DNA of 64,000 nt from Chloroflexota bacterium. Its GTDB lineage: Bacteria > Chloroflexota > UBA11872 > VXNJ01. Numbering within the stretch: position 1 is the first letter of the stretch; each line of letters opens with the position of its first letter. Shown here one piece after another: positions 1-64,000 of the stretch. The stretch spans positions 128,001-192,000 of the forward strand of contig OZ253449.1 of NCBI GenBank assembly GCA_965261345.1. Reading direction: 5' to 3'. A model generated the notes under the pieces. That model saw nothing but the letters and a program-made list of their open reading frames with translations. It was not told the origin of the DNA and searched no databases. The translations under genes and the position numbers were made by a program.

Positions 1-147
1 TGGGACAAGATCGAACCAGGAATCAATTACGTCCTAAACCGCGCGCTACTTTACCGGGACCGCAGGGACTTCGTGATCCAGCCAGGTGACACCGGACGGC
101 CGGAGGACTATCCCACCTGTCCCGCTCACCCGAGTTCACCTGATTGA
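1..147 (+). CDS. 3' end of an unidentified CDS entering the window
   Basis: Frame 1 is open from base 1 (WDKIEPGINYVLNRALLYR...) to TGA at 145-147. Confidence 0.3.
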   Translation, partial: WDKIEPGINYVLNRALLYRDRRDFVIQPGDTGRPEDYPTCPAHPSSPD

Positions 148-389
148 AAATAAAAAGACAGAATCCATGCTCGGAATGTAGCAGGATGGGTCGCTAGATC
201 TCTAAAAAAGTAGGGCCCAATCCGGCGGGATTCAAATCCCTGCTGCGACACGTAGACGACGCTTTCAATATACGGCGGCGCAACCGCATACGCCTGCTAT
301 CGGAGCTGACCCCCCGCCTGCAGGCGGCCCGCAGAGTCGAGCGCGAGCTGGACCGACATCTGGCGCGCAGGTTCAACGTTTTCAAATAC

Positions 390-1595
390 TTGCGTACTGA
401 CGAACTCGGGCTCTCCCGCATCATCGCGGACCTGCTTGATCCGACCGCCGAGCATGGGCAGGGGACGGCCTTCTTGGAGGCGATGCTGGAAGCCCTGCCT
501 GAAACGCGCGATCTGTCCGCGACGTTTCGGGCAACCGCCACCAACCCGATCAAAGTGGTCACGGAGCGCCAGACGCCTCAAGGCCGACGCATCGACGTCA
601 GCGTGGACATTCCGACCGGTAACGGGCCGTTTTGCCTTGCATTCGAAAACAAGCCGTACGCCGAAGATCAACCCTGCCAGATAGCCGATTACTTGAAGTT
701 TCTCAAGCGGACGTACGAAAGGCGATTCCTGCTTGTGTACGTGCCGCCCGACGAACGCGAGCCTGATGAAGTCAGCCTCCCGGCGAAAGATCGCGAGAAG
801 TGGCGCGGGCACTTTCGGGTGATGCCGTATTTCGGAGGCGATACGTCGCTTGAGGACTGGATTGAAGCATGCCGCAAACGCTGTGGCGCCGAGCGGTTGA
901 ATTGGTTTCTACAGCAAACACAGACGTTCTGCCGACAGCGATTTGGAGAATCGACCATGACGACCGACGCCGAAACGCGCGAAATACGCGAATACTTGTA
1001 TTCGAACCCAGGCCAGATTCAAGCTGCGCTCGCCATCCACGATGCATGGCCAATCATTCGGGATGAGGTGTGCAAACGGTTTCTGGTTCATCTTCGCGAC
1101 AAAATCGAGCTTCGCTTGAAGCAAGCCCTGCCCGACTTCGCCGGTGACCTCCAAGTACGGCACAACTACGGAGGCGACAAGCAGCATTCAAACTTCCTGT
1201 TCTTCGGGCTCAACGACCGACCGAAATACGAAATCGGGTTCCAATCCCATGCCAGACAGGGTCCGAACGGCTGGTTGTGGGGCATCAAGGCACCGCGGCC
1301 GATTGGCGAGATGACTGCTGGGGAGACAGACTATCGCGAAGCGATTAAAGCTGCGCTCATTAAAGGCAGTCTTTCGCTCGCCAACTCGAAAGATCCGTAT
1401 TTGTGGCCGCAATATGAATATCTTCCGCAGTACCGCGATTGGAACTCTCTGGTATCCGAATTACATAAAGAACTTGAAAATGGGGCCAGCCCGATAACTG
1501 ATTTCTGCGTCGACGGGCTGATCAATATCGCCGCAATTGCCATCCCGGCAATTAATGACGTGGCAAGCGGCAGCCTGCCGGGTTTAAATGACTGA
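390..1595 (+). CDS. PD-(D/E)XK nuclease family protein (PDDEXK_4-like)
   Basis: FNVFKYL..DE..LSRIIADLLDP, RIDV and ENK motifs; the frame is open upstream to 198, so the true start is probably before 390. Confidence 0.8.
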   Translation: MRTDELGLSRIIADLLDPTAEHGQGTAFLEAMLEALPETRDLSATFRATATNPIKVVTERQTPQGRRIDVSVDIPTGNGPFCLAFENKPYAEDQPCQIADYLKFLKRTYERRFLLVYVPPDEREPDEVSLPAKDREKWRGHFRVMPYFGGDTSLEDWIEACRKRCGAERLNWFLQQTQTFCRQRFGESTMTTDAETREIREYLYSNPGQIQAALAIHDAWPIIRDEVCKRFLVHLRDKIELRLKQALPDFAGDLQVRHNYGGDKQHSNFLFFGLNDRPKYEIGFQSHARQGPNGWLWGIKAPRPIGEMTAGETDYREAIKAALIKGSLSLANSKDPYLWPQYEYLPQYRDWNSLVSELHKELENGASPITDFCVDGLINIAAIAIPAINDVASGSLPGLND

Positions 1596-1688
1596 ACACG
1601 GCTGGGGCCAAAGAACGATTTGGCAGGGTAAATTGGTGATCCCAATAAAAAAACTGCGGCATCGTCTCGGCCACGCGAATTCCCTTAA

Positions 1689-2900
1689 GGCAACTCTGAA
1701 TAAGTCTCCGCCAACCCCGGCCGGCTATCCGGCTCTGGGCTGAATCGGATATCTGATCCAAAATCAGAACATGACATCTGGCAGAGTTGGAACCCCGACC
1801 GTGTCCGAACGCACCTTCGCCGACGTCGCATTCGAGAGCAAGAAGCGCAAGACCGGGCGCGAACTCTTCCTTGACCGCCTTGACAGCCTGGTCCCCTGGT
1901 CAGAGCTGGAAGATCTGATTGGACCCGTATATCCCACGGCCGGCAACGGCCGCCGTCCCTACCCATTGGGAAAGATGCTGCGCGTGCATGTGGCGCAGAT
2001 AACCCACAACCTCTCCGCTCCAGCGATGGAGGACGCTCTCTACGACATTGAGTCGGTGCGCCGATTCTGCGGCTTTGCATTGGATGGACCGTTGCCCGAC
2101 GAGACCACCATCCTCAACTTCCGTCGCCGCCTGGAGGAGAACGGCCTGGCCGCAAAGATCTTCCAGCGCATCATCGACCACCTTGCCGCCAAGGGCGTGC
2201 GGCTGCAGCAGGGAACCATCGGCGACGCCACCATCATCGCCGCGCCGTCCTCGACCAAGAACCGCGCAAAGAAACGCGATCCCGAGATGCGTTCCGCCAA
2301 GTAAGGGCAATCAGTGGCACTTCGGCCTGAAGGCCCATATCGGGGTGGACTCTGGATCGGGAATCGTCCACTCCCTTGTCACCACCCCGGCCAACGTGCA
2401 CGACCTGAATGTGGCCGGATTCCTGCTCACCGGTAAAGAGAAGACCGTATGGGGAGACGCCGGTTACCAGGGGATTGAGGAGAGGCTGCCGGAGGAGGAG
2501 GTCGAGTTCAGGATCGCCATGCGCAAGGGGAAGCGCAAACTCCTCGACTAAGAATTCTGACCAGGAGCGAGCCGAGCAGGCGAAGTCATCGATGCGCGCC
2601 AGGGTGGAGCACCCGTTCTACGATCTCAAGCGCTGGTTTGGCTACGGGAAGGCCAGGTACCGCGGGCCCTACAAGAACACCCAGCGCCTGCTGCTGCTGG
2701 CCGGGCTATCCAACCTGCTGCGGGCCGAAAAGCTGCTGGCGGCGTAACTTGTCCTGGGATCATTGCGCCCAAAACGGGATGAGAATCCCGGGTTTGCGAC
2801 TGTATTTGGTGTCGCAGGAGACCAAATGCTCTGATCCCGGCTTCAAAATCGGCGAATATGGCCAGGAACGTCGGCGGGCGCCCACTTATTCAGACTTTCC
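1689..2900 (+). mobile_element. IS5-family insertion sequence
   Basis: TIRs ggcaactctgaataagt (1689) and acttattcagactttcc (2884-2900), 15/17 match; no intact TSD (ttaa vs tttg). Confidence 0.9.
1771..2747 (+). pseudogene. IS5 transposase, frameshifted twice (~2302 and ~2550)
   Basis: [31 protein letters not shown] and RARVEHPF spread over three frames. Confidence 0.9.
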
Positions 2901-3026
2901 TTTGCGCGGCGCCCGGTTTGTCGCGGCGCGCGGCCGGCCTGTGGCCTGCGGCGCCTTTGTTGGCCTCCCCACCGGGTCCTGGTGGTCCATGATCTTCGCG
3001 CAGCGAGTCCTTCGTCCACGACCGAA

Positions 3027-3422
3027 TCAGCGCGAAGTTCGAACCCACGCGATGCCATCGACGTGTTCGAAGTGCTGATCGGCGGAAACCAAATCGGCGC
3101 CCGTTTCCATGGCATGGGCCGCTACCCATACATCGTTGGTAGGAATCGGTCGCCCCTTTGCCTTCAACGCAATCATGATTCGCGAATAGCGATCAGCGGT
3201 TACCGCACCCACCGGTACGAACGAAACGAATGGACGTTGCAGGAACGACCGAAGCTCGGCAAGGTTTTGTTCAAAGCGTCGCCCTCGACGAAAGCCATAT
3301 AGTTGCTCACCTACAACGATTGCTGAAAGCAGCACCTCTTCTGCAGTCGATACCAAGTCTCGGATTTCACCATTTCCACGCATGAACCCGGAATATGCAT
3401 TGGAATCGAGCAGAAGCCTCAC
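3027..3422 (-). CDS. vapC: VapC PIN-domain toxin
   Basis: LLDSNAY, IVVGE, IPTNDVWVAA, LVSADQHF. Confidence 0.9.
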   Translation of the reverse strand: MRLLLDSNAYSGFMRGNGEIRDLVSTAEEVLLSAIVVGEQLYGFRRGRRFEQNLAELRSFLQRPFVSFVPVGAVTADRYSRIMIALKAKGRPIPTNDVWVAAHAMETGADLVSADQHFEHVDGIAWVRTSR

Positions 3423-3685
3423 TTCCAGGCACCTTCGTCCACCGTCTCGAAATCCTCAAGGGCGGTGTCGAATCTCTCTGCTTCCTCCTGGCTCCAAACT
3501 CCGAAAAGGTCGTCTAAAGCAGTGCCGATGGCGTTGGGGTTTGCCTGGGCCGTGTCGGCAATACCGGCGCCTTTCTTGAGCAGCTTCAAGGCGGCCTTAT
3601 TGAGCGAGATCCCTTCCCGCTTAGCAAGCTGGCGGAGAATGGCGTCAACTTCATCATCCAAACCCCTGATGGTAAGTTGATTGAT
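3419..3685 (-). CDS. FitA/VapB-like ribbon-helix-helix antitoxin
   Basis: (I)NQLTIRGLDDEVDAILRQLAKREGISLN; overlaps the vapC start; start position inferred. Confidence 0.75.
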   Translation of the reverse strand: MNQLTIRGLDDEVDAILRQLAKREGISLNKAALKLLKKGAGIADTAQANPNAIGTALDDLFGVWSQEEAERFDTALEDFETVDEGAWK

Positions 3686-3759
3686 TTGATCATTCCTTAG
3701 TGCGAGTCACAATGTGAGTCATTATGATGTATTTGGCGATCGCCAATTCTCCGATCGAG

Positions 3760-4150
3760 AACTAAAGATCCGCTTGCTTGGGCTGGTCGATGCCTGCGCC
3801 ACCCTGCGCCGCCGCATTTACAGACCGGTTACTGGGCCAGGAAGCATCCCACATCAAGTGGCAAGTGGGGCCGGCGGTCCTGACGCGGCCCCGAACGGAT
3901 TTACGCCGTGCACGCTCCATCACAGAGCTCTCGACGCCGACGCCCTGGGATCGGCGCGGAAATCCGACTCTTCTGTTCTGATCTTGGTCTCCAGCGAGGC
4001 CAAAGACAGGATGTAGAAAGGCTGCAGCTCGTCGGATATTGGAGCAAGGCACTGCGGCGACGGCAACACCCTTGGGGCGCGCCTGGCGCGAATTTATTGC
4101 CTGGCACCGCGAGGGAGTTTCACAGGGTCCGCGATGCCAGAGCGAAAGCG
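3760..4150 (+). pseudogene. Decayed HNH endonuclease C-terminal remnant
   Basis: EASHIKWQ / GGPD..PNG..CTLHHRALD..ILVSSE / EFIAWHR fragments in shifting frames; boundaries approximate. Confidence 0.6.
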
Positions 4151-4579
4151 GGCCCCGCTGCGCACCGCGAACCTGGCGGTGGCCAATATTTCGTGCCACG
4201 GGTTTTGGGCAGGGCAACGCATGGTGAACGCCGACCCCAGGTTTTTCGCCTGCGCCGTTACGTTGCCCGAGATTTACTGCAACCTGAATTACAGTTGGCT
4301 GCCGCCTGACGTGCGAGCCAATAGAACTAGATTGGATTGAACCACGTGCTGGCCGCTCGCCTTGCTTCGGAATGCGCCGGACTTTCCATCGGTTACATTT
4401 CGGGGCGCAAAACTGGGCGGTGCGTCAAAAAGTTGCAGGGTGCGTCAGAAAATATTGGACGTTGCGGAAATCTTCATTTGATTTACTGGACTCAAACAAT
4501 TTGGGTTGGCTCTTAGCCGCTACATCAACCCACGAACATCAGGCCGCAAATCAAACTGTAACCCGGCCCAATAGGTGAA

Positions 4580-6346
4580 TTGAAGCACGTGCCAGACGAC
4601 CTTCCAACAGTTTCCGAAAGAGCGATTCTGTCCTGGGCTGGCCCTCTGGATTTTCGGCTCGGGCGGGTCATATCTTCTGATGGCCAGATCTTGCATCAGA
4701 AGCGCTCCGCTAACGTAATCGAAGCCCTCTGCCGGGAGATTTCGCCCCGTCCCTACCGGGTACGCGTGGTGCTGTCCGGTAACGATATTGAAAGTGCGTC
4801 CTGCACGTGCTCTATCGGCGAAACGGGTCACTGCCCCCACGTGGCCGCCACCCTAATTGCCTACTCAAAGGACCCGGAGAGATTCGGCGTGGCGGTTGGC
4901 CTAGACGCCGCCCTGGAACGCCGCAGCAAATCCGAGCTGATCGAACTAATCAATCGGCTACTCGCGCTGCGACCGGGTTTGGAGGACTTCCCGGAAACAT
5001 TTTTGGCAACAAGACACCCGGACCAAGGCCTGCTTGATCCGGCAACCTGTCGTCGATACGCGTCATTTGCATTTCAGGTTAGACATTGCGACTACGACAG
5101 TGCAATAGTGGCCGCGGACGATCTCGAAAGATCGCTCGAACAAGGCGACGAATACCTGGCGCTTGAGGACTTTCGCAGCGCACTCATCGTTTATTCGGCA
5201 ATTGCGGCCGGGATTCTCGATTGTTCCGAGATAGTTACGGTCCTGGTTGACTGTGACAACGGCGAGTTGGCGGCAGCGCTGAATCACTGCATTACAGGCT
5301 TGGCGAAGGGCCTGGCCGGCGCTGCAGGCGATGCCGCGATCAGGAACAAGGCCCTGCGAACGCTGCTGGAGTTGCACCTGCACGATGTCATCTACAGCGA
5401 CTCACTGTTCGCCGGCAAATCAGGTGCGTTGATCAAAGAGCATGCTTCCGGCATTGAAAAGGCATTGCTGACCGCCTGGATCCGGGCGGACATGCCCGTT
5501 GGGCTTACGTGGCCCGACCATATCGATCGCCAGTTGCGTGGCAGATTCTTACTGGAATTGGCGCAAGGGGAGTTGGATGAGGACGCCTGCCTTCAAATTT
5601 GCCGGGAGAGCGGGCTCGCAATCGAGTTGGCCGATCGCCTGCTGCAGATGGGTCGACTTGACGACGCCCTTGACGCCATTGGGATGGCTTGGGGCCCAGA
5701 ATTGCCAGAACTTGGAGAATTATTCGATCGCCACGGTAAAGCGCATTCGATCGAGCCCTCGCTTCATGAATGCTTTGAGTCGAGTCGAGATTCCAATCTT
5801 GCCGAGTGGCTCAAGACCCATTACATCGGGTATCGAAAGTATTCGAGAGCTCTACCGATAGCGGAATTCCTATTTGAACGCGATCCCGGTGCCTCCGGAT
5901 ATCGGGAGTTACGCGAGCTTGCACTGCATGCTGGGCAATGGGAAAACATCCGATTGCATGCACTGCATGGAATATCGACCTCAGGCCAGATCAATGCGCT
6001 TGCAAACGAATACATCGATGAAGGCGAAGTTGAACCGGCGCTTGAATTAGCTGGGCACGCGTACCTTGGTGCTCATGTCATGAAGCGGCTAATTCGGGCT
6101 GTGGAGGCAGTCGCAACGACGAGCCTCAGAGAAGCGCCCTCCTATTTCCGTTGCTTGGCAGAAATTTACATCGAACTCCGTGGCCGCAAGAATTACAAGC
6201 AAGCGTGCAGGCAACTGATCAGCATGCGTGACTTGCTCCGGCGCCTCGGACGCGATTCGGATTGGCAAGGCTTCCTCGCTGAACTGCGGCGCGGCACTCG
6301 AAATAGGCCTGCATTACAAGATGAGATGTTGCGTTCCGGGTTGTAA
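4580..6346 (+). CDS. SWIM zinc-finger family protein
   Basis: CTC......CPHVAATL SWIM motif; C-terminal RKNYKQA...RNRPALQDE typical of this family. Confidence 0.85.
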   Translation: MKHVPDDLPTVSERAILSWAGPLDFRLGRVISSDGQILHQKRSANVIEALCREISPRPYRVRVVLSGNDIESASCTCSIGETGHCPHVAATLIAYSKDPERFGVAVGLDAALERRSKSELIELINRLLALRPGLEDFPETFLATRHPDQGLLDPATCRRYASFAFQVRHCDYDSAIVAADDLERSLEQGDEYLALEDFRSALIVYSAIAAGILDCSEIVTVLVDCDNGELAAALNHCITGLAKGLAGAAGDAAIRNKALRTLLELHLHDVIYSDSLFAGKSGALIKEHASGIEKALLTAWIRADMPVGLTWPDHIDRQLRGRFLLELAQGELDEDACLQICRESGLAIELADRLLQMGRLDDALDAIGMAWGPELPELGELFDRHGKAHSIEPSLHECFESSRDSNLAEWLKTHYIGYRKYSRALPIAEFLFERDPGASGYRELRELALHAGQWENIRLHALHGISTSGQINALANEYIDEGEVEPALELAGHAYLGAHVMKRLIRAVEAVATTSLREAPSYFRCLAEIYIELRGRKNYKQACRQLISMRDLLRRLGRDSDWQGFLAELRRGTRNRPALQDEMLRSGL

Positions 6347-6440
6347 CCAACAAGTGGATATAGACATTCACACGGGAATCGTTGTGGCAGGTCCCCGGTT
6401 TTGGTACCAGGTGGTTTGAGACATTGTCTTGTGGGAGGGT

Positions 6441-6472
6441 GCCGCCAGCTCTCCTGCAGGAGAGCTGGCGGC
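6441..6472. repeat. 32-bp perfect palindrome in the IS3 3' extension
   Basis: gccgccagctctcctg|caggagagctggcggc; also at 40455-40486. Confidence 0.95.
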
Positions 6473-7867
6473 GAAGCTGATATTGCGGCCGCCCGTAGCA
6501 CCCACGAAGACGGACGCCAGGCCGTCGATGAGGCCGGCCGGCAGCAGCCGGATGGCAACTTGCAGGTACTCCATCACGCCGCCGCCTCGATCGCTTCCAG
6601 GGGCGATAGGTAGCCGAGCGCACTGTGCGGACGCACGCTGTTGTAGTCGATCCGGAAGCGCTCCAGCATCACCCTGGCTTCTTCGAGGGTGTAGAAGATC
6701 TCGCGCTCCAGGAGTTCGTCCCTCACCCTGGAGATGAAGGATTCGGCATAGGCGTTCTCCCATGGTGCTCCGGGCTTGATGTAGACGGTCTTGACCTGGT
6801 TTGCCGATAGCCATTGCCTTATCGCTTTGGCAGTAAATTCGGGGCCGTTGTCAGAGCGGATGTGCTCGGGGACCCCGCGGATGAGCATGAGGTCGGCGAT
6901 TGTCTCGATCACGTCCCGGGCAGGGAAGGATCGGGCCGCCCGGGCCGCTAAGGCCACGCGGGTGAACTCATCGACCACGGTAAGGATCCGCAGTGGTCTG
7001 CCGTCCTCGGTGCGCTGGTTAAGCAAAGTCGTAGGCCCAGACGTGATTCGGGCGCTCGGCCATAAGCCGCGTAGAGCGTCCGTTCTTAAAGCCAGAGGCG
7101 CGACTTCTTGACCTTTCGGATCGGGACTTTTAGTCCCTCCCGGCGCCAGATGCGCAGTACCCGCTTGCGGTTGACCTTCCAGCCCGAGCGTTTAAGCAGG
7201 GCGGTGATGCGCGCGCCAGATGCGCAATACCCGTTTGCGGTTCAGTTTCCAGCCCGGAGTGTTTAAGCAGGGCGGCTGATGCGCTTGTAGCCATAGGCTG
7301 GGGGTGCTTCCCGTCCGAGGGAAAGCATCCTGATCTCGGCGGTGAGGTTGTCCTCTTCCGGATCGGGTTTTGGGATGTAGCGCTGGGTGCGGCGCGATTG
7401 GCCCAGCACCCGGCAGGCCCTTCTTTCGGAGACCTTGAAGATGCGGACTGCCCGGACGGCTGGTGCCGGGGGTTTGACCACCTCGGCATAGCGCGCGACG
7501 CACTTGCGGCCTCGCTCCGGGCTTACCAATTTCCTTAAGGCCCCTCTTTGAAGGATCTGGTTGTCGAGCGTTAAATCGGCCACCGCGTGTTTTAAGCGCT
7601 TGTTCTCCTCGCGGCAGGCGCTAGCGGGGTTCGGTCTGTTCTCCTTGGCATCCTGATCTCGGCGGTGAGGTTGTCCTTTTCCGGATCGGGTTTTCGTATG
7701 GCCCAGCACCCCGCCCTTCGTTCGGAGACCTTAGCGGGAGCGCCAGCGGTAATAGGCCTCTCATTGAAGGTCTGGACGTTGATCGCCGCCTTGGCGGCAG
7801 CTCTGCTCGACCGTGTCGCCCTGGGCGATCGCCCTGGGCGCCCAGCTCTATGGCCCGGAGCTTGTTG

Positions 7868-9805
7868 ATTCACGGTAGGAACACCGGTTGCCCGATGCCC
7901 CCCGTACAGATCCCGGCGTGCGCGTTAACGCACCGGGCTCCTAGCTTGAGTATCTAACGGCAAAGCGCTGGGCGGGCCATGGGTGGCGGATTTGGACGGG
8001 CGGCCAGAGTTGGTCGCAAAGCTGGCTGATGCGCTCCCAGGTGGTGCGATCTTTGTCCGAGCGACGCTGCAGGGTGCGTTTCCAATGCCATTGCAGCCGT
8101 TGGCGGAATCGACAAAGGGACGGATAACTGGTGGGGACGGCGTAATAGTTGAGCCATCCGTTCAGCACCATCCCGAGCCATTGCCCGGTCTGCATCGGAT
8201 CATCGTGCATGCGCATACGCAGCTTCTCTTTGATCGCCTTCAGGGTGCGTCGTACTCGCTTGGCGATGGGCTTGCGTCCCAGTTTGAAGCCGCCGCTGCG
8301 GGTTCTTGAGCAGTAGTGCGTTAGGCCGAGGAAGTCAAAAGTCTCCGGACGGCTGTCGTTACGCTGGCGGCGATTCTCGATCGCGTATCTGCCGAACTCG
8401 ATCAGGCGGGTCTTGTGGGCTGCAAGCTCTAATCCGTACTCTTCTAGCCTGTCTCGCAAATCCTTTGCAAATCTGACCGCATCGCTGCGGTACTCAAATC
8501 CCAGGACGAAGTCATCGGCATACCTGACGATGTAGACCTCGCCGCTGGCCCTTTTGGGTCGCCATTCCTTGGCAAACCATGAGTCCAGGACTTTGTGCAG
8601 GTACACGTTGGCAAGCAGCGGCGATATCGGCGCCCCTTGCGGTGTTCCCTGCACGCTGTCGGATAGTTCTCCGGCTTCCATTACTCCGGTGCTCAGCCAT
8701 TTGCGGATTAGGCGCAGGACGCGGTTGTCTCCGATTCGCTCTCCCAGGAACGAGATGAGTCGCTCGCGGTCGAGATGGTCGAAGAAGCCTTTTATGTCGG
8801 CGTCAAGAATCCAGTTGACTTTTCTCCGTTCGATGGCGTAGGCCAGGGCGTCCAGCGCGTCGTGCGCTGATCTTTTTGGCCGGAACCCGTATGCGAACCC
8901 GGCGAACTCCGATTCATAGATCGGGTCAAGGATCTGTTGACACACCGCCCGCTGCAGGATCTTGTCCTCTATGGATGCGATTCCAAGCGCTCGCTTCCCG
9001 CCGTCCGGTTTGGGTATCGCTACCCGCAGGACGGGGGTCGCTCGGTATGCTCCTTTGTGCACGCGGTCTTTAAGGTCGAGAAGTTTCTCTTCCAGGTTTT
9101 CCTCGTACATCCTCCACGTGATCCCGTCGGCGCCGGGAGCGGCATTGGGTTTTAGCCCGTAGAACGCATCCCTTAGCGCGTCAAGGTCTATGTGGTGTAA
9201 GAGCGCGGTGAGTTTTCCCTCTGGGTTCTCTTTGGCGTGTTGCCGTACGCGTTCGGCTCCGGGTGACACGGGAACCCACCCCTGGGTGTAGTCCGTGCCG
9301 GTGCCTGGCGCGTTCCTCTTGCTTGCGGCCCTTTCCTCCGGCGGCTCCGCCGGGGTTTTACGCCCCATTGTTCGCCGCCTTCGCAGGTACTATGGCCGCA
9401 TCAGACTTCTGCACATCGTGCATCATCGGATTGCGAAACTCCTTCCTTCCCGATGCGGCCCCGGATCTGCGAGTGAACCGGGGTAATGCGCAGATCTCCC
9501 AGTTCCCGGCCCGGGACTTACGTACGTACATGAGTTCTTTGACACCGTCGAGCCCGGCTGACGGCTGGCCATCTATTGCCGCCGCCGGTGTTGCCTTCGA
9601 CCAGAATCACGGTCTCGGCGCTCGGGACAAACCCGATGTTTCGGTGCTCCATAGCTCTGTCCGCACGCTCCGCTGCCGACGCTTCACCGACCGTCTCGCG
9701 ACGGCCTGCGCACGGCTCGCGGGCTGATGTGGGCTGGCTCTCGCCCTTCATCCCGGGAGACTTTCACTCCTTGTCCTGGTACCAGTTGGACTGGCTGTTC
9801 TGACT
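7868..9805 (-). mobile_element. Group II intron (bacterial class E-like) inserted in IS3 orfA
   Basis: Domain V gagcccggtgcgttaacgcgcacgccgggatctg and a domain VI hairpin follow the IEP stop; exons resume the IS3 orfA sequence on both sides. Confidence 0.9.
7941..9368 (-). CDS. ltrA: Group II intron reverse transcriptase/maturase without an endonuclease domain
   Basis: APGADG, GFRPKRS, DIKGFFD, GTPQG, RYADD, FDFLG, GWLNYY. Confidence 0.97.
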   Translation of the reverse strand: MGRKTPAEPPEERAASKRNAPGTGTDYTQGWVPVSPGAERVRQHAKENPEGKLTALLHHIDLDALRDAFYGLKPNAAPGADGITWRMYEENLEEKLLDLKDRVHKGAYRATPVLRVAIPKPDGGKRALGIASIEDKILQRAVCQQILDPIYESEFAGFAYGFRPKRSAHDALDALAYAIERRKVNWILDADIKGFFDHLDRERLISFLGERIGDNRVLRLIRKWLSTGVMEAGELSDSVQGTPQGAPISPLLANVYLHKVLDSWFAKEWRPKRASGEVYIVRYADDFVLGFEYRSDAVRFAKDLRDRLEEYGLELAAHKTRLIEFGRYAIENRRQRNDSRPETFDFLGLTHYCSRTRSGGFKLGRKPIAKRVRRTLKAIKEKLRMRMHDDPMQTGQWLGMVLNGWLNYYAVPTSYPSLCRFRQRLQWHWKRTLQRRSDKDRTTWERISQLCDQLWPPVQIRHPWPAQRFAVRYSS

Positions 9806-10103
9806 TGTTCGGGCGAGTACTTTCGCTTCGCCATTGCTGTCCCTTTTCGTTGGAACCAGATTATTCACATTCCCTCTGGTACCAATGAGGCAATTGTCTT
9901 GATTGTCAATTCCGGCAGAGGTGGGGTCAGAGGGGTCCAGGAGAAAGGGGAGGATAGATCCAGCGCCCCGACCGCGGTTCATAGTGACCGCAGCCCGATC
10001 GACAGGCGATAACCGGATGCGTAATCGCCGCAATAGCCCGATCCCGGGCATGGCTTCGCCAGGGACCTTGCCCGCAAGAGCGATCGGACCTGCCCGGCGT
10101 TCA

Positions 10104-11323
<1,220 letters not shown>

Positions 11324-11516
11324 TTAGAGCAACACACGTAAAAGGATATGCGCACATGACCCAACTGTGGAAGTCGTTGTGGATCGCCTGGATCAGGATA
11401 TATCATCCCTTATACAGGCTGGCGTCGATCGTCAATTGGCAGGCGTCGCCGGTTGTCGGATCGGGCTATGGTTGCGTAACAGCTTTATCATTACTCTTTC
11501 AGGAAGGACGATGCCG

Positions 11517-11969
11517 ATGTCTGCCGCCAATGATCCCAAGATCGAGTTCCTGCGAAGCTGCGGGGCGCTCAATCCCCATCCCGAGCGGGTGGGCGACGAA
11601 CTCTTCGCCGGGCATGACTTCTTCGACCCGCGCGATCTTTGCCAGGTGCGTTACGAGATGCTGCGGCGGGTGTTTGTCGATGAACGTAGGGTGTCTGACA
11701 GCGCCCGTCTCTACGGTTACTCCCGCCCGACCTGGTACAACGTCGCCCGGGTCTACCGGGTCGGCGGCCTGGCCGGACTCCTATCCGAGCGCCCCGGTCC
11801 GCGTAAAGCGCGCAAGCTGGTCCCCGAGATCGTTTTGTTCATTGAGCAGGTGCGACGGGAGCACCCCGGTCTGGGGGCGGCGGCGCTGGCGCGGTTGGTC
11901 AACGAGCATTTCGGCGTATCGGTGCACCGCTGCAGCATCGAGCGGGCGTTGCGGCGCGCAAAAAATTAA
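11517..11969 (+). CDS. Helix-turn-helix protein of the recombinase element
   Basis: RBS aggaagga at 11501; FFDPRDL.QVRYEMLRRV...GYSRPTWY...GLAGLL...PGPR. Confidence 0.85.
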   Translation: MSAANDPKIEFLRSCGALNPHPERVGDELFAGHDFFDPRDLCQVRYEMLRRVFVDERRVSDSARLYGYSRPTWYNVARVYRVGGLAGLLSERPGPRKARKLVPEIVLFIEQVRREHPGLGAAALARLVNEHFGVSVHRCSIERALRRAKN

Positions 11970-12406
11970 CCATCCCGGACCAGAGTCCGGGTACAGCACC
12001 GCAGCCGCCGGTCGCCGCCTACGAGAAACTGCGCCGCCAGGCGCTCGCTCCCGACGGGGGCTCGGACTGGCGCAGCCTGGCGATCATCCGCCGACGAGGG
12101 ATCCCGGCCTGGCTGGCCCGGCGTCCCGCATCCACGGCCCCGGGGCCATCGTCGCCGCACCGGGCCGGATCGGCCGAACTGCTCGACATCCTGCTGGGAT
12201 TGGCGCTGGGATCGGAGTCCGGCGGTGATCGATCAGATGCAACGCAGGGTGACCGCGCAGCATCTTGCCCGCCGGGCCTTCCTGTACGTGCGGCAGTCAA
12301 CCCTGCGGCAGGTGATGGAGAACCGGGAGAGCACCCGCCGCCAGTACGATCTGCGCCGCCGGGCGCGTTCGCTGGGCTGGGCGCCGGAGCAGATCTGCGT
12401 CATTGA
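11960..12406 (+). CDS. -1-frame extension of the HTH gene (Y4bB-like small helical domain)
   Basis: Open -1 frame from the slippery site: AYEKLRRQAL...LAIIRRRGIPAWL...ELLDILLGLAL; no start codon before the helical segment. Confidence 0.6.
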   Translation, partial: KKLTIPDQSPGTAPQPPVAAYEKLRRQALAPDGGSDWRSLAIIRRRGIPAWLARRPASTAPGPSSPHRAGSAELLDILLGLALGSESGGDRSDATQGDRAASCPPGLPVRAAVNPAAGDGEPGEHPPPVRSAPPGAFAGLGAGADLRH

Positions 12407-14298
12407 CTCGGACCTGGGGCGGTCGGGAGCCGACTCGGACCGCAAGGGTTTCCAGCGTCTGGTCAGCGAGGTGTCGCTGGGGCGGGCCGGGATCGTGCTG
12501 GGCCTGGAGGTCTCGCGCCTGGCGCGCAACAACGCCGACTGGCATCGCCTGCTGGAGCTGTGCGCGCAGTCAGACACATTGATCCTGGACGAGGATGGGA
12601 TCTACAGCCCGGCCCAGTACAACGACCGCCTGCTGCTGGGCCTTAAAGGCACCATGTCGGAGGCCGAGCTGCACGTGATGAAGGCCCGCCTGCTGGGCGG
12701 AGTGCGGGCCAAGGCCGAGCGCGGCGAGCTGCGCTGCCGGCTGCCGGTGGGCTTTGTCTACGATCCGCTGGATAGGGTCGCGCTCGATCCCGACGCCCAG
12801 GTACGCGACACCCTAAAGACGTTCTTTACCGTCTACGAGCGCACCGGTTCGGCGCGGGCGGTGGTCGTCTACTTCAACACTCGCTCGCTCTCCTTCCCGA
12901 CGCGCCCCTACCACGGGCCGCGCAAGGACGAACTCTTCTGGGACCAGCTCACCCACGCGCGCGCCATCCTGGTCCTGTCACAACCCGCGCTACGCCGGAG
13001 CGTTCGCCTGGGGGCGCTATCGCACCCGGCGCGTCAACGGACGCGACCGCAGGGTACGGACGCCCCGGGACGAGTGGAGGGTGCTGATCACCGATCACCA
13101 CCCCGGTTACATCACCTGGGAGCGGTTCGAGCGCAACCAGGAGACGCTCTCGCGGTCGGCCCGTTCCTGGAGGCGCGAGGGCCAGGGCGGTCCGCCGCGC
13201 GAGGGATCGGCGCTCCTGCAGGGCATTGCCGTCTGCGGGAAATGCGGCAAACGCATGACGACCCACTATGACAATCGCGGCCGGCAACTCAGGCCCCGCT
13301 ATGTCTGTCGCCGCGAGGGCGTCGACAAGGGGCTGCCGGTCTGCCAGTCGGTTCCCGGGACGGCGATCGATGCGGCGGTCGCGGAGCTGGTGCTCGAACT
13401 TATGAATCCGCAGATGCTCGAGTTGGCGCTCTCGGCCCAGGACGAGCTGCGGCGGCGCATTCACGAGGCCGATGCATTGCGGGCCAAGGCGGTGCAGCGG
13501 CTGGAGGAGGAGGTCGACCTGGCGGGGCGACGCCATCGGATGGCCGATCCGTCCAACCGCCTGGTAGTCGATGTGCTCGAGGCCGAGTGGAACGCCTGCC
13601 TGCTGCGCCTGCAGGACGCGTCAGACGAGCAGGCCAGGCAGCGCGAGCAGGACCGGGCCGAGCTGAGCGAGCGCCAGCGCAAGCGGATCAAGGCCCTGGC
13701 GACCGACTTCCCGGCGCTCTGGAGCGACCCGGCAACCCCGGCAAAGCAGCGCAAGCGCATGCTTGGCCACCTGATCGCCGATGTGACCATCGTCAAGAGT
13801 GGGGAGATCGGCGTGGGGGTGCGCCTGCGCGGCGGCGCTGACCGCCGGTTTAAGCTTCCCCTGCCGCTGTCGGCAGCCGATCGGTACCGCACCGACCCGG
13901 GCGTGGTTGCCCTGCTCGATCAACTGCTGGCGGATCACTCCTATGCCGAGATCGCCGCGATCCTTAACCAGCGCGGCGTCCGCACCGGGCGTGGCAACGC
14001 CTTCAACGCCAGGAAGGTCTACGTGCTGCGGCGCGATCACGATCTCAAGACCAGGTATGAGCGACGGCGCGATCTGGGTCTGCTCACCGGCCGCGAGGTG
14101 GCGGCGCTCCTGGGTATAGCACCGACTATGGTCAACGGCCTGCGGCGGAGTGGACGCCTGCAGGGCGCAAACACCGGTGGCAACCGCTGGCTTTACGAGA
14201 GGCCCGCCAACCTGGGCGAACTACGATCAAGCATCCGCCGACCGGTCAGATCACCAGCCGACGGTTGCGAGTCGAACGAGGTGCAGTATGCAAGGTGA
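12225..14298 (+). pseudogene. Large serine recombinase (resolvase, recombinase and Zn-ribbon domains) with one extra base at ~12977
   Basis: YVRQST, DLGRSG, EVSRLARN, (H)NPRYAG, CGKCG..M, YVC; removing one T restores VLHNPRYAG, so this may be a sequencing error. Confidence 0.9.
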
Positions 14299-14364
14299 TC
14301 CTTGGCAACGTCGACGCCCACATACACGTCCTCGCGCATGCAAAACTCCCTATAGTTACTCTCA

Positions 14365-14515
14365 GCGCTACGCCCTTCCTTGCAAATTCGGGGTCACGCC
14401 CACCAAGGCAATTGTTCGGGGTCTATGCGCCGGGAGATCCGGGTGCGGCGAGCGTGCTTCATTACGGTCTCAACGGACCAAGGGGAATGCGTCCTACCGC
14501 ACCCGGGACTTCCCA
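14365..14515 (-). ncRNA. Predicted bridge RNA of IS110-A
   Basis: cccgggtgcgg/ccgcacccgg stem enclosing guides that match its own flanks; donor guide acaattgcc matches the right end; boundaries approximate. Confidence 0.8.
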
Positions 14516-14699
14516 TTTGGAACATACAAGGGGAGCAGGCCACGTTGACGGTGGCCGATTCGGGACATATTGACGATTGCGATGGCCGGTGCGCAGCGAG
14601 AAGACGCCCGTCGCGGGGCCCGATCGGCCCCAATCCGGGTCGATCAGCCGGGTCGGTGACGGATGCGGATCAGGTCCGTTCCGACACAAATTGGGCCGG

Positions 14700-15929
14700 T
14701 CATTGATCGGTGACCTCACAGGCCCCGCTTTTTGTGGATATGATTCCCGGGGGCCAATCGGCGTCTAAACGGAACACGCCGCGCACGCATCGCTCTCCAT
14801 CATGCACGACTAATTCGCTGTCTGTGCTCGATGCGTGCCCAAGTGCTCGCAGCTCTTTCGGCACCCGATCATCCACATATGGATTCAAGTAGAGGCAGGC
14901 GGTAGCGTTCGCAACCGTCCATGGGGCAAGATCGCGAAACATCATTAGGCCATTCAACTCACTGTTTCGAATCTGACCCTGATAGTTATCGAACCACAAT
15001 CCTTGCCCGGTTCGAACCATTCCCTCTGGGATCAGTTCGTCGTCTGCGCTGTTCTTCCTCAATCGCAAAGCCTCGGAACCAAACAATGCGGCGATTTCGG
15101 CCCGATTCAAATCGGCGCTCCGTATGTTGGCCGCAACAACCAGCGGATGCTGAAGGCCCGTGTACTTGTGCGACTTCTTGTCGACCGCTTTACGTAGGCC
15201 CATTTCGGGATTCCGATCGGACATTCGCGAAGGAGCAATTACGATCAGCGAACATGTGGATGATCTCGGCACCGCCTCCAATTCGAGGCGCCAGTTACCG
15301 TACTTGATATCGACCGCTATGCAGTGCTTGAAGCCGCTTGCCCAATTCACCGCTTGAGGATCGAGGCTCTTTAACCAATTGATGACGCTACGCCTGATGG
15401 GTTTCAAAGGCGGGGCCATTTTTAGCTCGCCTACAACTCCCACGTGCAATCCGATCCCTGCAGGTGCTTCTTGGCCCAGCTCATTGAGCGTGTTGAGTAC
15501 CGGCTTTTCAAGTGGCGGGGTCGCAAATGGTTGCTCCAGGTACGTAGCCTCAACAAAAGCGGTTCCGCTGGCACCCGAGACTAGGAAATCGGGCGCCGAA
15601 CCGCCGTCGAGTTTCGGCCCAACTTCCACCGACATCCCGAGGCGAAGAAACAATTCGTGCAAGAAGAGCTCAAAAAACGCGCCGTCGTGATTCGTGTCCC
15701 CGCTTCTAAATCGGGCGCGCAAATCACCTCGTGGATCCGGAAACCGCGCATACCAGCGCTCAAGCTCTTCGCGGACGGTCTGCATGTAGCGCTTTGGCGA
15801 ACGATTCACCCTCTCAAACCGCGAAACGGGTTCAATTTCGTCAATCATTTCGGTGCAATCGAGGCGGTCGAATAGATGGCGGGCGTTATTGATTCGAAGG
15901 CGCCTTTCAATTGGTGCGGACGATAGCAA
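14700..15929 (-). CDS. Hypothetical protein with a PD-(D/E)XK-like motif
   Basis: 409-aa ORF; FFELFLHE...APDFLV....AFVEAT; start uncertain. Confidence 0.6.
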   Translation of the reverse strand: MLSSAPIERRLRINNARHLFDRLDCTEMIDEIEPVSRFERVNRSPKRYMQTVREELERWYARFPDPRGDLRARFRSGDTNHDGAFFELFLHELFLRLGMSVEVGPKLDGGSAPDFLVSGASGTAFVEATYLEQPFATPPLEKPVLNTLNELGQEAPAGIGLHVGVVGELKMAPPLKPIRRSVINWLKSLDPQAVNWASGFKHCIAVDIKYGNWRLELEAVPRSSTCSLIVIAPSRMSDRNPEMGLRKAVDKKSHKYTGLQHPLVVAANIRSADLNRAEIAALFGSEALRLRKNSADDELIPEGMVRTGQGLWFDNYQGQIRNSELNGLMMFRDLAPWTVANATACLYLNPYVDDRVPKELRALGHASSTDSELVVHDGERCVRGVFRLDADWPPGIISTKSGACEVTDQ

Positions 15930-16633
15930 GCCTAACGCCGGTTACACGAATATCGTGTGGAATCATCGGCTTTTTCGTGGCTGAAATGGTGATGGACGAT
16001 CTTGCAATTCGACGGGGGCCACGCCCGAATATTGATTCACCAAATCTCGCGACATCATCGTGATACTCGCCAGTGGACCTCGACGGTCAACACCTGGAAG
16101 TGACTGAAGGCAATCACGCATCGAATCTGCGACCAGATTCCTCAAAACGATTAAGTCCTATGGCAAATTTGGGTAGATTTAATTTGCGGTATCGAACCAT
16201 TGGATTTCTCGCGCAATATCTCCTGGTCGGGAGCGCGCAGGTTGCTACATGATTTCCGCTGCTGCTTACCGACGCCTATTGAAGGTTCGATCGCACATTT
16301 GCGGCCGACACCATACCAATGAATCTTGCGGCTCAAATCGGGCGGCGGGCAGCGTTAGCGACCTGGACGTCAAGTCGAGGTCGTGGAAGGGCATTCCCGG
16401 CGACGACATGGCCGTGTTGCGCTTTGGGCGCACGGGTGTGAACGTTGGCAGATTGACGATAATAGGAGTTAAGTCTACGCCCCGGACGATTTCACGTTAA
16501 TCCGCACGACCTTTGAAAACTGGGCAATTGCTGGCTTACAACTTTTTACTGAGGACGAATCCCTTCATCTGTACCACAAGCAGCGCGAATTCACATCTAG
16601 GTCATTTCAAGAAATGCGAGAGGTTGTTTCGAA

Positions 16634-17992
16634 TTAAGCGCTTTGCTTTGAGCGAGTCAATAACGCGTCGACGGCAAGTCGTTGGTCGGCGTCAGCTTTA
16701 CCGCCTGGGAAGAGCACGCCTTCGTCAACCAGTACTTGTGTTGGGTCTCGCTTATCCGTAGGGTCTGACCAGTTGAAGTTGTCTGAAACCGATCCGTCGG
16801 AATTAAGCACTCTGTACCCCCCGGAGCAATCCCCGCATGTGGCAATGTGTCTCCCGACAGCAATAGGAGAACTCTCAACCAACTTGGCCAAATCGCCGTA
16901 CGTAGTCCACTCCCCAGATCGCACTTCGTTCAGTAGTTTGTGAAGTGCATCCCAATCCCGCCTAATTCCCCGGGCCCAACTAAACCCCGCCAATTCAGCG
17001 AGCGACTTCCCGCTCCTCGATTGCCAAGCTTCGGGCCCGTTGATAACAGCGAGCAATTCTCCTGTGGCCCTTACTCCGATTTCCTTTGCCAGTCCGGTTG
17101 GACTCCAATTCTTGCCGTCGATCGACCAAGTCAATGGCAAGCGGGAGTGGTTACGCCATGTTGCTAAGGCTCGCCCCGGCTTTTCTGCCAGCCAGTTAGC
17201 GATTTTTGGCCGCATTCTCACCGGGAAAGCTTCGACAACCAAGTCTAATTGCACACCATCGTCAAGCAAGCCGCCGTCAACAATTTTCTTGGTTGCAGTT
17301 GCCTCTCGACGGCTACGCGTCCTCTCCCGAACACCCCCTGGCGGTACTGGATTAACGACGAATTCTTCGGCATCGGGAATAGGCCACGTTTGCGATACCG
17401 TGAGCACGATTTCTTTACCAGTTTTCCAGGCGCCAAATTCGATTAGCGACACATCTATTCCCATTTCTGTCAACCACACGGCGCTTGCCGAGACCTGTGG
17501 TGGGAAGCCCTCCGCCATCAAAATGATCCTGGGTCGTTTCAGTAATTCAGGATCGAAATCTCCTCCGATGTGGTCCTCGAGAATTCCGCGGGCTTCGTCT
17601 TCACTGACCTGTGATTCACCAACGTCAGTCAGGTATCGGGCGTGACAGGCAGCAAGCGTCGAGGAATTGAACCGGCTCGCCATGGCTGCATATTTGATCG
17701 CTTGAGTCTCCACAAAATCGGGAGCCAATCCACGCTTCAATTCGGTTACAACGAGTCTTCCGTCCTCGTCGATCCCCAACAGGTCAAGGCGATCTAGCGG
17801 TCGGCTATTGCGACTTTGCCAAGAACTGAATTCGAGGGCAACTATACGCACTGAGTCGCCAAGTATTTTTGGATTTTCTCGGACCCACTCTTGCAAGTGT
17901 GTTCGTTCGCGAAAACCCGCATCCGCTAGCGAAATTCGCTGTGAGGGTAGAGCATTTCCCGATTCAATCGTGAAGACTTGTTCGTCTCCCAA
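16634..17992 (-). CDS. NucS-like endonuclease fused to RAMA-like and ATL/MGMT DNA-binding domains
   Basis: E.HLQEW, LDLLGID..G.LVVTELKR, QAIKYA; SPTGLA...NGPEAW...GKSLAEL; GEWTTYGDLA...AVG...YRVLNSDG. Confidence 0.75.
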   Translation of the reverse strand: MGDEQVFTIESGNALPSQRISLADAGFRERTHLQEWVRENPKILGDSVRIVALEFSSWQSRNSRPLDRLDLLGIDEDGRLVVTELKRGLAPDFVETQAIKYAAMASRFNSSTLAACHARYLTDVGESQVSEDEARGILEDHIGGDFDPELLKRPRIILMAEGFPPQVSASAVWLTEMGIDVSLIEFGAWKTGKEIVLTVSQTWPIPDAEEFVVNPVPPGGVRERTRSRREATATKKIVDGGLLDDGVQLDLVVEAFPVRMRPKIANWLAEKPGRALATWRNHSRLPLTWSIDGKNWSPTGLAKEIGVRATGELLAVINGPEAWQSRSGKSLAELAGFSWARGIRRDWDALHKLLNEVRSGEWTTYGDLAKLVESSPIAVGRHIATCGDCSGGYRVLNSDGSVSDNFNWSDPTDKRDPTQVLVDEGVLFPGGKADADQRLAVDALLTRSKQSA

Positions 17993-18338
17993 GTTAAATC
18001 CCCTTTGACCAACTGCGCGGTAGATTCGGTCCGCAGAAATTCATTGCCAAACCGATTATTGGCCAACGAGTTGGATTCATTCTGGCCCACGACAACGATG
18101 CGCTTGTAACCGTAGCAATCGTCTTGAATGTCAAATGCGTAGAGGTGGGATGAGAGGGGTCCGGGGGAGATAGGGGAGGAGATATCCAGCGCCCCGACCG
18201 CGGTTCATAGCGAACGCAGCCCCGATCGGGCTCGATCGAGAAGCGGTAACCGGATGCGGAATCGCCGCGAGAGCCCGATCCCGGACAAGGGCTTCGCCCG
18301 GGACCTTGCTCGCAGAGCGGTCGGGACCTACAAGGCGT

Positions 18339-20525
<2,187 letters not shown>

Positions 20526-20987
20526 GGGATCCCACTTGATCGCGTCGTAACCCATCTCGACCATGCTCAGTGCGGCTGCCGCGCCCTCGGCGGGATCGGT
20601 CGTCCCTCGCTTGAACCAACCGTTGGCGTAGGTGCGCAGGCGATCGCGGACCTTGCCGCCGAGGAGTTCGTATACGGGAACCCCCAGGGCCTTGCCCTTA
20701 ATGTCCCATAGCGCCTGGTCGATACCGGCGAGCGCCGACATGCTCACCGCCCCACCGCTCCAATAGGTCCCGCGGTGAATAGCCAACCAGATTTTTTCAA
20801 TCTGCATCGGGTCGCGGCCGATAAGGCCCTTGGCCAGTTCAGTCACCTCGGCCCGGACTGATGTTTCGCGGTTTTCGGTGCTGGCTTCCCCCCAGCCGGT
20901 GATCCCGGCATCGGTTTCGATCTTGATAAATAGCCAGTTGTGGTGGCCGCCGGCGGTGACGATGGTGGAGATATTGCTGATCAGCAT
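20526..20987 (-). pseudogene. Mandelate racemase/galactonate dehydratase-like enzyme, N-terminal part, truncated by IS110-C
   Basis: KIETDAGITGWGE, GIDQALWDIKGKALGVPVYELLGG, YANGW; cut at KWDP. Confidence 0.88.
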
Positions 20988-21279
20988 TGCGTTTCGGCTC
21001 GCATTGGCGTTGGTGGACCCGCCTCAAATTATTGGGCCAATATGCCGCCACCGCATCGCTTTCGCAGCGCCGCGGCTAAGGGGTAGCCAATTTTCCCGGC
21101 AGAATCCGATGGCGACGCAACGGTTCGCCGGCCAGCCTGGCCGATCGGGGCATACATGTACGGAAAGTGCGGCGTGTTTACGACGCGCCGTATCGCCGGA
21201 ATCCGTGGCTGCAAAGAATTTGCGATGGTTGTCTCGGAATTGATTCGCACAGTGCATCAATCAATCGCCCACAAAAGGT

Positions 21280-21951
21280 TCATCCACTCTCGCGCCTAGA
21301 TCCCGGATTTGCGAGCCAGGCAAAGTCGAAGTCGGTGAGGCGGTCGATAGCGTAGTCGGCGGCGGAGACGCCCATTCCGGCGGTGGACTCGGTTCGGACG
21401 GCAACGGCGATCATGCCGGCGGCTTTGGCCGAAGCGATGCCGGAAGGGGTGTCATCTAAGGTGAGATATCGCTCCGGGGGTATGCCGAGCTTTTCAGCGG
21501 AGAGCAGGTAGAGGTCGGGGGCGGGCTTGGTGGCGGCGACCATGTCCGAGGTGGCAATGGCCTCAAAAGCGTCGGCGACGCCAAGCCGATTGAGGATGAT
21601 ATCGGCCCATTTAGTTGTGGATCCCGTGGCCAGGCCGATTCGGACGCCCCGTTCCTTAAGACCGGCGAGCAGCCATCCGAGGCCCTCGGCGGCGACGGCG
21701 TTGGCGGCGAGTATTTCGGCTACGGCATCGTCGTAAGCGGGAATCCAGTCGTCGACATTCCCAGCGAGGTTGAAACGGTCGATTAAGAAGAGCCAGGTGT
21801 ACCTGAGGCTCCTGCCCATCACAGCGCGGTGGTCATCGTCGGTGGGGGTGAGACCTTCCTGCCTCAGGACAACGTTTATGGCCTGGGCGTAGAGAGGTTC
21901 GCTATCGGTGATGACTCCGTCCATGTCAAAGATGACGGCGTGTTCGATCAA
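21280..21951 (-). CDS. HAD-family phosphatase (beta-PGM/CbbY-like)
   Basis: FDMDGVITDSE, KPAPDLY, DDTPSGI. Confidence 0.9.
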   Translation of the reverse strand: MIEHAVIFDMDGVITDSEPLYAQAINVVLRQEGLTPTDDDHRAVMGRSLRYTWLFLIDRFNLAGNVDDWIPAYDDAVAEILAANAVAAEGLGWLLAGLKERGVRIGLATGSTTKWADIILNRLGVADAFEAIATSDMVAATKPAPDLYLLSAEKLGIPPERYLTLDDTPSGIASAKAAGMIAVAVRTESTAGMGVSAADYAIDRLTDFDFAWLANPGSRRESG

Positions 21952-22044
21952 GAAATCTCGTGGGTGTACAACGGGGTCTTTAAGCCCTGAAAGAGCTCAC
22001 TGAACGACCATTCAATTGGATTACGAGGGTATTGCAGCAGCCTT

Positions 22045-22464
22045 TCACAGCACCCGGAAGCCCTCCAGCTGCGCGGCTATTGCCAATCGATCATCGTTGG
22101 TCACAAAGTCGAGAGTTTCCGGCGTGTTGTCGGCAGCAATTAGGGCAGCTGCCAACTGCAATGCATCTGCGGCGCGCAAAGAGTGGATCCGAAGAAGTCT
22201 CATTGCGATTCGTCGCACTTGGTCGACTGGGGGAATTTGGACCCAGTGCGTTGCAAAGTGGTCCAGATTTGACACCAATTGGGTAAGGGTGGCAACGTCA
22301 ATCAATTGCTCTCGCTGGAGCCGATTCAACGCAGAAGCGCACTCCACCAAACTCCCCCACCATGTAACAACGCCTCGATCACTCCGAAGTACCTCTCGCC
22401 TTGCAGTGCTGGTCGATTCGTTGACCAAAAGGGGCAATAGGCCGGACGAGTCCCAATATTTCAC
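22045..22464 (-). CDS. vapC: VapC PIN-domain toxin
   Basis: YWDSS, LRAADALQLAAA, FVTND. Confidence 0.88.
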   Translation of the reverse strand: MKYWDSSGLLPLLVNESTSTARREVLRSDRGVVTWWGSLVECASALNRLQREQLIDVATLTQLVSNLDHFATHWVQIPPVDQVRRIAMRLLRIHSLRAADALQLAAALIAADNTPETLDFVTNDDRLAIAAQLEGFRVL

Positions 22465-22769
22465 CGGGATTCCCCACGCTCCTCAACGATGTAATCGCTG
22501 GCGTCGACGCCTTCAGGAAGGTTCGGGCGAGGAGTGGCGAGGAATCTCTCAACGTCAATTAAATTCCGCGGAGGAACTGCCAATCCTCTGGCCGCCAATG
22601 ATTTGACCCGGTCGCCGTCTGGCACATCGGCCAGACTGCATGGGTCGATTCGCGCCACTGGCTTGCCGCGGTGAGTGATAACTACGGTCTCGCCTTGCCG
22701 AACTTCTTCGATCAGTGCGCTCAAGCTGGCACGGGCTTGGCTCACGCTCACATTCTTCATCTGTACCAA
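22461..22769 (-). CDS. Phd/YefM antitoxin
   Basis: VSVSQARASLSALI..V..GE.VVITHRGKPVARI. Confidence 0.88.
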   Translation of the reverse strand: MVQMKNVSVSQARASLSALIEEVRQGETVVITHRGKPVARIDPCSLADVPDGDRVKSLAARGLAVPPRNLIDVERFLATPRPNLPEGVDASDYIVEERGESR

Positions 22770-23210
22770 TAGGCTTTTACGTGTTAGCTAAATACGCTCA
22801 CAGTAATTGTAGTGACAGAACTTGAGGCGTGAGATCCAATGCGGATTCGCCGGTTTATTGAGCTTGGCAACAGCGTCGAAATCCGGGGTGCCGCAATCGG
22901 GATGCGCCGGCAAGTTCAGCCCTCTATTGACGCTAATTGCCTTGAGGTGCCGAGCAATCTCAATTGGGTCGAATCCCGACGAATCGGAGGGTTGCGAACT
23001 GAATTGAACGAATCATTGTTGTAATGATTAGGTTGAATGCGATGGTCAAGACCCTGGAGTCAATCCGCTTGACGGCGGCCTGCGGCGCAATGCCTAGGGA
23101 TGGCGTGTGGTGCAACAGCACTTTGTTGGAACCCTGGAAACGTTACGATTCTGTGAAGTAACTGATAAAGACTCGGGTCAATTGGACCCGACGCTGAGGC
23201 AGGGCCAGTC

Positions 23211-23828
23211 ATGAGCAGCGTCATTTACTGCCTCCAGAACCCGGCAATGCCGGACCTTGTCAAGATTGGCAAAACCTCTATTGACATCGAGCAAAGACTG
23301 CGCTCGCTCGACAATACGAGCATCCTTCTGCCGTTTGAATGCGTTCTCGCGTTAGAGGTGGAAGCGTCTGATGAAGCCGAGCGCTTGTTGCACGAAGTTT
23401 TCGGCGACCACCGGATCGGCAAAGCCCGCGAGTTCTTTGCGGCAAACCCAAGTCGAGTAATGGCAGCTATGCGTCTTATCAAGGGCGTTGACGTAACGCC
23501 GACGCCTGATTACTCTGACGATCCAGATACTGGCCGCGCGGTTGAGGCAGCTCACAAGATCCGGGAGGCGTTTAACTTCCGGATGGTTGGCATCGAACCG
23601 GGTACCGAAATCTATTTCCGAGCCAACGCCGACGATGACGGATCGATTACGGCCACAGTCCACTCTCCCAATCGCATCGTTTTTGAAGGCGAGCAAACCT
23701 CGCTATCAGCCGCTGCCATAAGAATCCAACAAGGCCGTGGATACAAAGGAAGTAGCGCTGCGGGGCCAAGCTATTGATATATAGATAGCGAATCCTTAGA
23801 CGAGCGCCGCAGCCGCATGGGACGTTAA
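23211..23828 (+). pseudogene. T5orf172/GIY-YIG nuclease with a RAMA-like C-terminus and a premature TGA at 23775
   Basis: IYCLQNPAMPDLVKIGKT...REFF; TSLSAAA...GPSY*YIDSESLDERR. Confidence 0.75.
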
Positions 23829-24313
23829 GGGGTAGATTCCAACATCGACCCAGGTGTGGCTTTCGGCTCGCTACAGCGGCAATCGCCTACTGTCATCGAT
23901 GAGCGGTGAGCAAACCACTGCGCCGTGGTCGGATATGCCTTGCCCAGCTCCAATCAACGGAGCTAGCGTGAGCTTCTCTGGGTGTGATTCGAATTCCTCG
24001 TCTGAATCGATCGAAGCGTCGACAGCCGCCTCGGTTTCCCTCAGCGCGGGCGAAAACCTCCAGCATGCGGCAGCATACGACCGCAAATGCATGCCCGCCG
24101 ACCAGACCAATTAATTTTTCGGTAGCACCCAATCGAAGGGGCGTAAGCTGATCTCGACCGATTGTGACCGGCTTGGCCAAACGGCGAATCGGGGCTCCAA
24201 AACCGCTACCGGCGCCCCGGGCGGAGGCGCCCATCGCGCTTCGACGGACCGGGGCGCTTGATGTACAGTTTGGAAAGTACCTGCCATAACGTAAAGGTGT
24301 CCAGGAGGAAGCA

Positions 24314-25474
24314 GTGGGGGAAGCTGGGTCTGCATACCGGCCGCTGGCGGAAATGCGCCAGGATCTGCGCGTCAAGTGGTATCGCTGCCCAATTGAGCAC
24401 CGCGTCTTGCGGGAACTCTCGCGGCGCAGCGATTTAAAGGGGTTTGCCCAGGCCGGTGGACATCTCGCCCTCTTTCTGGCCACCGGCGCGCTGACCTATT
24501 TCCTGTGGTTGCAGGAAATATGGATTGCGTTTCTGGCGGCGCTGTTCTTGCACGGAACGGTAGCCAGCTTCTGGAATGGGGTCGCCGGCCACGAGTTAAC
24601 GCACGGCTCGGTTTTCAAGACCAAGTGGCTAAACAAGCTATTCCTATATACGTTCACCACCATCAGTTGGTTCGACCCGTTCGATTACTCCGCCAGCCAT
24701 ACCTATCACCACCGCTACACCCTTCACCCCGAGGGCGATCGCGAAGTCCTGTTGCCGCAAAGCCCCACCGTTGGCAGGACTTTCCTGATCCAGCTATTAA
24801 CCGTGAATCTCTTCACCCATCCCGGACGCTCGCTTTCCAAGGGCGGGCTGATCGCAACCATCCTGTGCACGGCCCGCTCGGCCCTGGGGCCGGCCGGCTC
24901 GAATTTGTTCTTTCACAACGAGTGGCTCGATTCGGTGCACCGGGACCAACCGCGCCAGCATATGCGATCTGCCTGGTTCTCACGCTGGCAACTCCTTTTC
25001 CACAGTGCGGTGCTGGTGGTCTCGATCGCGACCGGCCAATGGGTGTGGGTGCTCCTGCTCAGCGTGGCCTCGTATATCGGAAACTGGGGTCGTTACGCCT
25101 GCGTGATGGCGCAGCACTGCGGTCTCATGGACAACACGCCCGACTTCCGCAAGTGCGTGCGCTCGATGACCATGATCTGGCCGCTGGAATTTCTTTACTG
25201 GAACATGAACTGGCACCTTGAGCACCACATGTACGCCGGCGTGCCGTGCTACAACCTCAAGAAACTGCACAAGGCAATCGCCCACGACATGCCCAAGCCG
25301 CGCACCCTGGTCAGCGCCTGGCGGGAGATGCGCCATGTATGGGACCGCCAGCAGGAAGACCCGGACTACCAGTTCGACACTCCCCTGCCGGAAGGGGCCG
25401 GGCGGGTCGGCCGCGACAAATCAAATGCGCTTGAGGCTTCAATCGGCGATTTGGCGCCCAAAGAGCTGGCCTGA
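24314..25474 (+). CDS. Membrane fatty-acid desaturase family protein
   Basis: His boxes HELTH, HTYHH, HLEHH. Confidence 0.9.
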   Translation: MGEAGSAYRPLAEMRQDLRVKWYRCPIEHRVLRELSRRSDLKGFAQAGGHLALFLATGALTYFLWLQEIWIAFLAALFLHGTVASFWNGVAGHELTHGSVFKTKWLNKLFLYTFTTISWFDPFDYSASHTYHHRYTLHPEGDREVLLPQSPTVGRTFLIQLLTVNLFTHPGRSLSKGGLIATILCTARSALGPAGSNLFFHNEWLDSVHRDQPRQHMRSAWFSRWQLLFHSAVLVVSIATGQWVWVLLLSVASYIGNWGRYACVMAQHCGLMDNTPDFRKCVRSMTMIWPLEFLYWNMNWHLEHHMYAGVPCYNLKKLHKAIAHDMPKPRTLVSAWREMRHVWDRQQEDPDYQFDTPLPEGAGRVGRDKSNALEASIGDLAPKELA

Positions 25475-25759
25475 TCGTTTCAACCGGCTGCCGCGTCCGC
25501 GCCGCGGACGGTGTTGACGCGAGCGCGCCCCTTTTTGGCAGACTTGGCTTAGATGACCGAGTCCCTTCCCGCAGCGGCCGATAGACCAAATTGCCGGGGG
25601 ACCGTGCAACTGCTTTGGCGACGGCCGCCGGATTTATATTTGGCATAAGGAAACCACGGATGTGGAACAAAGTGTTGGCGGTTGTGGACCCGTCCGAAAA
25701 GGGTTGCACCCTTTTAGCCGGCGTCGCCACAACCTGGTCGGAGCGAAGCGGGAGCGAAT

Positions 25760-26923
25760 ATGAATACGGCGGAAGATTCTGATTACCGGCCGCTGGCTGA
25801 CGTGCGCAAGAGCCTGCGGATCGAATGGTACCGGTCCCCGATCGACCGGACCGTCTTAAAGGAACTTTCGCGCCGCAGCGACTTCCAGGGTTGGGTGCAG
25901 GCCGGAGGCCACTTGGGCCTTTTTGCGTTCTTGGGTGCCCTGACCTACTTTTTCTGGTGGCACCAGATCTGGGTCGGATTCGCGCTGGCGCTATTTATCC
26001 ACGGCACGATCGGGAGCTTTTTCGTCGGCGTCGCCCCGCACGAGCTCGGCCACGGATCGGTGTTTCGGACCAAATGGCTAAACAGGTGGTTTAACTACGT
26101 CTTTTGCATGCTGGGTTGGTATGACCCCTTCGATTACAACGCCAGCCACACGTTTCACCACCGCTACACCCTGCACCCCGACGGCGACCGCGAGGTGCTG
26201 CTGCCGCTCAAGCCGACGGTGGGCAAATTCTTCCTGCTGCAGTTGTTTACGGTAAATTTCTTCACGCAGCCGGGACGGACCCTTGCCAAAGGGGGCCTGA
26301 TTTCGACCATCATCTTCACGGTCCGCACCGCATTGGGCCTGCACGGTCCGCAAGAAATCCCCTCCAATGAATGGTTAAAAGCGGTCCACGCCGACCAGCC
26401 GGCCGAATTCCGCAAGTCGATCCTCTGGGCTCGCTGGCAGCTGGCATTCCATGCCGCGATCGCGGTGGTCGCCGTCGCGACGGGGCAGTGGGTTTTGCCG
26501 ATCATCCTCACCTTCTTCCCCTTCATCGCCAACTGGGCCCAGTACTTCGTCGGCCTTCCCATGCACTGCGGGTTGAAGGACAATACGCCCGACTTTCGCA
26601 AGTGCGTTCGCAATATGACCGTAATTTGGCCGCTCGAATTTATCTATTGGCGCATGAACTGGCATCTTATACACCACATGTACGCCGGGGTGCCGTGCTA
26701 CAACCTCAAGAAGCTACATCAGGCAATCTCGAGTGACGTGCCCGAACCGCATACCCTGATCAGCGCCTGGCGCGAGATGTTCTACATTTGGGACCGCCAA
26801 AAGGAAGACCCCGACTACCAGTTCGACACGCCCCTGCCGGCGACCGCGAGACGGATCCGCGAAGACCCGCAAGACGAACTGGACAGGTCAATCGGCGACC
26901 TGGCGCCCGAAGGCCTGCGCTAG
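25760..26923 (+). CDS. Membrane fatty-acid desaturase family protein (paralogue)
   Basis: His boxes HELGH, HTFHH, HLIHH; colinear with the previous gene. Confidence 0.9.
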   Translation: MNTAEDSDYRPLADVRKSLRIEWYRSPIDRTVLKELSRRSDFQGWVQAGGHLGLFAFLGALTYFFWWHQIWVGFALALFIHGTIGSFFVGVAPHELGHGSVFRTKWLNRWFNYVFCMLGWYDPFDYNASHTFHHRYTLHPDGDREVLLPLKPTVGKFFLLQLFTVNFFTQPGRTLAKGGLISTIIFTVRTALGLHGPQEIPSNEWLKAVHADQPAEFRKSILWARWQLAFHAAIAVVAVATGQWVLPIILTFFPFIANWAQYFVGLPMHCGLKDNTPDFRKCVRNMTVIWPLEFIYWRMNWHLIHHMYAGVPCYNLKKLHQAISSDVPEPHTLISAWREMFYIWDRQKEDPDYQFDTPLPATARRIREDPQDELDRSIGDLAPEGLR

Positions 26924-27088
26924 AGAGAGATTTTCGGGCGCATAGCGCTCAACCTCCGATTACCCTGGCGTGGATACGCCGGCACAGTTCGGTTGGCGCG
27001 CCGATGGCGGCGGGGATCGCGTACTTGGCCTTGGTTAGGTGGCTGTTGGCCTTCTCTATCGGCAGCCGGACTATTGGCCAGGGGGTTT

Positions 27089-27870
<782 letters not shown>

Positions 27871-27945
27871 TCAAGGTTGAGATTGGCGTCGGGTCCAATC
27901 GGAAATTCGCGTCAAATCCTGGGGCGCGGACGGCACTGATCAGGG

Positions 27946-28359
27946 TTACCGGGCTGCGCTGGCGCTCTCGAATGAGATCACTATCAGCTGCCGCAGCACC
28001 TGCGCGTCAACGTCCGCCAATTTGTTTATGTAAAGACATGCTGTGCTCGTGCGGTGCTTTCCGAGCCGGTCCATAAGTTGTTGATGGCCTTCGCGACCAT
28101 CGATGATGTAAAGCGTCAGGTTTTGCTTGCGCGGCGAAAAGCCGGTCAGGAACATATCGCCCTCGCGGCCCGATTCGTATTTGTAGTGGTAGTCGCCGAA
28201 CCCGATGATGCTCGGACCCCACATATCCGGTTCCAGACCGGTTATTTCCCGCATCATTTCCAGTACTTTTAATCCGTCCTCGCGCCGCCGCCGGTTCTGG
28301 ATCGCGGCCAGGAATTCATCGACGCTGGCGCCGGTCTTGCGGGTCTTGTTTTCAGCCAC
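27946..28359 (-). CDS. DUF1801 family protein
   Basis: MWGPSIIGFGDYHYKYESGREGD..GFSPRK, LGKH....CLYINKL. Confidence 0.88.
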   Translation of the reverse strand: MAENKTRKTGASVDEFLAAIQNRRRREDGLKVLEMMREITGLEPDMWGPSIIGFGDYHYKYESGREGDMFLTGFSPRKQNLTLYIIDGREGHQQLMDRLGKHRTSTACLYINKLADVDAQVLRQLIVISFESASAAR

Positions 28360-28529
28360 GGGCCTGCAATCGTTTCCTTTTTACCACCTCAGGTCCGGGA
28401 GCCTTCAAGAGGGTCCCTGGTCCCAATCCGGCCAATCGCGGCGAAGTCGGTTCACGCAAATCTCGACCGGCGCTTCGCATATTGCGGTCCGGTCAGCAAT
28501 CGGCCAGCTGCGGATTTGCAGAAAATTCA

Positions 28530-29601
28530 CTACTGCAGCGCACCGGCTGCGGCGATAGGCCATTCTTCGGCCACCGCACCGTCGCGGCATGCATAGATCG
28601 TTCGGTGCAGCAGCACGGTGCTGTCGGAATAGTGCGGGATGACCTGAATCCGATCCCCGACCTGCAGCCGCTCGCCGCCATCCCGGGCCAGGCTCATATG
28701 CTCGGCGCTAAGCCCCGAACATTGCCAACCGGGCGGGCTCACCACCATCGGATTGCCGGTGTGCCGGCCGGTTGCCTTCCAACCGGCATCGCCGGCCGCC
28801 CGCTGCGGATTGGCGGCCGATATCACCTGGCAGATCAGACTTAGCGCGCGGCGGTGGCCCTCTACACCCATTTGCTCGTAGGTCACATCCATCAATGCGG
28901 CTCCGCCCGCCTGCAGTTCGGTGAGCACCCCTTGGGCGAGCACGAACCGATAGTTGCCGCTGCTGCCGCCGGACAGTACCCCGATCTCGTGGCCTGCTTC
29001 CTGGCACAGGTCGCCGGCGTTATTGAGGATGGCGGCCGAATTTGCGGCCTCGCGTTCCATTTCTTCTTCCGGCATGTGCATCACGTGGCCTTCATAACCC
29101 ATCAGGCCACGCAAGCGAACCCCGGAAAGATCGGATACGAGGCTTGCACAGCGGAGGCGCTTCTGCTGGCGTAACGCCACAACGGTGCAGGTTCACGTCG
29201 ATGTCCACCAGCACGTCGATAACGACTCCGGCGGCCGTGTCCGCGGCCCCAATTTCCCGGATATTGCTTTCATCCTCGGCGGCAACGCAAAGGGTTGCCG
29301 ACCGCGCCACCTCGATGAGGCGCTCGATCTTGGCCTTGCCGATGACCTCGTTGGCAATGAGGATGTCACTGACCCCGCCCCGGACCATCACCAGTGCCTC
29401 GGAGGCCTTGGCGCAGGTTATTCCGACCGCGCCGGCTTCTATCAGGCGCAGCGCCAGGGCCGGCGCCTTGGAGGCTTTAACGTGCGGGCGCCAAACAATG
29501 CCGGCATCGGTACAACTGGCCACCATCAAGCGCGCATTGTGGTCCAGCGCGTCCAGGTCCAACAGCAACGCGGGCGTGTCCAGTTCCTGCGGCGTTCTCA
29601 T
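28530..29601 (-). pseudogene. DSD1/D-threonine aldolase-like PLP enzyme, frameshift ~29180
   Basis: LDTPALLLDL, RPHVKASK, GLMGYEGH, TELQAG, LSAEH. Confidence 0.85.
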
Positions 29602-29892
29602 CTCTGCCCCCGGTCGTGGCAATCGTAACGGAGGCGCGCGCCCTGGATTACCGGCCGGGCGCCGCCACCCACGTCGATCACCGGGGCCGACTGCGGCTTC
29701 TCCACGTTGGCAATCTACAGGACCGAGGCCCATCCCACGGTGGCATAGGCCAATTCCCGGGCCATGGCCCAAGGCGCGCCGATTGCGAATGACCAACTCT
29801 GGGGCCCAGGTTATGAGGCGGGATCACACGTCCCCGGGGACCCGGCTCCCGAGCCGGAATCCGGAATGACGGTGGGGCGAGCCTATGGTAAA

Positions 29893-29921
29893 TTGACAGG
29901 GCGCGAAGGCTCGGTTACGCT
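29893..29921 (+). promoter_or_regulatory. Sigma70-like promoter of the phosphotriesterase-like gene
   Basis: TTGACA-17 nt-TACGCT. Confidence 0.55.
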
Positions 29922-30005
29922 GCGTGGTGCCCCAGCCTCGAACGACCGGGGGGCCGGGACCGGAGCTTTGCGCCGAGCTGCGGCTACCCATCACAGACAC
30001 GAGGT

Positions 30006-31079
30006 ATGTCGATGAGAGACGGACCAATGGCTGGGAAGGTGCAGACCGTTCAAGGGCCGATGGCCCCCGATGAACTGGGTATAACGCTCGCGCACGAGCA
30101 CCTGCTGATCGACCTGTCGCCAACCTACAACCCGCCCACCGGGGCCAGCGATCTTGACTTTTGGGAGAAACCGGTCTCAATCGAGACGTTGGGCCGCATC
30201 CGGCACCACTCCTCGCGCAATAGGGACAACACGATCCTGAGCGACATCCCCACCGCCGTGGACGAGATCAACCTATACCGGCAGTACGGGGGCGGGTCGC
30301 TCGTCGAGGCCACCAGCAACGGCATCGCACGCGACCCCCTCGGGCTGGCCCGAATCTCCCGTGCAACCGGTGTGAACGTGATAATGGGGTCATCGTACTA
30401 CGTAGACGCCACACATCCGCCCGATATGGACAGCCGCAGCGAGGAGGCTATCCAGGAGGAGATAGTGCGGGATGTAAACGACGGGGCGCAGGGTACGGCC
30501 ATACGGTCCGGCGTCATCGGGGAGATCGGTTGCTCGTGGCCCCTGACGGACAACGAGCGGAAGGTACTGCGCGCCTCGGCTCGCGCCCAGCGGATGACCG
30601 GAGCCCCGCTTCTCATACATCCCGGAAGGGACGAGACCGCGCCGCTGGAGATCCTAGAGGTACTAGATGAGGCGGGCGCCGACCTCAGTCGGACCATCAT
30701 GGGACACCTAGACCGCACCGTGTTTCTGCGAGAAATCCTGGGCCGGATCGCCGAATCGGGATGCTACCTGGAATGGGATCTGTTCGGCAGGGAGGAATCC
30801 CTGTACGCTTTCAACCCCAACATCGACATGCCCAGCGACGCCAAGCGGATGGACGACATCGCGTGGGCCGCGTCGAAAGGCCACGGCCGGAAGATCGTGG
30901 TGGCCCACGACATCTGCTCAAAGTACCGGCTCCACCGGTACGGTGGCCACGGATACTACTATCTGCTGGGCAACATAGCCCCAAGGATGAGCGCGCGCGG
31001 ATTCCCGTCCGAGCTGGTGGACGACATATTCGTCAACAACCCCCGCGACATCCTGACGTTTGTCGAGCCGCGGACCTGA
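30006..31079 (+). CDS. Phosphotriesterase-related amidohydrolase
   Basis: TLAHEHL, GEIG, IHPG, GHLDR, HDIC; start may be at 30027. Confidence 0.92.
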   Translation: MSMRDGPMAGKVQTVQGPMAPDELGITLAHEHLLIDLSPTYNPPTGASDLDFWEKPVSIETLGRIRHHSSRNRDNTILSDIPTAVDEINLYRQYGGGSLVEATSNGIARDPLGLARISRATGVNVIMGSSYYVDATHPPDMDSRSEEAIQEEIVRDVNDGAQGTAIRSGVIGEIGCSWPLTDNERKVLRASARAQRMTGAPLLIHPGRDETAPLEILEVLDEAGADLSRTIMGHLDRTVFLREILGRIAESGCYLEWDLFGREESLYAFNPNIDMPSDAKRMDDIAWAASKGHGRKIVVAHDICSKYRLHRYGGHGYYYLLGNIAPRMSARGFPSELVDDIFVNNPRDILTFVEPRT

Positions 31080-31121
31080 GATTCCACGCCGTTGACACCC
31101 CTGTACCTTGTATGTTCCAAA

Positions 31122-31275
31122 TGGGAAGTCCCGGGTGCGGTAGGGCGCCTGTACCTTGGTCCATTGAGACCGTTTTAAAGCACGCTCGCCGCACCCGGAT
31201 CTCCCGGCGCATAGACCCCGAACAATTGCTCGGTGGGCTCTAGACCCCGTATTCGCAAGGAAGGGCGTAGCGTCG
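31122..31275 (+). ncRNA. Predicted bridge RNA of IS110-D
   Basis: 31148-31158 cctgtaccttg is identical to the junction at 31100-31110; acaattgct (31222-30) is identical to the right end. Confidence 0.85.
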
Positions 31276-31288
31276 GGAGTAACTATAG

Positions 31289-32248
<960 letters not shown>

Positions 32249-32984
32249 ACGCCTGGCAGGTCCGATCGCTCTTGCGGGCAAGGTCCCTGGCGAAGCCATG
32301 CCCGGGATCGGGCTATTGCGGCGATTACGCATCCGGTTATCGCCTGTCGATCGGGCTGCGGTCACTATGAACCGCGGTCGGGGCGCTGGATCTATCCTCC
32401 CCTTTCTCCTGGACCCCTCTGACCCCACCTCTGCCGGAATTGACAATCAAGACAATTGCTTTTAAGAGCTTCATTCGCCCAGGCGACCACGGTATGCGCG
32501 GTGCCTTGCTTGTGGCAAACGTAGTCAGGTCGGCTGGCCGGGAGTAACCAATCGCCCCTCGTGCCTTATTGAATATCTTGGGGGGACCAGTACCTCGGCC
32601 AGAGCTGGCCGCGGTGGATGCCCGGTGGAGAGATCGCGTTTGGCTCTAAGTCCGTGGCGGTCGCAGAACCGGCGCATCGACGAGCAGGAGACTGAGATGC
32701 CGCGCTCGATCAGCAGTTCATGGATGCGGGTGAGCTGGAGCCTGTCGGTCTGGAGCCACTGCTTTATTTTCTCGGTGTGGGTCAAGGGGTGTCGGCGGCC
32801 GGGGTGATGACCCCAGTCGGGGTGGTCAGGTTGAGCGCGGTCAGTTTGGCCAACTGGTCGTCGGTCGGATCGGGGCCGCCGGGCTGAAGGCCCAGTTCCT
32901 GGGCGGCGTTTACATAGCGCCGCACGGTGTCGCGGACGCGGCTTGAGATCTTGGTGATCAACGACAACTATTCTGTCCGGTTCC

Positions 32985-34664
32985 CGTTGCCTCACCAAAA
33001 AATGTAACCGAAATTTGGGACCGTTTATTTGACTCCGATTGGCGCGATTTCACTTACGATTTCGGCGTTCTCAACCGCACCATCAGCACCGTTTACGACT
33101 CCGTATACAAGCTCTTTGGCCATCACCGACCGCCATTGCTTGAGCCTTCGCTGCAACGTCCGCAGCTGCTTGGGCCCGACGGCGTCGGGGTGATCACGCA
33201 TGAGCACTTTCAGGATCTGCATGCCGCTGGCGTCGGGATGATCCTGCAGGTAGGTAAGCGCCGCGGGCCAGACGTGCTCTAGGGGGTCGGGGCAAGTCCG
33301 CCACCACCTGCGGCGCTTTCGTTTTGGACGGCGGGTCGGATTTGCATCGCCCTCGCGCCACAGATGAGAGAGCTTGGCTAAGGAACTGCGACAGATCATC
33401 CTTTTGCACCTTGCTTCTTTCCTCGGGCGATGCCAATGTGGCCAGGGCCGACTGGGCCTGGCGGATCTCGCTAAGGAGCAAGAGCGGATCCAGTTGCAAG
33501 CGCGTAGCGCGCAACCCCTCCTTGACCTTTTCGGCAACGGCGGGGTGATCGAGCAGGCGCTGGCAGGGAGTTAGCGGACGGTCGTAGCGCTTTTGGGTTC
33601 TGGCTCCATAGCGCTGCTTGGAGATCAGTTTGAAAGACGGTTGGAAGAAATTGGTGTAGAGACCAACTAAGGCAAAGAGTCGGGCCAGGGTCTGTCCGGC
33701 GATGAGGCCGGCAAAGCGCTCGTAACCGGCAAAGCGTCTGATTACGGCGCCGTTCTTCTGTTCGATGTAGGCCTGATCGTTGGAGCGGTAGGCGCGGGAG
33801 CGGGTGAACTCGATTTCACGCTCTTGGCAGTAATCGATAAGGGTCTGGGAGATAAAGGCGCTGTCGTTGTCAGTATCGATTCCAAGTATTGGCACCGGTA
33901 CCCGCCCGCCTATAACCTCAAGCGCCTCGGTCACAAGCGTCTGCTCCCTTGCCAGCAGCGGGACTGCCTCCACCCAGCCCGAGCACACATCGGTAACCGA
34001 CAGGGACTGGATGAAGCTCCCGGCCATGTTGCCACCACAGTGGGCCACCAGATCTATTTCCAGGTAGCCGGGGTCGGGGCCATGCCAATCGGCAAACGTC
34101 CGGATCGGGACCTTGGCGTGATGACGGTTGCGGCGGCGGGGGTGACGCCGTCGACTGCTGCCGGCGGTCTTGCGGACTGGTTTGAGGAGGCGATCGATCG
34201 ATGCCGGGCTGATCGCGAAGAGCTTGCTTTTAAGGTCCAGATCAAGCTGCAGGTGGCCATGCCCTTCCAGCGATTCGATCAGGCTGGGCAATATCGCTTG
34301 CAACCGTTTGCCGCAGATCCGATCGGCCGCTTCCCAGAGGATGATCAAAGACTCCCTGACGGCCTCGTCGTAGATGCGGTATGAGGACTTGGTGGGCGGT
34401 GCCGGAGCAGGGCTTGCAGCATTGCCCAGCAATCGGGTTGCGTATTTGCGGTTGTGGCCAGATAGAGCCACGAACTCGTTAAGGATTCCGCCCTTGTCGA
34501 TCTTGGACGCCCTCGCATAGCGGCCCCTTAAGGCCGCTAGCAGCTCCTTCCGCACCGCCCGGCTCAGCTTCTTTCCTCGCATCGGTTGCCTCCCTGTGGA
34601 TTTGGGTTACAAATCTAGTGAGGCAACGGCCCTGTTTGGGTTACAAAAACAGTGAGTCAATGCG
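32985..34664 (-). mobile_element. ISNCY-type DDE element; transposase 34582-33025 with a frameshift at ~33378
   Basis: PGYLEIDLVAHCG, DTDNDSAF, NDQAYIEQKN; repeated ggttaca...tgaggcaac end motifs. Confidence 0.85.
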
Positions 34665-35430
34665 CACGAGAACGGGGTGGTCGAGCAGGCCCACCGCCGC
34701 ATCAAGGACGCGGTTCGACAGGCATTGGTCCTGCGCGGCAGCTGCGACTTTACATCGCGCGAGGACTACTACGAATTTGTCAGGGAGGTTGTCGCGCGCA
34801 AGAACCGGCTGGCGGAGCCGAAGTCAGAGATTGAGCGCCCGCACCTCCGACCACTGCCGGCGGCGGCGATTCCCGATTACGTAAATTACCAGGCTCAGGT
34901 GCGCAAATGGAGCACGATCCGAGTGTTAAGCCGCACCTACACGGTACCACCGCGCCTGATCGGACAGAAGGTGGAGGTCCGTCTCTACGCCGACCACCTG
35001 GACGTGTACTACAAGAGCCGATTGGTCGAGCGCCTAGAGCGCGCCACCGGTCCCCAAAGGGCCCGCGTCAATTACCGCCACGTGATCGGATCGCTGGTGC
35101 TTGGAGCCGGGCGCCTTTACCCGCTACCGCTGATGCGAACAGCTTTTTCCCACCCCTACCTTCCGCCGCGCCTACGATGCGCTACAGGGGTGGCGCAGCC
35201 GGCACTCGGCCGACGTCAACTACCTGCGCATCCTGCAATTGGCGGCCACTACCATGGAGGCCGATGTCGATAAGGCCCTGTCCAAACTCTTGGACCAGGG
35301 GAAGCGCTTTGACTGTCAGGACGTGCGTGATCTGGTCGCGCCGCGCTCGCCGTCGATACCCGAGCTAGCATCCTTGGCCACACCCGACCTGGCTGTCTAC
35401 GATCGCCTGCTCTTGCGGGTGAACCGATGA
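34665..35430 (+). pseudogene. istA: IS21 istA, 5'-truncated and frameshifted
   Basis: HENGVVEQAHRRIK, YTVPPRLIG, VNYRHVIGSL. Confidence 0.85.
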
Positions 35431-37945
35431 CCGCGCCGTCAGTTGTCGCCAAACAAATGCAGCTAATGTGCAAGGATCTGCGGCTGCCCACGATCGGGAC
35501 CGAGGCGGTAGAGCGCTTCGTTGACGCCGGACATGTTGATGCGCTGCCCACCCTGCTCGAAGTCTTCCGGCAGGAAATGGACGATCGTTACCAGCGGCGG
35601 GTGGATAGGCTGCGCAAGTCCTCGCGCCTCCCGCCGGGGAAGACCTGGGATAACTTCGAGCAGCAGAAACTGCCGCCGCCGCTCAGGGCCCAGCTGCAAG
35701 ACCTGCTGGAGGGCCAGTTCTTAGATCGTGCCGTCAACGTCCTGGCCTTTGGTCTGCCCGGCACCGGCAAGACCCATGCTCTGTGCGCGATCGGACACAA
35801 GCTGGTCGAATCTGGTGGACGTGTCCCACGGTGTGGTGTGACTAAGCCGTCCTCTACGTTTAGGGGTTCGGCAGCTGCAACTCTACAGAGTTGCAGCTGC
35901 CGGCAGGGCCGGCAGATGGTTGCTGGGGCTTGCTGGGGGAGTTTCGAGTCCTTGGCTGTGACGGCGACTGCCGGTAAGGCGTCCATCATTTTGCCAGTTG
36001 CGACCATGGCGCGGTCGCGGTCATATGGGCTTCCATGGGTCCGAAGGCCGGCCCCGGCCCGTAACGGCTCGCATTCGGGCTCACCGGGCCGGGTTTGTTG
36101 GGAAAGTCGGCCCAATTCGACGCTAGTGATCCTTATTTAGGCCCAGCTAGCGCCAAGCCGGGCGCACGACCTTCCATTTCCCTGGAGGGCGCTACGGCCC
36201 CCGGCGGCGGTTGCTACCCCGCCGGCAATGCCAGCGGGGACTGCCTCTCTCCCGGAGATGGGGGTTGGCCGATTAAGGCCATCGAGTGCCTGGACATATA
36301 GCGGCGCTCGGATGCGAGCCATTCGTCGTTCTGCTCAATTAGGACCGCTCCGATAAGGCGCAGGACCGAGTCATCGTCGGGGAAGAGCTGTACTACCCGG
36401 GTGCGGCGCTTTAGCTCGCCCATAACGCGCTCTAGGGGATTGGTGGACCAGATCTTGCGCCAGTGCGAAGGCGGGAAGGCGGTGTAGGCAGTCAGGGCGA
36501 TCTCGGAGTCCTCGAGGATCGTGGACAGTTCCGGATACTTGCGCTCTAAGCGATTGGCGAAATCTCCGAAGGCGTCCATGGCGCTCTGCTTGTCAGCCTG
36601 CCCAAACAGCGACGCCAGTCCGGCTGCCACCAGCCCGCGGTCGCCGCTTCTGACCCTTGGCAGAAGATTGCGCCCAAAGTGTGTCCTGCACGTCTGCCAG
36701 GCGGCCTCGGGAATAAGCTTTGTCACCGCGTTGCCGATGGCTTGGTTCCCATCGGAGATCACCAGCCGCACGCCGGATAGACTGCGCGTTACCAGGGAGG
36801 CGATCAAGTCCTCCCAGAAGCCCTGCGCTTCGCTGTGGCCGATTGCAAGCCCCAGCAGCTCGCGATGGCCGTTCTCGTTTATGGCCATTGCTATGCCCAC
36901 CGCCCGCGACCTTACCGCATGCGCGTTTCGGGCTTTTACGTAGGTGGCGTCGAGATAGAGGTACGGGAAGGTCGTATGCGCGAGATCGCGTTCGCGGAAG
37001 GCATTGACCAGCTCGTCGATGCCTTTGCAGATCCTTGACACCTCGGACCTGGAGATCCCGGCGTTTACTCCCATCGCCTCCACCAGCTTGTCGACCTTGC
37101 GGGTGGAGACGCCCTTGCTGTAGGCGGTCATGATGACGCCGTAGAGGGCCTGGTCGATGCGGCGCCGCCGCTCCAAGAACTCGGGGTAGTAGCTGCCTTG
37201 GCGCAGCTTGGGCAGGGCAATCTCGATGTCGCCCGCCCGGGTGGAGAGGGTGCGCTTGCGCGAGCCATCAAAGCCGATTGCGACGCTCGCCGTTGCGCTC
37301 GTGCGGTTTGGCGCCGATGTTTTCGGCCAGGCCGGCGTCAATAAGTTCCTGGTAGGCGTGCCGTACGGCGCTGCGGACGAATTCGCTGCTGTCAAACCCT
37401 TGCTTGGCGATAAGGGCAAGCAAGGTCTGATAATCAAGTTGGGCCATCGATGGTTCCTCGACGAAGTAAGTGAATTGACTCCGTAGAGGTTTACACGATG
37501 GCCCTTTGTCATCGCGTTGGCTTAGTTGATCAAGCGGGTGCTCTTACACCACTCCAGGGGACGTGACCAATCTGGTAGATCGGTGCTGTTTGCTCCGGCC
37601 TATCGGTTGGTGCAGGAACTATTGGCGGCCAAGCGCGACCTGGATCTGCCCCGACTCTTGCGCAAGCTCGACTACATCGACTTGATCATCATCGACGACC
37701 TGGGTTACCTGCCGCAGGGGACCGATGAGGCCGAGGTGCTCTTTACCCTGATCGCCGAGCGCTACGAGCGGCGCTCGATCGGAATCTCATCAAACCTGGT
37801 CTTCTCCGAATGGGGCAAGATCTTTCCCAATCCGATGGCCACCGCGGCGGCGGCGGACCGAATCGTCCATCACGCCGTAGTACTTGAATTTGACGTGCCC
37901 AGTTACCGGACCGGGCTTGAAAAAGAGGAGTTAAAGCCGGATTGA
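35427..37945 (+). pseudogene. istB: IS21 istB split by IS256; element right end at 37970
   Basis: GLPGTGKTH before the insertion and IIIDDLGYLPQ after it. Confidence 0.9.
35817..37568 (-). mobile_element. IS256 copy 1; transposase 37447-36214 with a frameshift at ~37270
   Basis: 8-bp TSD aatctggt; TIRs; YLYLDATY, VISDG, STNPLER. Confidence 0.93.
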
Positions 37946-38431
37946 AACCGGCCAAAATAATTGACGCACACCCGGCCAGAGTAATAGGCGTTCTTCACTT
38001 GGCGATGCGGCGCTGGCTCAGGCCCTTTTGCCAGAGCCGGATAAGTACGCGTGTATCCACTCGGAACTCCTCCTGGTAGGCCATGACGGCTCCCGGTTGG
38101 TTGGAACACGGGTAGCCGCAATGGTGATTGATAAGTGCGTTTGCCGGGTGGACTAGTGCCCCTGGCTAAGTGGCCTAATGCCCATGAACATGGGTGGATG
38201 AATTCCGTTGGCTAAGTGGGCGATAGGTGGTGGAGATCGACAAATCTTGGATTATTCGTGCTGTGTGATAAGTCCAATCGGCATCAGCAACGCTTCGCGC
38301 GAATGATTCAACATAATCGCCACTATGTCGATTACGGTAGTTACCAACACGCTGCGGCGTTGATTCGAGGGTGGTCTGCTACATCGAATCGCTTGGGCAA
38401 AAGCAATACCCACCCAGGTGCTGGCGCCTGT

Positions 38432-38755
38432 CTAATCGATGGCGGCTCGATCGCGCGCCTGGCCCGTTTCGGCAGCAGGCCGTGTAGGCAGTTGATCAAT
38501 CAGGGTCCCCACATCGTTTGTAGCCTGCACCAAATCGAATTGGTTTTGCAGATTCAACCAGAATTGCGGGTCCATCCCGAACCAATGCCCTAGCCGCAAC
38601 GCGGTGTCGCAACTGATCGATCGGCGGTGGGCAATGATTTGGGAAATTCGATTTGCGGGCACATCCAATTGCCGAGCAATTTCAGTCGCCGATATACCCA
38701 ACTCGGCAATTTCGTCTTTGAGGACTGTTCCAGGATGCACCGCTCGCTTAAACAA
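38432..38755 (-). CDS. higA: HigA antitoxin
   Basis: VHPGTVL, DTALRL..WFG..PQFWLNLQ. Confidence 0.92.
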   Translation of the reverse strand: MFKRAVHPGTVLKDEIAELGISATEIARQLDVPANRISQIIAHRRSISCDTALRLGHWFGMDPQFWLNLQNQFDLVQATNDVGTLIDQLPTRPAAETGQARDRAAID

Positions 38756-38776
38756 CGTAGTCCGCCTTAGCCAAAA

Positions 38777-39061
38777 TTAGTGGCAGTTAACGATCTCGAC
38801 CCGAGCGGGACCTGCTTGGCCAACAGGCCACTTAAAGCAGATTCGCCACCGGTGATTAATCCTGTTTGAGTATTGACCACGACGCCGACCACCAAGTGAC
38901 TGGAGGCGATTGCTGGGCAGCGCCCGCAATGATTCGATAGCAGCGGCGGCATTGAGAATCGATAGACGTTTCTCAGCTTGCTGCTCAATCGACTCAAACT
39001 CCCTAACAATTTCACCACCTGCAAACCTCTCGGTCCGCTTGTCGGCGTAGTCGACGATCAT
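38777..39061 (-). CDS. higB: HigB (RelE/ParE-like) toxin
   Basis: LPSNRLQSL.G.RRGQYS.RIN.RWRICF.W; start MIVDYAD at 39061. Confidence 0.88.
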   Translation of the reverse strand: MIVDYADKRTERFAGGEIVREFESIEQQAEKRLSILNAAAAIESLRALPSNRLQSLGGRRRGQYSNRINHRWRICFKWPVGQAGPARVEIVNCH

Positions 39062-39450
39062 CTCTGATCTTTCTCGGTCAATAGACGCAGTACGTAAAGC
39101 GTACATTGAGATCGCTATTGATGCCTGTTGAAACGCAGGCAAGGTGAAATCTGAGATTTTGACACCTGCCCGAGGCGCCAAGGAAGTATTCAGACTCGGA
39201 GGTTAGTTCCCAGCTTGCTGATGCCGGACAATGCAGCAGCTTCTATAGGCTGCGATCAGATACAGGAATAATGATTCTGCCTCGTATCTTTGGCCTCAAC
39301 ATGATATTCAGAGGTCTAGCACTGTGCGCAACCCTCGATATATCTGTGCCAAGACCGGCCCGGGGGCACGGCCGGCAAGTTCAACTAAGTGATCGCGGTC
39401 AATGGTAATGATTTGGGACACGTTAGCCACCGAGTCTTTCGGCAGCCCAA

Positions 39451-42400
39451 GGACGTGTCCCGTAGTTTGGTGTAAATAGGCCATTGCCTCTACGTGGGGT
39501 TCGGCATGATCATCTTTAAAGATGATCATGCCGGCAGGGCCGGCATATGGACGGGCGACGTTTCCTTCTGGCTAGCTTCCGCGGCGCTTGGTTACGCCCA
39601 ATATTCTCATCGACGAAGGATCTTTCCATCATCAATGGATCCAACCTCGGGTCGGAGAACTAAAGGGCCGCAAATCGCCGCAGAGTACCTTCAAGTTCCA
39701 ATGCGAACAGGCGACGAAGTACGAACTACGTTCAATTGAGGGTGTGCTCGCGCCAACGGGCCGACCTTTAGAAACCGGCCCCGGGTGAGCTGGGGCGGCC
39801 TCTACAGGCCGACCACCGTCGGCAAGGCCAGATGGCGGTTGATCTCCTCGGATGTTGAGACCTTGCCGATCATCGCCATGGTCCGAGCGGCCATGTAGCG
39901 GCGTTCGGACACTGCCCACTCGTCGTTTTGTTCACAAAGAACCGCTCCCACGAGGCGCAGCACCGAGGCATCGTCAGGAAATAGCTGCACCACCCTGGTC
40001 CTGCGCTTGATTTCAACCATGAGCCGCTCTAAGGGGTTAGTCGACCAGATCTTGCGCCAGTGCTCTGGCGGGAAGTCGGTATAGGCGGTCAGCTCGATCT
40101 CGGCGTTATCGAGTATTGCCGCCAATTCGGGATAGCGCCGCTCCAATCGATCGGCGAAGTGATGGTAGGCGCCTATGGCGCTCTCCCGGTCGGGCTGGGC
40201 GAAGACCGATGCCAGGCCGGCCGCCACCACTCGTTGATCAGCCCTTTTCACCTTTCGCAACAGATTGCGTTCGAAGTGGACCCTGCAGGTCTGCCAGGCG
40301 GCATCGGGCAATAGCCTGGCAACCGCGTTGCCGATCGCCTTGTGTCCATCGGAGATGACCAGTCTGACGCCGCTGAGGCCGCGCTCGGTAAGTGACCGTG
40401 GCAGGTCCCCGGTTTTGGTACCAGGTGGTTTGAGACATTGTCTTGTGGGAGGGTGCCGCCAGCTCTCCTGCAGGAGAGCTGGCGGCGAAGCTGATATTGC
40501 GGCCGCCCGTAGCACCCACGAAGACGGACGCCGGGCCGTCGATGAGGCCGGCCAGCAGCAGCCGGATTGCAACCGGAAGTTGATCCATCACGCCGCCGCC
40601 TCGATCGCTTCCAGGGGCGCCAGGTAGCCGAGCGCCGAGTGCGGGCGCACGGTGTTGTAGTCGATCCGGAAGCGCTCCAGCATCACCCTGGCTTCTTCGA
40701 GGGTGAAGAATATCTCGCGGTCCAGGAGCTCGTCGCGGAGCTTGGATATGAACGATTCCGCATAGGCGTTCTCCCAGGGCGCTCCGGGCTTTATGTAGAC
40801 GGTCTTGACGCTGTTGCCAGATAGCCATTGCCTTATCGCTTTGGCGGTAAATTCGGGGCCGTTGTCAGAGCGGATGTGCTCGGGGACCCCGTGGATGAGC
40901 ATGAGGTCGGCGATTGTCTCGATCACGTCCCGGGCAGGGAAGGATCGGGCCGCCCGGGCCGCTAAGGCCACGCGGGTGAACTCATCGACCACGGTAAGGA
41001 TCCGCAGTGGTCTGCCGTCCTCGGTGCGCTCGTAGGTAAAGTCGTAGGCCCAGACGTGATTCGGGCGCTCGGCCATAAGCCGCGTAGAGCGTCCGTTCTC
41101 CAGCCAGAGGCGCGACTTCTTGACCTTTCGGATCGGGACCTTAAGGCCCTGCGCGCGCCAGATGCGCAATACCCGTTTGCGGTTCAGTTTCCAGCCCGAG
41201 TGTTTAAGCAGGGCGGTGATGCGCTTGTAGCCATAGCGGGGGTGCTTGAGGGAAAGCATCCTGATCTCGGCGGTGAGGTTGTCCTCTTCCGGATCGGGTT
41301 TTGGGATGTAGCGCTGGGTGCGGCGCGATTGGCCCAGCACCCGGCAGGCTCTTCGTTCAGACACCGGGAACTTGGCCCGGACGTGGTCGACGCACTTGCG
41401 CCGCCGCTCCGGGCTTAGAAGTTTCCCGAGGCCGTCTCTTTCAGGATCTGGTTGTCGAGCGTTAGATCGGCCACCGCGTGTTTTAAGCGCTTGTTCTCCT
41501 CGCGCAGGCGCTTGTTCTCCTTGGCCTCGGCGAGCGTCATCCCGCCGTAGCGGGAGCGCCAGCGGTAATAGGTCTGGACGTTGATCGCCGCCTTGCGGCA
41601 GCTCTGCTCGACGGTGTCGCCCTGGGCGACACCAAGCTCTATGGCCCGGAGCTTGTTGATGATCTGTTCGGGCGAGTACTTTCGCTTCGCCATTGCAGTC
41701 CCCTTTCGTTGGAACCAGATTATTCACATTCCCTCTGGTACCAATGAGGGGGAGCCGGCCAACCGCAGGAAGTCCTCCCAGAAACCCTGCTCTTCGCTGT
41801 GACCGACAGATAGGCCCAACAGTTCGCGATGGCCGTCCCTGTTAACGGCCATGGCCACCGCCACCGCCCGCGATCGCACTGCGTTGCCGTTGCGGGCCTT
41901 TAGGTAGGTGGCGTCGATGAACAGGTAGGGGAACTCGGTATGGAAAAGATCGCGGGAGCGGAAGTCGGAGACCATCGCGTCGATTCCCTTGCAGATGCGG
42001 GAGACCTCGGATTTGGATATCCCGGCATTGACACCCAGGGATTCGACAAGCTTGTCGACCTTCCTTGTGGAAATCCCTTTGATGTAAGCCGTCATGATCA
42101 CCGCGTAGAGGGCCCTGTCGACGCGTCTTCGCTTCTCTAGAAATTCGGGGTAGTAGCTTCCCTTGCGCAGCTTGGGCAGGGCGATCTCGATATCGCCGCC
42201 ACGCGTGGAGATGGTTCGTTTGCGGGATCCGTTGCGCTGGGTCCTGCGTGATCCATTGCGTTCATGCGGTCCGGCGCCGATATGTTCGACCAGACCGGCG
42301 TCAATTAGCTGCTGATAGGAGTGCTCGATGACGTTGCGGATGAATTCGCCGGTGTCTAGCCCCTCATCGCGAATTTGAGCGAGCAGGGACTGATAATCGA

Positions 42401-42535
42401 TCTGGGCCATCGTTGTGGTACCTCGAAGAGAGAAGTGAAGTTCATCTCGTAGAGGATTGCACGATGGCCCTTATTCATCGTGATTGCTTATTTGAAATAA
42501 GCTGGCAGAGTTACACCAATTGGTGGGACGTGATC
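39451..42535 (-). mobile_element. IS256 copy 2; transposase 42410-39802 split by IS3
   Basis: 8-bp TSD cagcccaa at 39443-50 and 42536-43. Confidence 0.93.
40399..41761 (-). mobile_element. IS3-family element copy 2, intact; orfA 41693-41415, orfB to 40588
   Basis: TG...CA TIRs, 4-bp TSD accg, G GGA AAC -1 frameshift motif at the end of orfA. Confidence 0.95.
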
Positions 42536-42738
42536 CAGCCCAACTTCTTCGGCCCGCATGAAGACTTTGCCTGGAGCTTCGTTTAAGCGAAGGTTTGAAG
42601 TGACGGTGATAGCTACTACGGTGCTCATCCGACTGAGGTTGAATGAATCTGCCTGAACGACCAACAAGGGACGCCTGAACAAAGGTTCAGATCCGCGAGA
42701 TTCGGGCAGATTTGCCCACCAGACCTCGCCGCGTTCAA

Positions 42739-42975
42739 TCACCACTGTTTGGAGGCGAGTGTCCGAGATTGAGCATCTACGATTTCCGGGTCGAGCGCGC
42801 TGGGCAATTCGGCGTACACCTCGTTTAATTTGGCGGTAACGCCGTCGCGGCGATGCTTGGCCACAAATTCAGCCAACGCGGTGGCGTACAAATTGCTGCG
42901 AGTGGTCCCGAGGCTGTCTGCCAATTCATCGGCCGAATGGAACAGATCATCGGGGAGTGAAATCGCCGTTTTCAT
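42739..42975 (-). CDS. MazE-like ribbon-helix-helix antitoxin
   Basis: MKTAISLPDDLF...TRSNLY; directly upstream of mazF. Confidence 0.85.
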   Translation of the reverse strand: MKTAISLPDDLFHSADELADSLGTTRSNLYATALAEFVAKHRRDGVTAKLNEVYAELPSALDPEIVDAQSRTLASKQW

Positions 42976-43209
42976 GCAGGTATTAAACCCGCGTATAACC
43001 ACAACGCGATGATCGCGTCTTCAGCCAACGAGTTACCGACGCCGTACTCGCCCTCGGGAACAATGATTATGTTTAAAGACTAATTTCCGCAAGGAGCCGA
43101 TCTTCGTCCGGCCCCACCACTGGGGCCGGGGAATAGACGGAGCCCCAGCTATATCCCAGCGCTCAACGCTGGCCTTTTCGTGCTTGCGGTTTCAGGACTG
43201 TCCACTCAG

Positions 43210-44256
43210 TTAGCGTTGAAGGAGCTCCATGATCGCATCACTGATAAAGCGAGCATCAGTATCGTTGATTCCACTTCCCGCGAAATGTCCCCAGGCCGAC
43301 GGAATGACCCGCAGTTCGACTTCACTCTGAGTCATCTTCTCGACGATTGTGGCTTCGGCTGCGGGCGAGAAGAAGAGGTCGCCCTGAGCCGGCATCACCA
43401 GGGCTGCTGCTGTAACCCGTTGCAGCGCCTCGGCCAACGATTCCTGTCCAACTGCAACATCAGCGTTTTGCCATGTCCAGAGCATCGAGAGAAGATCGTT
43501 GGCGTCTCGACTCAGTGTGAACCCTTCCCAGACGGCCACTAGAAAGTCCTCAAGTGTTGGGAAGCCAACATGACGAAACATACGTTCCTCGTAAAAGTGC
43601 CTCGTTAGGCTCCACCCAGCGAAGACCCGCCCCATGGCTCGGAGGCCAACCGTTGGAGGTTCCGAGTACCGCCCGCCTCTCCAGTCCGAGTCCGCTTGAA
43701 CCGCGGCTCGTGCGCCCTCTAACGCAACAATGTTCTGGACACTCGTTCTGGCTGACCCGCAGAACGGAGCCATTCGAAGCACAACGTCTGGAAACGTCAC
43801 GGCCCATTGATAGGTCTGTGCGGCACCCATGGACCATCCCGTCACCAACTGAAGCTCACCAATCCCAAGTTCGTCGGTAACCAATCGATGCTGCAGCATC
43901 ACGTTGTCGAGGATTGTGATATTGGGAAATGACGCTGCATCGAATGGCGCGGGCGTATTGCTCGGCGAAGAAGAGCACCCATTTCCGAGAAGATGTGGAA
44001 TAATCACGAAGTAGCGGCTGGGATCTAGAACCATCCCGTCCCCCACCAGCCAGTCGATGTCCGTGTGGCGAGCCGCATATGACGCCGCGTACAGAACTAC
44101 GTTGTCCTTATCTTGACTCAACTCGCCGTACGTCGCGTACGCAAGTTGGACGTCCCTCAACACTCCGCCGTTCTGAAGCGGCAAATCACCACCCGCGTAG
44201 ACGTGGAAATCGCTAGGTTCAGACACGCTGCACCGAACCGGTTTTTTGTGTTCCAT
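43210..44256 (-). CDS. Homoserine-acetyltransferase-like alpha/beta hydrolase
   Basis: GNGCSSSPSN, GWSMG, DLFF, WGH. Confidence 0.88.
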   Translation of the reverse strand: MEHKKPVRCSVSEPSDFHVYAGGDLPLQNGGVLRDVQLAYATYGELSQDKDNVVLYAASYAARHTDIDWLVGDGMVLDPSRYFVIIPHLLGNGCSSSPSNTPAPFDAASFPNITILDNVMLQHRLVTDELGIGELQLVTGWSMGAAQTYQWAVTFPDVVLRMAPFCGSARTSVQNIVALEGARAAVQADSDWRGGRYSEPPTVGLRAMGRVFAGWSLTRHFYEERMFRHVGFPTLEDFLVAVWEGFTLSRDANDLLSMLWTWQNADVAVGQESLAEALQRVTAAALVMPAQGDLFFSPAAEATIVEKMTQSEVELRVIPSAWGHFAGSGINDTDARFISDAIMELLQR

Positions 44257-44337
44257 TCAAATATCTGTGACAGATCATAAGTCGTCACCTCCGTTCATCA
44301 GTTGGGGAACGTCGCAGCTCCCTCGCCGGTCCCACAC

Positions 44338-45063
44338 CTAGGCGTTCTGAGCCGCAGCCTCTTTGAGCATCTCCTCGTACTCAGAAGACAGCAAGACATC
44401 ACCAAAGGTCAACTGAATCGACCTAAGGGCTTCCCAATGCTGTCCATATCCGAGTGGTGGATTTTCAAGTGGTGACGGCACGGCGGTCGTTGTATCTGCT
44501 AGGACAATGATTTTTATGTCACGCGACCAAGCGTCGTGTGCGGTCGACACCACACACTGGGCAGAAGTCACGCCCACCAAGACAAGGGTGTCTGCGTCAA
44601 AATGGCGGAGATACTCTTGGAGCTTCGTTCCGTAGAACGAACTCATCCTGTGTTTGACGATCCGCATGTCGCCATCCTGGGGTTCGAGTCCTTCAGCCAA
44701 CTCTGATCCCCAATTGCCCCAAGTGAGTGGTGAATTAGGAGTCCCAGGGCTGATCTCCGGCCACTTGTACTCAACGAGTCCGGCATCTCGCCCGTCTCCT
44801 TGCAGTCCAAACTTCGACCAAATAATCGGGATACCGTATTGCCTCGAAAGCTTCACGGCATCGATCACTGGACCAACGACGTCCTCCCCAGCAGGTGCTC
44901 CGCCGACGCTCGGAATGTGCTGAGGGCTGTTGGGATCGACTACCAGCTTTTGGAAGTCAACCACCATAAGTACCGTTCTATCAAGCTCCAGCTTGGGTAC
45001 GCTTCTGTGGATCCTTGGAACCACATCGTCTAGGTGTTCTATTGTGTAATTGAGGGTAGACAT
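44338..45063 (-). CDS. Isochorismatase-family cysteine hydrolase
   Basis: D-K-C triad: VVDFQ, KHRMSSF, GVTSAQCV. Confidence 0.88.
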   Translation of the reverse strand: MSTLNYTIEHLDDVVPRIHRSVPKLELDRTVLMVVDFQKLVVDPNSPQHIPSVGGAPAGEDVVGPVIDAVKLSRQYGIPIIWSKFGLQGDGRDAGLVEYKWPEISPGTPNSPLTWGNWGSELAEGLEPQDGDMRIVKHRMSSFYGTKLQEYLRHFDADTLVLVGVTSAQCVVSTAHDAWSRDIKIIVLADTTTAVPSPLENPPLGYGQHWEALRSIQLTFGDVLLSSEYEEMLKEAAAQNA

Positions 45064-45164
45064 TGGCGTTTCTGCCTCCTTACTACTTAAGCTACGTATA
45101 CCACATTGGTGCGTAGCGGGGGATATTACAATTCGCGATCAGATTCGCATAACTATCCATCTCT

Positions 45165-45261
45165 CTCCTTTCTAAGAACTGTCAGCGGGCTCCTTTCTAA
45201 GAACTGTCAGCGGGCTCCTTTCTAAGAACTGTCAGCGGGCTCCTTTCTAAAAGCTGTCAGC
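45165..45261. repeat. 25-bp tandem repeat (three perfect units plus one diverged)
   Basis: ctcctttctaagaactgtcagcggg at 45165, 45190 and 45215; variant at 45240. Confidence 0.95.
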
Positions 45262-46988
45262 AAGGCAGCGCGCTCCTCAGCATATGCGGGCATAGGAGTC
45301 AATCCGCCACACAGCTTGTCCGCCGCCATAAAGGCGAGTGCCATGATGGTTACTGTTGGGTTATAACCGAAGCACGTCGGGAACTGGCCTCCGCCTATTG
45401 CGTAAAGGCCCTCACATTCGTGTACGCGGCCAAACTGATCGACAACAGACGCTGACGGATCGTCACCCATGCGATGCGTGCCGTGCTCGTGAGTTGAGAG
45501 ATGATAATCAGGATTTGAGCTATCGACCCACCAGTCCGTCATCCCCATCTCCTCGGCGATCCGAGCTTTCACACCTATCAACATTTCGGTCGCTTTGATG
45601 TCATGCTCGACCCACGAGTGGGTCATTCGAAGAGCCGGCTGGCCGAATCGGTCTTTGACCCTCGGATCAAGGTCTACATAGAACCTCTCATCCGGGAAGT
45701 TAGATACCTGAGCATAGATGCTGTGGAGTCGCCGATAGTTCTCACGCATCCACTCCTTCAACGGTGCCCCCCACCGAGGAAGATCCGGTGGAAGACCGTG
45801 GGCAGCTTTGAGCGGAGGCACATCTCCGGTGAAACTCGTAATCGCGGAGCCCCAGATGACTCCATCCTCGTTGTCGGGCACAAGCTCGCCGTTGAAGTCG
45901 TCTATGACGCTCGACGCATTGAGTGGTCCCATGAACGGATTCGTGAACTCTGGGAGCAAGCCCGTGAACCACCCGAAGTTGTGAGTCGTAAGATACTTCC
46001 CGGTCACGCCGCTCTCGTTGATGCCTGAGACCAAGAGGAGGCGAGCATTCTCGAGCGCATATGCGGCGAGGATCACATTGTCTGCTTCGCATGTCCGGAG
46101 CTCGCCAGCAGCGTCCATGTACTCTACCCCTTGAACACGACTATTCCGATGAATTACTCTCAGGACGCGCGAGAACGGGCGAATCTCAAGGTTGCCGGTG
46201 GCGACAGCTTCTGGAATAAGGTCGTACCTGTGGTTGGTCTTCGCATTCACATGACAAGGGAAGCCGTGACAAAAGCCACAGTAAACGCAGCCGGACCGTC
46301 TTCCATAGTCCTCCGATGCGATAGCCGTCGCCTGAGGGAATGGATGGAAGCCAAGTTTCTCGCACGCTTCAACGAAGTGCCTGTCAGCGGCACCCGCCGT
46401 CAACGGCGGTAGTGGGTAGTCGCGCGATCGTGGCGCCTCGAACGGGTTTCCCCCTGGCACGATCTCACCTTTGACATTTCCCGCTTTCCCCGAGAAGCCG
46501 AACTCCCACTCGACCCTGTCGTAGTAGGGCTCTAAGTCTGAATAGGAGATCGGCCAATCCACGATGCTCGTGTGTTCAGGAATTGCCTCTTTACCGAAGC
46601 GCTCGAGGATGGTGCTGCGCATCCGGAAGTCCGACTGCCGTAAGCGCCAAGCTGAACCACTCCAGTGGACGGTGCCACCTCCGGTTCCGATGGATGGCGG
46701 CAAGTGGAGTGGCTCGTGAGTAGCCAGCGGTCCTGTCGCCCACGGCAGTAAGACTGCCTCAGTCATGTCGTCGGGACGCCATGTAATCGGGTCACTCTTC
46801 ATGTCTGGTATCAGCTCATGACGCGACCAATACCTGATTTCATCCTGCTTGAACCGAAAGTCCTCCTGCGAGTAATACGGGCCCTTGTCAATCGCTATGA
46901 CGCGGGCACCACTCGAGGCTAGCTCACGGGCTAGTATCGAGCCCGATGCTCCAAGACCTACGATGATGAAATCGGCCTTGCTACTCAT
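45222..46988 (-). CDS. GMC oxidoreductase (gluconate 2-dehydrogenase flavoprotein-like)
   Basis: GLGASG, GGGTVHW, CVYCGFC...C, HEHGTHRMG, NPT. Confidence 0.9.
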   Translation of the reverse strand: MSSKADFIIVGLGASGSILARELASSGARVIAIDKGPYYSQEDFRFKQDEIRYWSRHELIPDMKSDPITWRPDDMTEAVLLPWATGPLATHEPLHLPPSIGTGGGTVHWSGSAWRLRQSDFRMRSTILERFGKEAIPEHTSIVDWPISYSDLEPYYDRVEWEFGFSGKAGNVKGEIVPGGNPFEAPRSRDYPLPPLTAGAADRHFVEACEKLGFHPFPQATAIASEDYGRRSGCVYCGFCHGFPCHVNAKTNHRYDLIPEAVATGNLEIRPFSRVLRVIHRNSRVQGVEYMDAAGELRTCEADNVILAAYALENARLLLVSGINESGVTGKYLTTHNFGWFTGLLPEFTNPFMGPLNASSVIDDFNGELVPDNEDGVIWGSAITSFTGDVPPLKAAHGLPPDLPRWGAPLKEWMRENYRRLHSIYAQVSNFPDERFYVDLDPRVKDRFGQPALRMTHSWVEHDIKATEMLIGVKARIAEEMGMTDWWVDSSNPDYHLSTHEHGTHRMGDDPSASVVDQFGRVHECEGLYAIGGGQFPTCFGYNPTVTIMALAFMAADKLCGGLTPMPAYAEERAALLTAFRKEPADSS

Positions 46989-47548
46989 CCCGCTTCCTTC
47001 ACCGGAAATGACCGCTCGGCCTCTTCGCTAATGAGGTCGGCGAGCGTTTTTACCGGAAGTTGAGTCGAGTCGAAGTCTGGCAGTCCTTGCCATTCCGAGT
47101 ACCCCCAATATGCACCAGGGAAGCCCACGAGTTTCCACCCAACGGCATTCTTATTGCCTCCGTAAGATGGATCACAAAAGAACCCCTGTAGTACGTGCTC
47201 GCAAACAACAGCGAAGAAGTACGGCAATATCTCGTACATTGCCCCAACTGACGGTATCACATCCCCGCTATCGTCAATTTGGCTCAGGATTTCGTCTTGG
47301 GAGTCAACACTCAGTGACGTGAATAGCCCGCCTTTTTCGTCCATCGCAAATGCATCAAGGAGGCGAATGCCCTCTCGATAAAGAGGGCGAAGCTCCTGGT
47401 ATGATCCCGCTAGCGATTCGTCGATGAACACGACGGCGTCTGCCTCTTTAGCTCCCGGATCCGAGTCGTTTCCTGGAATGATTCTCGACGCAACCGCGTC
47501 GAGAGTGCGTGCTTCACTCGCGTTGAAGAATTTCATGGCACGGGTCAC
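46985..47548 (-). CDS. Gluconate 2-dehydrogenase subunit 3 family protein
   Basis: RIIP....PGA, GFFCDPSYGGN....GW.LVGFPG. Confidence 0.92.
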   Translation of the reverse strand: MTRAMKFFNASEARTLDAVASRIIPGNDSDPGAKEADAVVFIDESLAGSYQELRPLYREGIRLLDAFAMDEKGGLFTSLSVDSQDEILSQIDDSGDVIPSVGAMYEILPYFFAVVCEHVLQGFFCDPSYGGNKNAVGWKLVGFPGAYWGYSEWQGLPDFDSTQLPVKTLADLISEEAERSFPVKEAG

Positions 47549-47608
47549 GGTCCTATCACTCTCCTTGATCTGATGGGCGCAGCCGTTGCTACCGGCCGCG
47601 TAACCTCA

Positions 47609-48676
47609 CTACTTGACAACATCGTCCTTTCCTCGATCGAGAGTGATTGCAACGGCCAGAACAACCACTGTACCCATCACTATCTGCTGCACGTGGGGAT
47701 TCAAAGCCGCCAAGACCATGCCGTTGCTGAGGATCGCGATCACGACAACTCCAAGCGTCACGTTCAAAGGACCGCCCCGACCTCCGGACAGAGGTATTCC
47801 GCCCATGACAACGGCCGCTATTGCTGGCAGAAGCAAGGAGTCGCCCATCCGCGGGCTGGCGCTACTCGTGCGCATGGCCAGCATCAATCCGGCGAAACCA
47901 GCAAAGAGCCCGCTGATCATGAAAGCCTGGAGTTTTACTCGCTCCACTGGAACCCCGACTAGGCGCGCCGTACGCTCGTTCCCGCCGAGCGCGTAAATGT
48001 GTCTGCCCAGGCGCGTAAAGCGCAGCCAGAGAATCGAGAAGACCATTACACCGACTGCCCAGAGCCCGATGACCGACACCCCGACCACAGATCCCGCAAA
48101 CCAGTCACCTGCCCCGAGCAACGGTAGTGATATGGGTTGGCCATCAGACATGTAATTCGCAAGGCCGTTGTATGCGAACAGGCCACCCAGCGTCACTAGA
48201 AATGACGGCATCCGCCCGTAAGCGACAACCGCTCCGTTAACTGCTCCGCATAGCAATCCGACCACCGGGAGGACGAGCAGATAATCGGTGGTTCCGGCAG
48301 CGGAAGCCAGGGTCGCTCCAACGAATGCCGATAGCGTCAAGACGGATCCGACCGACAAGTCGATACCACCAATCAGGATGACAACCATCGAACCAAGCGC
48401 TATCACCATCAGTACTGCGGAGCTCCTGAAGATGGCCAGCATGTTGTCCAACGTTAGGAAGTGTTCACTTAGTAGCGAAAAACCAGCCAACAGGGCCAAC
48501 AGAACGGCAACGGGCGCAGCCTTGGACCAGTGCTTAGTCACAAATTCCAGCCCGCTTATTGGTCGCAGACCTTGTGGTTCTGTGGCTGGCGGCGTATCGC
48601 GCAGGAGCGAGCCGCGTAACTCCGACTTGGAAACGCTTCGACGAACTTGATCGCTTCTTGAGTCGAATGCGCTCAT
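47609..48676 (-). CDS. Sugar ABC permease (RbsC-like)
   Basis: GGIDLSVGS, PSFLVTLG, GGNERTARLVG, AAVVMGG. Confidence 0.93.
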   Translation of the reverse strand: MSAFDSRSDQVRRSVSKSELRGSLLRDTPPATEPQGLRPISGLEFVTKHWSKAAPVAVLLALLAGFSLLSEHFLTLDNMLAIFRSSAVLMVIALGSMVVILIGGIDLSVGSVLTLSAFVGATLASAAGTTDYLLVLPVVGLLCGAVNGAVVAYGRMPSFLVTLGGLFAYNGLANYMSDGQPISLPLLGAGDWFAGSVVGVSVIGLWAVGVMVFSILWLRFTRLGRHIYALGGNERTARLVGVPVERVKLQAFMISGLFAGFAGLMLAMRTSSASPRMGDSLLLPAIAAVVMGGIPLSGGRGGPLNVTLGVVVIAILSNGMVLAALNPHVQQIVMGTVVVLAVAITLDRGKDDVVK

Positions 48677-50196
48677 ACCATGTGAGCCACTAGCTCGGCT
48701 TCACTGGGCTTTCTATCCGGCGGAGCGTCGATCCAAGCTTGAGGCTCGCCGCTCCTCAATATGAGAATGCGGTTCGAAAGGCCGATCACCTCGAGAAGGT
48801 CGTCACTGATGAGGAGAATGCCTACGCCAGACAGGGTGAGTTCCCGCATCAGCACATAGATCTCCTCCTTGGCTCCCGCGTCCACCCCGCGCGTCGGATT
48901 GTCGAGGATCAAAAGGCCGACATCGCAGGCCAACCATCTAGCGATGATGACCTTCTGTTGATTCCCACCGCTCAAGGCAAGAATCGGCTCATCGGGCGAG
49001 GGAGTCCGGATCCGGAGCTTCTCGACGAAGCGGCGACCTAACTCCCTCTCTTCTCCAAGTCGAAGAAATCGCTTCTGACGAAGATTGAGCTGCGCTAAAG
49101 ATATGTTCCAGGTCACCGAAAACGTGTCGACGATTCCGTCTACCTTGCGCTCCGGCGAAATATACCCAATTCCGAGCCTCGCTACATCGCGAATCGATCT
49201 CCCCTCGATTCTCAGTTCCCTATACGTAATCTGCCCTGAGACCGTCTTGTGGTCGCCGTAGATCGCCCGACCGAGCTCGCTCTTTCCAGATCCGAGAACA
49301 CCGGCGATACCGACGATTTCACCGTGATTGATGTCAAAGCTCACGTCACGGAAGCTCTCGCCATCACTCAATTCAACTACTGACAGCAGTTGTTCGGGCT
49401 CAGGCGTACGTTGTTGAGCCTCTCGATAGAACCTAACGTCCCTCGTTCTGCCCACCATCAAATAGTGCAGGGCTTCCTCGGAGAACTCGTGTGATCCACC
49501 TTCGCCGGCTATCTTGCCGTCCTTGAGGACAACCACCCGGTCGCTCCAGTGCAGTACCTCGCTCAAGCGATGTGAGACAAAGATGATCGCACTGCGATCC
49601 CGCAGAGAATCAATCAATTCTTTGAGGAATACGACATCGCTCGACGCCAGGGCGGCTGTAGGCTCGTCAAGGAGAATGACTGGATCGTCGCGATCGAGAA
49701 CGCGCGCCAACACGAAAGCACGAAGTATCTCAACAACCTGCCGAACAGCGAATGGATAGTCCCCCGCAAGTCGTTCAACGTCAATCCAACTATGACCCAA
49801 CGCTTCAAAATGCTCACGGGCTAGTTCTGCAGCCTTCTTTCGCTCTATCACGCCCCAGCGGGAAACAATCTGCTCGTGTCCCATGAATACGTTTTCCCAA
49901 ATCGTGAGATTGGGCAGGATCGCTAGCTCCTGAAATACGCGATATACACCATCGATCACAGCATCGAAATAAGACTCATATGACGTCAGCTTGCCACGGA
50001 CCAGGATCTTGCCGCAATCCGGCGCAGTGATTCCGGATATGACATTTAAGAGAGTGGACTTCCCGGCGCCATTCTCCCCGGCGAGCCCTAGTACCTCACC
50101 CCGCGCGAGTTGAAGAGTTACTCCATTCAGTGCGTCGACTGGGCCAAAGGATTTCGAGACATTGCGGATATCCAACGCCGTAGATCCGCCACTCAT
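48673..50196 (-). CDS. Sugar ABC ATP-binding protein (two ABC domains)
   Basis: GENGAGKST, LLDEPT, LSGGNQQK. Confidence 0.95.
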   Translation of the reverse strand: MSGGSTALDIRNVSKSFGPVDALNGVTLQLARGEVLGLAGENGAGKSTLLNVISGITAPDCGKILVRGKLTSYESYFDAVIDGVYRVFQELAILPNLTIWENVFMGHEQIVSRWGVIERKKAAELAREHFEALGHSWIDVERLAGDYPFAVRQVVEILRAFVLARVLDRDDPVILLDEPTAALASSDVVFLKELIDSLRDRSAIIFVSHRLSEVLHWSDRVVVLKDGKIAGEGGSHEFSEEALHYLMVGRTRDVRFYREAQQRTPEPEQLLSVVELSDGESFRDVSFDINHGEIVGIAGVLGSGKSELGRAIYGDHKTVSGQITYRELRIEGRSIRDVARLGIGYISPERKVDGIVDTFSVTWNISLAQLNLRQKRFLRLGEERELGRRFVEKLRIRTPSPDEPILALSGGNQQKVIIARWLACDVGLLILDNPTRGVDAGAKEEIYVLMRELTLSGVGILLISDDLLEVIGLSNRILILRSGEPQAWIDAPPDRKPSEAELVAHMV

Positions 50197-50245
50197 TCAG
50201 ATTACCTCTCAGATCCAATGCAGTTCTCTGGATAGCGAACTGCAT

Positions 50246-51634
50246 CTAGACAATGTCTTGACCATCGCCGTAGTTCACTAAGCCACGGATCTCACTGAAT
50301 GGATCGCTCTGGAAGTGCTCCTCATACTCCCGGGCAACGGCGTCAAACTCTCCTGATTCCTTCGAGTCCACGAAATCCTGAGATACCTCATAGCCATCCG
50401 GGGCTGGGCCTTGAAGGCTGAAGAATTCGGGGTAGTCGATGGGCCTGAGAAGCGTCTGCGGATCCCAATCGTTCGGATGCAAGGCTTTTGACCATCTTTC
50501 GTAATCAAATGGATAGGAACCTGAGTCCGTGAACATGAGTTCTGTATATGCCTCGGCAGCCTCTGGCGTATCAAGTACAAACCCTCCGGCATACATCATG
50601 CGCTCAGGAGCTCGCAACTCTACTCCCGAAAGTGCATCGAACGCCTGCACTATCAACCAGGCGCCTAGCCACGGCCCCCCGCCACTCGTCGTAGTCCAGG
50701 TGGCGAATGCGCGAGCGGGGTCGTTTGCTATGAGGTCGACGAAGTCGGGGATGGCATCAATGGCTGCCACCGGAACTTCCAAGTCGCGCGAACGTAGGGC
50801 CGCAATCGCACCTACCCCCATATCGTCGTTCTGGCAGAAAACTCCGCTCACATCCGGGTTTGCTGTCAACAGGGCCTCAATGACTTCCGTGGTGCCGCCT
50901 CTGCTCCAGTTTCCTGTCTCCTTCGCCACCATCTCGATATTGGAGTAGTTTGCGAGAGCGCGGTCTACCCCCAACGAACGCTCCACCTCGACAGGATCTC
51001 CGGGAACCCCGGTGATCTGAATTAGTTTGCCCGAGCCGCCCATGCGGTCGAATAGGGCATTGCAGGTGGCTTCGGTACCCGCGACGTTGTTGGGAGTCGT
51101 GAAGGAATTAAAGTGGGGCCCGACGTCGAAAGGCGATATCCAAGGAGCCACAGCCCAGGCCATCTGGACGAACATCTCGGCATCTGTTGCGATATCAAGT
51201 AGTGTGCGGGACAGTCCCGTATCAAGGATCCGTGTAGTGATCGCATCAACGCCCGTTCGTGCTGCGTTCTCGAATGCGGTGAGCACGGCCTCGGGGTTGA
51301 AGTTGTCGACTTGCCTTTCACTAGTCATTCCGAGAAGTTGAGCAACCTCGGTCTGCGCTTCATCCCAGCCCTTGAAGTAGGCATTCTCGAGTGTGAAGAA
51401 CTGGTTCATCACCGCCCACGTAGGTGGCGTGGTTGGGGATGAAGCGGGCGACTCGATTGGCGAAGCAGTCGTATCTGCCGTTTCTTCATCGCACGCCGCA
51501 AGGATCAATCCAGATCCTGCGAGCAGGGCAAATCCACCACCGCCTATCAGGCCCCTCCGAAGGAACTTTCGCCGGGTGAGTGCGCTGGTTGCCAATATAC
51601 GATCGCCAGGGGTTGGGTGGTCAGTCTGTGCCAT
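50246..51634 (-). CDS. Sugar ABC substrate-binding protein, Tat lipoprotein
   Basis: TRRKFL twin-arginine motif, LAAC lipobox, NDDMG. Confidence 0.88.
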   Translation of the reverse strand: MAQTDHPTPGDRILATSALTRRKFLRRGLIGGGGFALLAGSGLILAACDEETADTTASPIESPASSPTTPPTWAVMNQFFTLENAYFKGWDEAQTEVAQLLGMTSERQVDNFNPEAVLTAFENAARTGVDAITTRILDTGLSRTLLDIATDAEMFVQMAWAVAPWISPFDVGPHFNSFTTPNNVAGTEATCNALFDRMGGSGKLIQITGVPGDPVEVERSLGVDRALANYSNIEMVAKETGNWSRGGTTEVIEALLTANPDVSGVFCQNDDMGVGAIAALRSRDLEVPVAAIDAIPDFVDLIANDPARAFATWTTTSGGGPWLGAWLIVQAFDALSGVELRAPERMMYAGGFVLDTPEAAEAYTELMFTDSGSYPFDYERWSKALHPNDWDPQTLLRPIDYPEFFSLQGPAPDGYEVSQDFVDSKESGEFDAVAREYEEHFQSDPFSEIRGLVNYGDGQDIV

Positions 51635-51765
51635 CTCAATATGCTCCTCGCATGTAGGTTGCGGCTGTTTGAATCTGTTAAAGAGAACTACGAAATACCT
51701 CGCGCCTCCACTTAAGAGCGGACTTGGTCTCCATTCACTGCATCCTGCTTCCGATGCCTGTTAGT

Positions 51766-52905
51766 TCAATCAAAACTCGGGACCTCGACCTTCACACCAT
51801 TGGCCATCGCTGACTGATGCGCACAGATGCCGACACAGGTCCAGTTCGCGGCCGTTACTTCATCGATCAGAGGCTTACGCTCCTCCACAATGGCCCGTAG
51901 GAACTCGTGCGCCATATGCGGGTGGGAGCCTCCGTGACCGCTTCCCTGCTTGAATGACAAGTGCGCGTGTTCCTCGTCGTAGACGCCGCGGGTGGTGTAC
52001 TGCCGAACGCTAGCTGGCAATCTGTCCGCGTAGTCGGGGATGGTGATGCGCTCAGCATCCTCGCCTCTATGTAGAACCGGCGAATCGCCTGCGACCCTCT
52101 CCCACTCGAACGACAGCGTGTCGCCGTAGACATCAAAGCTCTCCACATACTCTCGAGCTGTCTCGAAGAGGGACCGAGTCACTTCTGCCGCAAGGTTCGA
52201 ATCCCGAAGCCCGATCAGTGTGCTCTCAACGGCGAATGGTGACCCGTAGTTGCTTGCCAGATCTTCTGCTATATGGCCAGATCCTAGGCATACCACAAAC
52301 GCTGCTAGTCGATCTGCCAAGGCGAGAAGCGGACTCACAGCATGCGTTGCGTAGTGCATCGGCGGTAGCCCTTCCCAGTATCCAGGCCAGCCTGCCATCT
52401 CTTGCTGATGGGATCCCCTAAGGAATTGGATCCTCCCCATTTGTCCAGACGAAACCAAGTCTTGTACATACAAGAACTCTCTGGAGAAGACGACCGTCTC
52501 CATCATCATGTACTTGCGCTTGGCCCGTCGCGCAGCCAGGACGATGTCCCGGCAATCGTCAATTGACGTTGCCATTGGCACGGTGCAAGCCACGTGCTTG
52601 CCCGCCTCAAGACCTCGAATGGAGTGCGGGGCATGATCGGGGATAGGCGTGTTGATGTGCACGGCGTCAATTTCCGGGTCAGCGAGCATCTCGTCGTAGT
52701 CGCTGTAACGCCTGTCCACGCCCAACGCATCACCAATGCGATTCAACGAGTCCGTGTCGCGCTGGCAGATAGCCACCAACTTGGAATCTGGGTGGTCCTG
52801 ATAGATCGGAATGAATTCGGCGCCGAATCCGAGACCGACCAGACCAATTCGTACGTAGCGAGATTCGGAATCCGCCACTTCCACCCATCTATCCACATCA
52901 CGCAC
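51766..52905 (-). CDS. Gfo/Idh/MocA oxidoreductase
   Basis: VGLGFG, HINTPIPDH, GKHVACTVPM, GHGGSHPH. Confidence 0.92.
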   Translation of the reverse strand: MRDVDRWVEVADSESRYVRIGLVGLGFGAEFIPIYQDHPDSKLVAICQRDTDSLNRIGDALGVDRRYSDYDEMLADPEIDAVHINTPIPDHAPHSIRGLEAGKHVACTVPMATSIDDCRDIVLAARRAKRKYMMMETVVFSREFLYVQDLVSSGQMGRIQFLRGSHQQEMAGWPGYWEGLPPMHYATHAVSPLLALADRLAAFVVCLGSGHIAEDLASNYGSPFAVESTLIGLRDSNLAAEVTRSLFETAREYVESFDVYGDTLSFEWERVAGDSPVLHRGEDAERITIPDYADRLPASVRQYTTRGVYDEEHAHLSFKQGSGHGGSHPHMAHEFLRAIVEERKPLIDEVTAANWTCVGICAHQSAMANGVKVEVPSFD

Positions 52906-53199
52906 CGGACACTGTGATCATTCCCAAAGAACGCTCACCCCGCAGTATAGGGCAATTAGTTGGGACCGTTGAAATGGCTGATTGTTCGGGGGCAATTGCC
53001 GCCTACAGCGATTCTTGAAACCCTCGCGTTGCCCGCTGGTCAGATGTCCAGAATGGCCGAATTGCTCGTTAACGTCGGCAACTGACGGTGCATCCGCCGG
53101 GCGGAATGCCCTTTTTGCGCATATGGCCGGAATTGAGCCAAGTTTGGTGCCAATCACCGTCATTTAGGCCGCCGCCTTAACCATTGTTTGCGGCTGTCT

Positions 53200-53526
53200 G
53201 GATTGGAGCCGACGCGGTGCAAGGCTTTATTGATGTGGTGCGCCAGGGACGCGATGAATCTCTCACAGAAGACCTTGTCAAGGCCCCCGCAACCGGCCCC
53301 GGGCCCAGCCCAGGCGGTCAAGTGATGCAAATGCGCCCTCGACCAGGTGCGAATGTGATCAACGAACGGCATTTATGTGCGTCCTGTACTGCGGTTGCGC
53401 TTTTGGGCCCTTAGACAGGCATCGTAGTAGCCGCTCAACCCCACCGATCGACGCATTTGATTCGATTGGAGGCCCTGGTTGGACAGGCTTGGCAGTCTCT
53501 TTCCAAGGCTACATTTTGATAGGTCG
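53200..53526 (-). pseudogene. IS1182-like transposase remnant
   Basis: DCQACP and VEGAFASL..LG...RGLDKV fragments; boundaries approximate. Confidence 0.5.
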
Positions 53527-54889
53527 TGTCGTCCTTTGGGGAGCGGCCGATCGGATCTGCGGCAAACGATTGCAAGCGATATTGCCCAGCCTGATCGAAT
53601 CACTGGAAGGGCATGGCCACCTGCAGCTTGATCTGGATGTACGCAGCAAGCTGCTCTCAATCAGCCCGGCGTCGATCGATCGGATGCTCAAACCGGTGCG
53701 CAAGACCGCCGGCAGCAGTCGACGGCGTAATCCCCGCCGCCGCAATCGTCATCACGCCAAAGTCCCGATCAGGACCTTTGCCGATTGGCATGGCCCCCAG
53801 CCCGACTACCTGGAAATAGACCGGGCGGCCCATTGTGGCGGCAACATGGCCGGGGCCTTCATCCAATCCCTGTCGGTTACCGATGTTTCCTCGGGCTGGG
53901 TGGAGGCGGTTCCACTGCTGGCCCGCGAGCAGACGCTGGTGACCGAGGCGTTGGAGGTTATAGCCGGGCGGGCACCGATTCCAGTGCTCGGCATTGACTC
54001 GGATAACGACAGCGCCTTTATCTCCCAGACCCTGATTGACTACTGCCAGCAGCGTGATATCGAGTTCACTCGCTCACGTGCCTATCGCTCCAACGATCAG
54101 GCCTTCATCGAGCAGAAGAACGGCGCCGTAATCTGAGCGCTTTGCCGGCTATGAACGCTTTGCCGGATTCATCGCCGGACAGACCCTGGCCCGACTCTTT
54201 GCCCTGGTCGGTCTCTACACCAATTTCTTCCAACCGTCTTTCAAACTGATCTCCAAGCAGCGCTATGGAGCCAGGACCCAAAAACGCTACGGCCGTCCCT
54301 TAACTCCCTGCCAGCGACTGCTTGATCATCCCGCTGTTGCCGAAAAGGTCAAGGCGGGGTTGCGCGACAAGCGCTCCAAACTGGATCCGCTCTTGCTCCT
54401 TAGCCAGATCCGTGCGGCTCAATCGGCTCTGGCCGCGCCGGCAGCTCCTGAAGATCGCAACAAGGTGCAACGGGAAGACCTGTCGCAATTCCTGGCCAGG
54501 CTCTCTCAATCTATGGCGCGCGGGAGAGGCCAATCCCGCGCGGCGGCCAAAACGAAAGCGCCGCATCTGGTGGCGGACGCGTAGAGATCCCCTAGAGCAC
54601 ATATGGCCCAAGGTGCTTAGCTACCTGCAGGATCATCCCGACGCCAGCGGCACCGGGATCCTGGAAGTATTGATGCGCAACCATCCCGACGCTGTCGGTC
54701 CCAAGCAGCTGCGGACGTTGCAGCGCAGGCTCAAGCAATGGCGGTCGGTGATGGCCCGAGAACTTGTATACGGGGTGGTTAATGGCGCTGCCGATACGGT
54801 CGACAAAGTCGAAATCGTACATGTAATCGCACCGATTGGGGCCAAATAAACGGTCCCAAATTTCGGTTACATTTTTTGATGAGGCAACG
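53527..54889 (+). mobile_element. ISNCY-type element, 3' part (degenerate)
   Basis: Homologous to 32985-34345. Confidence 0.85.
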
Positions 54890-54918
54890 GGGTCGGCCAG
54901 AGTAATAGACGTTCTTCA

Positions 54919-55476
54919 GATGGTGGACCGATTGCGTTTGGCTCTTAGCCTCTCGCGATCTGAAGAAACGCCTAAGCGATGAGTAGGAGACGCTTAATCC
55001 GCGCTGGCCGAGCAGCTCGTGGATGCGGGTCAGCTGCAGCTTCTCGTTGTTGAGCCACTGCCGTATCTGCTCGGTGTGGGGCCTGAGGATATCGGCAGCC
55101 GGGGTCTCAACCTGAGCCGGAGTGCTCAGGTTGAGCGCGGCCAATTTCGCCAGCTGCTCGTCGTTTGGCTCGGGACCGTCGGGTTCTAGGCCCAGCTCCA
55201 GGGCGAGATTGACGTAGCGCCGCATGGTATCGCGGGCGCGGCCTGAGAATTGGGAGATCCGGCGCTGGCTCAATCCCTTTTACCAGAGCCGGACCACTTC
55301 ACGTGTGTCCACTCGGAACACCTCCTGGTAGGCCATGACCGTTGCCGTGCTTTAAAAAACGGGTCGCCGTAATGGTGCTGTTAGGTGCGCTTCCCGGATG
55401 GCCTAGTGCCTTATGCCTATGAACATGGGTGGACGAAAGGTGTTGGCGAAGTGGACGATAGGTGTGGAGATTGACA
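54919..55476 (-). mobile_element. IS21-like left end and istA N-terminal remnant (ATG 55336)
   Basis: SQRRISQFSGRARDTMRRYV; cut by a 29-bp TIR at 54890-54918. Confidence 0.75.
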
Positions 55477-56277
55477 CAAGCGCAGGGTCAACATTGCGAA
55501 AAAGGCTCAGTAAGTTGTCGCAATACCGCCCGATACCTCAATTGCTGCAATACCGACGTCGCTGCGCAGGTTGTAGATCAAGGCGTATATGGCGGATGTT
55601 TCGGGCAATGACCAAGCGCGTTAAGAGCCCCTAATTGCCGTTGCCGGGACAATTGCCAATGACTTGGACATAGCTTTTGCAATGCGGCTCACCGCCAAAT
55701 ATTCGCCAATCTCTTTCGCTCACCTGATTCAATTGTGATAGGGATTACACGAAGTAATCACGGTTTTCGATCTGTGTCGTTGTCGAACGGATCCAATGTA
55801 GATGGGATCGGACGAACATGCCTTCGCCCCCAAAAAAGGAGCGGCCCAATATCAATTCTCGCTTTTCCGACCGGCATTGCGGCAGATCTTGGAAGGTAAC
55901 GGCCTGGAGGACAAGATCCCGCTCAGGGCCATGTCCGACACCAGGGGTCAGGTAACGTGCTTAGTCGGAATTCTCCGCGAGTGGCGCCGGAATAAGCCCG
56001 TATTCGGCTACCCCTTCCGCGCGGGTCCGCTCCATCTGGCGGCTGTAATCGATGTAGGGGCAAAACTTCAGGCAGTGTGGGGATAGAATCCGCGTCGCCC
56101 GCAGCTCCGGATCTTCCTCGGTCCCGGTCACCTCATATACGGGCAAGCTAAAGCGCGCCAGCTTAGCCTCGGTGCCGAATGCGATTAATGGGTGGCCTGA
56201 ATTGTCTATTCGGAAAAATACTGCCATTCTGATCAAATCCAATTGACCGGAAGTGAAGAATTGCTCTATATCGCCGG

Positions 56278-56703
56278 TTACGCCGAGGATTCAAGCACCG
56301 AACGCACCTGAATATCCAACTTCTCGAACGATGCCAGGCCGTAGTTCACGTGCTGGATTGTGCCGCTAGTGACGATGACGGTGCTTGGCACCGTCAAGAT
56401 TCGCATTTGCCTAGCAAGGTCCGCGTGCGCGAAAGTATCAATGTCGAGTACGCAGACCTTTCCCGCATACTGTGCGCTTATTGATTCAACAACCGGTTTC
56501 TGGGAGCGACGGCAAGTTTCACAAAATGCGTTGCCGAAGCTCAGGAGCGCGACAGGCGCCGAAGATGCGGGGATTGGGAGCGCGTCTCCTATGAATTCCA
56601 ATCTAGCCTTGGAGGCGCATCGCCGCGCCCATAACCGCACCATCAGAATGACTACGGCTACCATCGCAATTGCAACGAATAGGATTAGTGCTCGTTCAAT
56701 CAA
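56278..56703 (-). CDS. Membrane-anchored thioredoxin-family protein
   Basis: N-terminal transmembrane segment, FCETC, TVPST. Confidence 0.82.
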   Translation of the reverse strand: MIERALILFVAIAMVAVVILMVRLWARRCASKARLEFIGDALPIPASSAPVALLSFGNAFCETCRRSQKPVVESISAQYAGKVCVLDIDTFAHADLARQMRILTVPSTVIVTSGTIQHVNYGLASFEKLDIQVRSVLESSA

Positions 56704-56712
56704 TTCGCTGCA

Positions 56713-57207
56713 TTACCCTGCTGGTTTTTGTCTGGTCAGGCGGCCAGCTAGGTGTCCAAATCGGTGGAAAACGAAACACAAAGCGCAGAAGTCGAAAGCC
56801 GCGTCAAGCAGGATCATGAGTCCTACCGCCCCTGACAACGTCCAGGGTAGCCAACCCAATTGCGGAACCGACACCACTAGTACGGCGGAGGCGGCGAATA
56901 CGATACCACCCAACACGCGCGCAATGCGGCGAGTTGCGCGATCTTCGACGGCCAGCCGCTTTGGCAACAGGCCGCTTGGTTGCAGCAGCGAAACAGTCAA
57001 AACTCGAAATGGGTCAAATGGGCGCCAATATCGACCAAGCGCCATGCACGCAGCCGCAACAATCAGCGATATCGCCCCAACTCCATTACCGGCCACAAAC
57101 CCGACCGCTATCACAGCGAGTACCGCGTACTGATGCACCTTTCGCGGCACAACGTCGACCCGTTCGAATTGGCTGCTGTCGCGGTCTTCGCTTGGCAATT
57201 CAGCCAC
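56713..57207 (-). CDS. DUF4395-like membrane protein
   Basis: ED....RIARVLG, LDAAFDFCALC; paired with the thioredoxin. Confidence 0.75.
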   Translation of the reverse strand: MAELPSEDRDSSQFERVDVVPRKVHQYAVLAVIAVGFVAGNGVGAISLIVAAACMALGRYWRPFDPFRVLTVSLLQPSGLLPKRLAVEDRATRRIARVLGGIVFAASAVLVVSVPQLGWLPWTLSGAVGLMILLDAAFDFCALCFVFHRFGHLAGRLTRQKPAG

Positions 57208-57567
57208 GACTAGAAACTCCCGAAATCGCCTAAATCAGTCAACACCGCGGCATTGTCTGTGAGATTATCTGCATTTCCTGACTATTTAACGTAGATTCCT
57301 TAGTTATTCGTACAGATCACTATTTCCACAGTCGCGGGTGGGCAAGCTGGGCTGTATTTTGGGGCCTTGGAGCCAAATTCCCCGGTCATCGATTCGGTCG
57401 TCGACGTCAAAATGGACCAATCGCGGTACATGGCGCGGTCCGTGCCCTATTGGAATTCAACGTTGATACCGACGTGACTGGTATCGGCAGACGGGGTTTT
57501 TGAATGCAACCCAAGCGCCAGCGACTGTGAGGATTCGGTCGGTGGCGCCTTGCCATCGTGATCGGGA

Positions 57568-57889
57568 AAGGACTCCCTGACGGCCTCGTCGTAGATGCGG
57601 TTTGAGGACTTGGTGGGCGGTGCCGGAGCAGGGCTTGCAGCATTGCCCAGTATTCGGGTTGCATAGTTACGGTTGTAGCCAGATAGAGCTACGAACTCGT
57701 TCAGAATCGCGCCCTTCTCGCTTCTTGGACGCCCGCGCGTAGCGGCCCCTTAAGGCCGCTAGCAGCTCCTTCCGCACCGCCCGGCTCAAACTCTTACCTG
57801 CCATCGGTTGCCTCCGTAGAGATTTGGGTTACAAATCTTGTATGTTGGCAACGGTCCTGTTTGGGTTACAAAAACAGTGAGTCGATGCG
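57568..57889 (-). mobile_element. ISNCY-type element, 5' part
   Basis: Homologous to 34346-34664. Confidence 0.85.
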
Positions 57890-57931
57890 CCGAGCGACGA
57901 TGAATGTCGTCTACCTTTACGTCGACTTAGG

Positions 57932-58139
57932 GGTCACGTCCCCTGGAGTGGTGTAAGAGCACCCGCTTGATCAACTAAGCCAACGCGATGACAAAGGGCC
58001 CTCGTGTAAACCTCTACGGAGTCACTTCACTTACTTCGTCGAGGAACCATCGATGGCCCAACTTGATTATCAGACCTTGCTTGCCCTTATCGCCAAGCAA
58101 GGGTTTGACAGCAGCGAATTCGTCCGCAGCGCCGTACGG
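57932..58139 (+). mobile_element. IS256 left-end fragment truncated by IS21
   Basis: Near-identical to the reverse complement of 37361-37568. Confidence 0.9.
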
Positions 58140-58364
58140 TGTGGGCGGACACGAAAGATCGCCCATTGGCGGCCACGGAATTGCCCGCCCTAACGATCCT
58201 GCGGCCACGTAAAACTGCCCAAAAGCGACCACGAAGGAACCGTTAATCGACCTGATTTCTCGCTGATCTAGTAACCCGCCGGAAACCCTGACGGGCCCCC
58301 GGCGGAGGCTGCCCCGGTTTGACTTAGCTGGTTTCTCAACTCCAGCGGCAACCGGAATCGCCAT

Positions 58365-59855
58365 ATGAAATCTTCGGAGGAAGTAATGCGGATTCTCAAG
58401 GTCTACGATCGCACCCTTTCACTTAGGGCCACGGCCCAAGAATGCGGCTGCTCGCACCACACCGTGGCCAGCTACGTGCAAAAGCGCGCGCTGGGCCAAT
58501 TGGGAGAACCGGTGCGCCGGCCCCGGTTATCGCTCATCGACCCCCACCGCCCCCTTATCGACGACCTGGTGCAACAATCGCGCGGCCGGATAAGGGCCGA
58601 CAAGTGCCACCAACGACTCATGAAGCTGGGTTACACGGGCTCTGAACGCACCACCCGCCGGGCGGTGGCAAAAGCCAAGCAGGCCTACAAAAAGCAAAAC
58701 CGCCGGGTATTTCGGCCCTGGATAACCGAACCGGGCAAGTGGGCGCAGTGGGACTGGGCCAAGGGGCCGCCGGTAAACAGGGAGGCGAGCAACCTCTTCT
58801 GCGTCTGGCTGTCCTGGTCAAGGTACCGGGTGGTACTGCCGACCCGGGACCGCCGACTGGAGACCCTGATCGGCTGCCTCGCCGAGGCCCAGTCCTGGTT
58901 CGGCGGCGTGCCCTCCAACTGGCTCACCGACAACGAGAAGACCGTCTCCAAAGAATTCGTGGCCAGCATCGCCGTCAGACACCCGCTGATGGTCAAGTTC
59001 GGGCGCTTCCACGGCTGCGCGATCGCCACCTGCCAGATAGCGGATCCGGCCACGAAGGGCGGTTCCGAGGCGACCGTGAAAATCGCCAAGGCCGATCTTG
59101 TCCCCACCGATCACAACCTGTTGCCGGAGTACTCGTCCTGGAACGAGCTGGCCGACGCCTGCGATGAATTCATGCGGCGCGTTAACACCCGTGAGCACTC
59201 GATCACCAAACGCCCCCCGATGGAAATGCTCGCAATCGAACGTGATTCCCTGCACCCTCTGCCCAACCGCGTCTTCAGCGTCGCCCTGGGCAAGACCCGC
59301 ACCGTCTCCGACACCTCCCTGGTGGCCTGGCGATCGGCCTGGTACTCGGTGCCGCACATCTATAGCGAGGAGATCGTCTGGGTGCGCGAACGCGGCGCTA
59401 TGGTGATCGTGAGCGCCGAGACCGATCACGGCGTCATCGAGGTGGCCCGACACCGGAAGGTCGGCCGCGGGCAGCGGGTAGTTGTCGATAGCCATTATCC
59501 GAAGACTCCGTCGGGACCGCTGGCACGCCGGCCAAGGCCGCGCAACCAGGTAGAGAAGGAGTTCCTGGCCATCGGCCCCGGCGCGGCGGTATGGCTCAGG
59601 GCCGCCTGCGCGGCCGGTGCCGCCCGGCTGAAGGAGAAGCTCGAGGAGATAGTCGAACTCTCGCGCCTTGACGGCTGTGAGGCAATCGATGCCGCCCTGG
59701 GGGTGGCGTCGGAGGTGGGGCGCTTCGGCTTCGGCGACATCGCCTCCATCGCCGCCGCCTCGAGCGGACCGCTGTACCAGGCGTCCGAGGACTCGTTCCT
59801 GCAGGACGGCACCGGCCGCTGGCAGGACTTCGGCGCAACCGGAGGCGACCGATGA
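58365..59855 (+). CDS. istA: IS21 transposase IstA
   Basis: PGKWAQWDW, LTDNEK, KGGSEATVK. Confidence 0.93.
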   Translation: MKSSEEVMRILKVYDRTLSLRATAQECGCSHHTVASYVQKRALGQLGEPVRRPRLSLIDPHRPLIDDLVQQSRGRIRADKCHQRLMKLGYTGSERTTRRAVAKAKQAYKKQNRRVFRPWITEPGKWAQWDWAKGPPVNREASNLFCVWLSWSRYRVVLPTRDRRLETLIGCLAEAQSWFGGVPSNWLTDNEKTVSKEFVASIAVRHPLMVKFGRFHGCAIATCQIADPATKGGSEATVKIAKADLVPTDHNLLPEYSSWNELADACDEFMRRVNTREHSITKRPPMEMLAIERDSLHPLPNRVFSVALGKTRTVSDTSLVAWRSAWYSVPHIYSEEIVWVRERGAMVIVSAETDHGVIEVARHRKVGRGQRVVVDSHYPKTPSGPLARRPRPRNQVEKEFLAIGPGAAVWLRAACAAGAARLKEKLEEIVELSRLDGCEAIDAALGVASEVGRFGFGDIASIAAASSGPLYQASEDSFLQDGTGRWQDFGATGGDR

Positions 59856-60619
59856 GGCCCCCACAGGTAATCGACGAGGTGGTGGGCCAGCTGCGCACCC
59901 TGCGCCTGCCGCACATGCGAAAGGCCGCCCCGGAGCTGCTTAGGACCGCAAAGTCGCAGCGCTGGGATCCGGCCGAGGCGCTGAAGGCGCTCCTGGACGA
60001 GGAGATCGCCGGGAGGGCGGCCTCGTCGCGGGAGCTGCGCCGCAAGGCGGCCGGGTTTCCCTCAGGGAAGACGCTTGACAGCTGGGACGGCGAGCTCTCC
60101 TCGATCCCCGAACCCACCCGGCGATCGCTTATGACCCTGGAATGGATAGAACGCAAAGAGAACGTGGTCCTATACGGTCCGTCCGGTACCGGCAAGTCCC
60201 ATTTCCTGGAGGCTCTCGGCCAACTGGCGGTAGAGCGCGGCTACCGGGTGTCCTGGTTCGCGCTGGAAGAGCTGGGACAGCTGGTCAAGCGCCACCGGGT
60301 CGATGACTCGGTCGGCAGGGCGGTAAGAAAGCTTTTGAAGGCGGACCTGATCGTCATCGACGACATCGGGCTGCTGCCGGTAGGCCAGGAGACCGCCGAG
60401 GCGTTCTTCCGGGTAGTTGACGCCGCCTACGAACGGCGCTCGGTGGCCGTCTCCTCGAACTTGCATCCGTCGGGCTTTGACGAGATCCTGCCCAAATCAC
60501 TGGCCAATGCGACCGTGGACAGACTACTCCACCACGCCCATGCCCACCCGACCTCGGGTGAGAGCATTCGCTTAACCCAGGCGATGGCCGGGCAAGGAGT
60601 GGCGCCGCTGACCGGATAA
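59852..60619 (+). CDS. istB: IS21 helper ATPase IstB
   Basis: GPSGTGKS, IVIDDIG, VDRLLHH. Confidence 0.95.
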   Translation: MRPPQVIDEVVGQLRTLRLPHMRKAAPELLRTAKSQRWDPAEALKALLDEEIAGRAASSRELRRKAAGFPSGKTLDSWDGELSSIPEPTRRSLMTLEWIERKENVVLYGPSGTGKSHFLEALGQLAVERGYRVSWFALEELGQLVKRHRVDDSVGRAVRKLLKADLIVIDDIGLLPVGQETAEAFFRVVDAAYERRSVAVSSNLHPSGFDEILPKSLANATVDRLLHHAHAHPTSGESIRLTQAMAGQGVAPLTG

Positions 60620-61423
60620 CCCTTGCCCGAAGTGATGAAATGCTCGTCGCGGTAACGATTGCAGCGGCCCCGTCCAATACCGGATCCGGGCCGCTGCCGT
60701 GCATGCGGGCAAATTGGACGGTCTGCGCCACGGCAGGCCGCCTCAACCTGCCCGCCCGGAAATCGAATGCGGGAAAAGCGCCCCCGCCGCTGCGGGCCGA
60801 TTGACGCCATGCGGCCCCCAATTCAGTCGATATAGACAACATCTGCAAAAAGCATGGCCGCCAGGAGGCCCATACAGCGGTTCTGACGGGCGGTTGTGAC
60901 CCCGGACCCTTGGCGCAAACCGGTTTGTGGCGGGCAGCTTTGGCCAAAATCGGGGTAGGAACAACTGACGCCGCCGCCGGAGAGGAGGTGTTCGGATCAG
61001 CCTGCGGCAGGGCGTCCAATTAGAGAAATCAGGCCGGTCGCGGCGCCTTCAACAAACTGCCCACGCATGGGCAGTTTGTTGGCCACCTATGTGCAGAGAT
61101 ACATGTCCGCCGGCGGGCACTTCTCAATGTCCGCGAACAGCGGCACCTATGGATGGCATTGAGCCGCTGTCCGCCTGTCGGACGAGCGATTGTTTTTACT
61201 TGGTGAGATATTGTTTCCGCATCACCACACGACTTGCTCCCGACGGTGGGGCCACGATATTTGGTGTGCGCAATCCGGTCGGAAGTTTTTCGACAACATC
61301 ATATCGTGCATCAACGGATCTAAGCCTGCTTTGTTTGGATCGCAAATCTGATACCCTCGATAACCCGGCAATCAATGACGCACGGCGTGAGATTCATATC
61401 CACCAATTAACTGAAGAATTCAA

Positions 61424-61669
61424 ATGTCGGAGGACAGCAACCGTCACGTGGTCACTAATCCTGAAGGTGGGTGGGATGTCGTCAAGCCGAACGCGGATCG
61501 GTCGTCAGCTTATCTGCAAACGCAAGCTGATGCGGTTGAGCTCACGCGCGAAATCGTAGAGAACTTTGGCGGGGGCGAAGTCGTGATTCACCGCCGCGAT
61601 GGCCGGATCCGGGATTCCGATACAGTTCCGCCCGGGAACGACCCTAACCCGCCACGCGACTCTCGTTAA
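61424..61669 (+). CDS. DUF2188 family protein
   Basis: HVV....GGWDV...TQADA...GEVVIHRRDGRIRDSD...GNDPNPP. Confidence 0.88.
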   Translation: MSEDSNRHVVTNPEGGWDVVKPNADRSSAYLQTQADAVELTREIVENFGGGEVVIHRRDGRIRDSDTVPPGNDPNPPRDSR

Positions 61670-61930
61670 TCGGTCGCCAATTAGAAGTGCCGAGTGACTA
61701 ACCTAGCGGCTGAGATTCGGTAGTGACATTGGTCTGCCGACTCTCGGCGAATCTGTCAGAGTGATGGGCCAGTTCGAACTGGAGCAATCCTATTGGCTGG
61801 TTTCCTTGCAGGCGGTGGCATTCGTGCGTGAACGGATCGTTTCTGCGCCGGCCCTTTCGCCGAATTGAATCAATTGTGGTTGAGGTGAACCGATTCAACG
61901 GCAAGTCGCGATTCGAGCCGAGAGATCCAC

Positions 61931-62848
61931 TTGGGACAACATAAAAACCCACAAGAGTATTTGCGGCATTTCGGGAGTCCACCCGGCAAACGCATGATCT
62001 GGCAATTTGACACGAAAATTCTGAAATATTCCAATCGCCCAATTCCAATCAAGAATGTCGCGCAAGCACGCAATTACTATTCGCCAGTTGACGAAAAAAT
62101 GCTGGCTGAATTGATTGAAGCTCCTGCCCACGGGCCACTAAACAAGCTCCGCAACCGAGAGGACCTTAACCCCGACGATCGCTCGAGCGTTGCGTGGTAC
62201 ATAAACGCGATGGTTCGGCGGGGGCCGCGCGCCCGAAATCATTTGCTGGAAGTATTACCAACCGAATTCAGCGCCTATCGTAAACGACTAATTGCAAATC
62301 TCGACCAGCTGATTGAGCGGTACGGACATACCAGTGCCGAATGGATCAACGCACTTGATCAATTGAGTGAACGCATCCTTCGCGGCGACGTTTCTGACAA
62401 GGACGACTTAATCAGGTCGCAGTATTTGGTGGGAAAAGTCGCACTTGCCGTCTTTCATATGCAATGGGTGATAGTCCATTCGAATCGAACTGGTGAGTTC
62501 ATAACCAATGACAACCCGGTGTTTTTTACTGAAGGGATCGGCTTGGGGCACCCACAAGCAGAATTGACTCTTCCGCTGTCGCCGCGCACGGCGTTGCATG
62601 CGTCGTGGCGAGGACGGGAATTCGGGCTCGAACATGCATCAGCGACTCAAAATCAACTGGTGAAAGAGATTAATCGACGGACGGTATATGTTGCGGATCG
62701 CATGTTGTACTCACGCGGTAAGCACGATTGGTTAGCGGCAATCGCCGCAAAAAAGCCAAATGTCTTGCTGAAGCCCCTGTACTTTGGACATCCTGGATTC
62801 CAACCAGTTGAAATCCCGGACGAGGACCAATATGCTAGCGTGATTTGA
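61931..62848 (+). CDS. DUF4238 family protein
   Basis: QHKNPQEYLRHF, FITNDNPV, LPLSP. Confidence 0.8.
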   Translation: MGQHKNPQEYLRHFGSPPGKRMIWQFDTKILKYSNRPIPIKNVAQARNYYSPVDEKMLAELIEAPAHGPLNKLRNREDLNPDDRSSVAWYINAMVRRGPRARNHLLEVLPTEFSAYRKRLIANLDQLIERYGHTSAEWINALDQLSERILRGDVSDKDDLIRSQYLVGKVALAVFHMQWVIVHSNRTGEFITNDNPVFFTEGIGLGHPQAELTLPLSPRTALHASWRGREFGLEHASATQNQLVKEINRRTVYVADRMLYSRGKHDWLAAIAAKKPNVLLKPLYFGHPGFQPVEIPDEDQYASVI

Positions 62849-63042
62849 GCTCAAATCCGAACGGCGCAGCCTAGTGCAACGAAGTGAAATGCCGCAACGA
62901 ACCGCGTCATCTGAACTTTCGATTGGTCCTCAGCAGACAGCGTCCGTTTTTCATAATCGCAATTATGTCGATTAGTTGATTGGGTCGGCTGCTTGGCGAG
63001 AAATTGGTCCCGATAGTGCAACCGCGATAAGTGCAGATCCAA

Positions 63043-63330
63043 TCAACCAAAAAGATCAGAGTGAGTCCCTGTTCGGATCAGGTGAAGTTCACGGTTGCCT
63101 TCTCGCCAAATCAACAACCAATTTGATTCAATGTGGCATTCCCGGCGATCGTGCCAATCTCCAGCCAAACGGTGTTGGCGTAGCGCCGGATTTAGCTCCA
63201 TGCGATTCTGCAATCCATTGACAATGCATTGCAGTTTCGAAAGGTCTTTCGAGCGCCGCTTGGGTGCCCTGGCATTCTTCTTAAATTGCCTGGTGGTGAG
63301 GACCCGTTTGGGTTCACTCAATATCCGCAA
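63043..63330 (-). CDS. yafQ: YafQ toxin
   Basis: HRLAGDW...RECHIE.NWLLIW...RTGTHSDLF. Confidence 0.92.
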   Translation of the reverse strand: MRILSEPKRVLTTRQFKKNARAPKRRSKDLSKLQCIVNGLQNRMELNPALRQHRLAGDWHDRRECHIESNWLLIWREGNRELHLIRTGTHSDLFG

Positions 63331-63578
63331 TCCGCAATTATTTCATCAAAACTGGCGTACTCGGTAAGCCCTTCCCTTTTGCGGGAATGAGCAATCGCTT
63401 CCAGGGTTTCCCGATTTGGAAGCCTCACGTCAAATGGTATGCCGTGATGAATGATTACTTGCTTGTGGAAAAGGGTGATTGCTTCCGTGGTGGACAAACC
63501 GAGCGCAGAAAATACTGCCTCGACACCACGTTTCAATTCCGGCTCGACGCGAGCCCGAATCATGTCAGTTTTGGGCAT
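63318..63578 (-). CDS. dinJ: RelB/DinJ antitoxin
   Basis: MPKTDMIRARVEPELK...LGLS..EAI.LF...GIPF...PNRETLEAI. Confidence 0.9.
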   Translation of the reverse strand: MPKTDMIRARVEPELKRGVEAVFSALGLSTTEAITLFHKQVIIHHGIPFDVRLPNRETLEAIAHSRKREGLTEYASFDEIIADCGY

Positions 63579-64000
63579 TAGATGTTGCCAATCCGAGTTT
63601 CTTGTCTCAATCGTATCCCTTAGCGGATACGTTGGCGGAAGGCGAATGGCGATTCCGATGACGCACGCGCAATATCGAAATAACGCTCCACCAGCGCCGC
63701 TTCCGTGGGTGCGAATTGCGCGTATCTCGATCAAGCTGCCGAACTTAGGGACGCGGAATGTGCTTCAGCGACGTTGTAATGATTATGTCCAATGCTTGCC
63801 ATGTTCATGGCTTAAAGGGTAGAAGTTGCTCAATTTCATTGAATGCCGAATAGTGGGCGACTAAATTGCCAGTACCAAGAGCAAAACGACCAGTGCTACG
63901 CCGGCCCAAAAAGCCCAGAGGACAAATTGGACGAAGGTTCTCAGCACCTACCCCCAGCCCAGCGAGCCCCGGAGTTTCATTCACTCGAGTCAATTAGACG

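What the first reader, a model, noticed from the sequence alone, without database searches (positions are those of the whole stretch)
11958..12406. Programmed -1 frameshift signal in the recombinase element
The HTH gene ends GCA AAA AAT TAA, giving an in-register A_AAA_AAT heptamer (11960-66), a 7-nt spacer and the hairpin cccggac-caga-gtccggg (11974-91). The -1 frame is open and encodes an amphipathic segment with no start codon of its own. This predicts short and long HTH isoforms, the long one running 180 nt into the recombinase gene. It would be a second translational control in the same element.
Basis: partly seen in the sequence, partly recalled or inferred. Interest (0 to 1): 0.7.

Follow-up and report, generated by a model that had tools for sequence, protein, structure and literature searches.

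The report
Frameshift site in a recombinase transposon
A run of A's at the end of a small DNA-binding gene probably lets the cell slip into another reading frame and fuse that protein to the next one, a trick known from other jumping genes but seemingly not yet described for this widespread serine-recombinase element.

Summary
ORF1 (HTH, 11511-11969) ends GCA AAA AAT TAA, with an in-phase A_AAA_AAT at 11960-66, a 7-nt spacer and a 7-bp hairpin at 11974-91. The -1 frame is open from 11846 to 12406 and has no ATG/GTG/TTG before 12200.

None of these features is unusual alone in this 67% GC window; the support is comparative. The -1 frame encodes a real conserved protein, ORF2 (3163 cluster representatives). 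It lies between ORF1 and a large serine recombinase in a four-gene mobile element: DUF5372, HTH, ORF2, LSR.

In 121 distinct homologous loci, ORF1 ends in a run of 6-9 A's in 104. Lysine codons there are AAA:AAG 246:9, against 222:571 in the body of ORF1. ORF2 is in the -1 frame in 97, the +1 frame in 7, and never in frame. ORF2 has a start codon at an NTGA overlap in 58 of 97 and none at all in 23 of 97.

The window's clade (3 lineages) has no ORF2 start. It keeps the block CAAAAAATTAACC and the hairpin (one compensatory pair), and ORF2 shows dN/dS 0.37-0.63 in the -1 frame only.

Best reading (0.55): -1 ribosomal frameshifting gives a 298-aa ORF1-ORF2 fusion beside the 152-aa ORF1. Relatives with A8-A9 may use transcriptional slippage instead. 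The 180-nt tail into the recombinase is clade-specific. The recombinase's own frameshift is a polymorphic 1-nt insertion, not a control. No experiment exists.

The parts
11066..11323 (+). DUF5372 gene, the first gene of the element. It has no ATG/GTG/TTG in frame in this copy and abuts an IS110-family insertion.
   Evidence: Pfam PF17342, E 8e-21, profile positions 1-78 of 78; stop-to-stop ORF 10970-11323. The same gene precedes ORF1 in the plasmid copies.
11511..11969 (+). ORF1, a 152-aa HTH protein (HTH_32/HTH_29/HTH_28). It resembles the N-terminal DNA-binding part of IS481/IS630 transposases.
   Evidence: 523 homologues, nearly all 148-166 aa.
11960..11966 (+). In-phase slippery heptamer A_AAA_AAT. 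It is the local form of the family's A6-A9 tract.
   Evidence: No length variation in the contigs of 4 runs.
11967..11973 (+). ORF1 stop TAA plus the rest of the 7-nt spacer. The block CAAAAAATTAACC is identical in the three clade lineages.
11974..11991 (+). 7-bp hairpin CCCGGAC-CAGA-GTCCGGG.
   Evidence: kept in 3 of 3 lineages, one pair changed on both sides (C-G to U-A). Not more stable than the local background.
11966..12232 (+). ORF2, conserved part, in the -1 frame of ORF1 (YExLR ... GxAAW ... LAxMAL; four predicted helices). It has no start codon of its own.
   Evidence: invariant Y19, E20, R23, G45 kept; dN/dS 0.37-0.63 in this frame only.
12233..12406 (+). Read-on of the -1 frame into the recombinase gene. 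It is clade-specific and probably not selected.
12225..12977 (+). Large serine recombinase, N-terminal part (Resolvase domain), in frame 0. GTG 12225 aligns with the ATG of the paralogues.
12978..12978 (+). Extra T that breaks the recombinase frame.
   Evidence: frames; run X3 lacks this letter; X2, X8 and X9 have it.
12979..14298 (+). Recombinase, C-terminal part (Recombinase, Zn_ribbon_recom and HTH_17-like domains), in frame +1.

Best explanation
The window holds one (damaged) copy of a widespread four-gene mobile element: DUF5372, ORF1 (HTH), ORF2, and a large serine recombinase. ORF1 ends in an A-tract that the family conserves as nucleotides, not merely as lysines. ORF2 lies out of frame just behind it. 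In this copy and its two sister lineages ORF2 has no start codon. I think a fraction of ribosomes translating ORF1 slip back one base on A_AAA_AAT. The stop codon that follows directly and the hairpin 7 nt downstream would help. The slipped ribosomes continue in the -1 frame and make a 298-aa ORF1-ORF2 fusion beside the 152-aa ORF1. By analogy with IS1, IS3 and IS630 elements, the short protein would bind DNA alone as a regulator or competitor. The fusion would carry the extra helical domain needed with the recombinase, so the slip rate would set the element's activity. Shown: the anatomy, the coding status and selection of the -1 frame, the lack of a start codon, and conservation of the tract and of the clade's hairpin. 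Inferred: that slippage happens, that it is ribosomal here, and the roles of the two products.
For: Anatomy. ORF2 is a real protein family. The alignment A2 has invariant Y, E, R and G residues that the window keeps, and the profile finds 3163 cluster representatives at E<=1e-3. Within the clade, dN/dS in the -1 frame is 0.37-0.63, against 0.96-1.67 (frame 0) and 1.87-2.30 (frame +1). There is no ATG/GTG/TTG in the -1 frame before the conserved motif in the window, L002 or L005. CAAAAAATTAACC and both stem arms are identical in the three lineages, which are about 70% identical overall, and one stem pair is compensated. Family census of 121 distinct loci, the window included: an A-run of 6 or more in 104; ORF2 in the -1 frame in 97, in +1 in 7, in frame in 0; an in-phase A_AAA_AAN in 94 of 97; no start codon at all before the motif in 23 of 97. 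Lysine codons in the last 12 codons of ORF1 are AAA:AAG 124:3 and 122:6, against 78:317 and 144:254 in the ORF1 body. Finished genomes of cultured bacteria show the same: NCBI's annotation truncates or omits ORF2 where it has no start (Aromatoleum EbN1, Mesorhizobium, three Sinorhizobium records). S. meliloti ml59 carries two copies with one A fewer and an in-frame 246-aa ORF1-ORF2 CDS, so the fusion protein exists as an annotated reading frame. A6 is stable in the contigs of 4 runs from 4 studies. Precedent: IS elements use A-rich heptamers, including low-efficiency ones such as A_AAA_AAC (passages of PMC4066793), and conserved A8/A9 runs (passages of PMC1088944).
Against: No RNA or protein data exist; no RNA run was listed. 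58 of 97 -1-type relatives have ATG/GTG/TTG exactly at an NTGA overlap with the ORF1 stop. A before TGA is enriched (30 of 61 against 9.7% A at third codon positions), so independent coupled translation of ORF2 is evidently selected in many lineages. 13 of the 23 'start-less' loci have CTG at that overlap. A downstream hairpin is not a family feature: median rank 0.40, 9 of 57 loci below 0.1. The window's own hairpin is no stronger than background (rank 0.35; z -1.0). A_AAA_AAT is not a high-efficiency motif in E. coli; its relative A_AAA_AAC is called low-efficiency in PMC4066793. Seven A-run loci and four finished Sinorhizobium records have ORF2 in the +1 frame, which a -1 ribosomal slip cannot serve. 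The clade evidence rests on only 3 DNA lineages. This copy is decaying, with a broken recombinase and a DUF5372 gene without a start. No clean in-frame fusion appeared among the 150 listed profile hits or the 6 'longer' hits.
Confidence: 0.55

Rival explanations
1. Transcriptional slippage. RNA polymerase adds (or drops) an A in the tract, so a share of the mRNAs encode ORF1-ORF2 in one frame and the ribosome does nothing unusual.
For: 81 of 121 loci have A8 or A9, the lengths at which slippage is known in IS elements (passages of PMC1088944). Run length varies by substitution at the 5' edge rather than by indels, as in that paper's IS example. No family-wide hairpin exists. Both the -1 and the +1 arrangements occur (97 and 7 loci; Sinorhizobium A9 with ORF2 in +1), and only a mechanism that can add or remove a base serves both.
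Against: The window's clade has only A6 followed by T, which is below the lengths reported as slippage-prone. It has instead acquired a conserved hairpin at the spacing of a frameshift stimulator, with a stop directly after the heptamer. 94 of 97 tracts keep an in-phase heptamer, which slippage does not need, though common descent could also explain that.
Confidence: 0.12
2. Two separate proteins. ORF2 is translated on its own by termination-reinitiation at the ORF1 stop, from ATG/GTG in most relatives and from a non-canonical codon here. The A-tract would be an unstructured, A-rich initiation enhancer or simply a lysine tail.
For: An NTGA start occurs in 58 of 97 loci, with enrichment of A before TGA. 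Gene callers give about 95-aa stand-alone ORF2 proteins: 145 of the 150 listed hits are 76-123 aa. The tract lies 0-9 nt from the ORF1 stop in 85 of 97 loci.
Against: In the window clade the -1 frame has no ATG/GTG/TTG, and the only near-cognate codon (ATC 11972) is not conserved: it is CGC in L002 and GTC in L005. 23 of 97 loci have no start codon at all, and 10 of these end ORF1 with TAA or TAG, so no overlap codon exists. A lysine tail does not explain AAA:AAG of 246:9. The tract is retained where it lies 15-36 nt from the stop (10 loci).
Confidence: 0.15
3. Relic or coincidence. In this clade ORF2 is no longer expressed, and the heptamer plus hairpin is a leftover of the family tract and a chance GC palindrome.
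For: This copy is damaged (extra T at 12978; DUF5372 without a start; IS110 next door). A6 and hairpins of this strength are common in the window. The ORF2 C-terminus has lost its usual stop at the recombinase start.
Against: The L002-type paralogue has an intact recombinase, three copies at 98.7-99.8% identity, and the same signal. The -1 frame shows purifying selection among the three lineages and keeps all four invariant residues. The stem pair is compensated.
Confidence: 0.1

Closest known systems
OrfA/OrfAB -1 programmed frameshifting of IS1 and IS3-family insertion sequences (A_AAA_AAG-type heptamer, often with a downstream structure)
   Same: An upstream ORF encodes an HTH DNA-binding protein. 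An A-rich heptamer sits in phase near its end. The downstream ORF is in the -1 frame without its own start, the 0-frame stop follows closely, and a stem-loop lies 7 nt downstream. The element is mobile and multi-copy. The general logic is stated in PMC5009743 (passage) and PMC4066793 (passages).
   Different: The downstream ORF is a roughly 95-aa helical domain with no Pfam, NCBIfam or PDB match, not the catalytic domain. The catalytic protein is a separate large serine recombinase, not a DDE transposase. The heptamer ends in T. Most relatives also offer ORF2 a start codon.
Transcriptional slippage on A8/A9 runs in IS elements (Deinococcus, Nostoc and other IS elements; Roseiflexus IS630)
   Same: A conserved A8-A9 run lies in the ORF overlap, its length varies without indels, and the ORFs would be fused (passages of PMC1088944; PMC5009743). 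The ORF1 HTH is most like the IS481/IS630 transposase N-terminus (E 3e-12 and 4e-11, below the family cut-offs).
   Different: The window has only A6, plus a hairpin. The element is not a DDE transposon.
dnaX-type -1 frameshift cassette (heptamer, spacer, stem-loop)
   Same: The cis architecture matches: heptamer, spacer of 5-9 nt, GC-rich hairpin.
   Different: In dnaX the shift gives a shorter product, while here it gives a longer fusion. No upstream SD-like element was seen here.
Ordinary translationally coupled overlapping genes (ATGA/GTGA)
   Same: In 58 of 97 relatives, ORF1-ORF2 (and ORF2-recombinase) overlap by NTGA, which by itself puts the next gene in the -1 frame.
   Different: The window clade ends ORF1 with TAA and has no start codon. 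Coupling does not explain the AAA codon bias.

Membership tests
-1 programmed ribosomal frameshift site | Slippery heptamer X_XXY_YYZ in phase with the upstream frame | tested here: met
   A_AAA_AAT at 11960-66, with codons GCA AAA AAT. An in-phase A_AAA_AAN occurs in 94 of 97 -1-type relatives.
-1 programmed ribosomal frameshift site | Stimulatory structure 5-9 nt downstream | tested here: inconclusive
   A 7-bp hairpin lies after a 7-nt spacer. It is kept in 3 of 3 clade lineages with one compensated pair. It is not stronger than background (rank 0.35) and is absent as a family feature.
-1 programmed ribosomal frameshift site | -1 ORF is coding, conserved and lacks independent initiation | tested here: met
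   For this clade. For the family the result is mixed: no start in 23 of 97 loci, an NTGA start in 58 of 97.
-1 programmed ribosomal frameshift site | Trans-frame protein demonstrated | not testable with these tools
   No RNA holder was listed and no proteomics is available.
Programmed transcriptional slippage site | Homopolymer of about 8-9 or more A/T conserved in the ORF overlap | tested here: not met
   The window has A6. The feature is met in relatives: A8 in 54 and A9 in 27 of 121 loci.
IS-type OrfA/OrfAB transposase arrangement | Upstream ORF is a DNA-binding HTH | tested here: met
   HTH_32, E 2.9e-9. Partial match to the IS481/IS630 N-termini.
IS-type OrfA/OrfAB transposase arrangement | Downstream frame encodes the catalytic (DDE) domain | tested here: not met
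   ORF2 has no family or fold match. Catalysis lies in a separate serine recombinase.
Translationally coupled overlapping genes | Start codon of the downstream gene overlapping or next to the upstream stop | tested here: not met
   The window reads AAT TAA, and the overlapping -1 codon is TTA.
Large serine recombinase | Resolvase catalytic domain, Recombinase domain and zinc ribbon in one polypeptide | tested here: inconclusive
   All three domains are present but split over two frames by an extra T at 12978. They are intact in L002, L005 and the contigs of run X3.
Multi-copy mobile element | Several near-identical copies in one genome and a patchy distribution | tested here: met
   The L002-type element has 3 copies at 98.7-99.8% identity. 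ORF1 is found in 4 of 98 genomes of the class. Several loci share one genome, and 135 plasmid records have 210 places. Element ends and target sites were not defined.

The most novel reading that the evidence does not exclude
A large, apparently undescribed family of serine-recombinase transposons controls itself with the OrfA/OrfAB logic of DDE insertion sequences, and has evolved three interchangeable recoding cassettes at the same ORF1-ORF2 junction. The first is an A8-A9 slippage tract serving both -1 and +1 arrangements. The second is a short A_AAA_AAT heptamer with adjacent stop and hairpin (this window's clade). The third, in Actinomycetota-type members without any A-tract, is a conserved block with an SD-like element a few bases before CGA-TGA, and ORF2 lies start-less in the +1 frame.
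Probability: 0.3. Interest if true: 0.75.

Novelty: new member of a known kind. Interest (0 to 1): 0.6.

Why it matters
Recoding that fuses a DNA-binding ORF to a second ORF is a hallmark of DDE insertion sequences. The 2016 review lists IS1, IS3, IS5 and IS630, and the part I could search (first 300,000 characters) contains no word 'recombinase'. Finding the same device in a serine-recombinase element present in many phyla and in 135 plasmid records (59 Sinorhizobium, 39 Rhizobium) would extend that rule to a different transposition chemistry.

It would explain why annotation pipelines truncate or miss ORF2. It would also give a testable handle on how these elements set their activity. Large serine recombinases are used as genome-engineering tools, so their natural accessory proteins are of practical interest.

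The family also offers a natural comparison between tract-based and heptamer-plus-hairpin recoding at one homologous site.

Tried and rejected
- RNA evidence: no RNA holder was listed for the stretch, so expression and slippage could not be examined.
- Rfam on 11300-12600 at E<=1: no match.
- ORF2 function: no Pfam, no NCBIfam, no usable Atlas hit. The AlphaFold model has mean pLDDT 69.8 and four helices, with no Foldseek PDB match at E<=10.
- In-frame ORF1-ORF2 fusions. Of the 150 listed profile hits, five are longer than 123 aa. Four of these (246-322 aa) are -1-frame read-through across ORF1, and one (152 aa) has an unrelated N-terminal extension. The 'longer' search gave 6 proteins, all frame chimeras or other joins that switch frame away from the tract; that search scored only 8000 candidates, so a blank is weak evidence. 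Only the two S. meliloti ml59 copies are clean fusions, and I cannot exclude a homopolymer assembly error there.
- More members of the window's clade. The metagenome scan returned nothing above 58% identity. The class-wide genome search returned only the already known L005 genome, one distant copy and one truncated copy.
- A family-wide downstream hairpin: rejected.
- An upstream SD-like stimulator at 10-14 nt in the window: none seen by eye.
- Literature. Six searches (and 38 for recoding in general) and the main text plus two held supplementary files of PMC3711429 (one file not searchable) gave no description of this element or of recoding in a serine-recombinase element. Subscription journals are not covered.
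- Gene names of pNGR234a that I recalled (y4-type) gave only irrelevant hits and are not used.

Full report
**1. The observation**

- ORF1 starts at ATG 11511 or 11517, preceded by AGGAAGGA. It encodes a 152-aa HTH protein and ends GCA AAA AAT TAA, with the stop at 11967-69.
- A_AAA_AAT (11960-66) is in phase with ORF1.
- After a 7-nt spacer comes CCCGGAC-CAGA-GTCCGGG (11974-91), which the folding program predicts as a hairpin.
- The -1 frame is open from 11846 to the TGA at 12404-06. Its first ATG/GTG/TTG is at 12200.

As bare patterns these are not remarkable.
- A6 occurs 16 times in the window against 22 expected.
- The 76-nt fold has z = -1.0.
- The 40 nt after the tract rank 0.35 against same-size windows of the locus.

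**2. What the surroundings are**

Pfam gives HTH_32/29/28 for ORF1, nothing for the -1 frame, and Resolvase, Recombinase and Zn_ribbon_recom for the gene that follows. That gene is a large serine recombinase (LSR) starting at GTG 12225.

The LSR is split over two frames. The break is one extra T at 12978. Contigs of run X3 lack this letter, while X2, X8 and X9 carry it. It is therefore a real, polymorphic mutation and not a second translational control.

Upstream lies a full-length DUF5372 ORF (11066-11323). It has no in-frame start codon and abuts an IS110-family transposase gene (10101-11033).

Annotated plasmids show the same four-gene unit of DUF5372, HTH, small ORF and recombinase.

The window's genome (2.39 Mb, one contig) also holds three copies of a sister element. 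These are about 70% identical to the window's copy in DNA and 98.7-99.8% identical to each other over 3.45-4.5 kb. Their LSR is intact.

**3. The -1 frame is a real gene**

Translating the -1 frame of the window, of L002 and of the 76% relative L005 gives similar proteins. Across 40 loci the alignment has invariant Y, E, R and G residues and a near-invariant W, in the pattern YExLR...GxAAW...LAxMAL. The window keeps all of them.

A profile search finds 3163 cluster representatives at E<=1e-3, and 1261 at E<=1e-10. Of the 150 listed, 145 are 76-123 aa long.

Among the three clade lineages, dN/dS over window 11969-12118 differs by frame:

| Frame relative to ORF1 | dN/dS |
|---|---|
| -1 | 0.37-0.63 |
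| 0 | 0.96-1.67 |
| +1 | 1.87-2.30 |

For comparison, ORF1 in its own frame gives 0.21-0.61.

The AlphaFold model (mean pLDDT 69.8) is four helices with no PDB match.

In typical relatives ORF2 ends about 290-300 nt after the ORF1 stop, overlapping the LSR start by ATGA. In the window's clade it reads on about 180 nt to a TGA formed by conserved LSR codons. Three substitutions seen there in other strains are synonymous or conservative for the LSR but non-synonymous for the read-on. This tail is probably a by-product.

**4. The family-wide signal**

ORF1 has 523 homologues, and nearly all of the 120 listed are 148-166 aa and end in KK(K/N/R).

I fetched 80 loci from species genomes (599 of 600 pattern matches were relatives and the best 80 were kept). 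I fetched another 80 from metagenomes (512 of 599, best 80 kept).

I dropped the following:
- duplicates;
- hits not reaching the ORF1 C-terminus;
- loci with under 330 nt downstream (second set);
- in the first set, L044 and L049, where my motif search failed. Inspected by hand, these have A8 with ORF2 in the +1 frame.

This left 70 + 51 = 121 distinct loci, including the window itself and L002.

Results of the census:
- **A-run length.** A run of 6 or more A's lies just before the ORF1 stop in 104 of 121 loci (A6 in 6, A7 in 17, A8 in 54, A9 in 27).
- **ORF2 frame.** Among those 104, ORF2 is in the -1 frame in 97, in +1 in 7, and in frame in none.
- **Heptamer phase.** An in-phase A_AAA_AAN is present in 94 of the 97.
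- **Distance to the stop.** The tract ends 0-9 nt before the ORF1 stop in 85 of the 97.

The tract is selected as nucleotides, not as lysine codons. The counts below are AAA:AAG for lysine (one search agrees when the LSR is included, 472:1209 against 127:3).

| Region of ORF1 | Genome set | Metagenome set |
|---|---|---|
| Body | 78:317 | 144:254 |
| Last 12 codons | 124:3 | 122:6 |

**5. Does ORF2 have its own start?**

Of the 97 -1-type loci:
- 58 have ATG/GTG/TTG exactly at an NTGA overlap with the ORF1 stop.
- 66 have some start at least 8 codons before the YE motif.
- 23 have none at all. Of these 23, 13 have CTG at the overlap, and 10 end ORF1 with TAA or TAG and have no overlap codon.

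A before TGA is enriched, at 30 of 61 in the genome set against 9.7% A at third codon positions. Coupled initiation is therefore really selected in many lineages.

The window's clade belongs to the start-less group. The overlapping -1 codon is TTA. The only near-cognate codon (ATC 11972) is CGC in L002 and GTC in L005.

Finished genomes agree.
- In Aromatoleum EbN1 (A9, CCC TAA), NCBI annotates only a 54-aa stump that lacks the YE motif.
- In Mesorhizobium 131-2-5 and three Sinorhizobium records, ORF2 is not annotated at all.

**6. Which mechanism?**

Outside the clade there is no enrichment of downstream structure: median rank 0.40, and 9 of 57 loci below 0.1.

Sinorhizobium fredii NGR234, two S. 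meliloti strains and CCBAU 05631 have CGT-A9-CGG-TGA with ORF2 start-less in the +1 frame. The GTG that NCBI uses in NGR234 is GTA in the S. meliloti copies.

S. meliloti ml59 has two copies with A8 and one in-frame 246-aa ORF1-ORF2 CDS.

A tract of 8-9 A's whose length changes by substitution and that serves both frame arrangements matches the published picture of transcriptional slippage in IS elements (passages of PMC1088944).

The window's clade differs. It has only A6, stable in the contigs of four runs. In its place is a fully conserved CAAAAAATTAACC, a stop directly after the heptamer, and a hairpin at 7 nt. Both stem arms are identical in three lineages that are about 70% identical overall. 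One pair is changed on both sides (C-G to U-A), and the loop varies freely. ORF2's N-terminal linker is not conserved as protein across the family, so protein constraint is an unlikely cause of the stem's conservation.

This is the anatomy of a -1 ribosomal frameshift site. A-rich heptamers ending in a pyrimidine are weak in E. coli yet are used by IS elements (passages of PMC4066793).

**7. Most likely working**

Shown:
- the anatomy;
- the coding status of ORF2 and the selection on it;
- the absence of a start codon in this clade;
- nucleotide-level conservation of the tract.

Inferred:
- In this clade some ribosomes slip -1 on A_AAA_AAT and make a 298-aa fusion (152 + 146 residues) beside the 152-aa ORF1.
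- ORF1 alone acts as a DNA-binding regulator and the fusion as the active accessory of the recombinase. This role follows the statement on IS elements in PMC5009743 (passage) and is not tested here.

Confidence:

| Explanation | Confidence |
|---|---|
| -1 ribosomal frameshift in this copy | 0.55 |
| Transcriptional slippage in this copy | 0.12 |
| Separate initiation of ORF2 | 0.15 |
| Relic or coincidence | 0.10 |

This copy itself is decaying, so any function is better tested on the L002-type copies.

**8. Comparison and novelty**

The device is the known OrfA/OrfAB kind. ORF1's HTH is most similar to the N-terminus of IS481/IS630 transposases, below their cut-offs.

It fails one defining feature of that arrangement: the downstream frame is not the catalytic domain, and the enzyme is a separate serine recombinase.

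I found no description of this element or of recoding in a serine-recombinase element. This rests on the searches; on the review PMC5009743 (first 300,000 characters); and on PMC3711429 (main text and two supplementary files).

I file it as a new member of a known kind, in an element family that seems undescribed.

Noticed in passing
window 12978: The large serine recombinase is broken by one extra T (..CTG T CAC AAC..). Contigs of run X3 lack it and have an intact frame, while the window, X8 and X9 carry it although they differ at about 22 other positions. It is a real, circulating frameshift allele and not an assembly error.
   Followed up: partly
window 10101-11323: The element's DUF5372 gene (11066-11323) has a full-length Pfam match but no ATG/GTG/TTG in frame. 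It directly abuts an IS110-family transposase gene on the other strand (10101-11033). A group II intron-type reverse transcriptase ORF lies at 7941-9368 (by eye, not scanned). The left end of the element may have been hit by an insertion.
   Followed up: partly
L167 (G000:C1:29000-45000) and L166 (G000:C1:1050000-1062000): The sister element occurs three times in the genome. Two copies share 4526 bp at 99.8% identity. The third shares 3452 bp at 98.7-98.8% and lies inverted, head to head, next to one of them. A similar adjacent inverted pair seems present in another genome (L024/L025, overlapping ranges of one contig). Element ends and target sites were not determined.
   Followed up: partly
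L027, L037, L056, L073, L080 (also L022, L035, L054, L057, L075, L081, L148, L164, L176): Actinomycetota-type members have no A-tract. ORF2 lies in the +1 frame (dN/dS 0.18-0.45 there, 0.9-2.7 in the other frames). It has no start codon in L027 and L037. The block GAAAGCGAGGNNGACCGATGA, an SD-like element a few bases before CGA-TGA, is conserved. Either the SD-like element serves the ATG of the ATGA overlap, which opens the wrong (-1) frame, or this is a +1 recoding site at the stop codon, in the manner of release factor 2 genes (recalled).
   Followed up: partly
L085, L182-L184 against L178, L181: Sinorhizobium copies have A9 with ORF2 in the +1 frame. Two copies in S. meliloti ml59 have A8 and an in-frame 246-aa ORF1-ORF2 CDS. 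This is either a natural fused allele produced by DNA slippage in the tract or a homopolymer error of that assembly.
   Followed up: partly
L175, L177, L180, L182-L184: NCBI annotation truncates ORF2 (54-aa stumps in Aromatoleum EbN1 and Streptomyces YIM 121038) or omits it (Mesorhizobium, three Sinorhizobium records). In pNGR234a it is named 'transposase'. The family is systematically mis-annotated because ORF2 often lacks a start.
   Followed up: no
window 12225-12228; L002 and L005 equivalents: In the window's clade the recombinase start still overlaps a TGA (GTGA/ATGA), but that TGA is no longer in the ORF2 frame, and the recombinase is in frame 0 with ORF1. An indel near the ORF2 C-terminus in the clade's ancestor probably uncoupled ORF2 from the recombinase and created the 180-nt read-on.
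   Followed up: partly

Follow-up and report, generated by a model that had tools for sequence, protein, structure and literature searches.

How can two insertion sequences of one family carry nearly the same recombinase and yet be aimed at different targets? The question is raised by IS110-D and IS110-A, which lie in a window of 64,000 nucleotides (the whole stretch of DNA analysed; G000:C1:128001-192000, within a single contig of 2.39 Mb). In the original prediction, two separate guides of a bridge RNA had been rewritten together on near-identical elements, with so little change elsewhere that the means of rewriting was itself the puzzle. We consider it highly probable that IS110-D is a guided insertion sequence of the IS621 type and that IS110-A is a dead recombinant of A-type and D-type lineages diverged by about 9%. 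The question as posed is thereby deflated; the apparent double rewriting would come from recombination between diverged copies.

Window positions 31100-31275 comprise the left flank and the left end (LE) of IS110-D, a member of the IS110 family. BLAST identified seven copies with a D-type LE in the genome, all with identical guides, and comparison of these copies set the boundaries of the element. The features of IS110-D and its copies are as follows:

31107-31108 and 32459-32460, plus strand: CT cores flanking IS110-D, read directly
31109-32458, plus strand: IS110-D, a complete element of 1,350 bp
31131-31198, plus strand: target-binding loop of the D bridge RNA, from the single-sequence fold, the consensus fold of nine relatives and the guide-flank matches
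31199-31278, plus strand: donor-binding loop region of the D bridge RNA, from an LDG equal to the right end plus core and from RDG covariation
31301-32248, plus strand: intact gene for the D recombinase (315 aa), from Pfam and the match to the IS621 structure
Genome 159109 (D), 41473, 20706, 813509, 14041 (c14k), 875274 (c875k, degenerate) and 268256 (c268k, interrupted): starts of the D-type LEs

The left flank reads CCTGTAC-CT (31100-31108), the LE starts at 31109, and the right end finishes in ACAATTG, followed by CT-TTTAAG from 32459; a CT core was found on both sides in all seven copies carrying the D guides, five of which retain an unbroken 315-aa frame. The D recombinase matched PF01548 (DEDD_Tnp_IS110; 6.9e-25, 88.1 bits) and PF02371 (Transposase_20; 7e-20, 71.7 bits), both above the Pfam cut-off, as well as the structures of the IS621 transposase (8wt6; E=1.6e-42 over residues 5-306) and of ISCro4 (9t56; E=1.7e-42). 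When matched by eye, its motifs, DSG among them, aligned with the IS621 stretches holding D11, E60, D102/D105 and S241, residues whose catalytic roles are taken from passages of PMC11208158.

Folded as a single sequence, the LE of D gave a long stem (D-positions 23-39 with 73-90) enclosing an internal loop and the target-loop hairpin, GGUCC..GACC. The consensus fold of nine same-genus relatives contained 34 pairs, six of them kept by changes on both sides, and the variable columns of the alignment were exactly the two sides of the loop, the stems being conserved. On one side lies the LTG, CCTGTAC+CT at 31148-31156 (the sequence reads CCTGTACCT(T) over 31148-31157), in the same sense as the left flank; on the other lies the RTG, GTTTTAAAG at 31172-31180, which is the complement of CT-TTAAA. 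Together the two guides predict CCTGTAC-CT-TTAAA, in agreement with the flanks of IS110-D. In the corresponding passages on IS621, the LTG pairs with the bottom strand, the RTG pairs with the top one, and both include the core (Durrant et al. 2024, PMC11208160). The D RTG is followed by CA, the complement of TG, the last two bases of the donor (right end), and its position would fit that of the published handshake. A TG after the LTG core was also considered as a handshake guide and was rejected, the relevant passage of PMC11208158 placing handshake guides after RTG and RDG.

In the donor-binding loop, the LDG (ACAATTG+CT, 31222-31230) equals the element's own right end plus core at 9/9 positions, and the RDG (GTATTCGCAAG, 31249-31259) would be complementary to the element's own left end and finishes in GCAAG; together the four guides would direct insertion at a CT core. 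The RDG ending covaried with the first base of the LE in all nine aligned relatives, GCAAG occurring with an LE that starts in T and GCGAG with one that starts in C. The core within the LDG reads CC, not CT, in the A-type element and in most relatives. The computed fold of this loop was ambiguous and unstable, both for the single sequence and for the consensus. No Rfam family reached its gathering score in the D LE; the best match below threshold was sX15, an sRNA from Xanthomonas (32.5 bits, E=5e-4; gathering score 55), at window 31122-31284 on the minus strand, opposite to the bridge RNA, and the sX15 family may correspond to an IS110 left end.

The Pfam domains, the 8wt6 match, the fold of the target loop and the orientation of the guides bear out the original assignment of these elements to the IS110 family with IS621-type bridge RNAs. 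Judged from its sequence, IS110-D is intact and belongs to the IS110/IS621 type, with a bridge RNA in its left end, and we infer that this RNA and related ones are active. Scans of the linear DNA from 30900 to 32600 found neither a promoter nor a terminator; a junction of right end, CT and left end would yield TTGACA, a 17-nt spacer and TATGTT, a predicted circle-junction promoter. Two metatranscriptome runs (shares 0.15 and 0.09) contained one contig of 165 nt over 31035-31195, with three other letters and a gap, and contigs were also present over the 3' end of the D gene; these contigs possibly come from a relative or from library DNA, and indicate neither transcription nor RNA ends.

IS110-A, by comparison, is in pieces. 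Its parts are listed here with identities to D, to c14k and to an A-type element from G002, a same-genus genome:

9806-9890, minus strand: start of an IS3-family element with sites 1 and 2; site 1, the A-type site, is 12 nt inside the inverted repeat, and site 2 is just 5' of the ATG
9891-11014, minus strand: body and right end of IS110-A, D-type (1112/1124 to D, 1121/1124 to c14k, 1026/1127 to the G002 element)
11015-14301, plus strand: insertion of 3,287 bp that splits IS110-A, with CCAA at both junctions; the single full copy in the genome
14302-14528, minus strand: A-type left end, with the A bridge RNA and the first ~12 codons (226/227 to the G002 element, 201/230 to D)
14481-14489 and 14457-14465, minus strand: the A guides, LTG and RTG respectively, read directly

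On the minus strand, the LTG and RTG of IS110-A read CATTCCCCTT and GTAATGAAG. The element is flanked on the left by CTGCTCCC-CT, with the left core at 14529-14530, and its right junction is ACAATTG-CC-TCATTGG, in which the core at 9889-9890 is CC, not CT. All the guide and flank strings first quoted for A and D are present in the sequence on direct reading. The 12 nt to the left of IS110-A are the start of an IS3-family inverted repeat (TGGCC..GCTCCC; an element of 1,363 bp with HTH_21, rve and rve_3 domains in an intact copy), and the same repeat resumes on the right (TCATTGGTACC...). The A guides predict CATTCCC-CT-TCATT and match the flanks of IS110-A at 4/7 positions on the left and 5/5 on the right. 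The CC of the right core was also present in all ten uninterrupted IS3 repeats compared; because the T of the core is nearly invariant according to a passage of PMC11208158, such repeats should be poor targets, and the CC of IS110-A may be a later change or may derive from another IS3 copy.

From about 9805 downward the IS3-family element is interrupted by a group II intron (Rfam RF02005 at 9533-9764; RT ORF 7941-9368, within window 7941-9805, minus strand), and group II introns occur at position ~85-100 of several IS3-family copies. An insertion of 1.9 kb, its end 72% like the intron of window 7941-9805, interrupts c268k (genome 269286-271218) and, at an identical position in the gene, a B-type copy. 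The nesting of mobile elements is three deep. In the two IS3 copies with an IS110 at site 1 (that of A, and the one to the right of c14k), site 2 reads AAAAGGGAC instead of AAAGGGGAC (window 9832-9850, minus strand, and genome ~15440), a variant common to both, in which the CT core has become TT with loss of the second target.

The A gene itself is broken after codon ~12 by the 3,287-bp insertion. Two overlapping ORFs of this insertion specify a large serine recombinase (Pfam Resolvase, Zn_ribbon_recom, Recombinase and HTH_17), and a further ORF, of 302 aa, had no Pfam match. One end of this 3.3-kb element (...GGTAACTT/CCAA) abuts a second IS110 gene at the same codon (73% identical to D; genome 2361023-2361078). 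The site is in the stretch coding for GVDVAK, where the first catalytic Asp is found, and IS110 recombinase genes seem to be the specific integration target of the element. Elsewhere in the genome are three relatives with 71% identity.

When A was compared with D, the near-identity originally described for the two elements held for the body (98.9%), but not for A as a whole, which is split and whose LE is 88.9% identical. Among the 230 aligned LE columns, 29 differ, and 22 of the 29 lie outside the 12 guide positions. Differences outside the target guides affect the LDG core (CT>CC), the donor-loop hairpin (8/18), the RDG (2/11), the lower DBL stem and the first codons. The target loops do differ and ACAATTG is identical in both RNAs, as had been claimed.

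A search of 61 related genomes with the A LE gave matches in eight, G000 included, and among these eight a 99% match was found only in G002. There, an uninterrupted A-type element (L002) occupies the same position in an IS3-family repeat, TGGCCTGTTCCC-CT ... CT-TCATTGGCACC. Its LE agrees with that of A at 226/227 positions, whereas its body agrees with the A body at only 1026/1127; compared with D, it scores 202/230 in the LE and 1028/1127 (91%) in the body, with dS 0.147, dN 0.064 and 34/315 residues different on the frame of D. The G002 gene is itself frameshifted, and it is the sole known copy of the A-type body. An exact scan for the scaffold pattern, by which any copy with a scaffold change is missed, returned one stretch from the genome contigs, namely the G002 copy, and none from the metagenome contigs. 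The idea of little change elsewhere was thus not upheld, as much of the LE difference lies outside the guides and a native A-type body is only 91% identical to D.

We observed a mosaic pattern in copy A. Between A and D, the LE was far more diverged than the body (Fisher p=1.2e-14; p=1.5e-10 once the 12 guide positions were removed), whereas between the G002 element and D it was even when non-guide LE positions were compared with the body (Fisher p=0.70), with 83-95 identical positions per 100-column window. Because the A-D divergence is strongly non-uniform and the G002-D divergence uniform, A is taken to be the mosaic. In copy A, A-type alleles extend as far as D-position 213 and D-type alleles begin at 232, with the insertion at 227; the switch from A-type to D-type therefore falls within about 10 nt of the 3,287-bp insertion, and beyond it the closest relative of the body is c14k (1121/1124). 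On this evidence IS110-A is apparently a dead chimera, in which an A-type LE gives way to a D-type body where the serine-recombinase element is inserted, and the native A-type element would be a sister lineage about 9% from D.

Other accounts of these data were weighed. In the first, A and D form a single lineage of very recent origin (about 1% divergence) whose two target guides were both altered by fast changes restricted to the loops; the 98.9% identity of body and right end would be explained, as would the unchanged ACAATTG and a target-loop scaffold that differs at only 2/52 positions. We judge this extremely improbable, since most of the differing LE columns (22/29) are outside the guide positions, the body that carries the same LE allele in G002 differs from D by 9%, and the jump in divergence comes exactly at the 3.3-kb insertion. 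In the second, it is the G002 element that is recombinant, an A-type LE on a foreign body, and copy A retains the original A-type state. G002 does offer a single copy, and a pseudogene at that, but the evenness of its divergence from D, set against the sharp step in A, makes this very improbable as well. Finally, polishing of the assembly might possibly have drawn the repeated 1.1-kb body of A towards the majority copies, against which stand a private base at D-position 661 and a combination of alleles that is the body's own. The mosaic reading is retained: the near-identical recombinase of A and D would stem from recombination or gene conversion between IS copies, and the combination of the same protein with different guides is the product of such recombination, not of fast rewriting of two loops.

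For copy A, we infer the following order of events and routes of recombination. An A-type element would have inserted 12 nt inside the inverted repeat of the IS3-family element, and the 3.3-kb serine-recombinase element would then have split it after codon ~12; D-type sequence would since have come to occupy everything to the right of the 3.3-kb insertion, where it is found now. The D-type sequence could have arrived by gene conversion from a D-type copy, halted at the heterology, or by a crossover inside two copies of the inserted 3.3-kb element. A variant of this explanation, differing only by route, is that the halves of A were never one element and that a piece of A-type LE and a D-type 3' piece, left by separate insertions, were joined by a crossover within two serine-recombinase elements, with deletion of the intervening DNA. 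The 3.3-kb element would provide far better homology than IS bodies that are 91% identical, and its end at the same codon of another IS110 gene implies that multiple copies once existed; the unequal cores of IS110-A (CT left, CC right) and the left IS3 repeat, which is the variant TGGCCTGC where TGGCCGGC is usual, point the same way. However, one full copy of the 3.3-kb element remains, and the flanks fit one position in the IS3 repeat, as expected for a single insertion; we regard joined fragments as a possibility to be held only tentatively.

Recombination among IS copies is common in the G000 genome. Among the 21 polymorphic body sites listed, all four allele combinations at D-positions 408 and 990 were present among D, c14k, c41k and G002, and c268k contains a block about 25% divergent (positions 232-564) between near-identical parts. 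The SNPs common to the A body, c14k and c875k were also considered as a test of left-end conversion against delivery in trans; they were uninformative, because most of the alleles equal the G002 allele, and so look ancestral, and because the four-gamete pattern shows recombination.

Setting the chimera aside, real retargeting would have occurred between the two lineages themselves, at a dS of about 0.15 and with the loop scaffold nearly fixed. The A-type and D-type guides differ at 7/12 positions (4/7 in the left guide and 3/5 in the right), whereas the loop scaffold differs at 2/52 (p=4e-5). The comparison of guide with synonymous divergence proposed at the outset was made between the A-type element of G002 and the D-type, and gave 7/12 against a synonymous difference pS of 0.134 (binomial p=3e-4). 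The guides differ by substitutions of the same length, and no sign of block replacement was found between A-type and D-type. In this pair, guides change about four times faster than synonymous sites while the loop scaffold is nearly frozen, and nothing here points to a special process for altering both guides simultaneously in an element that otherwise stays the same.

Two further elements in the window carry guides of their own:

18116-19490, minus strand: IS110-B, about 70% identical to D; guides predict AACCCCG-CT-ACGGC
19493-20523, minus strand: IS110-C, a pseudogene truncated by B; guides predict CAATCCC-CT-TTCGT

If guide types are what is counted (A, B, C and D), the earlier tally of four guide/target pairs over 22 kb holds. 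Three B-type copies match their own guide at 8-10/12 positions, and at least one of them (B2) lies inside an IS3-family orfB. The D-type sites have in common only the left part, ...CCCTGTAC-CT-TT.., their right flanks being loosely alike; the IS110-D copy adjoins an rve-domain transposase gene (33194-34582, minus strand), and the D target is possibly the tip of the terminal repeat of another IS. Unoccupied perfect D-type targets (CTGTACCTTTAA and shorter variants) were not found in the genome, in which only left-half matches (CCTGTACCT) occurred. In this one genome there are four guide types or more, nearly all of them directed at other mobile elements.

In IS110-C, positions 1-48 of the LE are exactly duplicated in tandem (20476-20523 and 20428-20475, minus strand). 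The duplicated unit runs from the first base of the LE to the CT of its own LTG, and flank and LTG DNA have ATCCCCTCG in common. The duplication fits a copy that inserted into its own guide-coding DNA, a left-half mimic of the target, followed by recombination; slippage would fit too, since every insertion of this sort leaves a pair of 9-nt repeats. A further remnant, a 46-nt LE fragment at genome 115703 (LE positions 1-46, within 115703-115764), lies at IS3 site 2 and is joined directly to the IS3 inverted repeat. The join falls at CATTCCC, the sequence of the A-type LTG, which also occurs within the IS3 repeat; it would fit either a deletion through microhomology or an event at guide-coding DNA.

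To what extent guides track flanks was evaluated in a matrix of 16 insertions by seven guide types over the 12 non-core positions, with strings copied by hand; L010, L012 and L017 were left out (LT matches by eye 3/7, 2/7 and 3/7). An insertion's own guide was the best match in 14 of the 16, more often than chance would give, with scores of 7-12/12 in those cases. The D guide scored 9-12/12 at five D-type sites, of which c813k and c268k have the same right flank and agree over the final ~10 nt on the left, so that they are possibly not independent; the A-type guide scored 9-10/12 at two sites, those of A and G002. Guides were thus found to track flanks, as proposed, in five of seven D-guide copies, in A and in the G002 copy, but not in c14k and c875k, the two exceptions, which both carry the D guide and match other guides. 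The copy c875k lies at IS3 site 2, on the bottom strand just 5' of the ATG (CTGTCCC-CT-TTCGT), where the D guide scores 4/12 and the C guide 10/12. In c14k, a left half like site 2 (CAGTCCC-CT) is combined with the right half of the A site (CT-TCATT), and the D guide again scores 4/12, compared with 11/12 for the A guide. To the left of c14k is a full reversed IS3 copy without its first 56 nt, and to the right are IS3 positions 15-94; c14k would best be explained by a deletion through homologous recombination, involving one copy at site 2 and one at site 1. Contigs of other public runs, one of which is possibly the source sample, end in the left flank of c14k and the right flank of c875k; these junctions are therefore not peculiar to this assembly.

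The first arrival of a D/A-family element at site 2 could be due to C or A RNA acting in trans, to a left-half match of the A guide (the left half of site 2 matches it at 5-6/7 positions plus the core), or to later replacement of the LE. The A and C guides are encoded a few kb apart in the window, and the donor arms of C and D are identical on the left and differ at the first base on the right. Either the action of guide RNAs in trans or recombination subsequent to insertion would fit the two non-cognate D-guide copies. A broader suggestion, which we offer as speculative and rather doubtful, is that guides are shared among IS110 sub-families whose donor ends are the same: bridge RNAs of one sub-family would deliver the donors of another in trans, and the LE would be an exchangeable targeting cassette moved between bodies by recombination, copy A being an example. 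If this were true, the insertion record would be decoupled from an element's own guide, in a natural counterpart of the laboratory practice of supplying RNA in trans. The non-cognate insertions and mosaic copies are, in any case, testable cases for the use of bridge RNAs in trans and for modular exchange of targeting ends in nature. An IS110/IS1111-type element, of a different subgroup and in a different host element, reportedly has a specific target inside the terminal repeat of another transposable element.

Among known systems, IS621 as described in passages of PMC11208160 and of Hiraizumi et al. 2024 (PMC11208158) resembles IS110-D in its DEDD/RuvC-like and Tnp domains, in a noncoding RNA located in the left end upstream of the gene, in having two predicted loops with a left guide in top-strand sense, a complementary right guide and a CT core in the guides, and in the two bases after the RTG that complement the last two of the donor. 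It differs in that protein identity is about 30-40% by eye, guides and targets are others, and the targets considered here lie inside other insertion sequences; D, moreover, is known here from its sequence. Recombination of IS621 on a half match, in which one guide arm plus the CT core suffices for some insertion, is reported in parts of a preprint based on IS621 in vitro and E. coli data (10.64898/2026.08.31.748434), whereas our own argument proceeds from flanks; such a process could account for copies of the D/A family at the IS3 site that agrees with the A guide at 5-6/7 positions in its left half. The published assays, in the sections concerned, routinely supply the bridge or seekRNA in trans (PMC11208160, PMC11187229). 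Natural IS110 elements have already been binned by LTG and RTG and concordant target motifs found, according to a passage of PMC11208160, and the supplementary tables of natural guide/target bins of Durrant et al. may list similar close pairs. A further precedent is the pair ISEc11 and ISXne4, for which passages of Siddiquee et al. 2024 (PMC11187229) describe natural re-direction of an IS by replacement of the target-detecting part of the seekRNA; these too are sister elements with differing guide segments and a conserved RNA fold, and their RNA supports movement in trans, although they are IS1111-type, with the RNA downstream and transposases 72% identical. The A-type/D-type pair is closer, with proteins that differ at 34/315 residues, and its difference in guides is natural retargeting of this already published kind.
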